Assembly: GCA_038227375.1 (NCBI GenBank)
Contig: JBBRPY010000005.1
Span: forward strand, 457 to 64,456
Length of the DNA: 64,000 nucleotides
From: Dehalococcoidia bacterium
GTDB lineage: Bacteria > Chloroflexota > Dehalococcoidia > DSTF01 > JACRBR01
Reading direction: 5' to 3'
The translations under genes and the position numbers were made by a program. Position 1 is the stretch's first letter. Each line of letters begins with the position of its first letter. A model generated the notes under the pieces. That model did not search any database. It worked only from the letters and a program-made list of their open reading frames with translations, and was not told the DNA's origin. This document shows, in pieces, positions 1 to 64,000 of the stretch.

Positions 1-304
1 TGTTCGGCCAGATAGCCGGTGAGAATCGCGAGCTCCGCCTTCTCGGCATCGGCGAGGTCGTCGCGGTGGCCCTTGGTGTACTCTTCGATGCTTTCCCGCC
101 GCTGCTTCGCCTGCTTCTGGATCACGTCGAGCACGCCGGCGTCATCCAGCTCCTGGCGGGACGCATTCTCGGCCTTCACGTTCACACGCGCGATCTCGGT
201 GTTGCTGATAGCGGTGAGCAGGCCGCGGAGCACGTCGCGCCGCCGGGCATCGCCGCTGCGCATGGCGTCCTTGAGTTCGCTCGACAGCTGATATTTGAGC
301 GGCA
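1..304 (-). CDS. GatB/YqeY domain-containing protein (C-terminus cut by window edge)
   Basis: Minus-strand translation from a GTG at 302-304 reads VPLKYQLSSELKDAMRSGDARRRDVLRGLLTAISNTEIARVNVKAENASRQELDDAGVLDVIQKQAKQRRESIEEY..., typical of the YqeY/GatB-like family. GAAGGAGG RBS 6 nt upstream. Missing from the ORF track because of the GTG start and edge truncation. Confidence 0.6.
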
Positions 305-487
305 CGGGCCCTCCTTCTTTTCGACGGACTCCAGCTTGGGCAGGTTACTCGCATGGTATCCGAGGCGAGCGGACGCCTCGGCTGCACACGACATAACGAT
401 AACTAGGGACCGAGCGCGCGAGTGCGGGAACGGGGAGCGTCGGCCGAATATCTCCTTGGACCGGTTCGTCTTGAAGGAGCGCACACG

Positions 488-968
488 ATGTTCAAGAAGA
501 TGCTCGTACCGATCGACGGCACCAACGCCTCTGCCACCGTTGTCCCGTACGCTGGCGCGCTGGCTCAGCGTCTCGGGTGCCGGGTCGATATTGTGCTCGT
601 GGAGCCGTCCGCAGGCGCGCGGCTGCCGCACCCGGACCACCACCGCCCAACGTCCGGTGTCCGTTCGGGGGAATTGGGCCGCATGGCGATCCCGTCGACG
701 ACGCCGGCGCACATCCGCGAGGCGAACGAGCGCTACAGTTGCGCGCCACGTTGAGGAGTTCGCCGCCCTCGGCGTCGAGGCGGGCGGCAAGGTGGTTTGC
801 GGCGACAGCGTCGAAGAGATCCTGCGAGCAGCGCTGGAGCTGCGCTCGGATGTCATCGCGATGACGACACGCAAGCTGAGCAACTACGCCAAGAAGGACA
901 CGGGCAGCATTTCGGAAGAGGTGCTGTGGCGTTCGAAGCTGCCCGTCCTGATCATCGCCCACGGCTAG
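488..968 (+). pseudogene. universal stress protein (UspA family) with an internal frameshift
   Basis: N-terminal USP homology (MFKKMLVPIDGTNASATVVPYAGALAQRLGCRVDIVLVEP) is in frame 2 and stops at 752-754. C-terminal USP homology (ARHVEEFAALGVEAGGKVVCGDSVEEILRAALELRSDVIAMTTRKLS...LPVLIIAHG) is in frame 0 and ends at 968. A single indel near 735-752 is implied. GAAGGAG RBS lies before 488. This could be a real pseudogene or an assembly error. Confidence 0.5.
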
Positions 969-1294
969 GCCTTCCGGGCGGGCCTCGGCGGTTCGCTGCG
1001 CGATCGGGCTGGTCGCGCCCGAATCAGTCTTGGCGCCCGGAACCGTCGGGGTCGCGTCGCCCTGGCGGCGGCCAGGCGTCAGGTGGCGGCGTCCGCGCAG
1101 GCGCATGATGCAGGTGTTCGCACGGCAGTCCTCCTTCGGTTCTTCCGGGGCGCCTGCCGGACGAAGTGGGAAGAGCACCCGGCCGGCGCCCAGGCGACCG
1201 TATGAGTATTTGCCCTGCCGTACGGCGCCTGCCAACTGCGCCCGGATCGTGCGTCCGGCCGGGTCGCTCTTCCTGCGCATCAGGCCCGCCTTAA

Positions 1295-1340
1295 CCCCTC
1301 TCGCGGCGAGTCTGCGACCTGCACCTCTTCACGCGGTGGA
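1295..1340. repeat. REP-like dispersed element, partial direct copy (CCCCTCTCGCGGCGAGTCTGCGACC...)
   Basis: Shares the CCCTCTC(C)GCG(A/G)CGAGTCTGCGACC segment with the copy at 26323-26347. Confidence 0.4.
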
Positions 1341-1457
1341 GCGGGGAACTGGCGCGGGGCGACTGCTGAGGGCGCGGTGTCTGCGCCCAATGTAATGACG
1401 CGGAAGCGGAGCGCGGGCGCTACGACCACCCGGCAGCCCGCAGTCACCCGGCGTGGC

Positions 1458-1507
1458 GATCCCTTCTCCCCTTGTAGGAGAAGGGTGGCCGAAGCCGGGA
1501 TGAGGGC
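1458..1507. repeat. REP-like hairpin element, inverted copy (GATCCCTTCTCC-CCTTGTA-GGAGAAGGGTGGCCGAAGCCGGGATGAGGGC)
   Basis: A 9-bp stem CCCTTCTCC/GGAGAAGGG with a 7-nt loop. The whole element is the reverse complement of the consensus seen at 26315-26389 and 56426-56475. It lies ~100 nt downstream of the coaBC stop and may also act as a terminator. Confidence 0.5.
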
Positions 1508-1581
1508 TACCGGCGAGTCGCAATGCTTCGGTACACTTCGTTACTGAATAAAGACGCGCTCTGGGTTCGTACCATCGCGCG

Positions 1582-2793
1582 TTACGCCGAACGCGAGGCG
1601 AGCAGCGCCGCCACCCGGTCGAGGATGCGGCAGGCGACGGCGTACTTCGACAGCAGCGGCAGTTCCTCTACCGTGCCATCGGCGGCGATGAGCGTGACGA
1701 GGTTGGTTTCCGTACCGAAGCCGGCGTGGGGCGCCGTGACGTCGTTCGCGGCGATCAGGTCGAGGCCCTTCTTCGCAATCTTCGCCTGGGCGTTGCGCAC
1801 CACCTCTTGCGTCTCCGCTGCGAATCCCACCTTCACGAACGGTCCCTCGATCGCTGCAAGGATGTCTTCGTTCGGCACGAGCGTAAGCGCGAGCGTCTCG
1901 CCCGTGCGCTTGATCTTCTGATCGGCGGCCGCCTCCGGGCGAAAGTCGGCCGGCGCCGCAGCCATAATCAGCGCGTCGCAGACGGCGGTCGCCTCCGCGA
2001 GCGCGCGCGCCATCTGCTCCGTCGTCCGCACATCGATGCGCTTGACGCCGTATGGCGTCGCCAGCGCTACCGGGCCGGCGACCAGCGTCACCGTCGCGCC
2101 GCGGTCCCGCGCGGCCTCTGCGATCGCGAAGCCCATCTTCCCCGACGAGCGGTTCCCGACGAAGCGCACCGGGTCGACCGGCTCCTGCGTGCCGCCGGCA
2201 CTGACGACGATTTCGCGCCCGTCGAGCGCGCCCTCGCGTCCCAGCGCCTGCTTCAGCGCGCCGACGACGGCGCCGGTATCGGCCAGGCGGCCGTATCCGG
2301 TGCGTCCGCTCGCCAGCCGGCCTTCATCGGGCCCGACGAGGATGACCCCGCGCTCCCGGAGCAGGGCGGCGTTTGCCCGCGTCGCGGCGTGCTCCCACAT
2401 CTGGGCGTCCATCGCCGGCGCGACGAGCACGGGCGCCGTGGTGGCGAGCGCCGTCAGAGCCACCATGTCGTCGGCGATGCCGTGCGCCAGACGCGCGAGT
2501 GTTGTGGCGCTCGCCGGGGCGATGAGCATCGCATCTGCGGCGCGGGCGAGCTCGACGTGCTCCTCCGCCAGCGTTGACCGGGGGTCGTACATGTCGGTGA
2601 AGACGGCGCGCCCGGTGATGCTGCGGAAGGTCAGCGGCGCGATGAAGTGCTGTGCGCTGTCCGTGAGGATGACGTCGACCGTGGCGCCGGCCTGGGAGAG
2701 CTTACTAGCGATGTCCGCGGCCTTGTAACTGGCAATACTGCCGCTGACGCCGAGGACGATCCTCGCTTCGTGCAGGGGGCCGTCATCGAGCAT
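1582..2793 (-). CDS. coaBC: bifunctional phosphopantothenoylcysteine decarboxylase / phosphopantothenate-cysteine ligase
   Basis: 403 aa. Flavoprotein N-domain (IVLGVSGSIASYKAADIASKL) plus CoaB C-domain (GNRSSGKMGFAIAEAARDRGATVTLVAG). ATG at 2791-2793. Confidence 0.9.
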   Translation of the reverse strand: MLDDGPLHEARIVLGVSGSIASYKAADIASKLSQAGATVDVILTDSAQHFIAPLTFRSITGRAVFTDMYDPRSTLAEEHVELARAADAMLIAPASATTLARLAHGIADDMVALTALATTAPVLVAPAMDAQMWEHAATRANAALLRERGVILVGPDEGRLASGRTGYGRLADTGAVVGALKQALGREGALDGREIVVSAGGTQEPVDPVRFVGNRSSGKMGFAIAEAARDRGATVTLVAGPVALATPYGVKRIDVRTTEQMARALAEATAVCDALIMAAAPADFRPEAAADQKIKRTGETLALTLVPNEDILAAIEGPFVKVGFAAETQEVVRNAQAKIAKKGLDLIAANDVTAPHAGFGTETNLVTLIAADGTVEELPLLSKYAVACRILDRVAALLASRSA

Positions 2794-3570
2794 CTAATCC
2801 CGCCGGGTGTTCATCTCGTGGATGATCCGTAGTCCTGTGAGTGTGAGGTTCTGATCGACGGCGTCGAAGATGTTCGTCTCAGCGGCGAGACGCTCGGCCC
2901 AGCCACCGGTGGCGATGACGCGCGCGCTGCCGCCGAGCTCCTTCTTGAAGCGCGTGACCATCCCTTCGATTAGGCCAACATAGCCGAACAGGGTGCCCGA
3001 CTGGATCGCCGCCACCGTATTCTTGCCGATCGCGCTCTTCGGGCGTTCGAGCTCGACGCGATAGAGCTTGGCGGCCCGCTCGAAGAGCGCCTCGGAAGCG
3101 ATGCCGATGCCGGGCGCGAGCGCGCCACCGAGGTAGTCGCCGTCGGCCGTGACCGCATCGAAGACCGTGGCGGTGCCGAAGTCGACGATGATCAGCGGCG
3201 GCGGGCCGTAGAGCTGGAGCGCCGCCACGACATCGACGACCCGGTCGGCGCCCACCTCGCGCGGGTTGTCGTACAGAATGCGGACGCCGGTGCGGGTGCC
3301 TGTGCCGACGACCAGCGGCTCGATGTGGAAGTAGCGGCGGCAGAGCTGCTCGAACATCGGCGCGAGGTCGGGCACGACGCTCGCCATCACCCCTTCCGTG
3401 ATCGCATCGACGGCGATCTCCTCGGTGCGGAGGAGACCCAGCACCATGACCGCGTATTCGTCAGAGAGGCGAAGGTTATCGGTAGCGAGCCGCCAGGTCG
3501 CGCGGATCTTGTCGCCGTCGAAGATGCCGATGGTGACGTTGGTGTTGCCGATGTCGAACGCGATGAGCAC
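2794..3570 (-). CDS. coaX: type III pantothenate kinase
   Basis: VLIAFDIGNTNVTIGIFDG...DFGTATVFDAV...ATGG motifs. GTG start at 3568-3570 chosen from the homology N-terminus, so the longer ORF in the track is an over-extension. Stop abuts the coaBC start, consistent with an operon. Confidence 0.8.
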   Translation of the reverse strand: MLIAFDIGNTNVTIGIFDGDKIRATWRLATDNLRLSDEYAVMVLGLLRTEEIAVDAITEGVMASVVPDLAPMFEQLCRRYFHIEPLVVGTGTRTGVRILYDNPREVGADRVVDVVAALQLYGPPPLIIVDFGTATVFDAVTADGDYLGGALAPGIGIASEALFERAAKLYRVELERPKSAIGKNTVAAIQSGTLFGYVGLIEGMVTRFKKELGGSARVIATGGWAERLAAETNIFDAVDQNLTLTGLRIIHEMNTRRD

Positions 3571-3723
3571 CCGGCCTCCGTTTCGCGGCAAGTATACAGC
3601 CGCCGCCGCGCTGCCCTCAGCCGCCGTCAATCTCCATCCGCAGCCCCAACGCGGCCGAGCGGCGCGACGAACTGGCCAAGTGGGCTGTGGCCGGATAGCC
3701 GCGGTCACGGTACCCTCTTGAGC

Positions 3724-4626
3724 ATGAGGACCGCCGCGACGCGTCCGGCGCGCATTTCGAGTGCAGACGGCGCCGGCCTGCTCGTTTGCCACATGGGCGC
3801 GCTCTCGGGCGCGCACGCGCGAAACTCGCTCGACGCGATCCGCGAATGCTTCGAAGCGAACGTCGGCCGGATCGAGCTGGACATGCATTCGCTCGACGGG
3901 CCCGATTACATCGTGTTCCACGACCGGCGCCTGGAAGCGGCGACGACCGGCAGCGGCTCGGTCGGCCGGGCGACGCCGGACGAGGTGCGCGCGGCCCGAT
4001 CGCTGGCGAATCCTGATGCGCGGCCGCCGCTGCTCAGCGAAATCGTAGAACTCGCGCGGCGGTGCGACACCGAGCTCCAGCTCGACTGGAAGGACTGGCG
4101 GCCGATCTCACCGCCGCGCCTTCGCGCGCTGATCGACGTCGTCGCGCCGATCAAACATCGGGTCGTCGTCTCGACCGGACAGGACTGGAACCTGCGGCTG
4201 CTACATGCGGCCGATCCGGAGATCCCCTTCGGCTTCGACCCCGGCCACTACCTCGACCACGCGACCGAGGGTGACACGCTCTTCCTGCCGCGGACGATGG
4301 GCGCCTACGGCTATCGCGACGACCATCCGCTGGCCTTCGGCCGGACGGAGGCGCCCGCGGACTACCTCGCCGCTCGGCTGGAAGCGCTGACGGCGCAAGC
4401 GCCCGGCGCCCGCGAATACTTCCTGAGCTACCGCATGGTGCTCCAGATGCAGGACGACGGCTTCGATGTCGTCGGGTGGCTGCACAGCCGGCATATCGCC
4501 GCTAACGTCTGGACGCTCGACCACGAGGGCGATGACTCGGTGCACCACATGCGGCGGCTACTCGAGGCGGGGATTGATCGCATCACGACAAACACTGCTC
4601 GCGGATGGGAGACGGCGTTCGCGTAG
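3724..4626 (+). CDS. glycerophosphodiester phosphodiesterase family protein
   Basis: GDPD-like LLVCHMGALSGAHARNSLDAIRECFEANVGRIELDMHSLDGPDYIVFHD... The ORF track N-terminal extension is R-rich junk. Start taken at ATG 3724. Confidence 0.6.
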   Translation: MRTAATRPARISSADGAGLLVCHMGALSGAHARNSLDAIRECFEANVGRIELDMHSLDGPDYIVFHDRRLEAATTGSGSVGRATPDEVRAARSLANPDARPPLLSEIVELARRCDTELQLDWKDWRPISPPRLRALIDVVAPIKHRVVVSTGQDWNLRLLHAADPEIPFGFDPGHYLDHATEGDTLFLPRTMGAYGYRDDHPLAFGRTEAPADYLAARLEALTAQAPGAREYFLSYRMVLQMQDDGFDVVGWLHSRHIAANVWTLDHEGDDSVHHMRRLLEAGIDRITTNTARGWETAFA

Positions 4627-4642
4627 TGCCGGCGAGGGGACA

Positions 4643-5326
4643 ATGTCTGCCCAGAAGCGTGCTTCGCTCGTCCTGCTGGTTCTGTTCTATGCGGCAGTCT
4701 TGATATTGGCTCAGGGCTGCACCGCGAAAGACAAGAAGAGTGCTCCCACAGTTGCTGCGGCACCCACCGCGACGTTCCTTCCCGAAGAAACGCCGGTAGC
4801 GCAAACCAACGCTGCCACGATCCTTCCCGAAACATCGCCGAGCGGGCAAACCAAAACAAGCGGTTGCGACTTCTCCAAACCTGTCGCACTGCGTGCCGGG
4901 ACAACCTACGATTTCTTGGGCAGCGATGTGTTCGATACCACGGTCTGCGGCTACATCTCTGTCCCGGACGAACTGGGCGGCGAAGGCGGCAATGTACCGG
5001 TCACTATTCCGTATCTGGTTATCCTGGAATATGGTCAAATCCAGTTCCAACGTTCGATCGCCTCCTGGATCGCGCGGGGAAACAACATTAATCGCAAGGA
5101 AGGGGATCATTATCTCTTCAACTGCGGTTGCGTCAAAGACGGGCACATCGTGGGCAGAGAGTACCCGGATGGAGTTCCTTACATCGATCCAGTCACCGAG
5201 AAAGCTCTCCTTGGTTCGTCCATAGAGCAACCGGTGACACTGATGCTCTCCTTCGGTATGCATAATGGTTCCGGATGTGTGTGCTGCAACACGGCCCATA
5301 AAATCCGCTTGGCCCAAATTGCGTAA
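4643..5326 (+). CDS. hypothetical lipoprotein encoded by a low-GC gene (Cys-rich C-terminus)
   Basis: MSAQKRASLVLLVLFYAAVLILAQGC has a lipobox (LAQGC). The gene is ~52% GC against ~68% in its neighbours, with many A/T-ending codons. GAGGGGA RBS. C-terminal CGC...CVCC cysteine cluster. Confidence 0.55.
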   Translation: MSAQKRASLVLLVLFYAAVLILAQGCTAKDKKSAPTVAAAPTATFLPEETPVAQTNAATILPETSPSGQTKTSGCDFSKPVALRAGTTYDFLGSDVFDTTVCGYISVPDELGGEGGNVPVTIPYLVILEYGQIQFQRSIASWIARGNNINRKEGDHYLFNCGCVKDGHIVGREYPDGVPYIDPVTEKALLGSSIEQPVTLMLSFGMHNGSGCVCCNTAHKIRLAQIA

Positions 5327-5355
5327 GCTCCTCGAGAAGTCTTTGTCCCCGGACA

Positions 5356-5562
5356 CTACCCGAGCGCGGCGGTGAGGGCCGTGCGGAGATCACCCTCCGC
5401 GAGCGGGGCGTGCGCGATGACGCGATCGCCCGCGGCGATCACCGGCACGATGTCGTTGTACTTCTCACGCAGTTCAGGCTCACCGTCGATATCGACTTCG
5501 CGGAGGGCGAAATGCAACTCGGCGCCCAGCAGGCGCAATTCGGATGCCACCTCGTCGCACAA
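5356..5562 (-). CDS. glutaredoxin-like protein (NrdH/YruB type)
   Basis: The first canonical start is TTG at 5560-5562. Homology clearly continues upstream (LSREVILYTRENCGLCDEV...) and includes the CGLC redox motif. The frame is open to 5604 with no ATG/GTG/TTG, so the true start may be a CTG at 5602-5604 that overlaps the lgt stop. Confidence 0.55.
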   Translation of the reverse strand: MCDEVASELRLLGAELHFALREVDIDGEPELREKYNDIVPVIAAGDRVIAHAPLAEGDLRTALTAALG

Positions 5563-5600
5563 CCCGCAGTTCTCGCGCGTATAGAGGATGACCTCGCGGC

Positions 5601-6545
5601 TCAGCGGTAACGCGCGGAGCCGGTGGGCTCGGGGACGTTGACGCGCGGGCTTGAGCCTGGAAGCGCGGCCGCAGGTTCTGACTGAGGCGACCGCAGGATG
5701 CTCCAGACGAGGGCGACGGCGCCGATCGCGAAGGTGCCGACAGAGACGACCTGCGGGAACGTCATCCAGTTCTTGATGATGTGATCAGGGCAGCCAACGA
5801 GGTCCGGGCAGAACGGGCCGCTGTCGATGCGGAGGTAGCTGACGCCGAAGCGCATCGCCGAATAGAGGACGACGCCACTGAAGAAGGTGATGCCCGGGCG
5901 GTGCCGCCAAAACTTGATCCACAGCAGCCCCACGATCCCGATGATCAGCAGATCGCCGATCATCTCGTACATCGTGGCCGGGTGTCGGCCGATGAACTGC
6001 CCGCTGGACGTCGCCGAAAACGGAAAGCCGGGCGAACTCGGGTCGCTGTACTTGACCGCCCAGGGCAGGCTTGAGACCGTCGAAACGTGCTCGCCGTTGA
6101 TCAGGTCGCCGATGCGCCCGATCGCCATGCCGAGCAGGGCGCCGAATCCCGCCGCATCGAGGCCGCGGGTGACGGGCAGTTTGCGAATCACGCCGTAGAT
6201 GCAGGCGGCGATGACACCGCCGATGATCGCGCCGTAAACGGTGATCCCGCCCTCGTTGATCTTGAGCACGTCGCCCCACTGGCCCTCGAAGCGCACGCGG
6301 TTCTCGAGCACGAACATCGCGCGGGCGCCGATGATGCCGGCCGGCACAGCGATCAGCGCGATGCTATAGCCGTCATCCTCGGTGATGCCCTGCTTCCGGC
6401 CAAACCAGATGGCGAGATAGACGCCGGCGGCGATGCCGATGGCGGTAAAGACGCCGTGCCAGGAGAGGGTGAACGGTCCGAACTTGGCGATGTTTGGGTC
6501 CCACGACACGGTGATCGTGAGCAGATGCAGCATGACGCCTGGCAC
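5601..6545 (-). CDS. lgt: prolipoprotein diacylglyceryl transferase
   Basis: 314 aa. A polytopic membrane protein with Lgt signature regions (GPFTLSWHGVFTAIGIAAGVY...YGAIIGGVIA...GRIGDLINGE). Confidence 0.9.
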   Translation of the reverse strand: MPGVMLHLLTITVSWDPNIAKFGPFTLSWHGVFTAIGIAAGVYLAIWFGRKQGITEDDGYSIALIAVPAGIIGARAMFVLENRVRFEGQWGDVLKINEGGITVYGAIIGGVIAACIYGVIRKLPVTRGLDAAGFGALLGMAIGRIGDLINGEHVSTVSSLPWAVKYSDPSSPGFPFSATSSGQFIGRHPATMYEMIGDLLIIGIVGLLWIKFWRHRPGITFFSGVVLYSAMRFGVSYLRIDSGPFCPDLVGCPDHIIKNWMTFPQVVSVGTFAIGAVALVWSILRSPQSEPAAALPGSSPRVNVPEPTGSARYR

Positions 6546-8197
6546 TAACGTTCCTCCTCAAGTTCCGGCGGGATCGGCACGCTCATGCGTCGCGCCAGTG
6601 AGCGCATGTCCTTCTCGAATCCGCCGCTCTTTTCGGCGAGAGCGGCAATCTGCGTGCCGCTCTGCGTGAGCCGGATCCAGAGCCGCCGCCGCGGCACGTA
6701 GAAGGTTATCGCAAGCCCTCCGAGCAGCATAGCCGTGGCGATCCAGATGAACCACGCGCCGGAGTCACGCTTCACCGCGATGCCCGCGAACGCGCGCTGT
6801 CCCTCGAAGGTGTACTCGTACGCACCGACGACGGTTGGGGAATGTTGAGCGAGCGAGATAGCAGGTTGGTTCTTCGAGACGAGCATCAGCGAGGGGCCGC
6901 CATCCGGACCGGGCGTCAGCTGCGCGAGCTGCTGGGCGTCGGCGCCAGGGACGCCGAGCCCCACGGCGGATGGGATCGACGTCACCCGGTCGAAATGCAC
7001 GGTGAGGCCGCTGAGCGCGCCGGACGCCCCCTCGGCGATGCGCAGCTGTCCGTCCTCGGCGTTGCCCTTGGGGTCGAAGCCGACCAGTTGCCAGGATTTG
7101 TCGTCGGTGGTGGTAAGCCCCACCCAGACGACACGCCCGCTGGACGGGATGCGCACGAGCGCGCCGCTGGCGATCGAGAGGAAGTCGGTCGGCGCGACGA
7201 CGTCGCTCAGGAGGATCGCGCCCGACGCGTCTGCGATGGTGATCCGTGGCGCCGCCGTCGTGTCTTCGAGCGGGAATGTCTCATGGAAGACGGTGTTGCC
7301 GGTGGCGACTTCGCGGATGCTCAGCTCGGCGCCGTTCGGGAAGTAGGCGACCTGGTGGAAGCGGTAGCCACCGTATTTGAACGGGTCGTTCACGGTCGTC
7401 GTTCCCGACGCCACCTGCTGTCCGTTCTTGAAGATGGTGAGCTGCGTCCGGAAGTCCAGTGGGCTGCCTGTGGCGCTGAAGCGGCCGATCGCGTCGTCGA
7501 CGCGGACCTGGAGCTGGTTGGGATTGCTCACGGCGAAGACGGGCGCCGTCGTGCCGGTACCGGTGAAGATGTCGGCGCTGAACCCGGTGAGGCGGGTGAC
7601 GAGGCCGCCCGAGATGAACAAGATCAGCGCGAGATGACTGATAAACGTCGCCAGTTGCGTCCACGGATGCCGGTCGGCGAAGACGTAGACCGCGCCCTCC
7701 CGCGTCTTGGTTTTGGTACGGAACCGCATCTTCCGAAGCGCCGCTTCCAGCACCGGCGCATCGACGGCAGCGAGCGCAGCGCGATTGTGCGCGCGCTCAA
7801 AGAAGCTGTCGGGCACGCGCGTGTTGGGCTGGAACACGTTGCGGAACGTCGGCGACCAGCGATTGAAGGTGCAGACGGTGACGTTGACGACAAGAAATCC
7901 CAGCGCGAAGAGAAACCACCTCGCGTGGAAGACCTCGAACAGTCCGAGGTGGTACATGGGATCGGTCAGCGGGCCGAAGGCGCCGCGCTGGCCGTCGACC
8001 CAGGTCGTCGTCGCGGTGCTGTTGCCGCGCATCGCCTCCGGCACCTGCGGGATCAGCACACCGAGCATGCCGAAGAGCGCCAGCGTGCCGATGAAGAAGA
8101 CGGCGAACCGCACCGACGTCAGCATGCGCCAGATCGGCTGCATCGGCTCGAAGGACGATCGCTTGCTGGCAGCAGGGGCGGTGCGGACACTAGCCAT
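6545..8197 (-). CDS. resB: cytochrome c biogenesis protein ResB/Ccs1 (System II)
   Basis: 550 aa. N-terminal TM segments, a large extracytoplasmic domain and a C-terminal TM (WFIWIATAMLLGGLAITFYVPRRRLWIRL), typical of ResB. Confidence 0.85.
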   Translation of the reverse strand: MASVRTAPAASKRSSFEPMQPIWRMLTSVRFAVFFIGTLALFGMLGVLIPQVPEAMRGNSTATTTWVDGQRGAFGPLTDPMYHLGLFEVFHARWFLFALGFLVVNVTVCTFNRWSPTFRNVFQPNTRVPDSFFERAHNRAALAAVDAPVLEAALRKMRFRTKTKTREGAVYVFADRHPWTQLATFISHLALILFISGGLVTRLTGFSADIFTGTGTTAPVFAVSNPNQLQVRVDDAIGRFSATGSPLDFRTQLTIFKNGQQVASGTTTVNDPFKYGGYRFHQVAYFPNGAELSIREVATGNTVFHETFPLEDTTAAPRITIADASGAILLSDVVAPTDFLSIASGALVRIPSSGRVVWVGLTTTDDKSWQLVGFDPKGNAEDGQLRIAEGASGALSGLTVHFDRVTSIPSAVGLGVPGADAQQLAQLTPGPDGGPSLMLVSKNQPAISLAQHSPTVVGAYEYTFEGQRAFAGIAVKRDSGAWFIWIATAMLLGGLAITFYVPRRRLWIRLTQSGTQIAALAEKSGGFEKDMRSLARRMSVPIPPELEEER

Positions 8198-8206
8198 GCC
8201 GCACCA

Positions 8207-8884
8207 TCATGTGCCCACGCCGATCGTTTTGAGATTGTCGGCGATGGTCTGCTGCGTTAGCGGCCCGAAGACGCGCGCGCGGACGACGCCGCCGGCATCG
8301 ACGAAGTAGGAGGACGGGATGCCCTGGATCGGGCCGCCGATGCGCCAGGATGTTCCGACGCCGCCGGTCGGGTCGATGGCGATCGGAAAGGTCACGCCGA
8401 AATCAGCCGCGAACTGCCGCACTTGGTCGCCGTTTTCCTGCAAGTCGACCGCGACGATCTGCAAGCCTTCGGACCGATGTTCGGCATAGGCACGGACGAT
8501 TTCCGGCATCTCCTTCCGGCACGGCGTACACCACGACGCCCAGAAGTTCACGAACACGGGCTGCCCCCGCAGGTCGCTGAAGCGGACGCGGCCGCCGTCC
8601 GGCGTCGTGAGCACGAAGTCCGGGGCTGCGCGGCCGACGTCGGTCGATGGCGAGCGGCCCGTGGCGTTCGCGCCCTCGGGCAGCGCGACGGTGCCAATCC
8701 CGTCGGGGGCGCCGGTCGTCCCGCCGCGCCGCTGCTCGATGTAGAACAGGCCACCGACGATGGTGGCGACGATGACCACAGGCAGCACCACGCTGCGCAA
8801 GGCGCCCCGCCATTCACGGCGGTTCTGCGGGCGCTCCTCTACGCCGGAGATCTCGTCGAGCGGCAGTTCATCTGTCTCGTTCAT
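8207..8884 (-). CDS. resA: thiol-disulfide oxidoreductase ResA/TlpA family (thioredoxin fold)
   Basis: Single TM segment followed by a thioredoxin domain with the WASWCTPCRKEMP motif. Confidence 0.85.
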   Translation of the reverse strand: MNETDELPLDEISGVEERPQNRREWRGALRSVVLPVVIVATIVGGLFYIEQRRGGTTGAPDGIGTVALPEGANATGRSPSTDVGRAAPDFVLTTPDGGRVRFSDLRGQPVFVNFWASWCTPCRKEMPEIVRAYAEHRSEGLQIVAVDLQENGDQVRQFAADFGVTFPIAIDPTGGVGTSWRIGGPIQGIPSSYFVDAGGVVRARVFGPLTQQTIADNLKTIGVGT

Positions 8885-9738
8885 GGCGCTCCGGTTCCGG
8901 AGAGCGGCTTGAAGACGCGCTCGTAGATCGCGCGCACGTCGTCGGGCGGCAACCCGTTGCCGAGAAACTGGTCGCCCGCGCGCACCTCGAAGTGGAGATG
9001 CTCCTCGATGCCGGGATTGGAGAGTGATTCCGGCGTCCCGGAGTCGCCGACGAAGGCGATGGTCTCTCCCTGCACCACCTTCGAGCCCACTTGAACATGT
9101 GCGGCGATGTCCGAGAGATGCGCGTACCGCGTGATGATGCCCTTCCCGTGATCGATCCAGACCTGACGCCCGCGGAAGAGGTCGACGACGTCGGGATCGT
9201 TGGCCTGGCCATCAGCAATACGACGGTTCGCGGCATCGAGTTCACTCTGGGTGAGGTTGCTGTACGCGCGATCGGCGCGCACGACGGTGCCATCCTTCGC
9301 CGCCATCACCGCCGTGCCCTTGACGATGGTGGTGCAGGCGTCGTAGCCGTAGAAGTCGACCCCCTCATGCACGCCGCCGCGGTATGTACGCGGGGCGTTG
9401 GGCATGAGCTGATCGCCGACCGGCAGGCAGGCGCCTTTGATGGGATAGATGAAGTTGGTGAAGACGCTAAGGTCTGCGGTCGCCGGTGTTGGCGTCGCCT
9501 GCGGCGTCTCCGCCGTCCGCGTGCGCGCGGCGCCGGACGCGCCGCTGCAGGCCGCGGCGGCAGCAGCGAGCGCAACGAAGAGCAGCAGAAGGGACGGGCG
9601 CCGCCTCAGACCAGTACCGACCTTTCGCCCCGTGTCAACCGATGCCCCCCGCCGGGCACAGGTTTGGTGATCGTAGCTCCGGGTGTACGCAAGGATACCG
9701 AACGAGCGTCCCTGAGATGAACGTGAACGCTGGGGCAC
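8881..9738 (-). CDS. M23 family metallopeptidase lipoprotein (LytM domain)
   Basis: C-terminal M23 motifs (HEGVDFYGY...HLHFEV). Lipoprotein signal RRRPSLLLLFVALAAAAAACSG. No canonical start sits directly before the signal peptide. The nearest in-frame start is GTG at 9736-9738, so the start is uncertain. The 429-aa ORF in the track is over-extended. Confidence 0.65.
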   Translation of the reverse strand: MPQRSRSSQGRSFGILAYTRSYDHQTCARRGASVDTGRKVGTGLRRRPSLLLLFVALAAAAAACSGASGAARTRTAETPQATPTPATADLSVFTNFIYPIKGACLPVGDQLMPNAPRTYRGGVHEGVDFYGYDACTTIVKGTAVMAAKDGTVVRADRAYSNLTQSELDAANRRIADGQANDPDVVDLFRGRQVWIDHGKGIITRYAHLSDIAAHVQVGSKVVQGETIAFVGDSGTPESLSNPGIEEHLHFEVRAGDQFLGNGLPPDDVRAIYERVFKPLSGTGAP

Positions 9739-9774
9739 TTCCCGTAGCGGTAATGGCGTCCTACACTCCGGGAG

Positions 9775-10275
9775 ATGTACCACGCGATTATCCTCTGGCT
9801 GCACATCCTGGCGGCGGTGGCCTTCATCGGCCCGCAAATCTTCCTCGTGTTCGCCGCGATGCCGGCGCTCCGGACCATCGCCGACGTCCAGGCGCGTGCG
9901 CAGGCAACCCGCGTGATGACGATGCGCTTCGGGATGCTGGCTGGCGGCGCGCTGGCGGTGCTGCTGGTAACGGGCATCATCAACTACTTCCACGCGAAGG
10001 ATCTGGGGTACCTGGACATCAAGCGGTACTTCATCGCCTTGCAGATCAAGCTGACGCTGGTGGCGCTCGTCGTCGTGCTGACGATCGTGCACGGCGCCGT
10101 GCTCGGCCGCCGACTGCAGGAATTGCAGGACCGGGGCGCATCGGAGGCCGAGATCGCGAGCACGCGCCAATGGTCGATGCTGGTGTCGGCGGCGAACCTC
10201 GCGGCATCGATCATCATTCTGCTCTGCGCGGCGATCCTCGGATCCGTCTGGTCGAAGTTTGGTGGCGCTCGTTGA
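9775..10275 (+). CDS. hypothetical integral membrane protein (4 TM helices; HemJ/CopD-like?)
   Basis: MYHAIILWLHILAAVAFIGPQIFLVFAAMPAL... with coherent hydrophobic helices. Divergent from the M23 gene. Confidence 0.5.
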   Translation: MYHAIILWLHILAAVAFIGPQIFLVFAAMPALRTIADVQARAQATRVMTMRFGMLAGGALAVLLVTGIINYFHAKDLGYLDIKRYFIALQIKLTLVALVVVLTIVHGAVLGRRLQELQDRGASEAEIASTRQWSMLVSAANLAASIIILLCAAILGSVWSKFGGAR

Positions 10276-10299
10276 CGTAGCCGGAACGCGATCTACAAT
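10272..10299 (+). promoter_or_regulatory. sigma70-like promoter TTGACG-N16-TACAAT upstream of the sulfurtransferase gene
   Basis: TTGACG at 10272-10277 and TACAAT at 10294-10299. CAGGAGG RBS before the ATG at 10374. Confidence 0.4.
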
Positions 10300-10373
10300 T
10301 GCTCTCGTCCCATCTTATGTTGCCCTCGCCGCTCGGCGGGGCCGCGCATCTCGAACACAGGAGGTTCCCCGCC

Positions 10374-11201
10374 ATGGCTTCTGACGTGCTTGTCACAACG
10401 GACTGGGTCGCCGAACACCTGAACGACCCAAAGGTCAAGCTGATCGAAGTCGACGTCGACACGACGGCGTACGACGAGGCGCATGCGCCCGGCGCCGTTG
10501 GCTTCAATTGGACGAGCCAGCTCCAGGATCAGGTGCGGCGCGACATTATCACCAAGAACGGGCTCGAAGAGCTGCTGAGCGTGGCGGGCGTATCGAACGA
10601 CGACACCGTGGTGCTGTACGGCGACAACAACAACTGGTTCGCCGCCTACGCCTTCTGGCTGCTCGAGCTCTACGGCAGCACGAATGTGAAGTTGATGGAC
10701 GGCGGGCGCAAGAAGTGGATGGATGAGAAGCGCGCCACGACGAAGGATGCCCCGTCCCCGAAGAAGGCAAGTTATACCGCTCAGGAGCCGAACCAAGAAC
10801 TGCGGGCCCGGCGCGACCAGGTGCTGCAGGCGCTCGGGAAGGCCGGAAACGCCATGGTCGATGTGCGCTCGCCCGCCGAATACAACGGGGAGATCATGGC
10901 CCCTCCCGGGCTGTCCGAGACCGCCCAGCGGATGGGACACATTCCGGGCGCGGCGAACGTGCCGTGGAGCCAGGCGGTCCGCGAGGATGGCACCTTCAAG
11001 TCGCCTGAGGAACTGCAGGCGCTGTACGGTGGCAAGGGCGTGACGAAGGACAAGGAAGTGATCGCCTACTGCCGCATCGGAGAGCGATCGTCGCACACGT
11101 GGTTCGCCCTCAAGCACCTGTTGAATTTCCCGAACGTGCGCAACTACGACGGCTCCTGGACCGAGTACGGTAGCCTGATCGACGTGCCCATCGAGAAGTA
11201 G
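10374..11201 (+). CDS. sseA: thiosulfate / 3-mercaptopyruvate sulfurtransferase (tandem rhodanese)
   Basis: MASDVLVTTDWVAEHLNDPKVKLIEVD... with the active-site loop IAYCRIGERSS. Start taken at the ATG following the RBS, not the upstream extension in the ORF track. Confidence 0.85.
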   Translation: MASDVLVTTDWVAEHLNDPKVKLIEVDVDTTAYDEAHAPGAVGFNWTSQLQDQVRRDIITKNGLEELLSVAGVSNDDTVVLYGDNNNWFAAYAFWLLELYGSTNVKLMDGGRKKWMDEKRATTKDAPSPKKASYTAQEPNQELRARRDQVLQALGKAGNAMVDVRSPAEYNGEIMAPPGLSETAQRMGHIPGAANVPWSQAVREDGTFKSPEELQALYGGKGVTKDKEVIAYCRIGERSSHTWFALKHLLNFPNVRNYDGSWTEYGSLIDVPIEK

Positions 11202-11242
11202 CCGCATCGGCCGTCCGGGCGTGGTGCGCCGATCATCGCTGC

Positions 11243-11671
11243 ATGCTCGGGACGGATCGATTGCGCTGGCCGGTGACCTTCCGTGCCGCAACGGGTACGC
11301 TAACAAGCGTGTCCGACTATCTGAAGCTGGTGTATTCCCGCGCGCTGACGCAGCGCGACCCGGCGCTGCTGCAAGTGGCGTTCGACGCCATGGTGCTCGA
11401 CCGCTACCGCGCATCCGCCGCGTACGCGATCATCCGGACCGACACCGTTGGCCGCGTCAAGAAGCAGGGCGCGTGGACGCTCGACTTCGGCATCGCGCCA
11501 GGCGACGCCGTCATCCACGCGTCGTGGGGCGCCATCGCGCAAGGCCTGCCGGGCGAGGAACTGGCGCACTGGGCATCGCACGCGAGCAGCCTTTTGCTGA
11601 GTGAGATGTACTTGAAGATGCAACTGTCGCCCGGCGCCTGCCATGACGACGGCGAAGTAAGGACGTGGTGA
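11243..11671 (+). CDS. hypothetical protein
   Basis: 142-aa ORF with genome-typical high GC3 codon usage. The other frames here are R-rich junk. No recognisable motifs. Confidence 0.45.
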   Translation: MLGTDRLRWPVTFRAATGTLTSVSDYLKLVYSRALTQRDPALLQVAFDAMVLDRYRASAAYAIIRTDTVGRVKKQGAWTLDFGIAPGDAVIHASWGAIAQGLPGEELAHWASHASSLLLSEMYLKMQLSPGACHDDGEVRTW

Positions 11672-11672
11672 G

Positions 11673-12323
11673 ATGGTCTTTCGGCGTAGCGGATCTGAAG
11701 AGGGTCGCGATCAGGTCATCGAGGAGGACACTGATGGCCTGAACATCGTCAGTGAGGACGATGACGTTGAAGAAGGCGAAGAGGCGCTGTTCGAGGAGGG
11801 AGAGCAGTGCGAAATTTGCGGCGCGGAACCAGGGATCGTAGGGATCGACCCGACGTGCCATGGCATGTATCCCGGGGAAGAGCCGCTGCTTGCCGGCCAG
11901 CGTTGCCTGGAGCAGGCGCTGAAAGACGCATACGGGAAGGATGAGGGCATCGCCGTCATCGTCGAACCCTTCGGCGAGAACGACATGCACCTCTACTATC
12001 GTCTCGATGAGATGCCGGCGTACCAATTCCCGCGCGAGGATGTCGAAGCGATCTCGTGGCTGCTGCTGACGATCGGTGATGATTGCGCGCGTTGCGGCGG
12101 CCAGAGCCACTTTGCCTGGCTGACGCCGGCCTTCGTCGACCCGGAGCTGCCCGAAGATCCGGATCGTGCGGTCTTCCGTCACATGGACCGCGACATCGAG
12201 CACCTCTGCCGTGACTGCGCGGCCTCGCGGCTCGCGAAGTCGTACGGCGCGCTCAATCTGCCGCTGATCACCGTCGAGGTGCCGCGCAGCGCGATGGGTG
12301 TGATGATGCCTTCCGGTGCGTAG
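11673..12323 (+). CDS. hypothetical acidic protein with two CxxC...CxxC zinc-ribbon-like motifs
   Basis: 216 aa. Strongly acidic N-terminus, then CEICG-x12-C-x15-C and CARCGG-x37-CRDC. Starts 1 nt after the preceding stop. Its stop (TAG) is immediately followed by the ATG of the JAMM gene. Confidence 0.55.
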   Translation: MVFRRSGSEEGRDQVIEEDTDGLNIVSEDDDVEEGEEALFEEGEQCEICGAEPGIVGIDPTCHGMYPGEEPLLAGQRCLEQALKDAYGKDEGIAVIVEPFGENDMHLYYRLDEMPAYQFPREDVEAISWLLLTIGDDCARCGGQSHFAWLTPAFVDPELPEDPDRAVFRHMDRDIEHLCRDCAASRLAKSYGALNLPLITVEVPRSAMGVMMPSGA

Positions 12324-12725
12324 ATGACGCTGCTGCTGGAACAGTCATACATCGACGAGATGATCGCGCACGCGAAGGAAGACGCGCCCAACGAGTGCTG
12401 CGGCATCATTGCCGGCGCGAGCGGCCGCGCGCAGAAGCTCTATCGCGCGATCAACGCCGAGGCGAGCCCGTACCGCTATAGCGTCGACGCCAAGGATCTG
12501 CTGCGCATCTATCACGATGCCGACGCGCACGAGTGGGAGTTTCTGGTGATCTACCACTCGCACACGCACACCGAGGCCTATCCCTCGCCGACCGACGTGC
12601 GTCTCGCGGGCTGGCCCGACGCGTACTACGTGCTCGTCTCGCTGATGGAGGGCGCGCCCATCGTGCGCGCCTTCCGCATCGTCGACACCCTCGTGACGGA
12701 AGAGCCGATTGAGGTTGCGGTGTAG
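12324..12725 (+). CDS. Mov34/MPN+ (JAMM) family metalloprotease
   Basis: JAMM motif HSHTHTEAYPSPTD (H-x-H-x7-S-x2-D) together with an upstream E (ECCGIIAG). 133 aa, a stand-alone Mec+/QbsD-like size. Confidence 0.8.
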   Translation: MTLLLEQSYIDEMIAHAKEDAPNECCGIIAGASGRAQKLYRAINAEASPYRYSVDAKDLLRIYHDADAHEWEFLVIYHSHTHTEAYPSPTDVRLAGWPDAYYVLVSLMEGAPIVRAFRIVDTLVTEEPIEVAV

Positions 12726-12762
12726 GGCGCTGCACGGCTGCCGGTGCGTCATAACGAAGCGC

Positions 12763-14424
12763 TTACTGGAACTCCGCGAGCGTGCCTTCGACCTTCGTCG
12801 AGCCGGTGAGACGGAAGAAGTTGAAGTACTTTCCACTCGGGAGCTGTACCCAGACGGCGTCGTACACCTGCCAGAAGTCGGGCTGGGAAAGCAGGGCGGA
12901 ATCGGCAGCGAGCAGCTCGCCGGCGTCGAGGCGGTGCACCCATTCGATGCCGCCTGCCGGCAGCAGGTCGAGCTTGGGATCGATGATGATGATGTCCGGC
13001 GCTTGCGCGATCACGTAGGCGCCGTCCCCCTTGCGGTGTCCTGGCGTGTTGATGGTGTCCGAGAGACGTGGTCCATGCGCGATGTGTTCATCCGTTAGTC
13101 CCAGCGTGTCAAGTGTCCGCGTGCGGGTCACGAAAGGTATGTAACCGGAGGCGCCGACCGCGACATGCGTGCCCGGATCCTGTTGCTTCAGCCATGCCCC
13201 AATCTCCACGTAGGCGTCGGCCTTCGAGCGCCGAAACGCGAGGAGCTCAACTTCTCGCCGCGGCACGACGATCAGCCATGCCACCGCCAGCACGCCGACC
13301 ACTGCTCCCGCCGGCGCCAGCCAACGCGCCGGCTGCTCGCGGCTGAACTGTCCGACCACGAACACGAAGGAATCCACCGCGAGCACTAGCGCGATCGGTA
13401 TGACGGGCAGCATGAACCGGTGGAACGACATGAAGTCGCCGCCGACATACGCGACGTACGCCGTCCAGAGTGCGCCAAATCCGATGAGGGGGAGCGCCCG
13501 CGCGCGGCGGTCGGCACGCGCCAGTGCCACGAGTGGCAGCGGAAAGATAAGGAGCGCGCCGGTCTCGATCCAGAAGGACCGCACGTAGCCCAGGCCGTCG
13601 CGGTAACGCCCCCAATCGAGCAACGGGCCGCCGCCCACCTTCTGGTAGTACGTATTCGGCAGTGGATAGCCATAGTACGACCAGCGCCAGCCAATGTACG
13701 CGGCGTACGGCAGGAACACGATCGCGCACCACACCGCGAGCGCCTGAAAGCGCCGGTTGTCGCGCCAGCGCGCAGCGTCAGCGCCCTTGGCAATGAGCAG
13801 CACGATTACCACGATGAGCCCTTCGGGCCGGGTCAACGCCGCCAGGAGCGCGATCGCGGCCGAGAGCGGCAGCCGTCCCGATTCTTCGGACTCGACCATG
13901 GCACGGTACAGCGCCAGCGCCACCAGGAACGTGAACAACGGCTCCTCTAGTCCAGCCGTCGCCCAGTACCCGGTGGATGGCAGGGCGCCGAATACCAGCG
14001 CCGCCCCCGCGAACACAGCGTCGGCGGTCCGGCGCGATTCCGGGGCCAGACGGCGCGCGAGGAGCCACATGACGGCGAGCGTGCCGAGATCCGACGTGAA
14101 GCCGAGCCATCGCGAAGGCGTGACGATGCCGGCGCCCAGCCGCTCGGTCAGCGCCAGCAGCATCACCCACGAGAAGTTGGTGTAGCCTTCGACGTGCTCG
14201 CCGGGATTGAAGACGAGGCCGGACCCGTGCGCGAAGTTGTAGGCATACCGGTACGAGATGTATGCATCGTCGACGGTGAGGTCCCAGAACTTGAACGCCT
14301 GCGCCGCGATCAACGCGCCAGCCATCACAAACGCAATCGGCGCGGCGAGCCGCCGATTGAGGGTGGCGGCGAAACCTATCGCGCAGCCACCGAGCATGAT
14401 CCAGTACAACTGGTCGAAGGACAT
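12763..14424 (-). CDS. GT-C fold integral membrane glycosyltransferase (ArnT/PMT-like)
   Basis: Start at ATG 14422-14424 (MSFDQLYWIML...). The first periplasmic loop carries the DDAYISYRYAYNF motif, and the protein has >10 TM helices. The ORF track N-terminal extension is junk. Confidence 0.65.
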   Translation of the reverse strand: MSFDQLYWIMLGGCAIGFAATLNRRLAAPIAFVMAGALIAAQAFKFWDLTVDDAYISYRYAYNFAHGSGLVFNPGEHVEGYTNFSWVMLLALTERLGAGIVTPSRWLGFTSDLGTLAVMWLLARRLAPESRRTADAVFAGAALVFGALPSTGYWATAGLEEPLFTFLVALALYRAMVESEESGRLPLSAAIALLAALTRPEGLIVVIVLLIAKGADAARWRDNRRFQALAVWCAIVFLPYAAYIGWRWSYYGYPLPNTYYQKVGGGPLLDWGRYRDGLGYVRSFWIETGALLIFPLPLVALARADRRARALPLIGFGALWTAYVAYVGGDFMSFHRFMLPVIPIALVLAVDSFVFVVGQFSREQPARWLAPAGAVVGVLAVAWLIVVPRREVELLAFRRSKADAYVEIGAWLKQQDPGTHVAVGASGYIPFVTRTRTLDTLGLTDEHIAHGPRLSDTINTPGHRKGDGAYVIAQAPDIIIIDPKLDLLPAGGIEWVHRLDAGELLAADSALLSQPDFWQVYDAVWVQLPSGKYFNFFRLTGSTKVEGTLAEFQ

Positions 14425-14617
14425 CCCGGCGCACCTCAGTTGAGAGCATACATGCCGCCATCCGCGCACCTTTCCACACACCGTTGCCAGGTGGCGAGTC
14501 ACGCGTTGGCAAGCAGCCAGCCCGTCGCCGTGCCTCGCGGCTGAGCTTGCCAGGCACTGCCCTCCGCACGGATTGGTCATTCCGAATGACGCAACCGTGA
14601 TGCCGTTATGATGCGTC

Positions 14618-16360
14618 ATGACACGCAGGTGGATCCTTGTCTCCGGCGTCGCGCTCCTCGCTCTCGCCAGCCTCGTGGGCGCGGGCGTCGCCGTGGGGCG
14701 CAAGACCGCGCACTCGCGGAGCATCGTGTCCGCACCAGATGCGACGCCGGAAACGAGCAGCGTGCGATTCTCTCCGAATCGCAACCTGCCAGGCAGGTTG
14801 GTGCTGACGCGGACGGACTGCAGCGGTGACGACACCTCGGTCGGGTGGTTCAGTTGGACGCGGGAACCCGGCACGGAGGAGCAGCCGTATCACATCGCGA
14901 TCACGCCGTGGGACGGACTCTGGTATCTCTCCTTTCGCGACGCCGTCGAAGGCAAGGCGCGTCTCGGCGGATTCGCGACAGGCAAGGCCTACACCATCAC
15001 GGTGACGGCGCCCGGCTCTGGGAACGTCTGGGCCGCTGGCGATCTGTCTGCGGCTTCTTGCCGTGACTACTCCGGACGCTGTCCTCCGTCCGCGGATCTG
15101 ATGGCGCAGGGGCCGGTGACGGGAGCCGTTTCCGATACGACGGCCCGCATCTGGGTCCGCACCTGCTACTCCGCGGACGTCGTGATCGAGTACAAGGCGG
15201 CGTCGTCACCCTGGTCGGCGTCCTCGCGCACGGCGCCGAAGCCGGTGGATGAAACGCGAGACAACACGCTGGTCGAAGAGCTGCGCGATTTGAGTCCGCT
15301 GACGGAGTATGACTACCGAGTCCTCGTAGAGGGCATCGCGCCCGATCAGCCACCGGGCCACTTCGCGACGCTACCCCACCCCGGGACGCCTTCGAAGTTC
15401 CGATTTCTCTCTACCGCAGACACGCATCAGATACGGGTGCAGAACCGGCCGGACATCGCGGCGGCTCTGTTTTCGAGCATGGCCGCGCAACGAGCGCAGT
15501 TCCAGTTGTTGATCGGCGACAATATCGACGTCGATGGCTACGGCTCGTTCGATCCCACCAGCGCCGAGGCGTACCGGCGGCACTATCGTGACAATTGGTC
15601 GTTTCCGGCGTTGCGCGGCCTGATGGCAGGCGCCGCCACGTTCGAAATGTGGGACGACCACGACATCATGAACGACTGGGCGCAGAAGCAGGAGCCCCCG
15701 TACGGCTTCGCCCGACAGGCGTACGAAGACTTCATCAACTCCCGGAATCCGGCGCCGCTTGAGCCGGGGTCGACGTACTACAGCTTCGACGCCGGCGATG
15801 GCTCATTCTTTGTGTTGGACGACCGCTCGTTCCGCGACGCGAAGACGCTGGCGGATGATGCGAACAAGACAATGCTTGGTCAGACCCAGAAAGAGCACCT
15901 CAAGAAGTGGCTGAAGACATCAACCGCGCAATTCAAGTTCATCGTTTCGACGGTGCCCTGGAACGACCACCAGGTGCTCCCGCTGAAACAATATGATGGA
16001 TGGGACGGTTTCCGCACGGAGCGACAGGAGATCTTCGACTACGTCCACCAGAACCATGTCGGCGGTGTGATGTTGATCTCGGCCGACAACCATTGGCCGA
16101 TGGTGACGCGGCAGGCGTACGGCATCCCGGAGTTCCAGACGACGCCCGCTGTGGTCACGCCCGGCACCGCCCCCACGTCCGGATCGAGTTCCGTCGTCGG
16201 CGCACCGGACGTGCTGTTCTATGACAGCTCGAAGAATGCATACGGCGAGTTCGACATCGACACGACGGTAACCCCGGCGCAGATGAACTTTCGGATGATG
16301 GACGAGACCGGCTCGGCGATGTTCTCGCTATCGCTGACGGCAGGCGATCTCGCGCAGTGA
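14618..16360 (+). CDS. phoD: alkaline phosphatase D family protein (PhoD-like), Tat-type signal
   Basis: 580 aa. RR-containing signal peptide (MTRRWILVSGVALLALASLVGAG). PhoD-like metallophosphatase core (FLSTADTH...GDNIDVD...WDDHDI...ISADNHW). Confidence 0.85.
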   Translation: MTRRWILVSGVALLALASLVGAGVAVGRKTAHSRSIVSAPDATPETSSVRFSPNRNLPGRLVLTRTDCSGDDTSVGWFSWTREPGTEEQPYHIAITPWDGLWYLSFRDAVEGKARLGGFATGKAYTITVTAPGSGNVWAAGDLSAASCRDYSGRCPPSADLMAQGPVTGAVSDTTARIWVRTCYSADVVIEYKAASSPWSASSRTAPKPVDETRDNTLVEELRDLSPLTEYDYRVLVEGIAPDQPPGHFATLPHPGTPSKFRFLSTADTHQIRVQNRPDIAAALFSSMAAQRAQFQLLIGDNIDVDGYGSFDPTSAEAYRRHYRDNWSFPALRGLMAGAATFEMWDDHDIMNDWAQKQEPPYGFARQAYEDFINSRNPAPLEPGSTYYSFDAGDGSFFVLDDRSFRDAKTLADDANKTMLGQTQKEHLKKWLKTSTAQFKFIVSTVPWNDHQVLPLKQYDGWDGFRTERQEIFDYVHQNHVGGVMLISADNHWPMVTRQAYGIPEFQTTPAVVTPGTAPTSGSSSVVGAPDVLFYDSSKNAYGEFDIDTTVTPAQMNFRMMDETGSAMFSLSLTAGDLAQ

Positions 16361-16476
16361 GCGCACCGGGCAGTAGTTCATCGTCGCACGGTAACAAGCG
16401 CGCTCTGGTGTCAAGATGGGTGTGTTCGCGTACGTCCGCACCAGCGACCAGCGACCAATGACCGGCCGACCAGAAC

Positions 16477-17700
16477 TTACACTTCGTTTTTGTTGAGGGT
16501 GGCGAGGAATTCGGCGTTGCTGCCGGTGCGGCTGAGGCGTTCGAGCAGCCGCTCGGTCGCCTCCGACGGGTTGGATGAGTTCGACGAGAGCATGGACATC
16601 ATCCGCCGCATCAGCCAGACCTGCCGCAGCGTCGCCTCGTCCATCAGCAGCTCTTCTCGCCGCGTGCTGCTGGCGGCGATGTCAAGCGCCGGGAAGACGC
16701 GGCGCTCGGCGAGCCGGCGGTCGAGCCGGAGCTCCATATTGCCAGTGCCCTTGAACTCTTCGAAGACCACCTCGTCCTGCCGGCTCCCGGTATCGACGAG
16801 GCAGGTGGCGATCACCGTCAGGCTGCCGCCCTCTTCGCAGTTGCGCGCGGCGCCGAAGAAGCGCTTCGGCGGGTAGACCGCGACCGGGTCCAGGCCACCG
16901 GTCAGCGTGCGGCCGCTGGGTGGCATCGCGAGGTTGTACGCGCGCGTCAGGCGGGTGATGCTGTCGAGCAGGATGACGACGTCCTTGCCGCCTTCCACCA
17001 ACCGCTTCGCGCGCTCGAGCGCCATCTCTGCAACGCGGGTGTGGTCCTCGACCGGCTCATCGAAGGTCGAGGCGACGACCTCGCCCTTCACCGACCGCTT
17101 CATGTCGGTCACTTCTTCCGGCCGCTCGCCGATCAGCGCCACGACCAGGTGGATATCGGGCCAGTTGGCGGCGATGCCCGCAGCGATCGCTTTGAGCAGG
17201 AATGTCTTGCCGGCTTTTGGCGGTGAGACGATCAATCCGCGCTGGCCGCGCCCGATCGGTGAGATGAGATTGATCAGGCGCCCGGAGAGGTCCGCCGACG
17301 GCGTCTCGAGATCGATCATCTCGTTCGGGAAGATGGCGGTGAAGTCTTCGAAGTGCGGCCGGTTCTTCGCGACCTCCGGGTCGAGCCCGTTGACGTTGTC
17401 GACGCGGAGCAGCCCGTAGTATTTCTCGCTGTCCTTCGGCGCGCGGACCTGTCCGGTCACGTAATCGCCCGTGCGCAAACCGAACCGGCGGATCTGCGAT
17501 TGGCTGACGTAGACGTCGCTCGATCCCGGCAGCAGGCTTTCGCCGCGGAGGAATCCGTAGCCGTCGTCGACGATCTCCAGAATGCCGCCGGTCGTCAGCG
17601 CGTTGTCGCGCTCCGCCTGCGTCATCGGCTGTTCGGCGGCATCCTCCTGCGGCGCCGGACGTGGGCCGCCCGCGGATCGTCGTCGTTCTCGTACTGCCAT
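16477..17700 (-). CDS. rho: transcription termination factor Rho
   Basis: 407 aa. Cold-shock-like RNA-binding domain, Walker A GKTFLLK, RecA-like ATPase and a conserved C-terminus. Confidence 0.95.
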   Translation of the reverse strand: MAVRERRRSAGGPRPAPQEDAAEQPMTQAERDNALTTGGILEIVDDGYGFLRGESLLPGSSDVYVSQSQIRRFGLRTGDYVTGQVRAPKDSEKYYGLLRVDNVNGLDPEVAKNRPHFEDFTAIFPNEMIDLETPSADLSGRLINLISPIGRGQRGLIVSPPKAGKTFLLKAIAAGIAANWPDIHLVVALIGERPEEVTDMKRSVKGEVVASTFDEPVEDHTRVAEMALERAKRLVEGGKDVVILLDSITRLTRAYNLAMPPSGRTLTGGLDPVAVYPPKRFFGAARNCEEGGSLTVIATCLVDTGSRQDEVVFEEFKGTGNMELRLDRRLAERRVFPALDIAASSTRREELLMDEATLRQVWLMRRMMSMLSSNSSNPSEATERLLERLSRTGSNAEFLATLNKNEV

Positions 17701-17884
17701 GTTGTCCTCGATTTGGGGTGATCAGGCGGTGGTGCCGCCGTACGATGCTCTCCCTGTGGGATCGGCGCTCCGCCGGTATGGCACGTGCCGCGGACTGCGC
17801 CCGCGGGCCGAACGTATGCGTGGACCAAAATGGGGTTTCGCTCGGCGCCGGGAGAAGAAGCGCCGGTTCTGCGGTGGGCCTCCT

Positions 17885-17914
17885 CTTAGTACCGCATGGA
17901 CAGGATATCTGTCA
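17885..17914 (-). promoter_or_regulatory. candidate sigma70 promoter for rho (TTGACA-N18-TACTAA on the minus strand)
   Basis: Reverse complement of 17881-17920 reads CTTGACAGATATCCTGTCCATGCGGTACTAAGAGG, giving a ~175-nt leader to the rho ATG. Confidence 0.35.
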
Positions 17915-18191
17915 AGCACAAGCGAAGTCGCCGCGCCCGGTGATGACATCCGGAGGCGGGGGAGGTTACCGGACTCGTGGACGCCACCGACACGAACAGC
18001 CTGCAGCAGCACCTCACGACCGGTACCGGTCTCACCGGTTCCGCCAACCTCTGAAGGTGGGTGGACCGCGCACGCGGGCCGCCATCGAACGCGGCCCCAA
18101 ACAGCGCCCCTGGGAACAGCTATCTCAAGGGTGGTGACGAAGTGTCGGTTTACGACGTGACCAAGGATGGATTCATCACTTCCGCCGACAC

Positions 18192-18210
18192 GAACTTCGT
18201 TACGAAGTTC
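18192..18210. repeat. perfect 19-bp palindrome GAACTTCGT-T-ACGAAGTTC in an AT-rich patch
   Basis: 9-bp arms with a 1-nt spacer. It sits in a ~180-bp lower-GC noncoding stretch between the rho promoter and the upstream gene. Confidence 0.5.
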
Positions 18211-18519
18211 TTGACCTTGAAGTGCCCGATCCAGACCTCGCAGGCGACGTGCGAGCGTCGAACCCGCAAGCGGAACCGTAGGAAATTCTTCGCCTTCGTG
18301 GGAAGTGGCGTCCGGCCGGAATGCCGGACGCTTCCCCCGGCTTACTCCACGCCGAACGCATCCAACACGACGATCTCGATGATGCGAATGCTACCGGCGA
18401 CCACAAGAAGAGCTTCGACGTCGCAGGCACCCGCCCAGCATCCGTTCGCGCCGTCTGCGGAGTCGCGACTTCGAGTCTCGGTTCCTCCGTGGAAGGGCTC
18501 CCGTCGGCGCGCCGGAGGG

Positions 18520-19413
18520 TCAGCGCAGGGCGATGATCGCCGCCGCCAGCAGGATCGCCTCGGCGCCGACTGCTGCGAGCAGCAGGACGTAGCCGACCAT
18601 GCGCTCCCACGAGTGCGCGGCGAAGCCGAGCGCGAGGTTCACCAGCAGCAGCCCGATGCCGGTCATCGGCAGCTTCAGCAGCTCATCCTTCGACGCGATG
18701 CGGGTGACGCCATTCAGTTGCGGGAACGAGAGCGCGATCGTTGGTGACAGGCCCGGGTACTGCTGGTAGATGTAGGCAAACATCGCGAAGAAGGTGGCGA
18801 ACGCCGCGAGCGCGAGCAGTTGGGCGGCGCGGTCTTCCCAGAACGGCTGCGCCGCAAGATAGAGCCGGTCGGGCACTTGCGGAACCGAGACCAGCGATCC
18901 CAGCCGCTGCGTCGACTGCACCGCCTCGGCGAACGCCACCTCGTCCTCGAGGCTGATCGCGTACGACTGGTCGGGTGTCACAACGTAGAGCAACTCCGCT
19001 GGCGAGCGATGCGTCGAGTAAAACAGCGTGCGTCCGATGCCACCTTCGATCTCGGCATGGCCGATGTGGTGGCCCAACCAACTGACGCCGGCGACGTGCG
19101 GGTTTCCGAGCTCGCGACCGGGCACCAGCCGCTCGATCTGCGACATCGGCACCATCTGGCGGATGTCGCCCCAGGTGATCGTCAGTGCGTTGCGGTCGAG
19201 GGTGTAGCGCAGCGTGCCGAGGCTGTACGTCCAGTACGAGAACAGCAGCCCCATGAAGAAGAAGACCGACGCCACGACGTACAGCGCGATGACGCCGAGC
19301 GCCACGTCGGCCGTCACGCCGCGCACGACGAGCGCAAGGGCGACGATGAAGCACCACGCCGACAGGCCGCCGCCGACGAGCGTGCCGATCGCCCTTGGTG
19401 GCCGAAACTCCAT
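18520..19413 (-). CDS. hypothetical membrane protein (bacterial PH-like domain flanked by TM helices)
   Basis: 297 aa. The ATG overlaps the ilvE stop (ATGA), indicating translational coupling. TM helices at both ends. Confidence 0.6.
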   Translation of the reverse strand: MEFRPPRAIGTLVGGGLSAWCFIVALALVVRGVTADVALGVIALYVVASVFFFMGLLFSYWTYSLGTLRYTLDRNALTITWGDIRQMVPMSQIERLVPGRELGNPHVAGVSWLGHHIGHAEIEGGIGRTLFYSTHRSPAELLYVVTPDQSYAISLEDEVAFAEAVQSTQRLGSLVSVPQVPDRLYLAAQPFWEDRAAQLLALAAFATFFAMFAYIYQQYPGLSPTIALSFPQLNGVTRIASKDELLKLPMTGIGLLLVNLALGFAAHSWERMVGYVLLLAAVGAEAILLAAAIIALR

Positions 19414-20366
19414 CAGGTCCGTGCCGCTGCGGGAGCGGGTTCGGCGGCCGGCTTCACGGCGCGCACCCAGTGCGCGTACTTCGAGTTGCGGCCCCGCAGC
19501 ACGTCAAAGAACAGCTCCTGCAGCTTCTTCGTGATCGGCCCGATCGTCCCGTCGCCGACCGCGCGGCGGTCGACCTCCGTCACCGGCGAGAGGTGCGCTG
19601 CCGTGCCGGTAAGGAAGCACTCATCGGCGATGTACAGCTCCGAGCGGTCCATCGTCCGCTCGATCACCTCAAGGCCCAGCTCTTCCTTCGCGAGCGTGAA
19701 CACCGACTCGAGCGTGATGCCCTCGAGCACGTTATCGCTCCGTGCGGGCGTGATCAGCTTGCCGTGGCGCACGATCACCAGGTTCTCGCCAGAGCCCTCG
19801 GACACGTGGCCGTCGTCGTTGAGCATGATCGCTTCGTCGTAGCCGTTCTCGATCGCTTCGGTTTTCGCGAGCGCCGAATTCACGTACAACCCGTTCACCT
19901 TCGCCCGCGCCGGAATCGCCGTATCCGGCACACGCCGCCAGGTCGATGTCTGGCAGCGAATGCCGGCGTCAAGGTCGAGGTAGTTGCCGAACGGGATGGC
20001 GAAGAGCATGAAGTCGGAATCGACGCCGTCGAGCCGCGGTCCGATCACCTCCCCGCTCTTGTAGGCGATCGGACGGATGTAGGTGTCCTCGCGATACCCG
20101 CAGCGCTCGACCACGTCCGCGCAGATATCGCACAGCTCCTCGGCCGATTGCGGCAGGGCGATGCGCATGATCCGCGCCGAGTCCTTCAGCCGCTCGAAGT
20201 GCTTGTGCGGACGGAAGATCAGCGTGGCGCCGAGTTCGTCGCTCCAGTTGCCGCGAATGCCCTCGAACACGCCCGTCCCGTACATGAAGGCGTGGGTCAT
20301 TACCCCTACCTTCGCTTCCTCCAGCGGGACGATGCGCTTCTGGAGGTAGCAGTACGAGCCTGGCAT
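19413..20366 (-). CDS. ilvE: branched-chain amino acid aminotransferase
   Basis: MPGSYCYLQKRIVPLEEAKVGVMTHAFMYGTGVFEGIRG... is the class IV aminotransferase fold. Start taken at ATG 20364-20366. Confidence 0.9.
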   Translation of the reverse strand: MPGSYCYLQKRIVPLEEAKVGVMTHAFMYGTGVFEGIRGNWSDELGATLIFRPHKHFERLKDSARIMRIALPQSAEELCDICADVVERCGYREDTYIRPIAYKSGEVIGPRLDGVDSDFMLFAIPFGNYLDLDAGIRCQTSTWRRVPDTAIPARAKVNGLYVNSALAKTEAIENGYDEAIMLNDDGHVSEGSGENLVIVRHGKLITPARSDNVLEGITLESVFTLAKEELGLEVIERTMDRSELYIADECFLTGTAAHLSPVTEVDRRAVGDGTIGPITKKLQELFFDVLRGRNSKYAHWVRAVKPAAEPAPAAART

Positions 20367-20561
20367 GTGGGCGTCCTTTCTGTGTCGGGGAATGTGCCCA
20401 TGATAGGCGACAAGGCAGAATTGCAGCAAACGCCGGGCACGTCGGGTGCGAAAACAGCAACTGCGTTTGGGCGTCGACTCCCGCGGTGCCTATGTGCGCA
20501 GCCCTGCCTGCAATACGGTGGGCTCCTTGCGTAGTTTCCGTGCCTGTGACACGATCCGCCG

Positions 20562-21164
20562 GTGGCGAGCTACATCGAACGTGCGACCCTTCATCCCCGG
20601 GGCTGGAACGAGCAGGTCATTCTGCCCTACGGCCTCCGCGGCTCGGAGATCAAGGCGGCGATCGATGACATCTACGACTTCGTCCACAACATCAACCGAT
20701 TTCTCGTCGAGCGGGGATGGGATCGGTTGGAAGAGACGCTGTCCGCCGCCACGTTCAGCGGCGTCATGAGCGAGCTCGTCGTTGAAGGTGTGTCCAAACG
20801 CAGCGCGACGATCATCAAGAACCAGTATCACAACGGCCGGCCGGATCTCATCCCACGAGGGATGTACCCGGAAGAGCGTTGCCATCGCGGCGGGGATGGG
20901 ATCGAGGTGAAGGCCTCGCGCTGGTCAAATGGCTGGCAAGGTCACGACCGGATCATGTGCGCGGTTCTGACGGAAGATGATTGGAGCTTTTCCGGGCGTG
21001 GCGCGACGAGCAGGCGGACACCCACCGCATCGATCAAACGCGCCGGCGTGGCGAACCTCGAAGCGAACGCGATTTATCTGGATCCGACATACGTTGCGCG
21101 CCCGACGCCGAGGAAGAAGACTCAGGTAGTGATAACTGAGACAGAGCCGGAATCGCCGACGTAG
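20562..21164 (+). CDS. Type II restriction endonuclease candidate (PD-(D/E)XK)
   Basis: 200 aa with GRPDLIP...GIEVKAS (a PD...EVK catalytic motif). Low-GC gene. Convergent with the MTase and overlapping it by 131 bp. Confidence 0.6.
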   Translation: MASYIERATLHPRGWNEQVILPYGLRGSEIKAAIDDIYDFVHNINRFLVERGWDRLEETLSAATFSGVMSELVVEGVSKRSATIIKNQYHNGRPDLIPRGMYPEERCHRGGDGIEVKASRWSNGWQGHDRIMCAVLTEDDWSFSGRGATSRRTPTASIKRAGVANLEANAIYLDPTYVARPTPRKKTQVVITETEPESPT

Positions 21165-22026
21165 CGAGCGTCACGTAATCCGGGTCTACCTCAACCCCCA
21201 CTCCCCGATAACCAACCGCCTCACACGCCGCCAGCGTCGAGCCGCTGCCCGCGAATGGGTCCAGGACGGTGCCTTCGCCCAGCGGCAGGGCGGCGCGAAC
21301 GACTTGCCGTAAGAATGCCTGGGGCTTGAGGCTCGGGTGCGGCGCTAGCCGCCGTTCGTCCGGCCGCGTCGGCCGGCTGAGAATGACATCGAGAAACGGT
21401 CCGGATTCCAACCGGCGCAAACCGCCGGTGCGCCACTTCCGCAGATTTTCCGCAACCGTCCCTTCACATGGCTTACGGAAGATCACCCACGGTTCCCAGG
21501 CGGAGCGTGGCATCACCGTCACATCCGTGAACTCATCTTCCGCGTTCTTCGGCCGATCGCCGCCACGAAGCGTCTGCGTCAGCCGCACGATTTCGCCGCG
21601 CTTCTCGAACGCCGCGTCCACCATCGCCTGCGACACCACATACGACAACAGAGGGCTCGTAGCGATGAAGACGTGTGCACCGGGCACGAGCTTTGGCCTG
21701 AGGAGTTCGCCCCACTCCCTGAAGAAGTCATACATCGCCGCGATATCACGATTGTCCAACACGGTGAACCGAGGCACGGGCGCGCGCTTGTGACCGCCGA
21801 TCGACGATGGGATCCGCCACACGCCGCCGCGCCCTTGCCGAAGCTTTTTGATCTGCTCCGGCGTGTACTCAAGCATGCCGTACGGCGGATCAGTAACGAC
21901 CGCCTCGAACGAGGCCTCCGCCTGCTCGGCAAGCCAACGCATGCAGTCGCCCTCGTGCAGTTGTACGAGCCCAGAGGGCGACACGATGACGCGTGAGACG
22001 GATTGCTGCTCGCGCGGCTGATTCAA
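21034..22026 (-). CDS. DNA methyltransferase (beta-class N6-adenine/N4-cytosine; DPPY)
   Basis: Motif IV TDPPYG lies before motif I DPFAGSGSTLAA, the beta-class permutation. N-terminal LHEGDCMRWL. Confidence 0.85.
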   Translation of the reverse strand: MNQPREQQSVSRVIVSPSGLVQLHEGDCMRWLAEQAEASFEAVVTDPPYGMLEYTPEQIKKLRQGRGGVWRIPSSIGGHKRAPVPRFTVLDNRDIAAMYDFFREWGELLRPKLVPGAHVFIATSPLLSYVVSQAMVDAAFEKRGEIVRLTQTLRGGDRPKNAEDEFTDVTVMPRSAWEPWVIFRKPCEGTVAENLRKWRTGGLRRLESGPFLDVILSRPTRPDERRLAPHPSLKPQAFLRQVVRAALPLGEGTVLDPFAGSGSTLAACEAVGYRGVGVEVDPDYVTLATSAIPALSQLSLPESSSSASGAQRMSDPDKSRSLRGSPRRRV

Positions 22027-22239
22027 CGAGGACTCCGTTCAGAAGATATGTTCGATTGTAGCGTCCGGCATCCGCTCCGTCTATCTGATCGCCGGACACT
22101 GCGCCCACTCGGGCTTCGGCCGCATCATACCGGCCGAGGGCAAGCGCTACTGGTGGGCGCTGTGACGGCGCAACGCGGCCGATATCGTCGTGGGGCAGGA
22201 AGGGCTACGAACGCGCGCGGCCGGTGGGTCGGCCGCGGT

Positions 22240-22968
22240 TCAGCTTCGCCTAGCTACCGTGGGACTCGTGCATGCCAACTGAACAGGCGCGCGCGGCGGC
22301 GCGGCGGGCGTCCCGGCATCCGTGCGAGGGCGCGACCGCTTCGGCGGCATAAGGACACGAATGTCGGTCAATTCGCCCTTGGCGTTCCGGACCTCGATGC
22401 GATCGATGGAGGTAAAGCGCTTCGCGATGTCCCTCCAGATCACCATCGTGTTCCGATGACGGTACATCCCGACGATAATCACGCCGCCGTCTTCGAGCAT
22501 GTTAACGTAACGTTCGAGGACAGCGATCGGGTGTTTCGCATAGTAGAGCGTGTCGTTGAAGACGATGACGTGAAACTTCGCGTCTGTTTGCCATCGGGAA
22601 AAGTCGCCGACGCCAAACGAGACATTGGGCAGGGGCCGGGAATGCGCCCTCGCGATCGCCTCCGCTGAAACGTCTATCCCGAAGTAGTGATCAACCCCAG
22701 AAGTGTGAAGTTCCGCGATCAGGCGTCCATACCCGCAGCCCACGTCGAGGACTGTAGGCGCAGCTGAGTAATTCCTGATGTACGAGGCGATGACGGCGTA
22801 CCTCGGCATCTCGTCCATCGTCTCGAAATTGTCCCAGTGGCCCGTTCGGTATTGCGCGTTCCAAGTGCTTACGGACGTTGGCCGACCCTGCCCACGTGGG
22901 CCGAGGAAGACGTGATAGTAGGCAAGACCCACAACCTGATACAGCTGGCTAAGCAGATTGCGAATCAT
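22240..22968 (-). CDS. class I SAM-dependent methyltransferase
   Basis: VLDVGCGYGRLIAEL (motif I) and IIVGMY. Start taken at MIRNLLSQ (ATG 22966-22968). Confidence 0.7.
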   Translation of the reverse strand: MIRNLLSQLYQVVGLAYYHVFLGPRGQGRPTSVSTWNAQYRTGHWDNFETMDEMPRYAVIASYIRNYSAAPTVLDVGCGYGRLIAELHTSGVDHYFGIDVSAEAIARAHSRPLPNVSFGVGDFSRWQTDAKFHVIVFNDTLYYAKHPIAVLERYVNMLEDGGVIIVGMYRHRNTMVIWRDIAKRFTSIDRIEVRNAKGELTDIRVLMPPKRSRPRTDAGTPAAPPRAPVQLACTSPTVARRS

Positions 22969-24016
22969 CGAACCCTCTCGCGGATGATACGCCTCCACTG
23001 ATGCCGACGGATCCACCGTCGCTTCTCTCGCCGCGCAGGCGGAACACGTCGCCCAAACTGACACCCATGAACACCATCGCGATCAGTCCGAGCCCCATAT
23101 TGAACGCGGTCACGAAGATATGTGAACCGACGGCGTAGGCAAGCGCGCGATCTGCCGGAACGCCGTACAGCGCGAAAACGCCGAGCACCGCGAACTCCCA
23201 GGTGCCGATGTTTCCGAACGTAATCGGGAACGTCGTGATGACGGCCAGAGCCACCGTCACCGACACATAGGCAGAGAACGGCAAGCTCAGGTTAAACGCA
23301 TTCCCGTACGACCAATTGATGAGAAGGTCGATGCCCCAGCCGACGAGGCCGACCAACAGAAGAATGCCGAACAGCCGCGGCCGGCGGATCACCTCGAAGC
23401 CGTCGTGGAACCGCGGCCATTGCTGCTCGAGGCTGGTGTATACACGGTGCGGGAGCCGTCGCAGCAGTTGCCATTCGGGCAGGATATTGGGGAGCATCCG
23501 GCTCCCGATCACGGCGCCGAAAGAGGCGACGGCGCAGGCGGCGGCCAGCACCCACAACAACGGCTGATTTTGAGAGCTAACGCCTCCGCGGGCCACTGCA
23601 ACGCTGAGCAGCACAAAGCCCACGAACATCGTGGCGTTGACGACGGCCTCACTGCCACGCCCCGCGACGAGCCCGGCCCGCGGCAGCGAGTAGCGGTTCG
23701 CAACAATCTGAAGCTTGGCGACATCGCCGAGGTTCGCCGGAACGACGGCATTTACGAGCGTGCCGATGAGCAGCGCACCGAACAGTCCGATGATCGGCGC
23801 CCTGCCGACTTTCGTGAGCAGGGTCTGCCACTCCCACGCATTGATCGCACGCGCCGCGATGTACACGAGCAGCGCCACGCCCAACCACTCATACCGAACG
23901 CCGGAAAAGGCGCTCGCCAGGTTTGCCAGGTTCAGTTGCCAGGCGGCGAGCGAGACGAGCGTGACGGCGATCAAGATCTGCGTGAGCCACGTGTTGCGGA
24001 GCATTCGTCGAGTCAC
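22949..24016 (-). CDS. lysylphosphatidylglycerol synthase TM-region / flippase-like (UPF0104) membrane protein
   Basis: 355 aa with ~8 TM helices. Flippase-like domain only, with no synthase domain. Confidence 0.65.
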   Translation of the reverse strand: MTRRMLRNTWLTQILIAVTLVSLAAWQLNLANLASAFSGVRYEWLGVALLVYIAARAINAWEWQTLLTKVGRAPIIGLFGALLIGTLVNAVVPANLGDVAKLQIVANRYSLPRAGLVAGRGSEAVVNATMFVGFVLLSVAVARGGVSSQNQPLLWVLAAACAVASFGAVIGSRMLPNILPEWQLLRRLPHRVYTSLEQQWPRFHDGFEVIRRPRLFGILLLVGLVGWGIDLLINWSYGNAFNLSLPFSAYVSVTVALAVITTFPITFGNIGTWEFAVLGVFALYGVPADRALAYAVGSHIFVTAFNMGLGLIAMVFMGVSLGDVFRLRGERSDGGSVGISGGVSSARGFDDSQSA

Positions 24017-24283
24017 GTTGTTGCGGCGGCCCCGGGCCGACCGGAGGGGGTGCGTGCCGGCCTATCACCTGCGCGAGGCTGCCCATCCTCCATAGGAAAC
24101 TCCGGCTGGCGATCGAGAGGCGCTTCCTCGAACCCGCACACGCGCGCGAAAACATCGTACGGCCCGCCGCAGCTCTCGGCCGCGTTCAGCTCGCTTGCTA
24201 CTCTACCCTGCGGCGGTAGAGGCAGCAACGGGCAGGCACGGTAGCCGCATCGCATTTGCCGGAGGCATTCGCGGGCGCAACAC

Positions 24284-25165
24284 TTATTGCCCTGCGCCGG
24301 AGTGTTCCGGCGCCGCCGTCACGCCCGCCAGCTCCGGGTGGCCGGACCACACCCACGCCAGATCCGTCCGGCTGCAGCCCATCAGCACCCCGTGCAGCGT
24401 CGATGGGTGCAGGAAGATGCCCTCGGGGTTCGGGCTCTGCGGGTCGCGGCCGGCGTAGCGCATGCCGTGCGCGTCGAGCCGCCGGACGATCGGCGCGATC
24501 TCTTCCGCTTCGATGTAGCACATGTACAGCGTCTCGCCGCCGCGGCGCGTCTTGAAGCGGCCCATCGGCCGCGTCTCGTCTGTGATCTGCGACAGTTCGA
24601 TGCGGTCGAGGCGCTGCGGCGGATTGAACATGGTGAGGTGGCCGGCGTAGCCGTACTGCTTGCTGGCGATCGGCACGAAGTTCGACGCGTCCAGCCCGAA
24701 CCGGTCGGCGTAGAACGCCGCGGCGGCGCCGGCGTCGTCGATCAGGTTCGTCGCCTCGTACAGATAGCGCATCAGCCCCACCTGCGGGCGGGCGGCCTCG
24801 GGCGAGATGACCATCCGCAGCCCCGGTGTCTGGTTCGGCGCGATGAAGAGCTGCTGGCCCTCCTCGGAGAATTGGACGCCCTTCGACGACAGCCGCTTTG
24901 CGAGGCCGCTCAGGTCGTTGGTCGAGAATCCGGCGGCGAACAGGCCCTCGCCCCAGGCTGCGAGGTAGGCCTGCACGGGACCGTCGCCACTCGGTTCCAG
25001 CAGCTCGAACTCGCTCGTGCCGGCGTGCACGACGCGGCGCTTCGCCCCGAGCGCGCGCACCTCATCGTCGCGCACCAATTCTGCGTCAAAGATGTCGATG
25101 AAGGTCTGCGCCGCGGCCACGCGGTCCGTCACGGCGATCTGGATGCGGTCGACGTGCTCGAGCAT
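24284..25165 (-). CDS. VOC family protein (two glyoxalase/dioxygenase-like domains)
   Basis: Two repeated beta-alpha-beta(3) modules. A 7-bp-stem hairpin CTCTACC-N7-GGTAGAG lies ~70 nt downstream. Confidence 0.7.
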   Translation of the reverse strand: MLEHVDRIQIAVTDRVAAAQTFIDIFDAELVRDDEVRALGAKRRVVHAGTSEFELLEPSGDGPVQAYLAAWGEGLFAAGFSTNDLSGLAKRLSSKGVQFSEEGQQLFIAPNQTPGLRMVISPEAARPQVGLMRYLYEATNLIDDAGAAAAFYADRFGLDASNFVPIASKQYGYAGHLTMFNPPQRLDRIELSQITDETRPMGRFKTRRGGETLYMCYIEAEEIAPIVRRLDAHGMRYAGRDPQSPNPEGIFLHPSTLHGVLMGCSRTDLAWVWSGHPELAGVTAAPEHSGAGQ

Positions 25166-25309
25166 GGTCTCCTCCTCGCTGTCTGCCGTAGGAGCGCATG
25201 CTAGCCCGACAGGCGGCTCGCGTGCAATCGCGCCTTCGGCCCCGCATCGTGACAGATCGTGCGTACAATGTGTGCTGGAGCATCTGCCGATTAACCAAGG
25301 AGCCCCGCC

Positions 25310-26311
25310 ATGACCAGCCAGACACCCCCCGAACCCCCTTCCCGCATAGCGAGCGAGGGTGGCCTTGCCGCCGTTGTCCGCTGGCTGCTCACTATCTTCG
25401 CATTCATCCTGCTCATACCGCCCTGGGGGTTTCTGGTCTGGTTCTATTCAGTCAAGATCGTCTCGGAATACGAGCGCGGCGTCATCTTTCGCCTCGGCCG
25501 CCTCGTCGGAGCGCGCGGACCCGGCCTGTTCGTCATCATGCCCATCGTTGACCGGATGGTGAAGATGGACCTGCGCACCGTGACCATGGACGTGCCCAGC
25601 CAGGAGTGCATCACGCGCGACAACGTCACCGTGAAGGTGAACGCCGTGATCTACTTCCGCGTCGTCAACCCGGAAGATGCGGTGACGAAGGTGATTGACC
25701 ACTTCCGCGCGACGTCGCAGATCGCCCAGACGACGCTGCGCAGTGTGCTCGGGCAGTCGCTGCTCGATGACCTGCTCTCCGAGCGCGAGCAGATCAACAG
25801 CCGGCTCCAGACCATCATCGACGAGCAGACGGAGCCGTGGGGCGTGAAGGTCTCGACCGTCGAGGTGAAGGACGTCGAGCTACCGCAGACGATGCAGCGC
25901 GCGATGGCACGTCAGGCGGAAGCCGAGCGCGAGCGGCGCGCGAAGGTGATCAACGCCGACGGTGAGCTGCAGGCGTCGGAACGCCTCGCCGAGGCCGGCC
26001 GCATCATGTCCGAGAACCCGGCGACGTTGCAGCTCCGCTTTCTGCAAACGCTGTCGGAGGTGGCGACGGAGAAGAACAGCACGATCGTCTTCCCGGTGCC
26101 CGTGGACCTGATCAATCTCCTCACGACGAACCTGCGCGCGAACGGCGGCGGAGGCGGAGATGGCGCGCGGCCGCGCGTACGCGTGGGCGCGCCAGCGGAA
26201 GGCCGCGCAGGCGAAGCGCCAACTGGCGGCGATAGTGATCCGCTGGCGACGCCCGCGTCCGGCCCGCTGCCGCCCGTCGAGCCGCCGTCACGCGAGGGCA
26301 CCATCAGTTAG
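25310..26311 (+). CDS. SPFH/band-7 (stomatin-like) membrane protein
   Basis: N-terminal TM segment, then an SPFH core ([12 protein letters not shown]...[17 protein letters not shown]) and a coiled-coil tail. Confidence 0.85.
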
Positions 26312-26314
26312 CCG

Positions 26315-26389
26315 GGCCCTCACCCTCTCCGCGACGAGTCTGCGACCGCCCATTCGGGCACCCCTCTCCCACAAGGGGCGAGGGGGATC
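26315..26389. repeat. REP-like hairpin element, direct copy
   Basis: GGCCCTCACCCTCTCCGCGACGAGTCTGCGACCGCCCATTCGGGCACCCCTCTCCCACAAGGGGCGAGGGGGATC, closely matching 56426-56475 and, inverted, 1458-1507. Confidence 0.5.
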
Positions 26390-26410
26390 AGCACGGGCTC
26401 GCATCGAGCA

Positions 26411-26641
26411 TCAGGCCCGAGAGTCGGGCCGGGTGCCGTAGCGGACGGCGAGGCCGACGGCGGCGTAGACCGCGATCGACGCCAGGATGACGACAGTCAG
26501 CTCCGGACCCCAGGCGATGGCGCCGCGGTCGAAGAGGGCGATCGCGGAGATGCCGACGGCGAAACGCAAGACGCAGAAGAGGATCACCAATCGGAAGATG
26601 CGCCGGACCTGCGCGCGAAAGCGGTGCCACGTTCCGGACAT
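26411..26641 (-). CDS. small hypothetical membrane protein (2 TM)
   Basis: 76 aa. The hydrophobic helices are plausible but there are no motifs. Confidence 0.35.
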   Translation of the reverse strand: MSGTWHRFRAQVRRIFRLVILFCVLRFAVGISAIALFDRGAIAWGPELTVVILASIAVYAAVGLAVRYGTRPDSRA

Positions 26642-26673
26642 GGTCCGAGTATAGCGGCGAAAGAAAGCCCGGC

Positions 26674-27468
26674 ATGCCCCTGATCACCGCTAACGGCATC
26701 GAGCTCTACTATCGGGACGACGGCGCGCGGCCGCCGGTCCTCTTCATCCAGGGCCTCGGGGTCGATCACCGCGGCTGGTCCGGCGTGACGCGGCCACTGT
26801 CGCAGCGCTACCGCTGCATCAGCTACGACAACCGCGATGTCGGGCGCTCAGCGCAGACCGCGGCGGCGTACGACGTGACCGACTTGGCGGCGGATGCGCT
26901 CGCCTTGCTCGACGCGCTGGCGGTCGAGCGCGCCGATATCGTCGGCGTCTCGATGGGCGGCGTCATCGCGCAGGAGATCGCCATCCGCCGGCCCGCGCGC
27001 GTTGGGAAGCTTGCGCTCGTCAGCACGTACACCAGCGGCGACCCGCGCGGCAGCGCCATCTTCGAGAGCCAGGCGATGCTTCGGCGAGTCCTGCCGCGCG
27101 AGGAGTATCTGCGCGCGACGTTCTGGAGCGTCTACAGCCACGAAGACTATCGCCGTGAAGGCTTCGTCGACGAGATGGTGTCGCGCACAGCGGCCAATGA
27201 GCTCTGGCAACCGCAGGATGCCTACGAGCGCCACGTCCGCGCCGTCACCAGCGTCAACACCGAGGGCCGGCTGAGCAAGATCGCCGCGCCGACGCTCGTG
27301 CTCGTGGGCGCGCAAGACATCCTGACGCCGATGCGCTTCGCGTCAATCCTGGCGCGCGACATCCCCAACAGCCGCCTGGAGGTGGTGGAAGGCGCCGGCC
27401 ACGGCCTGATCTGGAGCCACGCCGGCGTGGTGGCGGAGATCCTCGAAGGATTCCTGAGCGAGCCGTAG
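26674..27468 (+). CDS. alpha/beta hydrolase
   Basis: GVSMGG nucleophile elbow and an HGXP-like N-terminus. 264 aa. Confidence 0.8.
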   Translation: MPLITANGIELYYRDDGARPPVLFIQGLGVDHRGWSGVTRPLSQRYRCISYDNRDVGRSAQTAAAYDVTDLAADALALLDALAVERADIVGVSMGGVIAQEIAIRRPARVGKLALVSTYTSGDPRGSAIFESQAMLRRVLPREEYLRATFWSVYSHEDYRREGFVDEMVSRTAANELWQPQDAYERHVRAVTSVNTEGRLSKIAAPTLVLVGAQDILTPMRFASILARDIPNSRLEVVEGAGHGLIWSHAGVVAEILEGFLSEP

Positions 27469-27502
27469 TCACGCGGCGCAGCGCCGCAGGTGGTAAACAT
27501 CG

Positions 27503-27985
27503 ATGGCGCATCTACAGGTCCGCAAGCACATTGCCGCGACGCCGGAAGCCGTCTGGGACGTGCTCGCCGACCTCGAACATCAGGCCGCGTGGATGGTGGA
27601 CGTCCGCAAACTTCAGATCGTTACGCAGAAGCAGCGCGGCGTTGGCGTCATCATGCATGTGACCAGCGCGCTGTTTGGCCTGCCCGTCGTCAGAGACATC
27701 ATGGAGATCACCGCATGGCAGCCGCCGCACCGGATGGATGTCGAACATCGCGGCCAGTTTCACGGCAGCGGCAGCTTCGTCATCGAGCGCTCCGGCCAGG
27801 GCGTCGAGTTCGTCTGGACGGAGGCGTTTCAGCCGCCGCTCGGCGTGTTGGGTGAGGCAGTCTTCGCGCTCCTCGTGCGCCCGCATCTGCGCATGGTCTT
27901 CGCCCGCTCGATGGAGAATGTCCGTCGGATCGCCGAAGCGCATGTAGACGCACCTGAGATCAAACCGCGGGGCCGCGCGACGTAG
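27503..27985 (+). CDS. SRPBCC family protein (polyketide cyclase/dehydrase-like)
   Basis: 160 aa. START/Bet v1-like pattern (AAPEAVWDVLADLE...). Confidence 0.7.
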   Translation: MAHLQVRKHIAATPEAVWDVLADLEHQAAWMVDVRKLQIVTQKQRGVGVIMHVTSALFGLPVVRDIMEITAWQPPHRMDVEHRGQFHGSGSFVIERSGQGVEFVWTEAFQPPLGVLGEAVFALLVRPHLRMVFARSMENVRRIAEAHVDAPEIKPRGRAT

Positions 27986-28016
27986 CGGTGGAGAAGCGGC
28001 CGGGTGCACTTCGCGG

Positions 28017-28568
28017 CTATGCGCCCCCCGTCGGGGCGTCCAGCCAGCCGGCCATGCACTCCATGACGACGAAGGCGTTGCCGCCGCGGCGCGAGCGGCC
28101 GCAGACGCGGAATCCCGCCTTCTCGAACGAGCGTTGGGCGCGCACGTTCCAGTCAAGCGTCTTCAGGTAGATCCGGCGGAATCCGGTGGAACGGAAGATG
28201 TGGCGGACGAGCGTCTGCACGCTGTCCTTCCCGTAGCCCCTGCTCCAGCAGTCGCGCTCGCCGATCGTGATGCCGATCTCCGCCTCGCGCCGCACCGTAT
28301 CGATGTTGTAGTACATCGCGTTGCCGATATGCCGGCCTCCGGTGTCCTCGATCGCGAGGCTGCGGCGGTACGGGCTCGGGTACGCGAGCTCGTCGCGATA
28401 CAGCGACACGTAGTCGCTGTAGGTGGCGGCGAACGGGCGGGCGGCGTCATAGCGCGCGAGCTCGGCGTCGGTGCGCCAGCGAAAGTCGTCGCCCGCGTCG
28501 TCCAGCCGCTTCTCGCGCAGGATCACGAGCTCGCCCCGCGCGACCTCTCCTTCGATCGTCGTCGTCAC
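28017..28568 (-). CDS. GNAT family N-acetyltransferase
   Basis: RRGYGKDSV... acetyl-CoA binding motif. 183 aa. Confidence 0.8.
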   Translation of the reverse strand: MTTTIEGEVARGELVILREKRLDDAGDDFRWRTDAELARYDAARPFAATYSDYVSLYRDELAYPSPYRRSLAIEDTGGRHIGNAMYYNIDTVRREAEIGITIGERDCWSRGYGKDSVQTLVRHIFRSTGFRRIYLKTLDWNVRAQRSFEKAGFRVCGRSRRGGNAFVVMECMAGWLDAPTGGA

Positions 28569-29023
28569 GATGGTTCTTCCTCGATCACCTCGATCGCACG
28601 GCGGACGATCTGGACTTCATTGCGGTGCGTCATGATGCGCAACGCCTCTTCCGCGGGAAACCACTCGACCCGATCGTACTCGGCATCGTGCTCGCTGACA
28701 CTACCGCTTCCCGTCGGCCGCATCAGGTAGTGGTACACGGTCTTCTCGAAGCGCACGCCCTGCGCCGGCCGCGCGAAGCCATACTCGATGGTGCCGAGGT
28801 CGCCGACGATGGCGACGCCAAGTCCGGTCTCCTCGCTCACTTCCCGAAGCGCCGTCTGTTCGATCGATTCGTCGAGTTTGGGTGTGCCCTTCGGTAGCGC
28901 CCAGAGCCGCTCCGGCACACGCCCGCAGAGCACGATCTCGATCCCGTGCTCGCCTGCGCGGTAGACGACGCCGCCCGCTGAGACTGCCTGCTCCACACGC
29001 AAGTCGTAATTTCCCGTCGTCAC
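28565..29023 (-). CDS. NUDIX hydrolase
   Basis: Nudix box GTPKLDESIEQTALREVSEETG. Overlaps the GNAT gene by 4 nt. Confidence 0.8.
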   Translation of the reverse strand: MTTGNYDLRVEQAVSAGGVVYRAGEHGIEIVLCGRVPERLWALPKGTPKLDESIEQTALREVSEETGLGVAIVGDLGTIEYGFARPAQGVRFEKTVYHYLMRPTGSGSVSEHDAEYDRVEWFPAEEALRIMTHRNEVQIVRRAIEVIEEEPS

Positions 29024-29985
29024 GCGCCATCGTCCTCATCAGCATCATCGGCAACACTCTGGTCGAGGCGCATCTTGAAGCCGAGCGGATCTTCGACGAA
29101 GTCGGCCTCGCTCAGCGCCTCGCTCACAGCCTCAAGCACGCGCTCGTCGGAGTGCTCGGATGCCACCGTATGCAACGCCGCGCGCGCTTCCGGCCCGCCG
29201 ATCAGGCCCAGAGCCGCGATCGCCGCCTGTTGCACTTCGGCATCGTCATCGTCTACGAGCGCAACCAGGTGCGGGATCGCCTGCTCGTCGCCGATGCCGC
29301 CGGCCGCGGTCGCCGCCTCGAAGCGCATCTCGCCGTCGTCGCTCAGCATCTCATCGACGATCGCCGGGAGCCAGTCCGGGTCGGCGCTACGGCCCATCGC
29401 GTGGACGGCGCTGATGCGCAGCCGGCGGTCGCCGCTCGCGTACGCCTCGTCGATCAGGTCGTGCACCCAATCGACGGCGCGGACCCCCAGCGCCTCCAGC
29501 GCGCGGCCGCGCACCTCCACCAGCTCGGATTCATCGTTGACGACCGAACGCAGCGCCGTCTCCGTTTCGGTATGGATGCCCGCCCCCTCCGCGTTCAGCT
29601 CGGCGCGAAGAAGGTACCGGCCGAGACCCAGCGCCGCCTCGGCCCGCACGATCGCTTCGGGGTCGTGGAGGAGGCGCAAGAGCACGGCGATCAGGTCGTA
29701 CCGTTCGTACTCCCACAGCGCCTTGATCGACTGTGCCCGCACCTGCACATCGTCGTCCAGCAGCCCGATCTTGAACACGGTGTCGAAATTCAGCTCGACG
29801 TTATCTTCTGCCAGGTCGGGAAGGACGTCGACGACGTCCCGCCGGCGCTGGATGCTGAGCGCGCGCCAGACGTCGAGGAATCGCGCGCGGTCATCGCCGG
29901 CGAGTCCGCTCAGCGCGACAAGATCGGTCGCCGGCGGCGGGTGCTCGGCGTGTTCGAGCTGGGGAAGTAGTGTTTCGAGAGACAT
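29020..29985 (-). CDS. HEAT-repeat (PBS lyase-like) domain protein
   Basis: Repeated ...VRAEAALGLG / ...VRGRALEALG / ...VQQAAIAALG units. Start taken at MSLETLL. Confidence 0.7.
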   Translation of the reverse strand: MSLETLLPQLEHAEHPPPATDLVALSGLAGDDRARFLDVWRALSIQRRRDVVDVLPDLAEDNVELNFDTVFKIGLLDDDVQVRAQSIKALWEYERYDLIAVLLRLLHDPEAIVRAEAALGLGRYLLRAELNAEGAGIHTETETALRSVVNDESELVEVRGRALEALGVRAVDWVHDLIDEAYASGDRRLRISAVHAMGRSADPDWLPAIVDEMLSDDGEMRFEAATAAGGIGDEQAIPHLVALVDDDDAEVQQAAIAALGLIGGPEARAALHTVASEHSDERVLEAVSEALSEADFVEDPLGFKMRLDQSVADDADEDDGA

Positions 29986-30070
29986 GAGCGCTCCTGTCGC
30001 CGGAGGCGACTCCGGCGGCAAATGCGGGGCGCCGAGCATCCGCGAGCCGCTGCGTGCGTGCTCCTTCAGT

Positions 30071-30877
30071 CTAGGGACGGCGTTCGGAGGCTGTCAAACT
30101 CGTCTCGTCGGAATCGGCCGAAGCTGGCATCGTGACGCGCTCGCGCTCCGGCGCTGCCGCGCTCTCCGATGACGACGCCACGTGCCGGGATCGCGCCACG
30201 CGCACCCGCAAGATCGCCCGCAGCACGGACCAGCCGGCGCCGGGGCCGAGCTTCTTCCCGTCATCGGCGCCGCGCGGCCGGTACGTCACAGGCACTTCGA
30301 GGATGTGATGGCCGTCGCGCAGCAGCCGGCAGGTGATCTCGGCATCGAAATCAAATCCGTTGCATCGCAGGTCGAGTGTGCGGGCGACGTCGGCGTGCAA
30401 CACCTTGTAGCACGTCAGCAGGTCGGTGAGATGCGTCAGGAAGAGGATGTTCGCCGCCCAGGTAAGCAGGAAGTTTCCCGCGTAGCCGACGAGCGGTGTG
30501 GCGCCGCGCCCGCGTCCGCGAAACCGCGAGCCGAAGACGACATCGGTGCGGCCTTCGACGATGGGCGCCAGCAGCGACGGTATTTCCGACGGATCCAGCT
30601 CCAGGTCGGCGTCCTGCACCATCACGATCGTCCCGCTCGCGCGCTTGAAACCCGTGCGCACGGCGCGGCCCTTGCCCCGCGCGGCGTCCTCGAGCACCAG
30701 CACGAGGTCGTCGCTGGGCGGAAGGGCTTGCAGCGCCTCGCGCGTGCCGTCGGTCGACGCGCCGTCGACGACGATGATCTCCTTCGGCATGCCGCAGTCG
30801 ACGGCGCGCACACTTTCGATCAGCGCGATCACGGTGGCGCGCTCATTGCGGACGGGGATGACGATCGAGACCTTCAT
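30071..30877 (-). CDS. GT2 family glycosyltransferase (polyprenyl-phosphate sugar synthase, Dpm1/ArnC-like)
   Basis: MKVSIVIPVRNE...VVDGASTDGT...VQDADLE (DxD). Start at ATG 30875-30877, overlapping the upstream stop (ATGA). Confidence 0.8.
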   Translation of the reverse strand: MKVSIVIPVRNERATVIALIESVRAVDCGMPKEIIVVDGASTDGTREALQALPPSDDLVLVLEDAARGKGRAVRTGFKRASGTIVMVQDADLELDPSEIPSLLAPIVEGRTDVVFGSRFRGRGRGATPLVGYAGNFLLTWAANILFLTHLTDLLTCYKVLHADVARTLDLRCNGFDFDAEITCRLLRDGHHILEVPVTYRPRGADDGKKLGPGAGWSVLRAILRVRVARSRHVASSSESAAAPERERVTMPASADSDETSLTASERRP

Positions 30878-31578
30878 GCGTGCCGCTCCGCCAACATCCG
30901 CGCGGCGTCTTCGAGCTGGTCGATGCGGTCGATCGCCAGCCACGCGTCGTCGAAGTGATACGACCCGACGCCACGGCCGGCAGCCAGCAGCGCGTTCACC
31001 AGGTCGGGGATGTCGAAGAAGCTGTTGTACGGCACGAGGTCCAGCGCCGACGGCTGGATCGCGTAGATGCCCGCGCTCACCAGGTCCGTCTCCACCGGCT
31101 TCTCGACGATGCCGGTGATCCGCTGGCCCTCGGTCTGGATGACGCCGTATGGATGCTGAAGCTGAAACTCGCGCGTCGCGACGCTGATCTCGAACGCGCC
31201 GGTGCGGTGAAAGTCCAACAGAGCAGCGACATCAAGATCGGTGAGAATATCGCCGTTCATCGCCAGCAGCGGCTCGCCCGGCGGCAGGTCGCCCGCCACC
31301 CGCACAAGGGAGAGCGGGCCCGCCGTTCCCAGCGCGTGGGACTCGCGCACGTATTCGATGCTGACGCCGAGCTGCGTCCCGTCGCGAAAGTACGTCTCGA
31401 TCAGCTCGGCCCGATAGCCGACAGCGATGATGAATTCGCGGACCCCGAAGCCCTTGAGCCGCTCGATAATTTCTTCGAGGATCGGCTTCTCGCCGACGGG
31501 GAGCAGCGGTTTGGGGATCGTGTACGTCAGCGGCCGCAGCCGCACACCCTTGCCTCCGGCGAGGATCACCGCTTTCAT
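30874..31578 (-). CDS. sugar-phosphate nucleotidyltransferase
   Basis: MKAVILAGGKGVRLRPLTYTIPKPLLPV is the NTP-transferase signature. Start at ATG 31576-31578. Confidence 0.8.
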   Translation of the reverse strand: MKAVILAGGKGVRLRPLTYTIPKPLLPVGEKPILEEIIERLKGFGVREFIIAVGYRAELIETYFRDGTQLGVSIEYVRESHALGTAGPLSLVRVAGDLPPGEPLLAMNGDILTDLDVAALLDFHRTGAFEISVATREFQLQHPYGVIQTEGQRITGIVEKPVETDLVSAGIYAIQPSALDLVPYNSFFDIPDLVNALLAAGRGVGSYHFDDAWLAIDRIDQLEDAARMLAERHA

Positions 31579-32567
31579 ACGGCGTATTCCTTCGGGCGGT
31601 ACAGGTCCTGGTGCTCGCGGATCCAGTCGACGGTCAGCCGCAGCCCTTCGTCGAGCGAGACCTCCGGCCGCCACGCCGCCAGCCGCTGTGCTTTTCCGCT
31701 GTCCGACAAGAGGCGCGACACTTCGCTCTTCGCGGGGCGCATCCGCTGCTCGTCGCCCTCGACCTCAAGCTTCGCCCCCGTGATTGCGGCCACCTTGTCC
31801 ACCACCTCGCGGATGCTGACCTCGGCGCCGGAGCCGAGGTTGACCACCTCGCCCAGCGCGTCATCGGCAGCGCCGACCGCGGCGAACCCGCGTGCCGTAT
31901 CAGCGACGAAGGTGAAATCGCGTGTTGTGTCGAGCGCGCCCAGCCGCAGCGTCTGTCCCGCCACGGCCTGGCTGATGATCGTTGGGATGACGGCGCGCGC
32001 GGACTGGCGCGGACCGTACGCATTGAACGGCCGCACGATGCTGATCGGCAGCCCGAACGAGCGGTGGAAGCTGAGGCCCAGCGCATCGCCGGCGATCTTC
32101 GTCGCCGAGTAGGGGGACTGCGCCTGCAGCGGGTGCTCTTCGTCCATCGGCACGCGCAGCGCCGAGCCGTACACCTCGCTCGTCGAGGTCAGCACGATGC
32201 GCTCCACCGTCCCGAGTTCCTTCGCCGCCAGCAGGACGTTCGACGTGCCGACGACGTTGGTGTCGATTACCTCCTGCGGATGCTCATACGAGTACGGGAT
32301 GCCGACGAGCGCGGCGAGATGAAAGATCGCGTCGGCGCCGCGGGCGATCTCGCGCACGGCGTCGAAATCGCGGACGTCGCCCATCGTGATGTCGACGCTG
32401 TCGAGCAGCGCCGGCGGCAGCAGCTCCAGGCAGCCGTGCTGACCGCGCGAAGTGTAGCGCAGCATCGCCCGCACGTGCGCGCCGGAAGTTACGAGATGCT
32501 CGACCATGTGGCTGCCGATGAAGCCGCCCGCTCCTGTGACGACGACGGTTTTACCTTCGAATCGCAC
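31575..32567 (-). CDS. NAD-dependent epimerase/dehydratase (SDR extended family)
   Basis: VVVTGAGGFIGSH Rossmann motif with YxxxK (YSATK). GTG start at 32565-32567 chosen from the homology. Confidence 0.75.
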   Translation of the reverse strand: MRFEGKTVVVTGAGGFIGSHMVEHLVTSGAHVRAMLRYTSRGQHGCLELLPPALLDSVDITMGDVRDFDAVREIARGADAIFHLAALVGIPYSYEHPQEVIDTNVVGTSNVLLAAKELGTVERIVLTSTSEVYGSALRVPMDEEHPLQAQSPYSATKIAGDALGLSFHRSFGLPISIVRPFNAYGPRQSARAVIPTIISQAVAGQTLRLGALDTTRDFTFVADTARGFAAVGAADDALGEVVNLGSGAEVSIREVVDKVAAITGAKLEVEGDEQRMRPAKSEVSRLLSDSGKAQRLAAWRPEVSLDEGLRLTVDWIREHQDLYRPKEYAV

Positions 32568-32775
32568 GGAGCCCCCAGCCCACGATCCGGACCACCAGCC
32601 CGGCGCCCGCAATCAGCGCCAGTATGACGCAAACCAGCGCCCACATATAGAGCGTGATGATCAGCGCGAAGCTGAATGGCACGCCGGCGGTCAACTCGAC
32701 GAGAAGCGCGACGAGCGGCGACGCGAGCAGGAGCAAGCCTGCCACGCGGAACCAGTGGCTAGCGATCGGGTTCAC
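32551..32775 (-). CDS. small membrane protein (74 aa, 2 TM), translationally coupled between the GT-C and epimerase genes
   Basis: GTG at 32773-32775 overlaps the TGA of the upstream GT-C (GTGA). Its stop overlaps the epimerase start. VNPIASHWFRVAGLLLLASPLVALLVELTAGVPFSFALIITLYMWALVCVILALIAGAGLVV. Confidence 0.45.
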   Translation of the reverse strand: MNPIASHWFRVAGLLLLASPLVALLVELTAGVPFSFALIITLYMWALVCVILALIAGAGLVVRIVGWGLRAIRR

Positions 32776-34169
32776 GGCGCAGGCGTGCCGTACGTCCGCA
32801 GGATGCTTCCCAACGACCGGCCGCCGCTGATCGACCGGAAGTTGTCCGCCGTGATGCGCCCGATCGCCGCGAGCGCCGGGGCGGCGAAGATGACGATGGG
32901 GAAGTACAGCGCGTAGTGATAGCGCGGATCCCCGATGAAGAGGACGCCGAAGACGATCATGTAGAACGGCACGATGCCAAACACCGCCCACTTGCGCGTA
33001 TCCCGTGTCTTCCACCAGAGCGGCCACGACGCCAGCGCCAGCGCGATCAGTCCGTAGAACACCGCGCTCGAGAACTTGATCAGCCGGTCCGCGCCATCCG
33101 GTCCGAACCAGGGGCGGTTGCCCTGCACCCACGTGACGCCGCTCTCGTCGCTGCGGAAAAGCCGGTACATGCGCTTCGGGATGAGCCGCAACTCCTCGAG
33201 CTTGTGGTCCATCGCCCACTCGCGCGCCTGCTTCGCGCCGTCGCGGTTCGCCTTCAGCTCAATCTCCTTCAGGCTCAAGCCCTTGTAGTGCTCCTCAAGC
33301 CGGTAGAACGCCTCCAGGCTCGGCCCGCCGTCCGTGAGGTCGTTGTGGCCCTGGAACATCACCCGCCCCGAGCCCGTGGTCCCGACAATCGTCTCACCAA
33401 GCTGGATGCGGTTCCGCACGGTCCACGGCGTGACCACCAGCGCCGCGCCCGCCGCCAGCGCGAGCAGGGGCAGGATCGCCCGCAGGCGGAGGTGGAAGAT
33501 CAACAGGACGGCAAGAAAGCCGCCGTAGGCGAGAAACTCGCCGCGCACGTAGCCGGCAAACGCCGTCAGCGCGCCGAGCGCGAAGATGATCAGCAGGTTC
33601 GGCCGGCTGCGGCCGAAGACAAAGTAGACGGACACCGCCAGCAGCAGCGTCAATAGAAACCCAAAGTACGTCTCCGAGAGCAGCACAGTCGTGAAGAGTG
33701 CGTGCCCCGGAAGAAACGCCAGCGTGAATCCGGCGATGACGCCTGCGGCCGGATCGAAGAGCTTGCGGGCGATCAGGTACACCAGCGCCGCTGTCAGCGC
33801 GCCAAAGAGCGCGTTCAGCAGACGCCCCGCCAGGATCGAATTCCCCGTCAGCTTGTAGACCGCGGCCAGCGTAAGCGAATATCCGGGCGGCCAGAGCGCC
33901 GTCGGCGTCAGCGCATCGTCATTCGGGTAGATGCGGTCGCCGGTTGCCGTCTTCCACACCGTCGGGTCGAAGACGTAGCCGTCGCCGGCGGCCAGATGCC
34001 GCGCCGTGGTGTCGTACCAGACCGAGTCATCGTAGCGTCCGTCGCGGGGGTTGGGGTGCACCGATGACACGATGAACAACCGCAGGCCGAGCGCGACGAC
34101 GAAGACCACCAGCGCCCAACGGAACGCGTGTTGCCGCGTCCAGCTCAGGTCAGGACGCATGGAGGCCAT
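32772..34169 (-). CDS. GT-C family membrane glycosyltransferase (ArnT/PMT-like), paralogue 1
   Basis: 465 aa. Multi-TM, with an RxxDxxWY periplasmic loop and a C-terminal IGDPRYHY motif shared by the paralogues. Confidence 0.75.
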   Translation of the reverse strand: MASMRPDLSWTRQHAFRWALVVFVVALGLRLFIVSSVHPNPRDGRYDDSVWYDTTARHLAAGDGYVFDPTVWKTATGDRIYPNDDALTPTALWPPGYSLTLAAVYKLTGNSILAGRLLNALFGALTAALVYLIARKLFDPAAGVIAGFTLAFLPGHALFTTVLLSETYFGFLLTLLLAVSVYFVFGRSRPNLLIIFALGALTAFAGYVRGEFLAYGGFLAVLLIFHLRLRAILPLLALAAGAALVVTPWTVRNRIQLGETIVGTTGSGRVMFQGHNDLTDGGPSLEAFYRLEEHYKGLSLKEIELKANRDGAKQAREWAMDHKLEELRLIPKRMYRLFRSDESGVTWVQGNRPWFGPDGADRLIKFSSAVFYGLIALALASWPLWWKTRDTRKWAVFGIVPFYMIVFGVLFIGDPRYHYALYFPIVIFAAPALAAIGRITADNFRSISGGRSLGSILRTYGTPAP

Positions 34170-35526
34170 CCATCGACGGCAGGTGGCGATGCCGGCGGTC
34201 CCAGATCATCACCATCGTCGCAGCGGCGACAAAGACGGCGAGCGGTATCGCCGGATAGTGGAACCGCGGGTCGCCGAAGAACACGAGCGGGATCGCGAGC
34301 ACGTAGAGCATCGCCACCATGGCGATCAGGCGGCGAATGTCGGCGCCGAACACGAAGGCGAGGCCGCCGACGATCACGAGCGCCGCTGTCGCGTAGTAGA
34401 CGGAATTTGCAGCGAAGGCCAGCACCTCGCGCCGGAAGAGCGGCATGAAATAGTCGTTCCCGTAGGATTCCGCCGCCCAGAGGCCGTCGTCATCCTTATA
34501 GAGCAGCCAGTACGCCTTCTTCGGTATCAGGCTCGCCATCCGGAAGGGGTGGGTGACGACGTCGTGGACGGCGATGCGGACGCCTTCGCGGTTGCGCTGG
34601 ACTTCGACTTGATCCGGTGTCTTTCCTTCGTACCCCTCGAAGCACTTGCCCTGCACCGTGAACGCGCCCTGCGCGCCGAGATAGTTGCCGATGCAGAGAT
34701 CGTCGCCGACGTTAGTCGACGGCCCGAGAACCTCACCGAAGGTGATGCTGTTGCGGACCGACCACGGCACCACGAGCACGGCGATGCCCGCCCAGACGAT
34801 CAACGCCTGCAGCAGCGCCCGTTTTTTCGAATGCAGGAAGAAGAGCCAGACGGCGAGCAGCAGCAGCGGGAACATCAGCGTGATGCCGCGCGTCAGCGAC
34901 GCCGCGCTCAGCAGCAGGCCGGCGCCGAAGAGTTGCTGCCACGGCATGCCGTCGCGTTTCCACGGATTCCACAGCAGGACGACTAGCGCCGATATCCAGA
35001 GCAGCGTGAAGAGCGGCTCTGAGAGGACGGTGCCGGTGTAGTACACCTGGCTCGGGAAGATCGACAGGAGCAGTCCGGCGACAATGCCGACGCGGCGGTC
35101 GAAGATGCGGCTGGCGACTAAGAACAGCAGCACGACCGTGATCGCGCCGAACATGCCGTTCATCATCTTGATCGAGAAGATGCTGCGTTCCCAGCCGAAG
35201 ATGTCGCCGGCCTTCTTGAGTGCGGCGACGGTCGCCGGAAATCCGATCGGGTAGTAGGCGAACGTCTCCCCCGTCGGCCGCACGTAGCCGTGGCCGTCCG
35301 CGATCGTGTCGCCGAAGAGGTTGTACAGCGTCGGGTCGTTCAAGCCCTGCGGCGCGCGGTCGGCGTAGGCGACCCACGCCGCTCGCGGGATGATGGCGAG
35401 CGTGAAGAGGAAGATCGAGAGGAGCAGGTCGACGCGGATGGCCGCGAACCACGACGCGCGAGAGGCAACGCGCTCCACCTGCTGCTGACGCTCCATGCGG
35501 ACGGCTGCGGGGGTTTCGGCGCTCAC
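34150..35526 (-). CDS. GT-C family membrane glycosyltransferase, paralogue 2
   Basis: 458 aa. C-terminal FGDPRFHYP. Overlaps both neighbours, consistent with translational coupling. Confidence 0.75.
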   Translation of the reverse strand: MSAETPAAVRMERQQQVERVASRASWFAAIRVDLLLSIFLFTLAIIPRAAWVAYADRAPQGLNDPTLYNLFGDTIADGHGYVRPTGETFAYYPIGFPATVAALKKAGDIFGWERSIFSIKMMNGMFGAITVVLLFLVASRIFDRRVGIVAGLLLSIFPSQVYYTGTVLSEPLFTLLWISALVVLLWNPWKRDGMPWQQLFGAGLLLSAASLTRGITLMFPLLLLAVWLFFLHSKKRALLQALIVWAGIAVLVVPWSVRNSITFGEVLGPSTNVGDDLCIGNYLGAQGAFTVQGKCFEGYEGKTPDQVEVQRNREGVRIAVHDVVTHPFRMASLIPKKAYWLLYKDDDGLWAAESYGNDYFMPLFRREVLAFAANSVYYATAALVIVGGLAFVFGADIRRLIAMVAMLYVLAIPLVFFGDPRFHYPAIPLAVFVAAATMVMIWDRRHRHLPSMDGLHAS

Positions 35527-36827
35527 GCCGGCGCGTACCTCCCGTCGAGGCTCGGTTGAGGCCGCCGGACCGCTTCGAAGAGCACCACCAGCCCCCGCGC
35601 TCCGAGCAGCGCGATCGCGAAGACGATCGGGTAATGGAACCGGGGATCTCCGAAGAAGAGCAGGTGCGTGGCCGTCCAGAGCAACACGAGGGCCGGCAGC
35701 ACGGCGACGACGTCGTTCAGGCGCATCCTGCTGGCCAGCAGCCCGATGCCCGCCAGCGCGATGGCGGCGAACCAGAATCCGTTCGCCGCGGCGCGCAGCC
35801 AGTCGACGGTCGTCTGTGAAGCGTAGAAATCGTCGTGGTAGCCGGAGTTCCAGTCGAGCGCCGTCGCGTCTGACTCGTACATCGCCCGCACCTTGCTGAG
35901 GGCCAGCGTGAACTCGCGCGCGGGATGATGGCGCATATAGGTGAGCCCCGTCCTGAGCGCGAGATTATCTGCCTTCACTTCGAACTCCGGCTGCGAGATG
36001 TTAGCGCGTGATGGCTGCGGCGCTTCGGGTTCGGGGATGCCTCGGCGGCCGGTGGCCGTGTCGTGATTCCCGATCCAGACGTTCACGCCGAAGTTCGTCG
36101 CCACGAGGACCGGACTGCCGAGCTTGTGCTGATTGCGTGCCACCCACGGCGCCATCATCACAGCGACGACGAACGCGGCCAGCATAACCCAGGCGATCGC
36201 GGGTCGCCAACGATATCCGGCGAGCACCCAGACTACGAGCGCCAGCGGCAGCAGCACGAGCGCCTGCCCACGCGTCAGCGTCGCGAGCGCGGTGACGACG
36301 CCAAACGCCAGCACGATCCCGCCCCGGCCGGACGATACCCGCGTAGCCAGCAGCATCAGCAGCAACGCCAATGAGAACAAGAATGTGAACAGTGGCTCGG
36401 ACAGCGTCAGCGAGGTGAAGTACACCTGGCCGGGCCAGACCGCCATCGCCGCAGCGCCAATCAGCGCGGTAGGGCGGTCGAAGAGGATCAGTCCGATGCA
36501 GTAAATGATCGGGATCGTCGCGGCTGCGAGCACGGCGTTCGTGATGTAGGTCTGGGCGAGCCCCTCGCCGAAGTACTGGAAGACGTGGCCGAGAAAGACC
36601 GGATACCCCGGCGGCCATCCCGCGGTGGAGGTACCTGTGAACGGATTCACGTACCCGTCGCCGTTAGCGAAGAAGTGGGCCGACACCCGGTACCAGACGG
36701 TGTCGTCGAAACGCCCGTCCGTCGGGTCGGGATGGATGAAGGCGATCCAGGCGAGCCGGACAGCGAGGGCGGTGAGGAGAATCAGGCCGAGAGCGGGCAG
36801 GTGCCTTCGGAGCTGATTCATCGTCAA
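35523..36827 (-). CDS. GT-C family membrane glycosyltransferase, paralogue 3
   Basis: 434 aa. DDTVWY loop and C-terminal FGDPRFHYP. Confidence 0.75.
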   Translation of the reverse strand: MTMNQLRRHLPALGLILLTALAVRLAWIAFIHPDPTDGRFDDTVWYRVSAHFFANGDGYVNPFTGTSTAGWPPGYPVFLGHVFQYFGEGLAQTYITNAVLAAATIPIIYCIGLILFDRPTALIGAAAMAVWPGQVYFTSLTLSEPLFTFLFSLALLLMLLATRVSSGRGGIVLAFGVVTALATLTRGQALVLLPLALVVWVLAGYRWRPAIAWVMLAAFVVAVMMAPWVARNQHKLGSPVLVATNFGVNVWIGNHDTATGRRGIPEPEAPQPSRANISQPEFEVKADNLALRTGLTYMRHHPAREFTLALSKVRAMYESDATALDWNSGYHDDFYASQTTVDWLRAAANGFWFAAIALAGIGLLASRMRLNDVVAVLPALVLLWTATHLLFFGDPRFHYPIVFAIALLGARGLVVLFEAVRRPQPSLDGRYAPA

Positions 36828-36834
36828 ACGGAGT

Positions 36835-38343
36835 TCATTCCTGTTGTCCCGCCCGCTGCGCCACCATCGCCGGCGTCACCGGCTGCAGATGGCCGTCCTC
36901 TAATTGCACAAGATACACGTTCCCGCTGAGGTTCTGCGAGAGCCGCTCGAAGTCCGCTGAGGAGAGCGCCCGCACGGAAACGCCCTTCCCATAGAGGGCG
37001 TGCCCCACCGACGTCAGCCATGTCGGCTGCCAGTACAAGTTCGACCAGAGCCCCTCATCGTCGACGACGTAGATCGTCGTGCCTTCGGGCGCGGCATCGT
37101 AGTTCGCCCGTAGATCGGTCGTGAGCAAGCGCCAGCGCTCCGTATCCTTCATGAACGGCTGGGTCTGATGGATCGTTTGCCACGAGTACAGGCCCGCGAC
37201 CGCGATCAGTGCCGCCGCTGCGAGCGCGTGCGCTCCCGGCTTCCAGAGGCGGACGGCGTGGTGGTGGACGAAGCCGGCGGCGACGGCGACGAGGATGGCG
37301 AAGAAGGGCAGCGACATGTAGGTGTAGCGCGTGGCGGTCCAGATCTTCCCCGGCGCGTAGGGCGCCACGCCGATCAGCATGCCGACCGCGGCGAACCGCG
37401 CGATGTGCGGCCCGCGGACGAAGAAGAAGATCGCGAACGCGACGACTACCGACCCCCACGCCCACTCCATCGCCCCCGGGTTCTTCTGGATGGCGCCGAC
37501 GGGGTAGGCGAGGCGCGCCATGTACACCCAGGTCTCTCTCGGGATGTGCCAGCCGACGCCGTAGAATCCGGCATCGACGCCCTGGCAGCCACAGCCACTG
37601 AGCCCCCCCACCAGCAGCGTCGCCGCGAGGCCGAACGGCAGCATCTTCATCACGAAGTCCAGCGGGTCGCGCCGCCGGACCAGCGACGCCGTCGCGTAGT
37701 AGACGAGGATCGCCGCGCCCAGCACGACGCCGCCTTCGTTCGCCAGGAAGCCCGCCACGAACAACAGGAACGACCCCCAGTACCAGGCGGCTCGTCGCTC
37801 GCCGCCCGCGACGTACTGGTGCAGCGCGAAGAGCGACGAGATCAGCAGGAATTCGCTGAAGACGTGCGGAAATGCGGTGATGTAGGTCACCGTGTGCACG
37901 GCCGATGCCGAGACCGCGAACACGGCGGCGGCGACGAGCGCGACGAAGAGGCGCTTCGTCATCGAAAGCACGAGCATGTACAGCACGGCGACGGTGGCCA
38001 CGTGCAGGGTGAGGTTCACAATGCGCCACGGCAGCGCGTTGAAGCCGAAGGTCTTGAATTCGGCCCAGTACACCAGCATCGTCAGCGGGCGCCAGTTGGG
38101 TGTGAGGTCCCGGAGCAGGAAGACGTCGCGCATGTACGCAGGAAACGCCCTCGACTGAATGTCGCCGAGCACGAGGAAGTCATCGCCGAAGAAGTAGTAC
38201 TTCATCGTCGGGATATGGATGCCGATGACGAGGGCAACGATGGCGAGGAAGGGGAGGTGCCGCGCAAGGCGGCGGAGGGCATCGGTCAGCGCGGCGCTGC
38301 GCGGCCGTTCGAACGCAGAGGCGTGCGTGGCTATGACGGCCAT
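36835..38343 (-). CDS. polytopic membrane protein, probable GT-C-like glycosyltransferase
   Basis: 502 aa with >10 TM helices, FFGDDFLVLGD in the first loop and a C-terminal soluble domain. First gene of the minus-strand operon. Confidence 0.55.
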   Translation of the reverse strand: MAVIATHASAFERPRSAALTDALRRLARHLPFLAIVALVIGIHIPTMKYYFFGDDFLVLGDIQSRAFPAYMRDVFLLRDLTPNWRPLTMLVYWAEFKTFGFNALPWRIVNLTLHVATVAVLYMLVLSMTKRLFVALVAAAVFAVSASAVHTVTYITAFPHVFSEFLLISSLFALHQYVAGGERRAAWYWGSFLLFVAGFLANEGGVVLGAAILVYYATASLVRRRDPLDFVMKMLPFGLAATLLVGGLSGCGCQGVDAGFYGVGWHIPRETWVYMARLAYPVGAIQKNPGAMEWAWGSVVVAFAIFFFVRGPHIARFAAVGMLIGVAPYAPGKIWTATRYTYMSLPFFAILVAVAAGFVHHHAVRLWKPGAHALAAAALIAVAGLYSWQTIHQTQPFMKDTERWRLLTTDLRANYDAAPEGTTIYVVDDEGLWSNLYWQPTWLTSVGHALYGKGVSVRALSSADFERLSQNLSGNVYLVQLEDGHLQPVTPAMVAQRAGQQE

Positions 38344-39075
38344 TCAGGTGTGCGCTCCGTCGGTGATGGGTCCGGTATCTGGGACAGCTTCTCGTTTTTG
38401 CGATCGTAGCATCGGCCGTGCAACCCGGCAATAGAGGGCGCGGTCTCCGCCGCGCGGCTTGTAAAGGGCCTTTGCCTGTTTAGGAGCTGCCCGGTTCTAG
38501 TTTGGTTCGCCACCTCAGGACCAAGAGCGAGGTCAGGACAAGCGCGACGATCGAGCCATAATGCGATCGTTGAAACGATGACTGATTCAATCAGTACAGC
38601 AACCTACAGAAACCAACGGCTACCGCGACCAGGCCCAGATCACCAGACTGTCAGATGGCGCGGAGACGCTAACCCGCCGAGGATTGCGTTCGGAGCTCGT
38701 CTAGGGCTTCGAGCCATCTTGATGCAGTCTCCCGACTAGTCCAAAGAAAAATCCCCCGACTCAACCGAAATGTGTAGACGGTGTTAGAGTGTTTCACTCG
38801 AATCCCAGCTGCCAGGCCAGCGCTGAAGCGCTCGACGCTCTCTATCTCTGCGATCGCCATTCTGACCATTGGAATCTTCCCGACACCGAGCGGCAGACCG
38901 AGGGGCCCATGTTGGGGTACCCACACAAGTGGTGAGCGGTCAACATGAGCCGACGCCAGCCGACCGCTAAGCGGCCAGACTCCCAGCAGGTTGCCACACT
39001 GTTCAGCATCACCGTCTCTTCGGCCTCACGATTCACCGCAAATACCTCAAGGGAAAGCCACGACGCTGGTCGACG

Positions 39076-40413
39076 CTACGGTGGCGCCTTGTGCTCTTGC
39101 AGCGGAGCGAGCGGGTCTTGCGGGCGGCCGAATCGGCGGCCGCCGCGGCGCGGTTCGCCTTCGACGAGGCCTAGAAATATCGCCAGCGGCCGCGCGACGA
39201 GGAGCGTCAGCGGCATGTACAGCACGCCGATCCAGAGCACCTGCCAGCCGTTTGCCGCGCCCTCCAGACGGATCGTATGCGTGATCTGGCGAAAGGGTTC
39301 GTTCACGATCAGCACGGTGTACGAAATGACGCCCACCCAGGCGAACATCCGTCCGGGCGTGCTGACCTCCAACTTCCCCGGGATCTTCATCACGAGCGGC
39401 AGGAAGATCAGGCACATGCCGAGCGCGTGCAGCGGCTCCTGGAAGGTGATCGGGCCGCCGCTATCGGGTTCGATCATGCTGCCGGCGATGAAGAGGAGCA
39501 GTCCGAGGACGACGATCGAGACGATGTCAAGCGGCGCGCGCGTGTACTCGATGAGGAGCTGCGGCTTCGTCACCATCAGGTAGCCGCCGACCATGCCAAG
39601 CCCGAACTCGAAGATGCGGAACGGCGCGAGCGTCTCCACCCAGCTCGTCGCGGGGATCAGACTGCCGTCGAAGGCGACGATGATGTTCAGCGAGACCATC
39701 GTGATGAGGAATGTGAGCGCCAGGAAGAACCAGGGGCCGATGCGCTTGAGCAGCGGCAGCAGGAGAGGGAAGAGGAGATAGTACTGGAGGATCAGCAGCA
39801 CGAACCAGAGCGACCCTTCCGGAGCGAACTGCCAGCCGTTCTTCCAGAACCGCGGGATCAGCGTGAGGCCGACGAGCAACTGATTCTTGTTGAGCACGAC
39901 GTCGCCGTTCTGGAGGAACCAACCGTAGTCATGCCCGCCATGGCGCTGCCACTGCACCAGCGCGAGCACGGCCGCGAAGGCGAGGGTGTAGAGGAAGCCG
40001 AACCAGTACGGGATCATCACCCGCCGCAGACGCCGGTAGAGGAAGCGAGGCGTCGAAGCGAATGTCGTCTGTCGCTGCATGGCGACAAGCGTCAGCGAGA
40101 GGCCGCTGAGGATCATGAAGAGGGGCACGCCGAGGTAGCCGACGCGCAGAAGGGCATCGAATGCGGCAGTTGCGGCATTCCACGCTTGCCCGCCGGTGAT
40201 CTCGTGCGGCACCGCCCGGAACTGGCTCGAGACCGGCTTCACGTCCAGGAACTTGATATCGGTCCAGAGGTGGTACAGCACGACCCAGAGGATCGCAAAG
40301 CCGCGGAGCATATCAACCGCGACGATGCGCCCGCTATCCGGCACGAGCCGGGCGTTCTCGAGCGCAGCGTCGTTGTCGCCGCTCGCTGCCATGTTTCTAC
40401 GTTTGGCCGCCAA
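39076..40413 (-). CDS. acyltransferase family 3 (OafA/YrhL-like) membrane protein
   Basis: VDMLRGFAILWVVLYH signature and ~10 TM helices. Confidence 0.8.
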   Translation of the reverse strand: MAAKRRNMAASGDNDAALENARLVPDSGRIVAVDMLRGFAILWVVLYHLWTDIKFLDVKPVSSQFRAVPHEITGGQAWNAATAAFDALLRVGYLGVPLFMILSGLSLTLVAMQRQTTFASTPRFLYRRLRRVMIPYWFGFLYTLAFAAVLALVQWQRHGGHDYGWFLQNGDVVLNKNQLLVGLTLIPRFWKNGWQFAPEGSLWFVLLILQYYLLFPLLLPLLKRIGPWFFLALTFLITMVSLNIIVAFDGSLIPATSWVETLAPFRIFEFGLGMVGGYLMVTKPQLLIEYTRAPLDIVSIVVLGLLLFIAGSMIEPDSGGPITFQEPLHALGMCLIFLPLVMKIPGKLEVSTPGRMFAWVGVISYTVLIVNEPFRQITHTIRLEGAANGWQVLWIGVLYMPLTLLVARPLAIFLGLVEGEPRRGGRRFGRPQDPLAPLQEHKAPP

Positions 40414-40502
40414 CGATCATCACTCGCGCCGGACCGCGCTTCGTCCCATCGGACGATGCGTGTTTGAGCGCGCCGGCACCCAGAATAGCCGACCTGAGGC
40501 GC

Positions 40503-41063
40503 CTATAACTCATCGGCGAATGCCCGGTACTTGCCGCGGAAGAACAGCAGGGGTTGCACGTCGTTGACGATGCCTTCGTTGATCACCTCGCCGAGAAAGA
40601 TGGAATGGTCGCCGCCGTCAAGGACGTCGGCGATGCGGCACTCGAGGAACGCCAGGCAGTCCTCCAGCCGGGGCGCGCCCGTCGTGCCGATGATGAACGG
40701 CTGACCCCGCAGCTCGCCGATCTCGGGTTCGCCGCGGCGGGCGAAGATCCGCGAGACATCCTCCTGATGCTCGCCAAGGATGTTGACCGTGAATGCCCCG
40801 CCTTCTTCGAGCACGCGATGCGTGTGGGTAGTCTTTTCGACGCAGATCAGCACCATCACGGGGTCGAGCGAGAGGGAGGTGACGGAATTGGCGGTCATGC
40901 CCTGCAGCTCTTCGCCCGCCGCCGCCGTAATGACGGAGACGCCGGTAGCGAAGTGGCCGATGATGCTGCGGAACTCAAGCGGGTCGACGACCACGGACGA
41001 TGCTCCCGGCACGGCGCTTGCTGGCGGCGAAACTATAGCATCGGGCCGCGCATCGCTGAGCAT
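40503..41063 (-). CDS. flavin reductase family protein (FMN-binding split barrel)
   Basis: FRSIIGHFATGVSVITA...SLDPVMVLICV signature. Confidence 0.8.
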   Translation of the reverse strand: MLSDARPDAIVSPPASAVPGASSVVVDPLEFRSIIGHFATGVSVITAAAGEELQGMTANSVTSLSLDPVMVLICVEKTTHTHRVLEEGGAFTVNILGEHQEDVSRIFARRGEPEIGELRGQPFIIGTTGAPRLEDCLAFLECRIADVLDGGDHSIFLGEVINEGIVNDVQPLLFFRGKYRAFADEL

Positions 41064-41086
41064 GAGCGGAATCGGCGCGGGATGTG

Positions 41087-41383
41087 TTACTCCTCGCCGA
41101 GCGGCACCAATAGGCTGATGTGGTTCGTGCTCAGCAGCACGAATGGCGCTGATGCCAGTGCTTCTTCGAGACTGCCACCCTCTGCTGAGCGGATGGTCAC
41201 ATCGGTGAGGAGGATGTACCGCTCGCCTGTTGCGGAGTTGCGCATCGAATCGCTGAGCCGCACGCGCGGCGGGTGCGAGTAGTCGCCCTCGATAATGCCG
41301 GACGGGGTGAAGGCGCGGACGCGCGTCTTCTCTTTCTCCACGTACTCGGATTGATGGTTGAGGGCCGGAATCGTATCGTTCAT
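41087..41383 (-). CDS. hypothetical protein (98 aa)
   Basis: Protein-like composition. No motifs. Confidence 0.4.
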   Translation of the reverse strand: MNDTIPALNHQSEYVEKEKTRVRAFTPSGIIEGDYSHPPRVRLSDSMRNSATGERYILLTDVTIRSAEGGSLEEALASAPFVLLSTNHISLLVPLGEE

Positions 41384-41387
41384 GGCG

Positions 41388-42026
41388 CTACCTCGTCTGC
41401 GTCAGGTCGTCTCCCAGCCCGGCGGCGAGGAGATGGGCGTTATCGCCCAATTGCAATAACGTCGCCTGCCCCGCCTGCATATCCAGCACGGTGCGGGTGG
41501 CGAGCGGCTGCCGCAGGCGCCGGAACTCGCTGAGCGGCAGATTCAGGGCGCGGCAGGCGAGCGTCAAGATGACGAAATTGTGCGTGACCACCACCACCTG
41601 TCCCGACGGCCACGCCGAGCGTATGCGCTCGACGGCGGCCCACGCGCGCGCCTGCACCTCTCGCAGCGTCTCGCCCCCGGGCATGCGCGCGTCGCCGGCA
41701 TCATCCGAGAGCCACTGGCTAAGGAACTCCGGATAACGCTCGCGAAGCTCGGCGGGCGTCAGGTGCTCCATTTCGCCGACGTCCATCTCGATCAGGTCCG
41801 GCTCCAGCGCGATGGGGCAGCCGGTGGCAGAGGAGACCGACTCTGCCGTCACGGCGCATCGCTGCAACGGGCTCGAGTAGATGGCATCTGGCGCCAGGGT
41901 CAGCGTCGAAGCGAGCGCCCGCGCCTGCGCGTGGCCACGCTCGTTCAGCGCCGCATCCGCACGGCCGAGCGTTAGGCCGCGCCGGTTGTGCTCGGTCTCG
42001 CCGTGCCGCATCAGGATCAGCCGCAT
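41388..42026 (-). CDS. histidine phosphatase family protein (phosphoglycerate mutase-like)
   Basis: LMRHGETEHN RHG motif. Start at ATG 42024-42026, so the ORF track N-terminus is over-extended. Confidence 0.8.
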   Translation of the reverse strand: MRLILMRHGETEHNRRGLTLGRADAALNERGHAQARALASTLTLAPDAIYSSPLQRCAVTAESVSSATGCPIALEPDLIEMDVGEMEHLTPAELRERYPEFLSQWLSDDAGDARMPGGETLREVQARAWAAVERIRSAWPSGQVVVVTHNFVILTLACRALNLPLSEFRRLRQPLATRTVLDMQAGQATLLQLGDNAHLLAAGLGDDLTQTR

Positions 42027-42868
42027 CAGCTCGCGAACCGCCCGCGCTTTCGCCAGGCGTCGCGGGAGGGAGATGTGCCCGCGAGGATCAGCTTCGTGCG
42101 GTGAATCCGCAGCGGCGTACCGAATCCGAGCGCGAGCGCTACTTGCTCCGGACGGCCGCTGCCCGTGTTGTCGTTCTTCAGTCGCATCCGCAGCGACATG
42201 CGTTCGCCACCGGCGTCGATGAGGGCGATGCGCTCGACCTGCGCACGAATGTCGTATGAGCGCACCTCGTCGTCGCGCTTGTGCTGCCACGGCACGGTGG
42301 CCGCGCTCATGAATGCGTCTATGGCTGCTTCCGGCGTGCGGACGATGGATGTTGGATGTTGGATGTTGGATGTTGGATGCGCGCTTCCAGCCTCCAGCTT
42401 CCAGCCTCCAGCTTCGCCCGCACCTGCGACCGTACCCGCCTGCACCTCAACCCCAGCTTCCAGCTTCCAGGCTCCAGCTTCGGCGACATCCACGACAGCC
42501 GCCTGCACTTCAACCAGATATTCCGCGAAGCGGACGTCGGCCTGGAGCGCGGGCAACGCCAATCCCGCTTCCTCGACGGCGACGATCGCCATCGCCGGCG
42601 GCAGCTGCTTCGTGGCGTCGAGCAGGAAGGTCTTTGGTGCGATCCGTTCGTCCATGAAGACGTCCATCAGCTCGGCCTCGCTCGTCGTGCCGACGGGGAG
42701 CGGCGCGGCGAGCGAGAGCTGCGCGTGCGGGGAGAAGCCCTCGGAGTACGCGACGGGCAGTTGTGCGCGCCGCAACGCCCGCTCCCAGAAGCGCATGAGG
42801 TCGAGGTGCGTGATGTACTTCAGTTCCTCGCCGCGTCCGAAGGTGACCCGCAGCCGCTGCACCTTCAT
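42026..42868 (-). CDS. DUF2344/TIGR03936 family (radical-SAM-associated) protein carrying an in-frame heptamer-repeat insertion
   Basis: N-terminus MKVQRLRVTFGRGEELKYITHLDLMRFWERALRRAQLPVAYSEGFSPH. The central segment ...AGAWKLEAGVEVQAG...GGWKLEAGSAHPTSNIQHPTSI is encoded by tandem heptamer repeats at 42345-42483. Confidence 0.7.
   Translation of the reverse strand: MKVQRLRVTFGRGEELKYITHLDLMRFWERALRRAQLPVAYSEGFSPHAQLSLAAPLPVGTTSEAELMDVFMDERIAPKTFLLDATKQLPPAMAIVAVEEAGLALPALQADVRFAEYLVEVQAAVVDVAEAGAWKLEAGVEVQAGTVAGAGEAGGWKLEAGSAHPTSNIQHPTSIVRTPEAAIDAFMSAATVPWQHKRDDEVRSYDIRAQVERIALIDAGGERMSLRMRLKNDNTGSGRPEQVALALGFGTPLRIHRTKLILAGTSPSRDAWRKRGRFAS
42345..42483. repeat. STRR-like heptanucleotide tandem arrays inside a coding region: (GGATGTT)x4.5, (CTTCCAG/CCTCCAG)x4, then (CTTCCAG)x3
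   Basis: Read directly: ggatgttggatgttggatgttggatgttggatgc gcgc ttccagcctccagcttccagcctccagcttcg ... ccccagcttccagcttccaggctccagcttcgg. Confidence 0.75.
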
Positions 42869-44196
42869 CAGCCAGCGTCCTGGGCGACGTGATCCTGCGC
42901 GCCGACGCGCGTGATGACGACGGACTCGATTTTCACGCCCTTCACCGCGGACACAGTGATCCGGTAACCGTCGATGGCGAGCGTCTCGCCCTCGCGGGGG
43001 ATGTGGCCAAGCTGTTCCAGCACAAAGCCCGCGACCGTCTCGTAATCGCCTTCGGGCAGCTCGACCTCGAGTTCCTCGCGCACATCGAAGATGCTCATGC
43101 CGCCATCCACGCGGGTCGTGTTCTCGTCGATCGTCGAGAACTCCTCCGATGGCTCGCCCAGCTCGTCGACGACGCGCCCGACCATCTCTTCGAGCATCAG
43201 CTCCAGCGTGATGACGCCGGCGACGCCGCCGTATTCGTCGACGACGATCGCCATCTGCTGGCGCTGGTCCTGCATCTGCCAGAAGAGCGCGCTGACCGGC
43301 TTCGTCTCGGGCACAAACGGCGCCGGCCGGAAGAGCGTCTCGAGCGGGGAGTCCTCGGTGATCTGGTGCTCGGCCAGCGCACGCAGGACATCCTTGATGC
43401 TGATGATGCCGACGACGTTGTCGATCGAATCGTCGTACACGGGGAAGCGAGAGTGCGGCGTCTTGTCGAAGGTCTCGTAGAACTCACGGACGGTCTCGTT
43501 CTTTTCGAGCCAGACCACCTCCGTCCGCGGCACCATGATCTCGTTGACGCGACGGTCGTGAAAGTGAAAGACGCGGTCCAGCAACTCGGCCTCTTGCTCG
43601 TTCACCGACCCCTCTTCGGCGCCGATGTCGATCAGCATCCGCAATTCCGCTTCCGTGACCATGTGCCGCTCGGCCGCATTGCCGAAGAGATTCGGGATGA
43701 CGGCGAGCGCGCTGATCACGGGGCTCATAATGCGCACCACGACCTCGACGGGGATGGCGACGGCGTAGGCGATGCGCTCCGGCGAGCGGGCGGCCATCAC
43801 CTTCGGCGTGTATTCGCCGAACTCCGCGGCGATCAACGGGATCGCGACCAGGCTGAAGAAGAAGCCCCACTTGCCGAAGAGGTCGACGGCGATGACGGTG
43901 CCCGCCGTCGATGCGAGAAAGATCGAAAGGTTTTGCATGATGACGACGACGCCGAAGTAGCGTTCCTGCGCATTCTTCAGCCGCTCCAGTGCGCGCGCCG
44001 AACGATGACCTTCCTCGGCAGCAGAACGCACCTTCAGGCGGCTCGACGCCACGACGGCGATCTCGATGCCGTTGACGAGCGCATAGCCGAGCAGGCCGCC
44101 GACGAACAGCACGATCGCGAGCGGGACCGGGATGGGGAGCGATGCGTTTTCAGCGAGGACGATGGGCGGAACGCCCGACAGAGGGGTGTCTAACAT
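42868..44196 (-). CDS. hemolysin family protein (CNNM TM domain + CBS pair + CorC/HlyC)
   Basis: DUF21 TM region followed by CBS domains and a CorC_HlyC C-terminus. Start taken at MLDTPLSG (ATG 44194-44196). Confidence 0.8.
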   Translation of the reverse strand: MLDTPLSGVPPIVLAENASLPIPVPLAIVLFVGGLLGYALVNGIEIAVVASSRLKVRSAAEEGHRSARALERLKNAQERYFGVVVIMQNLSIFLASTAGTVIAVDLFGKWGFFFSLVAIPLIAAEFGEYTPKVMAARSPERIAYAVAIPVEVVVRIMSPVISALAVIPNLFGNAAERHMVTEAELRMLIDIGAEEGSVNEQEAELLDRVFHFHDRRVNEIMVPRTEVVWLEKNETVREFYETFDKTPHSRFPVYDDSIDNVVGIISIKDVLRALAEHQITEDSPLETLFRPAPFVPETKPVSALFWQMQDQRQQMAIVVDEYGGVAGVITLELMLEEMVGRVVDELGEPSEEFSTIDENTTRVDGGMSIFDVREELEVELPEGDYETVAGFVLEQLGHIPREGETLAIDGYRITVSAVKGVKIESVVITRVGAQDHVAQDAG

Positions 44197-44369
44197 GCAG
44201 GGTGCGCGGACTCGCGGCCGCGTGGCCGGGGCGCACGCCGCCCCGCTGCGCGCATGATAGCGCACTGAATGACCGGCGGGTTGGGGTCAAGGCGACGGTC
44301 GTTGACGGCAAGTCGCCCGGATAGAAGTGGGATCAGACCACGGCCGATGGGCGCATGTCGAGGGAATGG

Positions 44370-45002
44370 TCAGCCCGCGGCGGCCTGCGGAAGTTCTGAT
44401 GCCTCGCACCCGACCGCCAGCGGCTGCTCGGCGTCCAGCGCGCTTCCTCCCTCGAGAAGGCTTTCTTCCAGCAGCCGCATCGACTGCTCGCACCACTCGA
44501 TGTAGGCGCGGCGGTAGGAGATCGCCATCTCCAGCGTGAGGGCCCAAAAGAGCCCGTTCTTCGTTGAATGAGACTTCTCGATGCCCTGCCGGATCTTCTC
44601 TCGCAGCACCGTTTCGGAGAACGCCAGCATCATCTGCTGCTCCTCCATCTGGCGGCGCATCATGATCAGCACGTCCTCGATCGGCACCTGCGTGCCGAAG
44701 AAGACCTTGATCAGGAACGGGTCGCGCATGTCCGCTGGAGATTGCGGCGCCCGCACCCAGCGGAGGAATTCGTCGCGGCCGCCGTCGGTGATCTGGTACA
44801 CCTTGCGGTTCGGGCGGTTCTGCTGCACTTCGACGTGCATATCGACGAAGCCGCCCTCTTCGAGCGACTTCAGTGTGGGGTATATCTGGCTCAGCTCGGC
44901 ATTCCAGAAGTGCTGCACGGAGGAGTCGAAGAACTGCTTCAACTCGTAGCCCGTCATCTGGCCGTAGCCGAGGATGCCCAGGAGCGCGTGCTTCAGCGAC
45001 AT
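44370..45002 (-). CDS. PadR family transcriptional regulator
   Basis: MSLKHALLGILGYGQMTGYELKQFF... is a PadR winged helix with a C-terminal extension. Confidence 0.8.
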   Translation of the reverse strand: MSLKHALLGILGYGQMTGYELKQFFDSSVQHFWNAELSQIYPTLKSLEEGGFVDMHVEVQQNRPNRKVYQITDGGRDEFLRWVRAPQSPADMRDPFLIKVFFGTQVPIEDVLIMMRRQMEEQQMMLAFSETVLREKIRQGIEKSHSTKNGLFWALTLEMAISYRRAYIEWCEQSMRLLEESLLEGGSALDAEQPLAVGCEASELPQAAAG

Positions 45003-45042
45003 CGTCTGCCCTCGTGCCGGCGGCGCATTTGCGGCCCGGCCA

Positions 45043-45237
45043 TCAGATCCAGGGGCTATGAGCCTTGAGCGGCTGCTGGGCGCGCAGCGCCTCCGGCTGC
45101 GGCCGCTTCGCTCGCTCACGGTCGAGGCGCTGTAGGTCCCTGAGCCTTTGCAGCCACGTCGCGCGCCTGGCGAGACGGTCGTGCTCGGCTTCGACCGAGC
45201 GATAGATGAATGCGGCGAATCCGGTAAAATCCATCAC
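45043..45237 (-). CDS. small hypothetical protein upstream of padR
   Basis: 64-aa ORF with coiled-coil-like composition. Weak support. Confidence 0.25.
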   Translation of the reverse strand: MMDFTGFAAFIYRSVEAEHDRLARRATWLQRLRDLQRLDRERAKRPQPEALRAQQPLKAHSPWI

Positions 45238-45382
45238 GTGGCGCCTCCCAGCGTCGATTCGGAGAGCTCGGCTCCTCTATATATCGACACTTATATATAA
45301 CTCTTGATACATGGGGCGAGCAAGCGCGCGTGGAGGGTACATGTCTTCGGCCCCGGCGGGCGCCCTTGCCCCGCACGGGGGA

Positions 45383-45733
45383 TCAGGTCCCGAGAAGCGA
45401 TTCCAACAGCAGCGGCAACTCCTCCGCAAGCTGCGAGCGCGGCGCCACCTGGTCGGCGCCCGCAGTGCGAGCGGCGCGCAGCACGCCGGGCTCCGTGTGC
45501 CGCCCGAAGGCGAGGACGCGCGCGCCCGCCGCCTTCGCCGCGGTGATGGTCGCCCCCACGTCTACGCCGCCTTCGTGGAGGTCGATGATGACGAGCGCCG
45601 GGTGCGACTCCACGGCCTTCGCCGCGGAGGCGGCGTCGTCCGCCACGACGGCTTCGTGACCGGCCGCCTCGACTGCGGCGGTGATCCGCGATTGGAACAG
45701 GAGGTCGGACACGATGACGGCGACGGTGCTCAT
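45383..45733 (-). CDS. response-regulator receiver-like (CheY-like, possibly degenerate) domain protein
   Basis: VAVIVSDLL...LVIIDLHEGG... The phosphoacceptor-position Asp is present but the acidic pocket is incomplete. Confidence 0.5.
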   Translation of the reverse strand: MSTVAVIVSDLLFQSRITAAVEAAGHEAVVADDAASAAKAVESHPALVIIDLHEGGVDVGATITAAKAAGARVLAFGRHTEPGVLRAARTAGADQVAPRSQLAEELPLLLESLLGT

Positions 45734-46239
45734 CCCTGATGGTACCGGAGCGCACGGGCTCCCTCGTGGAAAGAGCCAGTCGGCGCCATCGATCTTGCCG
45801 CGTGGTGCGGCTTACGCCAGGACGCTCGCGAGCGCGCTCACCAGCATGATGCCGAGCACGGAGACGTGCAGCGCGTAGTGGTGCTTCACGAGCGCGGACA
45901 GGCGCCACAGTTCGCCGAACGGCAGCGCGGCGCGCTTCGGGCGGAAATAGTCGATGCGGATCTTGAGATTGTCGGCGTGGTGCAGCATCGCGTGCTCCTG
46001 CTTTGGCGGGACTTGGTTCGCGGCCGCGCCGTGCTGCCCGGAGTGGGTGCAGCGGGCGGCCGGGCGGCGTCGTCCTTCGATTATCGGAGGCGCGGTCGCA
46101 AATTGCCATGAACCGAGCGTCTCATCGTAGGCACAAGGGGCGACAGGATCATCTATCGCTCTCGTCCGTGCGCCCTTGCGGCGCAGCCACGCCGTTCCGA
46201 TGCCTGTCACGCCTCACCTGTCGTCGGTACGCTACTGCC

Positions 46240-47214
46240 GTGCTACTCATTCTCGATGGCAATAACCTCGCCTGGGCCGGCTTCTACGCGCTCGAGCGGG
46301 CGATGAAGCCGGACACACCAGAGCGGCGCGACCGCGTCGCGATGCTCGGCGTCGCCTCCACCGTGCTGGGCGCGATCGCCCGCGACGGCGACGCGCCCGG
46401 CGGCATGAAGCCGTTTCGGGCGGAGCGCGTGGCGATCTGCTTCGACGAGGGCCGTCCCCTGCGCCGGCGCGAGATAGTCCCGGCGTACCAGACCGGCCGC
46501 GAGGGCGACCCCAAGTTCATCCAGAATGAATCCACCATCCTCGGCGCCATCGCTGAGTTTTCGGAGATGGCGGCGTCGATGCTGCCGGTTGAGGTGGTGC
46601 GCGGCGTCAATACGGAGGCGGACGACCTGATCGCCGGCCTCGTCCACGCGACGCCCGGCGTCCGGAAGCGGATCGTCTCCACGGACCGCGACTTCCTGCA
46701 GCTCATCGACGGCGAGACGTCCGTGTACGCGCCGGTGAAGAAGCTGGTCATCGACGAGGGTAACTTCTTCGAAGCCGCCGCCCCACGGACGTCGGGTGGA
46801 GAGCCGGTGCTCTTCCCGCGCGAGCGCTTCCTTGGCTACCGCGCCCTGATTGGCGACCCGTCCGACAACCTGCCGGGCATCCCCGCGGTCGGGCCGCTTT
46901 CGGCGGCGAAGCTGCTGGCGGCCGGCGCGGTCGAATCCTACATGGGCGCGCCGGCGGCCGTTCGCGCCGCCCTCGGCCGGAAGAGCGAGGCGGTCGAGCG
47001 CGCCTTCGCGGACGGCACCGCGGCCGCCGTGATCGAGCGCAATCTCACGCTTATGGACCTGCGCCTGCCGGCGCCCTGCTGGTCGCAGCTCGACGCGCTC
47101 ACCACGCGCGGCTGCTGGGACCGCACCGCGTTCGCCGCCTGGTACCAGGAGCAGAAGATCACGGCCGTCGAGGAGACGCAGCTCCTCGACCGCCTCGAAT
47201 CTCTGGCCCGATAG
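46240..47214 (+). CDS. 5'-3' exonuclease / flap endonuclease (stand-alone Pol I N-terminal-like domain)
   Basis: VLLILDGNNLAWAGFYA... PIN-like fold with H3TH (GIPAVGPLSAAKLL). GTG 46240 chosen as the start. The upstream ORF extension is R-rich. Confidence 0.75.
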   Translation: MLLILDGNNLAWAGFYALERAMKPDTPERRDRVAMLGVASTVLGAIARDGDAPGGMKPFRAERVAICFDEGRPLRRREIVPAYQTGREGDPKFIQNESTILGAIAEFSEMAASMLPVEVVRGVNTEADDLIAGLVHATPGVRKRIVSTDRDFLQLIDGETSVYAPVKKLVIDEGNFFEAAAPRTSGGEPVLFPRERFLGYRALIGDPSDNLPGIPAVGPLSAAKLLAAGAVESYMGAPAAVRAALGRKSEAVERAFADGTAAAVIERNLTLMDLRLPAPCWSQLDALTTRGCWDRTAFAAWYQEQKITAVEETQLLDRLESLAR

Positions 47215-47334
47215 CACTCGCGCCCGCCGCGCCGGCCACGGCGACCGATTTGCGCTGTTGGGCCGCCAACGTCGGTTCGGCCCGCTTGCTAGAATCTGGC
47301 GGATGCGGCGCCCATCGGATTTCGCCGCGACCGC

Positions 47335-47420
47335 GCCGGGGTGGCGGAATTGGTATACGCAGCGGACTTAAAATCCGCCGGCCGCAAGGCATTGTGGGTT
47401 CGAGCCCCACCCCCGGTACC
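47335..47420 (+). tRNA. tRNA-Leu (anticodon TAA), class II with a long variable arm
   Basis: Acceptor GCCGGGG/CCCCGGT. Anticodon stem-loop GCGGA-CTTAAAA-TCCGC. 15-nt variable arm. T-arm GTGGG-TTCGAGC-CCCAC. Discriminator A and an encoded CCA. Confidence 0.85.
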
Positions 47421-47526
47421 AGATTCCACCGCCGCTCCGTGCCTGACTTCGCAAGTCTGGTTGGATGATCCGGCTCCGGTCCGGACCCGCAACAGGCGCT
47501 CTTGCCCGCCTCGATACAATGAACAC

Positions 47527-49416
47527 GTGACGTCCACCAGATTCGCCGAGCAGCTTGCGCAGGTCCCGACATCGCCGGGCGTTTATCTGATGCGCGGCGG
47601 CGAGGGGCAGGTGATCTACGTCGGGAAGGCGGCGAACCTCCGCAACCGCGTGCGCTCCTACTTCGGGGCGCCCGGCAGCATGGAGGGCAAGACCCGGGCG
47701 CTCTCGGCCTCGATCACCGACTTCGAGTACGTGGTGACGAACACCGAGCAGGAAGCGCTGCACCTCGAGGCGGAGCTGGTGAAGCGCCACCAGCCGCTCT
47801 TCAACATCCGCCTCAGGGACGACAAACACTACCCGTACCTCAAGGTGGACCTCACCGACCCCTGGCCGCGAGTCTACATAACGCGCCGGGTGGAGAAGGA
47901 CGGCGCGCGCTACTTCGGTCCCTATGCGAATGCCGGCTCAGTCCGCCGCACGCTCGACATCGTCAACAAGCTCTTCCCCTGGCGGTCCTGCACGAAGGTG
48001 ATCACCGGCGTCGACCCGCGGCCGTGCCTGGACTACTACATCAACCGCTGCATCGCGCCCTGCACGTCGTACTGCACGAAGGAGGAGTACGACGAGGTGA
48101 TCCGCCAGGTGATCCTCTTCCTCGAAGGCCGCACCGACGAGGTCGTGCGGGAGGTGACGCGCCAGATGGCCACCGCATCGGACGCGATGCAGTACGAGCG
48201 CGCCGCGCGCCTGCGCGACCAGCTCCAGGCGATGGCGCGCGTGACCGAGCGCCAGACCGTGGCCAGCACACGGCCCGCTGACGAGGACATCTTCGGAGTC
48301 GCGCGCGGCGATGACGACGCCGTCGTGCAGGTGCTCTTCGTGCGCGGCATCAAGATGGTCGGCGTCGACAGCTTCACGCTCGCGGGCACGAGAGATGAGA
48401 CCGACGCTGATGTGATGGCCAGCTTCGTCAAGCAGTTCTACGAGTCGGCGACGTACGTCCCCCGCCGCGTCATCGTGCCGGCGGAGCTGACCGATCACGC
48501 GCTGATCGAGAGCTGGCTCAGCGAGCGGCGCGGCACGAACGTCGAGCTGCTGGCGCCCCGGCGCGGGGAGAAGCGGCGCCTGGTCGAGATGGCGGCGAAC
48601 AACGCGCGCGAGACGCTCGACATGGCGCGCGTGAAGTGGCTGGCTGACACCAGAAAGACGCGGGCGGCGCTCGAAACCCTGCAGGAGGAGCTGGACCTGC
48701 CGGCCCTCCCGCATCGCATCGAGTGCTACGACATCTCGAACATCCAGGGGACGAACTCCGTGGGATCGATGGTCGTGTTCATCGACGGCCACCCGAGACC
48801 GCAGGAGTACCGCCGCTTTCGCATCAAGTCCGTCGTCGGCGCGAACGATTTCGCGTCGATGGCTGAGGTGTTGCGCAGGCGCTTTCGCCGCGCGCGAGAG
48901 AAACTCCTGCACGACACCGGCGCAAGGGCGCCTGACGTCGACACATCATCGTCGAACGGCGAACGCGCGGCCGCGGATGAGTCGTTCGCCGCGCTGCCGG
49001 ACCTCGTGATCATCGACGGCGGCAAAGGGCAGCTCTCGGCGGTGATGGACGTGATGCGCGAAATGGGCGTGAAGGGCATCCCCACCGTCGGTCTCGCGAA
49101 GCAGCACGAGGAAATCTGGGTGCAGGACGTGTCCGAGCCGATCGTGCTGGCGCGGCAGTCCCAGGCGCTGTATCTCGTGCAGCGCGTGCGCGACGAAGCC
49201 CACCGCTTCGCCATCACCTACCACCGGGGCCTGCGGAGCAAGGCGGGGATGCAGTCGGCGCTGGATACAATTCCGGGCGTCGGGCCGAAGCGCAAGAAGG
49301 CCTTGCTGAAGAAGTTCGGCTCGGTACGCGGCGTCCGGGAGGCGACGGTAGAAGACGTGGCGTCCACCGTGGGATTCACGACCGCGCTCGCCGTGAAGGT
49401 AAAGGCGGGCCTCTAA
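47527..49416 (+). CDS. uvrC: excinuclease ABC subunit C
   Basis: GIY-YIG N-terminus (GVYLMRGGEGQVIYVGKAANLRNRV), UvrBC interaction region, RNase H-like domain and a (HhH)2 C-terminus. GTG start at 47527. The ORF track start at 47341 lies inside the tRNA. Confidence 0.9.
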   Translation: MTSTRFAEQLAQVPTSPGVYLMRGGEGQVIYVGKAANLRNRVRSYFGAPGSMEGKTRALSASITDFEYVVTNTEQEALHLEAELVKRHQPLFNIRLRDDKHYPYLKVDLTDPWPRVYITRRVEKDGARYFGPYANAGSVRRTLDIVNKLFPWRSCTKVITGVDPRPCLDYYINRCIAPCTSYCTKEEYDEVIRQVILFLEGRTDEVVREVTRQMATASDAMQYERAARLRDQLQAMARVTERQTVASTRPADEDIFGVARGDDDAVVQVLFVRGIKMVGVDSFTLAGTRDETDADVMASFVKQFYESATYVPRRVIVPAELTDHALIESWLSERRGTNVELLAPRRGEKRRLVEMAANNARETLDMARVKWLADTRKTRAALETLQEELDLPALPHRIECYDISNIQGTNSVGSMVVFIDGHPRPQEYRRFRIKSVVGANDFASMAEVLRRRFRRAREKLLHDTGARAPDVDTSSSNGERAAADESFAALPDLVIIDGGKGQLSAVMDVMREMGVKGIPTVGLAKQHEEIWVQDVSEPIVLARQSQALYLVQRVRDEAHRFAITYHRGLRSKAGMQSALDTIPGVGPKRKKALLKKFGSVRGVREATVEDVASTVGFTTALAVKVKAGL

Positions 49417-50126
49417 TGGAGGAGAGCCCGCTGCGGGCAGCCGATTCTTACGATCCCGGATTGGCCCGCGCCCGGGAGGAGATGCTGCGCCTCGTGCGCC
49501 GCTATGTGCGGGATCCGCGCGTCATCGAGGCGATGGCGGCCGTCCCGCGCGAGCGCTTCGTACCCGACGAGCAGCGTGCGCGTGCGTATGACGACGCCGC
49601 GCTGTCGATCGGCGAACGCCAGACCATCTCACAGCCGCTGATCGTCGCGCTGATGCTCGACGCGCTCCAGCTTCGCGCCGGTGACCGTGTGCTGGAAGTC
49701 GGCACGGGCTCCGGCTATCAGGCGGCGCTCCTGTCGCAGCTCGCGGCGCACGTGGTCACAGTCGAACGGCTGCCGCTTCTGGCGCAGCGCGCGCGGTCGG
49801 CGCTTGCCGCGGCGGGGGCGGACAACGTGCGCGTCGTTGACGCCGCCGTTCTTGGCTTCCCCGCAGAAGCGCCCTACGACGCCATCGTCGTCGCCGCGGC
49901 CGCGCCACACGTGCCACGCTCGCTCGTCGCGCAGCTCGCCGAAGGTGGTGGGCGGATGGTGCTGCCGATCGGCGCGCGTTCGTCGCAGGAGTTGGTGCGC
50001 GTCAGCAAGACACCGCACGGTGTCGCGCTCGCCCGGCTCGGGCCGTGCGTCTTCGTGCCGCTGATCGGCGACGAGGGGTGGCCCGACCGCAGCGGCATCG
50101 CCGACGATCAGCGCATCCTGCGATAA
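49416..50126 (+). CDS. pcm: protein-L-isoaspartate O-methyltransferase
   Basis: SQPLIVALMLDAL...VLEVGTGSGYQAALL signature. Overlaps the uvrC stop. Confidence 0.85.
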   Translation: MEESPLRAADSYDPGLARAREEMLRLVRRYVRDPRVIEAMAAVPRERFVPDEQRARAYDDAALSIGERQTISQPLIVALMLDALQLRAGDRVLEVGTGSGYQAALLSQLAAHVVTVERLPLLAQRARSALAAAGADNVRVVDAAVLGFPAEAPYDAIVVAAAAPHVPRSLVAQLAEGGGRMVLPIGARSSQELVRVSKTPHGVALARLGPCVFVPLIGDEGWPDRSGIADDQRILR

Positions 50127-50200
50127 CATCTGCTGATGCGCTTGCCTTCCACGCATTTTGTGTTCGTATCGAAACGTGGGGAAAATGTGTAGGCCACTGG

Positions 50201-50228
50201 CTAGACACTTGCCCATCACGTGTTACAA
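50201..50228 (+). promoter_or_regulatory. candidate sigma70 promoter TAGACA-N16-TACAAT upstream of xerD
   Basis: Located in the lower-GC spacer 50130-50283. Confidence 0.35.
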
Positions 50229-50283
50229 TCGCCCTGCAATTCTCCCTTTCTTGCAGCAATATTCTCACCATTGCGAGGGCACA

Positions 50284-51207
50284 ATGGATGATCACATTGG
50301 GCATTTCCTTAACTTCATGTCGGTGGAGAAAGGTGCGTCCGGCAACACTGTCTCGGCATACAAAAATGACCTGCAGCAGTTCGACGTCTACGTCACCTCG
50401 ATCCACGGCAACGGCACGAAGGCTCGCGATTGGGATCGCGTCGAGCGCGATCTGATCATCAACTACCTGCTGAACCTGCGTAGCCAGAAGCACGATGGCA
50501 AGGGCTACGCGGAAGCGACCGTCGCCCGCAAAGTCGCGGCGATGAAGTCGTTCTTCCAGTACATGCAGGCCGAAGGTCTGATCCAGGGCAACCCGACCGA
50601 AAGCCTGGAGTCGCCGCGCGTCGGCCGCTCGCTGCCGAAGCCGCTGTCCGTGACCGAGGTGGACGAGCTGCTGGAACAGACGATGAAGCGCAGCACGCCG
50701 GAAGCAAAGCGCGACCGCGCGATGCTCGAGTTGCTCTACGCGACCGGCCTTCGCGTCACCGAGCTGGTATCGCTGGACGTCGCGGACATCAACATGCACG
50801 GGCTCTATGTCCGCTGCATGGGGAAGGGCTCGAAGGAGCGGACGATCCCCTTCCTCGAGCAATCAGGCGCAGCGGTCGAGGATTATCTGAACGACGCGCG
50901 CGCGGCCCTCGTGAAGAACCGCAAGGAAGATGCGCTCTTCGTGAACCGGCGCGGCGAGCGGCTGACCCGGCAGGGGTTCTGGCTGATCCTGAAACAGTAC
51001 GCGCGGGACGCGAACATCACCTCGTCGGTGACGCCGCATACCTTGCGGCACTCCTTTGCCACTCATATGATCAGGGGCGGAATGAACCTGCGCGTCGTCC
51101 AGGAACTGCTCGGGCATGCCAATATTTCCACGACGCAGGTCTACACGCACGTCGGCGACGAGCACGTCCGCCAGGTGTACGAGAAAGCCCACCCTCGCGC
51201 CCGATAG
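50284..51207 (+). CDS. xerD: site-specific tyrosine recombinase XerC/XerD family
   Basis: MDDHIGHFLNFMSVEKGASGNTVSAYKNDL N-terminal SAM-like domain. Catalytic R..HxxR..Y (LRHSFATHMIRGG...TQVYTHV). Confidence 0.85.
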   Translation: MDDHIGHFLNFMSVEKGASGNTVSAYKNDLQQFDVYVTSIHGNGTKARDWDRVERDLIINYLLNLRSQKHDGKGYAEATVARKVAAMKSFFQYMQAEGLIQGNPTESLESPRVGRSLPKPLSVTEVDELLEQTMKRSTPEAKRDRAMLELLYATGLRVTELVSLDVADINMHGLYVRCMGKGSKERTIPFLEQSGAAVEDYLNDARAALVKNRKEDALFVNRRGERLTRQGFWLILKQYARDANITSSVTPHTLRHSFATHMIRGGMNLRVVQELLGHANISTTQVYTHVGDEHVRQVYEKAHPRAR

Positions 51208-53200
51208 GGGTCCGCGAACCAGCAGCCGTCACGGCCGCCTCCTGCTCGGGGCGGCCGTCTCGTTATGTGCGGCTGCCGTGATGCTCGCCGCGTGCAGCGG
51301 CTCGAAGAAGGGACGGGCGCCGACAGACACGCCGGGCGCCGGCAGCGGCGCCACCGCCACGGCTGCGGTGTCACCTCCTGCGCCCGCGGCGACCGTACCG
51401 GCGCAGAATGCCGAGCTCTCAGGGCAGATAGGCGTCCGCGCGGCGCTGCCCTTGAATCGACCGATTGACCTCGCAGCGGCATACGGTCGCACGCGCGGGC
51501 CCGCGCCCGCCGCCAAGCCATTCGCCGGCGAAGCGAACCTCGGTGACCATCGCGCCTTCACGGTGGTGGAGCTTTCGACGGGTGTGCTCGAAGGGACAGC
51601 GCCGCCCGGCGTTCGCGCGATCGACGGCGTCTTGCTGGGCAAGAGTGCGCACGCCTACTTCTACCAGGACGCGGCGATCGGCTCCGAAGCGGCGAGCGTC
51701 CAGGCCGCGGCCGACCTGTTCGAGGCGACGGTCTGGCCCACCGTCATCGGCGTGTTCGGCGAGCCCGCGGCTCCGGGCGTCGATGGCGACCCACGGATCA
51801 TCGTCCTCCAGGCGGACCTCGGCGGCGCCGCCGGCGGCTACTTCCAGACGGACGACCTCTACCTGCGGGCGGTGCATCCGCTCAGCAACGAGGCCGAGAT
51901 GGTGTACATCGACCGCACCCTCAAGCCCGGGACGGCGGCGTTCAACGTCGTGCTCGCGCATGAGTTCCAGCACCTGATCCACGCCAGGAACGACATCGCG
52001 GAGGAGTCGTGGGTGAACGAAGGCCTGTCGGAGGATGCGTCCGGGCTTGTCGGCGCCGCCGTTTCGTCGGTGAACTCCTTTGAGGCGCACCCGGAGACGC
52101 AGCTCAACGACTGGACGAGCACCCTCGTACACTACGGGGCCGGCGCGGCGTTCTTCCGCTACTTCGCCAGCCGCTGCGGTGGCGACCCGACGCTCGGCGC
52201 GCTCGCCCGCGCGCAGCAGCACGGGGCGGCCGGCGTCGACGAAGTGCTCGCGTCGATGGGCCAGCCGCTGCCCTTCCGCGATGTCTTCGCCGACTGGGCG
52301 GCCGCCAACATCCTGAATCGCGACGACGGCCCCTATGGGAACCCCGGTCATCCGCTCGACCTCCGCATCAACGACGAGCTGACGGCAGGCGCGGCGGTGG
52401 ACGGCACGGCGGCGCAGTTCGGCACCAACTACTACCGGCTGGGTGGCCTCGACCAGGGCGAGTACACGCTCCGGTTCGACGGCCAGCCGGGTGTGCGCGT
52501 GCTGCCGACCGACCCGCCACCTGGGAGCAGCGCCATGCTCTGGGGGAACGCCGAGGACGGCATCGATACGCGCCTGACGCGCGCCGTCGACCTCACCGGC
52601 GCTACGGACCCGGTGCTGACCTTCCAGACGTGGTTCGACATGGAGCGCTGGTACGACTGGGGGTACGTCGCCGTCTCGACGGATGGCGGTGCGAGCTGGC
52701 AGGCGCTGCCCGGCGGCCGCTCCAGCGCCAGCGACCCCGTCCAGGTGGCACTGGGGCCGGGATATACCGGCAAGAGCGGCGATGGCGCCGACCCGGCGTG
52801 GGTGACCGAGCGCGTCAGCCTGGCGAAGTACGCCGGACAGAAGGTGCTGGTCCGGTTCGAGTACGTGACCGATGGTGGCACGCACCGAGAGGGCTGGTCC
52901 ATCGCGAACGTGGCGATCGAGGGCACGAGCTTCCGCGACCCGACGCTCAGCGACCCCGAATGGCAGTCCGAGGGCTGGGTGCGCATCGACCGCCCGCTGC
53001 CGCAGACCTACGTCGTGCGGCTGATCGAGAGTCGCGCGGACGGCACCGCAAGCGTCCTCGACGTCCCGCTGGACGCCGCCAACCGCGGCGTGCTGCGCTT
53101 CTCCGCCGCGGGCGTCGAAAGCGCGACGCTTGCCATCGCCGGCAGCACCGAGGGCACTAATCAGAAGGCGGCGTATCGGATGGAGCTGGGACGGCCGTAG
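51116..53200 (+). CDS. putative secreted/lipoprotein zinc metalloprotease (HExxH)
   Basis: Lipobox-type signal LLLGAAVSLCAAAVMLAAC. HEFQHLIH zinc-binding motif with a downstream E. The start is uncertain: the only canonical in-frame start before the signal is ATG 51116, which overlaps the xerD 3' end by 92 nt. A CTG at 51242 is the alternative. Confidence 0.6.
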   Translation: MPIFPRRRSTRTSATSTSARCTRKPTLAPDRGPRTSSRHGRLLLGAAVSLCAAAVMLAACSGSKKGRAPTDTPGAGSGATATAAVSPPAPAATVPAQNAELSGQIGVRAALPLNRPIDLAAAYGRTRGPAPAAKPFAGEANLGDHRAFTVVELSTGVLEGTAPPGVRAIDGVLLGKSAHAYFYQDAAIGSEAASVQAAADLFEATVWPTVIGVFGEPAAPGVDGDPRIIVLQADLGGAAGGYFQTDDLYLRAVHPLSNEAEMVYIDRTLKPGTAAFNVVLAHEFQHLIHARNDIAEESWVNEGLSEDASGLVGAAVSSVNSFEAHPETQLNDWTSTLVHYGAGAAFFRYFASRCGGDPTLGALARAQQHGAAGVDEVLASMGQPLPFRDVFADWAAANILNRDDGPYGNPGHPLDLRINDELTAGAAVDGTAAQFGTNYYRLGGLDQGEYTLRFDGQPGVRVLPTDPPPGSSAMLWGNAEDGIDTRLTRAVDLTGATDPVLTFQTWFDMERWYDWGYVAVSTDGGASWQALPGGRSSASDPVQVALGPGYTGKSGDGADPAWVTERVSLAKYAGQKVLVRFEYVTDGGTHREGWSIANVAIEGTSFRDPTLSDPEWQSEGWVRIDRPLPQTYVVRLIESRADGTASVLDVPLDAANRGVLRFSAAGVESATLAIAGSTEGTNQKAAYRMELGRP

Positions 53201-53207
53201 CGCCTGG

Positions 53208-53270
53208 GCTGTTGGAGGCTGGAGGCTGGAGGCTGGGGTGTCGGAAGTCGGAAGTCGGAGGTCTGCAGGC
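53208..53270. repeat. STRR-like heptamer arrays (GCTGGAG)x4 and (GTCGGAA/G)x3
   Basis: gctgttggaggctggaggctggaggctgggg tgtcggaagtcggaagtcggaggtctgcagg. Confidence 0.75.
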
Positions 53271-53302
53271 GTTTGGGGCGAGCGAGATGCTTTTCAATGG
53301 CG

Positions 53303-54726
<1,424 letters not shown>

Positions 54727-54763
54727 GCCGCCGTGGTTTTCGGGCGGGCTCGGCGCTATGAAG

Positions 54764-54985
54764 TGGCGGATGTTAGATGTTGGATGTTGGCGGGGATCGG
54801 CCGGCGCCTTGGGCGCGAGCATTGGCTCCAGGCTTGCGTGCGAACTGGGCTCCCGGTGGGCGAGCCGGGCGCGGTCGAGTTGCGGATGTTGGATGTTGGG
54901 GGGGACGGCCGGCGGCCTGGGTGCGAGCATTGGCGCCAGGCCTTGCGGGTGAACCTTGGCTGCGCGAGCTAGGCGCGGTCGAGTT
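54764..54985. repeat. minisatellite: two ~105-115-bp direct tandem units, each beginning GCGGATGTT(A/G)GATGTTGG and ending GGCGCGGTCGAGTT
   Basis: Unit 1 is ~54764-54881 and unit 2 is ~54882-54985, about 85% identical. A third, truncated unit merges into the hairpin element at 54999-55053. Confidence 0.7.
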
Positions 54986-54998
54986 GCGGATGTTTTAA

Positions 54999-55053
54999 GT
55001 TAGATGTTGGAGGTTGGAGGGGCTCGGCCAACTAACATCCAACATCTAACATC
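54999..55053. repeat. palindromic heptamer-built element, copy 2, downstream of eno (same stem sequence as 53303-53376)
   Basis: gttagatgttggaggttggagg ggctcggcc aactaacatccaacatctaacatc. Confidence 0.65.
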
Positions 55054-55061
55054 GACCGCTT

Positions 55062-55079
55062 CCCGGAGAAGTCTCCGGG
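55062..55079. terminator. GC hairpin CCCGGAG-aagt-CTCCGGG, a candidate (bidirectional) terminator
   Basis: 7-bp perfect stem ~50 nt downstream of the minus-strand ACAD gene stop. There is no U-tract, which is common in high-GC genomes. Confidence 0.35.
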
Positions 55080-55125
55080 ACGAGTGACCGCCCCGACGAC
55101 CGATGACCGACGACTGGTCCCACCG

Positions 55126-56289
55126 TTAGACCATCGGCGACGAGGGCTCCAGCCCAAGCAGCACCTTGCCGGCGGTCTCGTAGTTCGCCGGGGCCAGCAT
55201 CACATGCTGAGTCGCGGCATGCGCATCGCGCAGGCAGCGCTGGAGCACGCTCTTCTCGTACAGGGCCGTGCCGCCGCCGAGCGTGTACGCCATATCGACG
55301 GCGCGCGCCGACTCCAGCGCCGCGTGGGCGCAGGCCATCCGCAGGAGCGCCCGATCGCGCATGGTCGCCTGGTCGCCGGCGACGACCTTCGCCCAGATCT
55401 CCCCGGTGATCTCGTAGAGCCAGGCGCGCGCCGACCTCAGCGCCGCCTCGGCGCGGGCGAGCTCGTACTGCGTGATCCCCTTGTCCCGCAGCTTGCTGAA
55501 GCTTCCCATCGGCGTCTTCGCGCTCGCCAACTCTGCCAGCTCGTTCAGCGCCCGGCGGGCTATGCCGAGCGGGATCGGGGCGATCGTCAGCGCCAGGAAG
55601 CCGAGGACGGGGAAACGGTACAGCGGCCCATCCACCACCGGACGCGAGGACATGAATCCAATCGCTCGGTCGTCCGGTACGAACACGTCCTTAACCGCCA
55701 TGTCGCGGCTTCCCGTGCCGCGCAGGCCCGAGACGTGCCAGGTGTCGATGATCTCGACCTGCTCGGCCGGAAACACCATCGTCCGCCAGTCGGGCATGCT
55801 GGCAGAGAGCATCCGCGGCTGGTCGCCGTCGAAGATCAGCGTGCCGCCGACGAGCCATGAGCAGTGTGTGCAGCCGCTCGCGAAGGGCCAGCGCCCGCTG
55901 ACGCGGAAGCCGCCTTCGACCGGCGTCGCGCGGCCGTTGGGCGCCATCGCGCCGCCGGTGACGACGCCCTGGTGGAACACATCAGGCGCCGTCGCCTCGG
56001 GCATATACGCCGCGATGATGCTGGTGCCACAGCCGATGCCGACCACCCACGACGTCGAGCCATCAGCGACCGCCAGCTCTTCGAGTACGCGCAGCATCGT
56101 CACGATGTCTACTTCGAGGCCGCCGTACTTCCGGGGCAGGATCATGTCGAAGAGTCGCCGCTCGTGGAGGACTTGCACGAGCTTGGGCGGGCACTGCCGC
56201 CCGCGCTCGGCCTCATCGGCGAAGGAGCGCACCGTGTCCGCCAGCTCCGCCGCGGCGCCGATCATGTCTGGTGGTGAGGATGTCGCCAT
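55126..56289 (-). CDS. acyl-CoA dehydrogenase family protein (flavin-dependent monooxygenase-like)
   Basis: 387 aa with an ACAD N/M/C domain pattern (RKYGGLEVD...SGRWPFASGCTH...). Confidence 0.8.
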   Translation of the reverse strand: MATSSPPDMIGAAAELADTVRSFADEAERGRQCPPKLVQVLHERRLFDMILPRKYGGLEVDIVTMLRVLEELAVADGSTSWVVGIGCGTSIIAAYMPEATAPDVFHQGVVTGGAMAPNGRATPVEGGFRVSGRWPFASGCTHCSWLVGGTLIFDGDQPRMLSASMPDWRTMVFPAEQVEIIDTWHVSGLRGTGSRDMAVKDVFVPDDRAIGFMSSRPVVDGPLYRFPVLGFLALTIAPIPLGIARRALNELAELASAKTPMGSFSKLRDKGITQYELARAEAALRSARAWLYEITGEIWAKVVAGDQATMRDRALLRMACAHAALESARAVDMAYTLGGGTALYEKSVLQRCLRDAHAATQHVMLAPANYETAGKVLLGLEPSSPMV

Positions 56290-56343
56290 GCGGGGCTCCT
56301 GCGCTGCGGCACTGCCGGTGCCCGAGTATACGCACGCCTGGTC

Positions 56344-56399
56344 GTTGGAGGCTGGAGGTTGGAGGCTGGAGGTTGGAGGTTGGAGGTTGGAGGTTGGAT
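56344..56399. repeat. STRR-like heptamer array (GTTGGAG/GCTGGAG)x8
   Basis: gttggaggctggaggttggaggctggaggttggaggttggaggttggaggttggatg. Confidence 0.8.
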
Positions 56400-56425
56400 G
56401 CCTGGCGGACGCCGATCACCGGCGA

Positions 56426-56475
56426 GCCCTCACCCCGCCCTTCGGGCAACCCTCTCCCAGGAGGGAGAGGGGATC
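56426..56475. repeat. REP-like hairpin element, direct copy (CCCTCTCCC-agga-GGGAGAGGG)
   Basis: GCCCTCACCCCGCCCTTCGGGCAACCCTCTCCCAGGAGGGAGAGGGGATC. Confidence 0.5.
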
Positions 56476-56514
56476 GCACGCGATTGGTGGTGCGAAAATG
56501 TTGGCGCCTTCGCC

Positions 56515-56600
56515 CCCGACGACTCACGACCGACGACCGTCGCCCCCACGACTGCCGACCGGCGCCGACGACGCCGACCGACGACCGACGACCGGCTGAT
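56515..56600. repeat. heptamer arrays of the CGACGAC/GACGACC type
   Basis: cgacgactcacgaccgacgaccg...gccgaccgacgaccgacgaccgg. A similar array lies at 55084-55117 on the other side of the ACAD gene. Confidence 0.5.
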
Positions 56601-56612
56601 AAACTGCACACC

Positions 56613-57320
56613 GTGAATTCGCATTCCCTGCCCGATCACTACGCCACCCTCAACGTGCATCCGGATGCTACCGATGCCGAGATCAAGCGCAGCTACCGGA
56701 AGCTGATGCGCGCGGTGCATCCGGACGCGAACAAGAGCGACCCGAATGCGAACCAGAAGGCGGCGGCGCTCAACCACGCCTTCGAGACGCTCGGCGACCC
56801 AGCGAAGCGCCGCCTCTACGACGACGAGCGCGGCCGCAAGAGTGTCCGCCGGTACGAGGCCTGGGCCGAGCAGCCCGACTGGGAGGACATCGTCGCCGAA
56901 CAGGCGGTGCGGCCGCGCAAACCGAAGCACGTCCACACCGACGACCCCACCATCGAACCGGCCGAGATCGAGGTCGACATGTCGGAGCTGCGCGAGCGGC
57001 CGCGCGTCCGCCGGGCGATTACGGTGACGAATCATTGTGCTTGCACGCTGGCAGGCGACGTCTCGACGTCGGAGCCGTGGGTGTGGGGCCCCGTGGGCGA
57101 AATCCGCATTGGCCCGCACGCGAGCGCCACGTTCGATGTCGAGGTGATCGCGCGCAAGGTCGCCTTCCCCGGCATCTCCCGCGCCATCTTCGTCACCCGC
57201 GACTGGAGTGGCGTCGTGCCGGTGAAGGTGACCGGGTACGAGCCGCGGCGGCGGCGCGTGCCGACGGCCGCCGATATGGCGTATGCCCCCGCTCGCCGCC
57301 GCCGCTGGGTCCGTCGCTGA
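56613..57320 (+). CDS. J-domain protein (DnaJ-like N-terminus, unknown C-terminal domain)
   Basis: DHYATLNVHPDATDAEIKRSYRKLMRAVHPDAN carries the HPD motif. GTG start at 56613 chosen from the homology, since the upstream ORF extension is repeat-derived. Confidence 0.75.
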   Translation: MNSHSLPDHYATLNVHPDATDAEIKRSYRKLMRAVHPDANKSDPNANQKAAALNHAFETLGDPAKRRLYDDERGRKSVRRYEAWAEQPDWEDIVAEQAVRPRKPKHVHTDDPTIEPAEIEVDMSELRERPRVRRAITVTNHCACTLAGDVSTSEPWVWGPVGEIRIGPHASATFDVEVIARKVAFPGISRAIFVTRDWSGVVPVKVTGYEPRRRRVPTAADMAYAPARRRRWVRR

Positions 57321-58210
57321 TGATGCAGCCGCCGCTCCCCACGCCCGGCCAGCGCGTCAGCGGCATCGACATCCCGGAGACGTTCGCGCTGCCGGGCAAG
57401 CCGGACGAATCGGCTCCCGCCGCCGTCCGCGGCGCCTACCGCCAGACGCAATTTGCGCTCGGCAAGGACCTGCGCCTTTTCGCGGAGGGCATGAACCTGC
57501 AGCTGGCGATCCTGCGCGACTCGTCGCACTCGCGCTACCGCACGCACGCCTATGCCGCCGTCGTTGGCGCGTGGTCGCGGGCGTACATGGCCCTCGGCGA
57601 TGCGGCGCTGCTGGTCACGCGCGGCTCCTACGCGTCGGCGCCGAACGTCGTGCGGTCGGTGTGCGAGCTGATCGCCGCCGAGCATCAGCTGCAACGCGAA
57701 GAGATGCCCGAGTTCGTCGGCTGGATGCTGGGCCATCTGAAGCCGGATGAAGAGCACAAGGCGTTCGACATCGGTCTCGGCCACTACTTCGCCGGGACGA
57801 CGCTAGCCGCCGATGCCGAGTTGCGGCTGCTCTATCGCGCCGCGAGTGACCTCGGCCGCCCCAACTTCGGCGCCACCCTGTTGGCGGCCGGACCGGAGTC
57901 GAACAACCTGCGTCTGGCGCTGAACTTCGCCGACCCGTCGTTCCACTTCGGCTGGGCCGAGATCGAGCTGGGCTGGTTGCTCCGCCTCTGCGAGCGGCAG
58001 CTCGCGGTGGCGGTGCATATGCCGGAGGTGCTGAACATCACCGCCGATACCCACACCGCCTATGCGGCGTACGGCGCCCGGGTGCAAGAGACGCTGTCGA
58101 ACCCCGCCCGCGCCCGCATCGAGGAAGTGCAGTCGGGCGAATTCAAGCGCTGGCTGGTCCACAACTTCCGCCGCCAGCCGTCCGGCGCGCCGAAGAAGAT
58201 GCTGCTGTAG
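57320..58210 (+). CDS. hypothetical protein, translationally coupled to the J-domain gene
   Basis: 296 aa. ATGATG overlaps the TGA of the J-domain gene. Coherent composition with no motifs. Confidence 0.55.
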   Translation: MMQPPLPTPGQRVSGIDIPETFALPGKPDESAPAAVRGAYRQTQFALGKDLRLFAEGMNLQLAILRDSSHSRYRTHAYAAVVGAWSRAYMALGDAALLVTRGSYASAPNVVRSVCELIAAEHQLQREEMPEFVGWMLGHLKPDEEHKAFDIGLGHYFAGTTLAADAELRLLYRAASDLGRPNFGATLLAAGPESNNLRLALNFADPSFHFGWAEIELGWLLRLCERQLAVAVHMPEVLNITADTHTAYAAYGARVQETLSNPARARIEEVQSGEFKRWLVHNFRRQPSGAPKKMLL

Positions 58211-59107
58211 CCGGATGGTGATTGGTGACTGGTGATTCGTCGCTTGTGACCACCGATGCGCCGTCAGGTGCAGATTGCCGTGAGGTCCCGCTGCAAGCGC
58301 CCGAATCAGCGTGGGGTCGTGGCCGAGGCACTCGTGCTCGACGAAGCGGAACACTGCCAACCACTGGCTGAAGCTCAAATGCGATGCCGGCGCGTCAGGC
58401 GCGAAGCAGTGATCGCGCGCGAGGCGCTTGACCTGGCGCGCCGTCAGCTCGCGGCGTAGCGTCGCCCAGAGCCCGTGCGTGAAGGCCGCCGTCGTCAGCG
58501 ACCGATATCGCGCGGCCGCCGTCGGCTCGACAAGCGGCACAAAGCGGCGTTCGATGCGCAGCAGCGCGCTTTGCACACGCGGCGGCGGCGTGAAGTTCCG
58601 CCGGTCGATGACGGCGACGATGGCGATCTCTGACCACGGCTTGTGCAGCAGCGAGAAGAGCGTCTCCCGCGGCGTACCGGCGAACTTCTCGGCCGCCTCG
58701 CGCTGCACGATGAGGGCGGCGATGTCGGGCGGACGCGCCGCGTGCAGCAGTTTGCGGACGACGGCCGCGGTGATGCCGTAGGGCAGGTTCGAGGCCGCGC
58801 AGTATGCGGTCGATGGCAGAGCGAACTGCAGGGCATCCGCCAGCACGCACTCGACGTTGCCACGACCGGACATCCGCGCGCACAGCATCGCGTGCAGCCG
58901 AGGGTCCTTCTCGATGGCGATGACGCGAAAGTCGGCGCTACATAACGCTTCGGTGAGCATGCCGTCACCCGCGCCGGGCTCGACGACGAGCGCGCCCGGC
59001 GGCAGGCGCATCCGCTGCACGAGGGCGCGCGCGACGGCGGCATCACGCAGGTAGTGTTGCGACAGTTCGGGGCGGCGATGGACGGTCCTGGAGTTGATGC
59101 GGCGCAT
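57803..59107 (-). CDS. rRNA adenine N6-methyltransferase family protein (KsgA/Erm-like) with apparent loss of its stop codon
   Basis: QHYLRDAAVARALV...VVEPGAGDGMLTEAL...ASNLPYGITAAVV. Homology ends near 58330. The frame then runs ~170 codons of R/G/Q-rich antisense-like sequence to a stop at 57803, overlapping the convergent gene by ~400 bp. Confidence 0.55.
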   Translation of the reverse strand: MRRINSRTVHRRPELSQHYLRDAAVARALVQRMRLPPGALVVEPGAGDGMLTEALCSADFRVIAIEKDPRLHAMLCARMSGRGNVECVLADALQFALPSTAYCAASNLPYGITAAVVRKLLHAARPPDIAALIVQREAAEKFAGTPRETLFSLLHKPWSEIAIVAVIDRRNFTPPPRVQSALLRIERRFVPLVEPTAAARYRSLTTAAFTHGLWATLRRELTARQVKRLARDHCFAPDAPASHLSFSQWLAVFRFVEHECLGHDPTLIRALAAGPHGNLHLTAHRWSQATNHQSPITIRLQQHLLRRAGRLAAEVVDQPALEFARLHFLDAGAGGVRQRLLHPGAVRRIGGVGIGGDVQHLRHMHRHRELPLAEAEQPAQLDLGPAEVERRVGEVQRQTQVVRLRSGRQQGGAEVGAAEVTRGAIEQPQLGIGG

Positions 59108-59410
59108 GCGGCACCTCCGGCCGGCGGAGGCGTCGTGTCGCACGAAACGCGGGAAACGGAAGGCGCGGCAACGACGCCGTCAGCAGGCACACAAACGAGA
59201 GTCCTGTGACAGGAGGTAAGACCGACTGAGGGATCAGCCGGGTGTCCGCGTTGAGCGGACCGTTAGCGTCGTAGGCGTATGATCGCGCACATCATTTCTT
59301 CGCACATGCTATCGACGGTCGTGAGCGCCGTCAATTCCGGGTGGGATGCGACGATGAGCGCCAATTCCCTAAACCTCGCCGCCCGCAACACTGCGGGCGC
59401 CGGCAGCAAG

Positions 59411-61018
59411 CTAACGAACGATTTCGCTGACCGGCACGAGCGTGCGCGCGAGCTCGCGCTGGTAGGCGGAGACGGCGCGCGCGATATCGTCGTCGCTCCA
59501 GCCGAGGCGCTGCGCCATGACGCGCGCGGCGCGCTCGGCGCCGTCGAGCGCGTGGCACTTGCTCCAGCCGACGGGCAGGCGCCGCAGCAGCACATCCGCG
59601 AGTGTCACTGCCTGCTGGCGATCGACGGCGTACGCAACCTGCGCCAGCAGCTCCGGATTGTGCGCGCAGATCTGCTCGCCCAGTGCGGGCTCGGCGGCGA
59701 TCAGCGCGCGCACTTCGTCCCCGCGCCGTCCGTACACCCCAAGCGGGTCTCGCTGAGGCCAAGGTCCAGCCTCCAGCCTCCAGCCTCCAGCTTCGCTCGC
59801 ATGCGGAACCGCACTCTCGCCCACACGCTCGCCGCTCGGCGCGACATGCTTCCGGATCGCCGCCAGCGTCATCCGCGACAGCGCGCGGTACGTCGTCAGC
59901 TTGCCGCCGACGATCGTCAGCAGGCCATTCGGGCCGCCGCGTTTCACGTGGTCGATGACGAAGTGGCTGCGCGAGATCGTGCTCTCATCGCCGCCGGTGT
60001 TGTATGGCAGCGGGCGGACGCCGCAATAGGTGTACAGCACGTGCTCGGGAAGCAGCGGTGTCGCGGGGAAGAGGCGGGTCGCCTCCCGCAACAGGTAGTG
60101 CAGCTCGTCCGGCGTGCAGCGGGCCTGCGACGGGTCGCCGTCGAAGCGCAGGTCCGTCGTGCCGATCAGCGTGTAGCGATACCAAGGCAGGATGAAGAAT
60201 GGGCGGCCATCCTCTTTCGCCGAAGCGAAGATGGCGTGTTCTGGACCGCCCGGCCACTCGACGACGAGATGGCTGCCCTTCGTGCCGCTGAGCAGCCGGT
60301 CGTGGCGCTCGGCGTCGCTGCCTGCGAGCACCTGCTCCACCCACGGTCCGGCCGCGTTCACGACGCATTTCGCCTCGACTTCGGCGCGGGCGCCCGTGCA
60401 TTCGTCGCGCAGCTCGACGCCGCGCAGCACGCCGCCCGGCGATATCAGGCGCACCGCCGCGACGTGATTGATCGCGGTGCCGCCCGCATCCGTCATCTCG
60501 CGCACCGATTCGGCGACGAGGCGCTCGGGGAACTCGACCTGCGCGTCGTAGAAGGTGTAGGCCGCGCTGAGCCCATCGCGGTTCAGGCCCGGCTCATAGG
60601 CGTCGAGGGCGCTCGATGGCATCGCCCGGTGACGCGGCAGCGACTTGCGGAACGAGAGCAGGTCGTACAGCGTCAGCCCGGCGCGCACCTTCCACGCCGG
60701 CCGCTCGTCGCCCCGATACACCGGCGCCAGCAGGCGCAGCGGGCGCACGAGGTGCGGCTCCTCGCGTATGAGTGTCTCGCGCTCCGCCAGCGACTCGTAG
60801 ACGAGCCCCACCTCGCCGTGCTCGAGGTAGCGCAGGCCGCCATGGATCAGTCGCGTCGCGCGTGCGGTCGTCCCAGCGCCGAAGTCAGCGCGTTCCACCA
60901 GCAGCGTCCGATATCCGGCGAGTGCCGCGGCGCGGGCGATGCCGGCGCCGTTGATGCCGCCGCCGATCACGAGCACGTCAAACGAAAGCTTCGCGATATC
61001 GCTGACGTCCGGCCTCAT
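59411..61018 (-). CDS. glpD: glycerol-3-phosphate dehydrogenase (FAD-dependent)
   Basis: [24 protein letters not shown]... dinucleotide-binding motif. Start at ATG 61016-61018, overlapping the glpK stop. Contains an in-frame (GCTGGAG)x3 insertion. Confidence 0.9.
59765..59796. repeat. STRR-like heptamer array (CTCCAGC)x3-4 inside glpD, encoding ...[11 protein letters not shown]...
   Basis: tccagcctccagcctccagcctccagcttcg. Three heptamers total 21 nt, so the reading frame is preserved. Confidence 0.75.
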
Positions 61019-62508
61019 CGCGCCCAGCCCGTCGCGCGCTCGACCGCGCGGCGCCAGCCGTCCACCAGGGTGTCGCGCTCCGCCGCCGCCATCCGCGGTT
61101 CGAAGACGCCGCCGGAGCGCCACATCGCCGCAAGCTCGCGTTGATCCTGCCAGAACCCCACAGCCAGACCTGCCAGGTACGCCGCGCCGAGGGCCGTCGT
61201 CTCAGCCGTCGCCGCGCGCACTACCGGCCGCTGCAGCACGTCGGCTTGCATCTGCATCAGCAGGTCATTGGCGACGGCGCCGCCATCGACACGCAGCTCC
61301 TGGATGCGCGCGCCGGTCTCGGTCTCCATCAGCTCGACGACGTCCAGAGTCTGGAGGGCGATCGATTCGAGGGTCGCGCGGGCGATGTGCGCCGACGTCG
61401 TGCCCCGCGTGATGCCGACAATCGTGCCGCGCGCGTACATGTCCCAGTACGGCGCGCCCAGCCCGGCGAACGCGGGCACGACGTAAACGTCGCCGCTCGA
61501 AGGGACGGTCGCCGCGAGGGTCTCGCTCTCCGCGGCGGTCTTGATGACGCCGAGGCCGTCGCGCAGCCACTGCACCGCGGCGCCGGCGATGAAGATGCTC
61601 CCTTCGACCGCGAACTGCCGTGTGCCGGCGATGCGCGACGCTACCGTCGTCAGCAGCCCGTGCTCCGAAAAAACGGGCTCGCTGCCGGTGTGTTCGAGCA
61701 GGAAGCAGCCGGTGCCGTAGGTGTTCTTCGCTGTGCCCGCGTCGAAGCACGCCTGGCCGAAGAGCGACGCCTGCTGGTCGCCGGCGATGCCGGCGATCGG
61801 TATCGCCCGGTCGAAGATCTCGGGCGCCGTCTCGTCGATGACGCCGCTGCTGTCGATGATCGCCGGCAGCATCGCTTGCGGGATCGCGAGCTCCTTGAGC
61901 ATGCGCGCGTCCCAGCCGTCCTCGCGCAGGTTGTAGAGCATCGTGCGCGAGGCGTTGGTCGCATCGATGACGTGCACGGCTCCGGCCGTGAGCTTATGCA
62001 CCAGCCACGAATCGACGGTGCCAAACGCCAGCTCTCCCGCCTCGGCGCGCGCCTGCATGCCCTCGCCGGAGTGATCGAGTAGCCAGCGCACCTTCGTGCC
62101 AGAGAAGTAGGCGTCGATCAGCAGCCCCGTGCGGGAACGCACCTCGGCTTCGAGCACGCGGGCGCGCAGATCCTCGCAGATTGCGGCGGTGCGGCGGCAC
62201 TGCCAGACGACGGCGTCGTTGATCGCCCGGCCGGTGGCGCGGTCCCAGACCAAGGTGGTCTCGCGCTGGTTCGTGATGCCGATGGCGGCGATCTCGCCGG
62301 GCCCGGCGCTCGCAGTGGCCAGCGCCTGGCGCGCCGCGTCGAGCTGCGACGACCAGATCGCCTCCGGGTCGTGCGAGACCCAGCCGGGCTGCGGGTAGAC
62401 CTGGGGGAATTCGACCGCCGCCTGGGCGACGGGCGCGCCGCCGTGGTCGAACAGGATCGCCCGCGAGCTGGACGTCCCCTGATCGAGCGCCAGGATGTAC
62501 TTCGCCAT
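61015..62508 (-). CDS. glpK: glycerol kinase
   Basis: [21 protein letters not shown]... with FGGY kinase signatures throughout. 497 aa. Confidence 0.95.
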
Positions 62509-62620
62509 AGCGGCAGTTTACGGCGCGTCCGGGCTACAGGCTCATCGCGGCGATATCAGGTCTTTGCGATGCGCAATCCATGCGAGAGCGCGAGACGCTG
62601 CGCTGCTGAAGCGAATGTCT

Positions 62621-63754
62621 CTACACGCCAAACCAACGGCGCCGGCGGCTTGCGCCGAACTGCTCCTTCTCGCCGGCGAGTGCCGTCGAGGGGTCGAGGA
62701 AGCTGCCGGTCGGAGACGGTTGTGAGAGAAAGTCCACATCAACGCGCCCGACGCGGTTTGCTCCGAATTCAACGTAGCAAGCACCGGCGCCTGTATACGC
62801 CGGCGGTTCTTTGTCTCCCTGAAGCTCCGCTGTGATGGACGCGGCGACGACGCGCGCGGCTCCTTCGGCGAAGACGCCTGCCTTTGCTGTGCCTACACTG
62901 GTCACGTCGCCGATCGCATATACACCAGGGAACCGCGTCTTGAGGTTCTTGGGGTTGACCGGTATCCAGCCGCCCTCGGTCATGCCGCTCGCCTCGACCA
63001 CGGTCGGTACGCGATGCGTGGGAACTCCCAGAAACAGGTCGAAGGCCATCTCACTCTGGTCGTCGAGAATGGCCATTCGGTGCGCCGGGTCGAGCGCAGA
63101 CACGAGCCGGTCCGGGACGAACGTGATATCCCGCTCAATGAATGCCGCGAGCAATGCGCGTGAGGCGTCAGGCGACGGTGGAATCGGTACGCCGAACGGC
63201 ATGACGAGGCTGATCTTGCAGGCGTCGCGCACCCCGCGTTTGGTGAGGTCGTCGTGCAGCAACAACGCCGCTTCGCTTGGCGCTGGCGGGCACTTGAACG
63301 GCGTCGAGGTTACGCCGACGAGCGCGTGGCCCTTCGAGAACGTCGGGAGGATCTGCCGCAGACGCTCGGCGCCCGGGAGCGAGTAGAACTCGTTGCCAAC
63401 CTCGGCGAGACCGGGGGTCGCGTCCGTCTCGTAGTCGGCGCCCAGCGCCACGACGAGTACATCCGCGTCATAGATTCCTCTGTCGGTCGTCACGCGTCGC
63501 GCGACGGGATCAATCGCCGTGATAGTCTCATGCCGAAAGCGGACGCCAGGTTTCACAATGGTTTCGTATGCGAGGCGCACGGCCGCGGTGGTCTCCCGAC
63601 CGAACATCACGTCGAGTTTTGAGAAGCCAAAGACGAAGTGCTCGGACCGGTCGATAAGCGTCAGATCGAAGCCATCGGCGAACGTTTCGGACAGGATCGT
63701 GCTGAGCTCAAGTCCCCCGAACCCTGCGCCAAGAACCACCACGTGTTGTGCCAT
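62621..63754 (-). CDS. FAD-dependent pyridine nucleotide-disulfide oxidoreductase (sulfide:quinone oxidoreductase / NDH-2-like)
   Basis: VVVLGAGFGGLE dinucleotide motif and GVYAIGDV. AAGGAGGAG RBS 7 nt before the ATG. Confidence 0.75.
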   Translation of the reverse strand: MAQHVVVLGAGFGGLELSTILSETFADGFDLTLIDRSEHFVFGFSKLDVMFGRETTAAVRLAYETIVKPGVRFRHETITAIDPVARRVTTDRGIYDADVLVVALGADYETDATPGLAEVGNEFYSLPGAERLRQILPTFSKGHALVGVTSTPFKCPPAPSEAALLLHDDLTKRGVRDACKISLVMPFGVPIPPSPDASRALLAAFIERDITFVPDRLVSALDPAHRMAILDDQSEMAFDLFLGVPTHRVPTVVEASGMTEGGWIPVNPKNLKTRFPGVYAIGDVTSVGTAKAGVFAEGAARVVAASITAELQGDKEPPAYTGAGACYVEFGANRVGRVDVDFLSQPSPTGSFLDPSTALAGEKEQFGASRRRRWFGV

Positions 63755-63858
63755 CCAGGAACTCCTCCTTCGCCCCCAACGAGGCCAGATTCACCATCCG
63801 CGCGTCGTTCATCGCGTTGTTCATATGGAAGCGCGGGCTTGTTTCGGACCGGGAGCAC

Positions 63859-64000
63859 GGTCATGATAGGTTCTTCTGTTGCGGTAGGGCATAGACGGCA
63901 CCCGTTCCACGGTCGTGCCACTCCCGCCCTGCTGAACCGGAATGAAGGTCCGCCATCTCGTCCCAGTGCAGCCTGTTTGACTCGATGTACGTGTCGGCGT
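63859..64000 (-). CDS. partial CDS (C-terminal ~47 aa), hypothetical
   Basis: The minus frame reads ...ADTYIESNRLHWDEMADLHSGSAGREWHDRGTGAVYALPQQKNLS* with non-junk composition. Truncated by the window edge. Confidence 0.25.

Follow-up and report, generated by a model that had tools for sequence, protein, structure and literature searches.

The heptamer repeats translated inside two conserved genes of an uncultured Dehalococcoidia bacterium, glpD and a DUF2344 gene, are probably copies of a dispersed, clade-wide repeat family with a period of 7 nt, which resembles REP/MITE elements and RPEs as well as STRR-type tandem repeats, and whose genic copies selection would keep in frame, free of stop codons and within permissive loops. 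The host clade of this family is a group of uncultured, high-GC Dehalococcoidia (Chloroflexota). The analysis covered a single 64-kb window (the whole stretch of DNA analysed) and loci centred on the glpD and DUF2344 genes; the nearest loci in the genome collection were from Dehalococcoidia MAGs, with identities of at most 64%. The arrays of both genes share units and leaders with the other copies, and all are in frame.

A heptamer-periodic repeat family in the window

An exact-run scan detected eight period-7 runs of at least 18 nt in the window, compared with 0-1 for periods 5, 6 and 8-12. Seven arrays of three or more NNN[TC]GGA units were found in the 64 kb versus 0.12 expected (100 Markov-1 simulations, maximum 1), which is the profile of a multi-copy family dispersed in one genome, as RPEs are. 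TRF and the exact-run scan distinguished the unit families GGAGGYT, GGATGTT/AACATCY, GTCGGAA, CCGACGA and TGGTGAT, none of which matches the units of cyanobacterial STRRs (e.g., CCCCAGT, TTGGTCA and CAACAGT). According to the same scans, the repeats form six intergenic clusters and occupy three ORF-internal sites; such head-to-tail 7-nt units, in few families and mostly intergenic, are also the hallmark of STRR-type repeats. Repeat-family comparison identified common units and leaders at 42.3, 53.2, 54.8, 56.3 and 59.8 kb. The leader GCG(G/A)GCGA or GSCGA precedes several arrays in the window and in loci L001 and L081, and a tail is likewise common to unlinked genic and intergenic sites. The family takes the form of one-armed direct arrays and of two-armed palindromic hairpin elements. 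That the arrays belong to a dispersed family with hairpin members had been overlooked in the initial annotation.

Several intergenic regions are filled by unit families that are also found in genes, and some of these copies are long hairpins. Arrays of (GCTGGAG)x3.4 and (GTCGGAA)x3.4 lie 3' of an InhA-like protease gene (53210-53263, + strand; TRF and array scan), and the heptamer-stem hairpin GGCGGATGTCGGAAGTTAGATGTTGGAGGTTGGA...TCCAACATCTAACATCCAACATCTAACATCGCC is located upstream of enolase (53296-53390, + strand; DNA fold z = -4.55, with none of 200 shuffles equally stable); the RNA fold of 53200-53385 has z = -2.99. The convergent genes for enolase and acyl-CoA dehydrogenase are separated by a spacer rich in repeats (54765-55114, unstranded; TRF and repeat families). 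It contains GGATGTT arrays, which stand at the head of a 104-nt unit present in 2.1 copies, together with AACATCY arrays in inverted orientation, a CCGACGA array and the hairpin CCCGGAGAAGTCTCCGGG at 55062-55079. A divergent intergenic region (56343-56594, unstranded; TRF and array scan) comprises (GYTGGAG)x8, degenerate CCGACGA arrays and the hairpin CCCTCTCCCAGGAGGGAGAGGG at 56450-56471. In addition, an (ATCACCA)x3.1 array (58216-58237, - strand; TRF) encodes TNHQSPIT in the 3' tail of an RrnaAD methyltransferase ORF and abuts the stop codon (58208-58210) of a convergent gene; the array is possibly the cause of the run-on 3' end of this ORF.

A search of Rfam returned no RNA family across the arrays, its sole match being a tRNA, and a literature search found no description of heptamer or heptanucleotide repeats for Chloroflexi or Dehalococcoidia. 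A synthetic GWRLEAG/NIQHPTS query for further host protein families mostly retrieved hypothetical ORFs of 45-125 aa from many phyla, which are translated arrays, and did not reveal hosts.

Repeat segments of the DUF2344 protein and GlpD

The DUF2344/TIGR03936 gene (42026-42868, - strand) encodes a radical-SAM-associated protein of 280 aa (PF10105, 3.4e-44; TIGR03936, 1.8e-49), whose match to the TIGR03936 NCBIfam equivalog (168.3 bits versus a cut-off of 71.9) falls in two stretches with the insert between them. Orthologue alignment, a loop table, DNA alignment with L151 and L001, and the AlphaFold model delimit a variable segment of 174 nt (42335-42508, - strand; residues ~121-178); the ORF encodes AEAGAWKLEAGVEVQAGTVAGAGEAGGWKLEAGSAHPTSNIQHPTSIVRT. 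Heptamer arrays are present here as initially annotated; there are three, all in frame, with pure arrays amounting to ~90 nt instead of the ~140 bp then reported. Two of the arrays are the arms of a degenerate 88-nt palindromic element (42336-42423, - strand), recognised from sequence and folds as GTGCGGGCGA-(AGCTGGA/GGCTGGA)x4-AGCGCGC-(ATCCAAC)x4.9-ATCGTCCGCAC, which encodes GAGEAGGWKLEAGSAHPTSNIQHPTSIVRT and the arms of which translate to GWKLEAG and PTSNIQH. It is bounded by a putative 10-nt terminal inverted repeat, GTGCGGGCGA ... TCGTCCGCAC (9/10), and its folds pair both termini and arms (DNA z = -1.65, 12 of 200 shuffles as stable); a GCGGNCGA-related leader stands ahead of other copies as well. 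Within the element, TRF reports TGGATGT x4.9 at 100% (42346-42379), which is (AACATCC)x4.9 on the coding (-) strand, consists of the stop-free unit variant only and encodes HPTSNIQHPTS, and TCCAGCY x3.9 (42386-42412). The remaining array, which is the first GW array of the gene, is CCAGCTT x4.1 (42453-42481, - strand; TRF; coding AGCTGGA GCCTGGA AGCTGGA AGCTGGG) with the leader GTCGCCGA; it encodes EAGAWKLEAG and belongs to a 66-nt in-frame duplication of array and flank (42386-42435 versus 42452-42501, 74%, spacing 66 nt). Non-repeat spacer (~55 nt) and a conserved tail are further parts of the insert.

Comparison with orthologues bears out the proposal that this segment is a lineage-restricted insertion between conserved halves of the protein. 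The loop measures 59 aa in the window versus 7-10 aa in insert-free orthologues, a net gain of 49 aa, or 147 nt relative to the closest insert-free orthologue; like RPEs, it is thus an in-frame insertion relative to empty orthologous sites. The nearest relatives, P0002 and P0008, are insert-free, with a 10-aa loop and conserved synteny. The equality 147 = 21 x 7 was considered and is taken as coincidence because other orthologues gain 39 and 132 nt. A target-site duplication is not definable at this insert because the loops and flanks are too diverged from the empty sites. An orthologue with 64% identity (L001) has a perfect (AACATCC) array at the same site, and GATGGAR units where the window has GCTGGAR. 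Between L154 and L155, the flanks share 87-93% nucleotide identity and the insert 57%, with units switched in both arms. For the insert hairpins, DNA folding gives z = -4.68 (L155), -2.5 (L001), -2.3 (L154) and -1.65 (window).

The second gene, glpD (59411-61018, - strand), encodes an FAD-dependent glycerol-3-phosphate dehydrogenase/oxidase of 535 aa, and its start overlaps the stop of the upstream glpK (61015-62508) in a glpK-glpD operon. The assignment is based on Pfam (DAO, 1.5e-54, 186 bits; DAO_C, 1.7e-14, 54 bits; both above the gathering score), NCBIfam (glycerol-3-phosphate dehydrogenase PRK12266, 2.8e-96, 323 bits, below the curated equivalog cut-off of 360) and 100% identity to a 535-aa database protein (P0121); GlpD is also homologous to PDB 3DA1 and 2QCU. 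The DAO_C match covers profile positions 38-124 only, and a repeat-bearing linker replaces the first third of the domain. TRF identified TCCAGCC x3.9 with 100% exact units (59765-59791, + strand), which together with a regex scan gives a one-armed, in-frame array AGCTGGA(GGCTGGA)x3 on the coding strand (59765-59792, - strand) in the inter-domain linker. The location within the gene, the frame and the encoded peptide all agree with the initial annotation, which, with (GCTGGAG)x3 plus a remnant, put the copy number too low, there being about four exact copies. The leader GCGAGCGA lies directly 5' of the array (59793-59800, - strand) and matches the GCG(G/A)GCGA/GSCGA leader of other arrays. A hairpin at the glpD array was ruled out (DNA fold z = +0.12).

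The glpD array had also been proposed to be an insertion, and this is refuted by linkers of equal length in repeat-free orthologues: the median is 23 aa for those free of the repeat motif (n=22) versus 24 aa for GW-motif linkers (n=14), the window having 28 aa. In alignments with 3DA1 and 2QCU, too, the segment at this position is about as long or longer, so that glpD carries its array in frame and with no net insertion. The linker in which the array sits is hypervariable across the clade, and turnover of cassettes is directly visible there: orthologues with 91-94% identity outside the linker contain unrelated cassettes inside it, made up of other heptamer units or of GC hairpins and in frame in every case. 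The units seen as fresh arrays in this linker are GGAGGCT, GGAGGAT, GGACGAT and CACCAAT, and other orthologues have perfect palindromes in it. In L082 and L083, which are 91% identical, the linker is filled by an ATCACCA-type unit, as in the RrnaAD tail, and copy arrangement and linker length differ (36 versus 33 aa or 31 versus 28 aa, depending on the anchor set), always in frame. The GW motif is missing from 22 of 46 orthologues, and NHQSP or DRSSDLS peptides take its place in close relatives. The repeated colonisation of the same two protein sites, the glpD linker and the DUF2344 loop, among orthologues had not been recognised in the initial annotation.

Both segments are disordered in the AlphaFold models, with pLDDT below 50 at residues 402-419 of GlpD (coil at 390-424) and at residues 130-166 of the DUF2344 protein (coil at 132-178). 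Such predicted low-confidence coil fits the surface loops suggested in the initial annotation, and the modelled positions would be permissive in the sense known from RPEs. The intact reading frames indicate that the repeat segments of both proteins are probably translated. The idea that arrays are tolerated only if their total length is a multiple of 21 nt does not hold, as the arrays measure 27-28, 34, 27-28 and 21-29 nt, and partial units and non-repeat spacers bring them back into frame. On the other hand, selection after insertion gains support: genic arrays consist of stop-free units only, whereas intergenic copies of the family include TAA/TAG-bearing AACATCT/AGATGTT units, indicating that the copies have been filtered.

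Origin and persistence of the genic copies

The surviving copies suggest that this mostly intergenic family would persist in genes only under three conditions: a disordered, length-tolerant linker as the site, units that, in the sense orientation, are free of stop codons in all frames, and a total length change that is a multiple of 3. Since 7 and 3 have no common factor, the 7-aa peptide encoded by an array does not depend on the frame; AACATCC would be read as an NIQHPTS repeat and CACCAAT as TNHQSPI, and a translated hairpin would yield GW...-loop-P(T/A)S(N/S)(I/F)Q. After fixation, slippage would homogenise and resize the arrays, which would explain the unit-wide substitutions, and entire cassettes would be swapped quickly at the same permissive sites. 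The elements may have spread by hairpin-dependent transposition or ectopic recombination, in addition to slippage, and the repeat peptides appear to be neutral passengers with no function of their own. Several points weigh against this preferred explanation, including the missing hairpin in the glpD copy and the weak one in the DUF2344 copy of the window, the ability of slippage by itself to make and homogenise tandem arrays, and an insert architecture in several DUF2344 subclades that could stem from one ancient insertion followed by losses.

Local replication slippage acting on a proto-repeat that happened to exist in the linker, involving neither insertion nor mobility, could have generated the arrays in situ, and this account holds a minor share of the probability. 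It agrees with the short, tandem nature of the arrays, with the rank of heptanucleotide SSRs as the top long SSR class in many bacteria (as summarised in PMC4679880 and PMC4692102), with unit-wide substitutions of the kind expected from slippage homogenisation (the window versus L001, and L154 versus L155) and with a glpD linker that has gained no net length. However, it does not readily accommodate a few unit families sharing a leader (GCGGNCGA/GSCGA) at unlinked genic and intergenic sites in different genomes, two-armed palindromes with putative terminal inverted repeats, or the spacer and conserved tail of the DUF2344 insert. The interchange of unrelated-unit cassettes, one of which adjoins a GC hairpin, among glpD orthologues that are 91-94% identical outside the linker is a further difficulty, which is shared by the rather improbable history of one ancient insertion into the ancestor of the clade, with vertical inheritance and later decay or deletion, under which the arrays would be relics and not the outcome of recurrent colonisation. 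A DUF2344 subclade of 244-aa proteins (P0004, P0007, P0013, P0018, P0041 and P0065; 84-94% identical) with one decaying GGWKLEAG segment and a constant 23-aa loop would be expected from such a history, as would the order GW-array / loop / PTSNIQ-array / AG(R/N)(D/E)G tail in several DUF2344 subclades. Against it, arrays are still perfect where flanking protein identity is 64%, the nearest relatives of the window DUF2344 gene are insert-free, and in-array units differ systematically between genomes.

Phase-variable protein length, which had also been suggested for these genes, finds no support among the orthologues: in a between-species comparison, frameshifts or truncations at the arrays were found in 0 of 19 glpD loci and 0 of 34 aligned DUF2344 orthologues. 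A GlpD of 466 aa (P0237), examined as a candidate for truncation at the array, is short at the N-terminus instead. It is true that slips of +/-7 or +/-14 nt would shift the frame of both genes and +/-21 nt would keep it, and that the copies are arranged differently, in linkers of different length, in L082 and L083; intra-ORF tandem repeats with a unit that is not a multiple of 3 and frame-shifting single-unit slips are likewise features of the simple-sequence contingency loci of host-adapted pathogens. Nevertheless, in those loci a long array typically lies close to the promoter or the 5' end of a gene with a surface or restriction function, whereas the present arrays have merely 3-5 copies, lie at residue ~410 of 535 and ~130-170 of 280, and occur in metabolic and housekeeping genes, including the glpK-glpD operon, with no out-of-frame alleles among orthologues. 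The databases hold no close strain variants, each protein being a single member sequence, and it is very improbable that gain or loss of one 7-nt unit toggles GlpD and the DUF2344 protein or alters their length adaptively. Selection for a functional low-complexity linker peptide, such as a Trp motif for membrane or partner contact, is hardly credible. In both proteins, most GW-type linkers that have decayed still contain a single Trp (codon TGG), but young arrays, or the TGGA core of the repeat unit in the DNA, would account for this just as well; the nearest DUF2344 orthologues and nearly half of the glpD orthologues lack the motif, unrelated NHQSP and DRSSDLS peptides substitute for it in close relatives, and the segment is modelled as disordered.

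Relation to known repeat systems and significance

In-frame RPEs and MITEs (PMC10969869) and abundant heptanucleotide SSRs (PMC4679880, PMC4692102) are on record as precedents for the Dehalococcoidia family. As summarised in PMC10969869, RPEs (Ogata et al. 2000, 2002) are dispersed, non-autonomous palindromic repeats that occur in frame in unrelated Rickettsia housekeeping genes and are translated, with intergenic copies as well. The present family shares with them dispersed, putatively non-autonomous repeats, palindromic in some copies, which sit in frame at tolerant positions of the fold in housekeeping proteins that are unrelated to one another, and the additional intergenic copies. It differs in phylum (Chloroflexota/Dehalococcoidia versus Alphaproteobacteria), and its heptamer units have no evident relation to RPEs and therefore point to an analogue and not an RPE member. 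Its stems are made of tandem 7-nt units, and arm length therefore varies by slippage; the elements are ~30-90 nt long versus ~100-150 nt for RPEs, one-armed arrays occur too, and a given protein site has received different cassettes on repeated occasions.

Heptamer SSR families have been described for TAACTGA in Beggiatoaceae and cyanobacteria (PMC4679880) and for GGGNATC in Xanthomonas and Nostoc (PMC4692102). STRR and other heptamer SSRs resemble the present repeats in comprising a few genome-specific tandem 7-nt families, dispersed, mainly intergenic and usually of 2-8 copies, with occasional ORF copies in a stop-free orientation that give a 7-aa repeat. Here, by contrast, the unit sequences are different and contain no G-quadruplex motif, two arrays often form the inverted arms of an element that has a conserved leader and tail, and the arrays are found inside conserved enzymes that can be set against orthologues with empty or alternative sites. 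With REP/BIME elements and bacterial MITEs (ERIC, Correia and Nezha; reviewed in PMC10969869), the family has in common short, dispersed hairpin repeats clustered in intergenic spacers, occasional in-frame intragenic copies and, in at least one copy, a putative terminal inverted repeat. However, an internal heptamer periodicity is foreign to those families, and neither a target-site duplication nor a partner transposase (RAYT, IS) was found, with 0 of the 10 neighbouring genes covered encoding a transposase. One of these 10 genes encodes a XerC/D-type tyrosine recombinase.

The genic arrays are a modest new example of translated repeats and no new regulatory or phase-variation mechanism. They extend the concept of selfish DNA translated in housekeeping proteins from the obligate intracellular Rickettsia to free-living, uncultured Chloroflexota, and join two classes that are usually kept apart, namely heptanucleotide microsatellites and palindromic REP/MITE-like elements. 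A disordered enzyme linker can be overwritten repeatedly by different repeat cassettes with the frame kept. For annotation, heptamer arrays account for unusual low-complexity stretches, and for differences in length, in proteins that are otherwise conserved, as well as for many tiny "hypothetical proteins" in databases. It is tentatively conceivable that the heptamer-stem hairpins are an active, undescribed non-autonomous mobile family of uncultured Dehalococcoidia, which re-hits the same 60-90-nt linkers within ~6% amino-acid divergence, with slippage of the 7-nt stem units adjusting length. If so, mobile hairpins would be a general generator of hypervariable, always in-frame linkers, and the family would be the equivalent, in free-living bacteria, of the RPEs of Rickettsia, with a microsatellite built in.

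Dispersed heptamer arrays and hairpins

Arrays of 7-nt units are far more abundant in the window than expected by chance: eight exact period-7 runs of at least 18 nt were detected, where the other periods scanned (5, 6 and 8-12) gave 0-1, and seven (NNN[TC]GGA)x3-or-more arrays were observed when 0.12 were expected under a Markov-1 model. The in-frame arrays that the initial annotation reported in glpD and a DUF2344 gene are present in the sequence, and their unit families also fill the intergenic DNA. The intergenic copies include GCTGGAG and GTCGGAA arrays (53210-53263), a two-armed element with a long hairpin (53296-53390), GGATGTT, AACATCY and CCGACGA arrays (54765-55114), (GYTGGAG)x8 with CCGACGA (56343-56594), and a further site at 16440-16473. 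Among the repeat families found by the repeat search (D1-D6), many arrays follow a similar leader (GCGGGCGA, GCGAGCGA, GTCGCCGA or GGCGGA) and many are succeeded by GCGCG or GGGGAYCGGCC. The 53296-53390 hairpin has a stem of heptamer units and a DNA fold stability of z = -4.55 relative to shuffled sequences (0/200 shuffles equally stable). The arrays are members of a dispersed heptamer and hairpin family.

Several other repeat arrangements were observed in the window. Between the enolase and acyl-CoA dehydrogenase genes (54776-54994), a 104-nt unit occurs in 2.1 copies with 82% identity; a GGATGTT array heads every copy, and larger composite repeats may therefore include the heptamer arrays as parts. 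The GC-rich hairpins CCCGGAGAAGTCTCCGGG (55062-55079) and CCCTCTCCCAGGAGGGAGAGGG (56450-56471) are both flanked by a GGAGGYT/AACATCY array cluster on one side and a CCGACGA cluster on the other, an array-hairpin-array layout that occurs twice. An (ATCACCA)x3.1 array (58216-58237), encoding TNHQSPIT in an ORF at 57803-59143 on the minus strand, lies approximately 35 aa beyond the RrnaAD methyltransferase domain and directly adjoins the stop of the convergent gene (58208-58210). The ORF has no stop at the array and continues for about 135 codons antisense to its neighbour; its true stop codon may have been lost or displaced through the array. In addition, a tRNA-Leu gene (anticodon TAA; 47335-47421, plus strand) was found just upstream of uvrC, within the stop-to-stop ORF preceding the real uvrC start.

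The closest loci in the genome collection belong to Dehalococcoidia MAGs, and close relatives carry related unit families (AACATCY, CCGACGA, GGAGGCT and CACCAAT). Distant Dehalococcoidia mostly have no heptamer arrays, except for one lineage, MAG CedChl2 (locus L062; 54% GC), with 10 exact arrays in 20 kb, all of entirely different units. The heptamer habit is patchy and its units are lineage-specific, resembling cyanobacterial STRRs. Units quite unlike those of the window were also noted at two other Dehalococcoidia loci, (CCCTAGT)x13.6 at 9327-9421 of L085 and approximately 17 copies of ACATCAA at 24-147 of L154.

Genic arrays in glpD and the DUF2344 gene

The glpD ORF (glycerol-3-phosphate dehydrogenase/oxidase, 535 aa; 59411-61018, minus strand) matches Pfam DAO and DAO_C, as well as NCBIfam PRK12266 at a score below the curated cut-off. 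Its product is 100% identical to a database protein of 535 aa and has the PDB relatives 3DA1 and 2QCU. The overlap of the glpK stop with the glpD start (ATGA, 61015-61018) indicates a translationally coupled glpK-glpD operon. On the plus strand the array reads (TCCAGCC)x3.9 (59765-59791; 100% unit identity), corresponding to AGCTGGA(GGCTGGA)x3 on the coding strand; it is read in frame and is one-armed, without a hairpin (z = +0.12). The site is a linker bounded by GKLTTYR...PS and DPLxxYG, which is hypervariable throughout the clade. Orthologue linkers with a GW-type motif have a median length of 24 aa (n=14), and those with no recognisable repeat motif 23 aa (n=22); the window linker is 28 aa. 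The Pfam DAO_C alignment starts only at profile position 38, and the GlpD segment of E. coli and Bacillus at this position is similar or longer. Because motif-free linkers are equally long, the observation by which the initial annotation itself proposed to judge the matter, the insertion claimed for glpD is refuted: the repeat overwrites the linker and adds no length.

The DUF2344/TIGR03936 gene (42026-42868, minus strand; profile matches) gives a different result, and here alignment of orthologues upholds a lineage-specific insertion. The arrays (TGGATGT)x4.9 (42346-42379), (TCCAGCY)x3.9 (42386-42412) and (CCAGCTT)x4.1 (42453-42481) are jointly translated as AEAGAWKLEAGVEVQAGTVAGAGEAGGWKLEAGSAHPTSNIQHPTSIVRT. 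The loop that joins the conserved halves varies in length among the 34 orthologues aligned: insert-free proteins (228-231 aa) have 7-10 aa, a 244-aa subclade sharing a single decaying GGWKLEAG segment has 23 aa, and proteins with a composite GW...PTSNIQ segment have 43-59 aa. The nearest database orthologues, P0002 and P0008, with 79% core identity and conserved synteny, have an empty 10-aa loop, a net difference of 49 aa (147 nt). An array with its flank is also duplicated within the insert (42386-42501; spacing 66 nt, or 22 aa; family D6), an in-frame segmental duplication superimposed on the heptamer periodicity.

On the coding strand the insert reads GTGCGGGCGA-(AGCTGGA/GGCTGGA)x4-AGCGCGC-(ATCCAAC)x4.9-ATCGTCCGCAC, with the two-armed design of the intergenic element at 53296-53390 and a terminal inverted repeat matching at 9/10 positions. 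The hairpin is degenerate in the window copy (z = -1.65), and orthologous inserts fold better (z = -4.68 in L155, -2.5 in L001 and -2.3 in L154). Given this palindrome design, the two peptide motifs, GWKLEAG and P(T/A)S(N/S)(I/F)Q, are the translated arms of one palindrome.

A 7-nt unit yields the same 7-aa repeat whichever frame is read, and most units are stop-free on both strands. Intergenic AACATC-family copies alternate AACATCC with AACATCT, and opposite-strand arrays contain AGATGTT; AACATCT/AGATGTT units bring TAA or TAG. Genic arrays of this family, in the window and L001, use the stop-free variant only, and genic CACCAAT arrays are all in the orientation without TGA. AlphaFold models built on the orthologue alignments place both segments in coil with pLDDT <50: in DUF2344 residues 130-166, flanked by strand 112-122 and helix 179-188, and in glpD residues 402-419 (inside coil 390-424).

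Cassette turnover and reading frame

The arrays could simply be left over from one ancient insertion, an explanation that their fast turnover among orthologues, in frame throughout, argues against. At the DNA level, the glpD linkers of different orthologues carry fresh arrays of differing units: the window and L084 have GGAGGCT, L096 has GGAGGAT, L081 has GGACGAT, and L082 and L083 have the palindrome GGGCACGCGGCCGCGTGCCC (peptide VGARGRVPA) followed by CACCAAT. L086 has the perfect palindrome GGACAGGTCTTCAGACCTGTCC, read as TDRSSDLSS, and the nearly identical palindrome of L087 has a TTTA loop and is read as TDRSLDLSS; at least eight database orthologues have variants. A single metagenome is the source of L082, L083 and L096, and outside the linker their identity is 91-94%; yet L096 has the GGAGGAT cassette in the position taken in L083 by the hairpin and CACCAAT, and L082 and L083 differ in copy arrangement and length. 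Similarly, the DUF2344 flanks of L154 and L155 share 87-93% nucleotide identity, compared with 57% for the insert, with a change of units in both arms (GGAGGAT/AACATCG versus GGAMGCT/AGCKTCC). In the first DUF2344 array, every unit differs by one base between the window (GCTGGAR) and L001 (GATGGAR), a sign of concerted change. Moreover, the L001 protein is only 64% identical, yet (CCAACAT)x4 is retained there at the same site without a mismatch. Taken together, these sequence comparisons point to homogenisation and replacement of arrays that are still going on.

The proposal that only arrays totalling multiples of 21 nt are tolerated does not hold for array lengths (27-28, 34, 27-28 and 21-29 nt), whose totals become divisible by 3 through partial units and spacers. 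It does hold for slippage: in both genes a change of +/-7 or +/-14 nt shifts the frame, and one of +/-21 nt preserves it. Frameshifted glpD products are predicted to be 436-564 aa with aberrant C-terminal tails. Phase-variable protein length, also suggested initially, is unsupported. No frameshift occurs in any of 19 glpD loci, the single short glpD homologue lacking its N-terminus and retaining its C-terminus, and none of the 34 aligned DUF2344 orthologues is truncated at the arrays; the window GlpD and DUF2344 protein are each a single member sequence in the database listing. The arrays are short and internal, and the host genes are housekeeping ones (the glpK-glpD operon, with neighbours including enolase, uvrC and xerC/D-like genes).

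Relation to known repeat systems

Among long SSRs, the heptanucleotide class is the most abundant one in many bacteria, and as a rule it is under-represented in coding sequence (PMC4679880, PMC4692102). Translated selfish repeats have established precedents in intragenic MITEs inserted in frame and, most of all, in Rickettsia palindromic elements (RPE; PMC10969869). The window repeats work like RPE but are not members of that family, and they share unit structure with STRR-type repeats but differ in unit sequence. No paper tying heptamer repeats to Chloroflexi or Dehalococcoidia was found in a literature search. A synthetic GWRLEAG/NIQHPTS repeat query matched 323 proteins in a public database; the best 120 of these are mostly "hypothetical proteins" of 45-125 aa from many phyla or groups (including Enterobacteriaceae, Pseudomonas, Burkholderia, Marichromatium and cyanobacteria), and these short matches most likely reflect heptamer arrays miscalled as genes.

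In this uncultured Dehalococcoidia clade, a dispersed heptamer/hairpin family returns time after time to the same permissive linkers in proteins, by a mechanism of spread that we infer.
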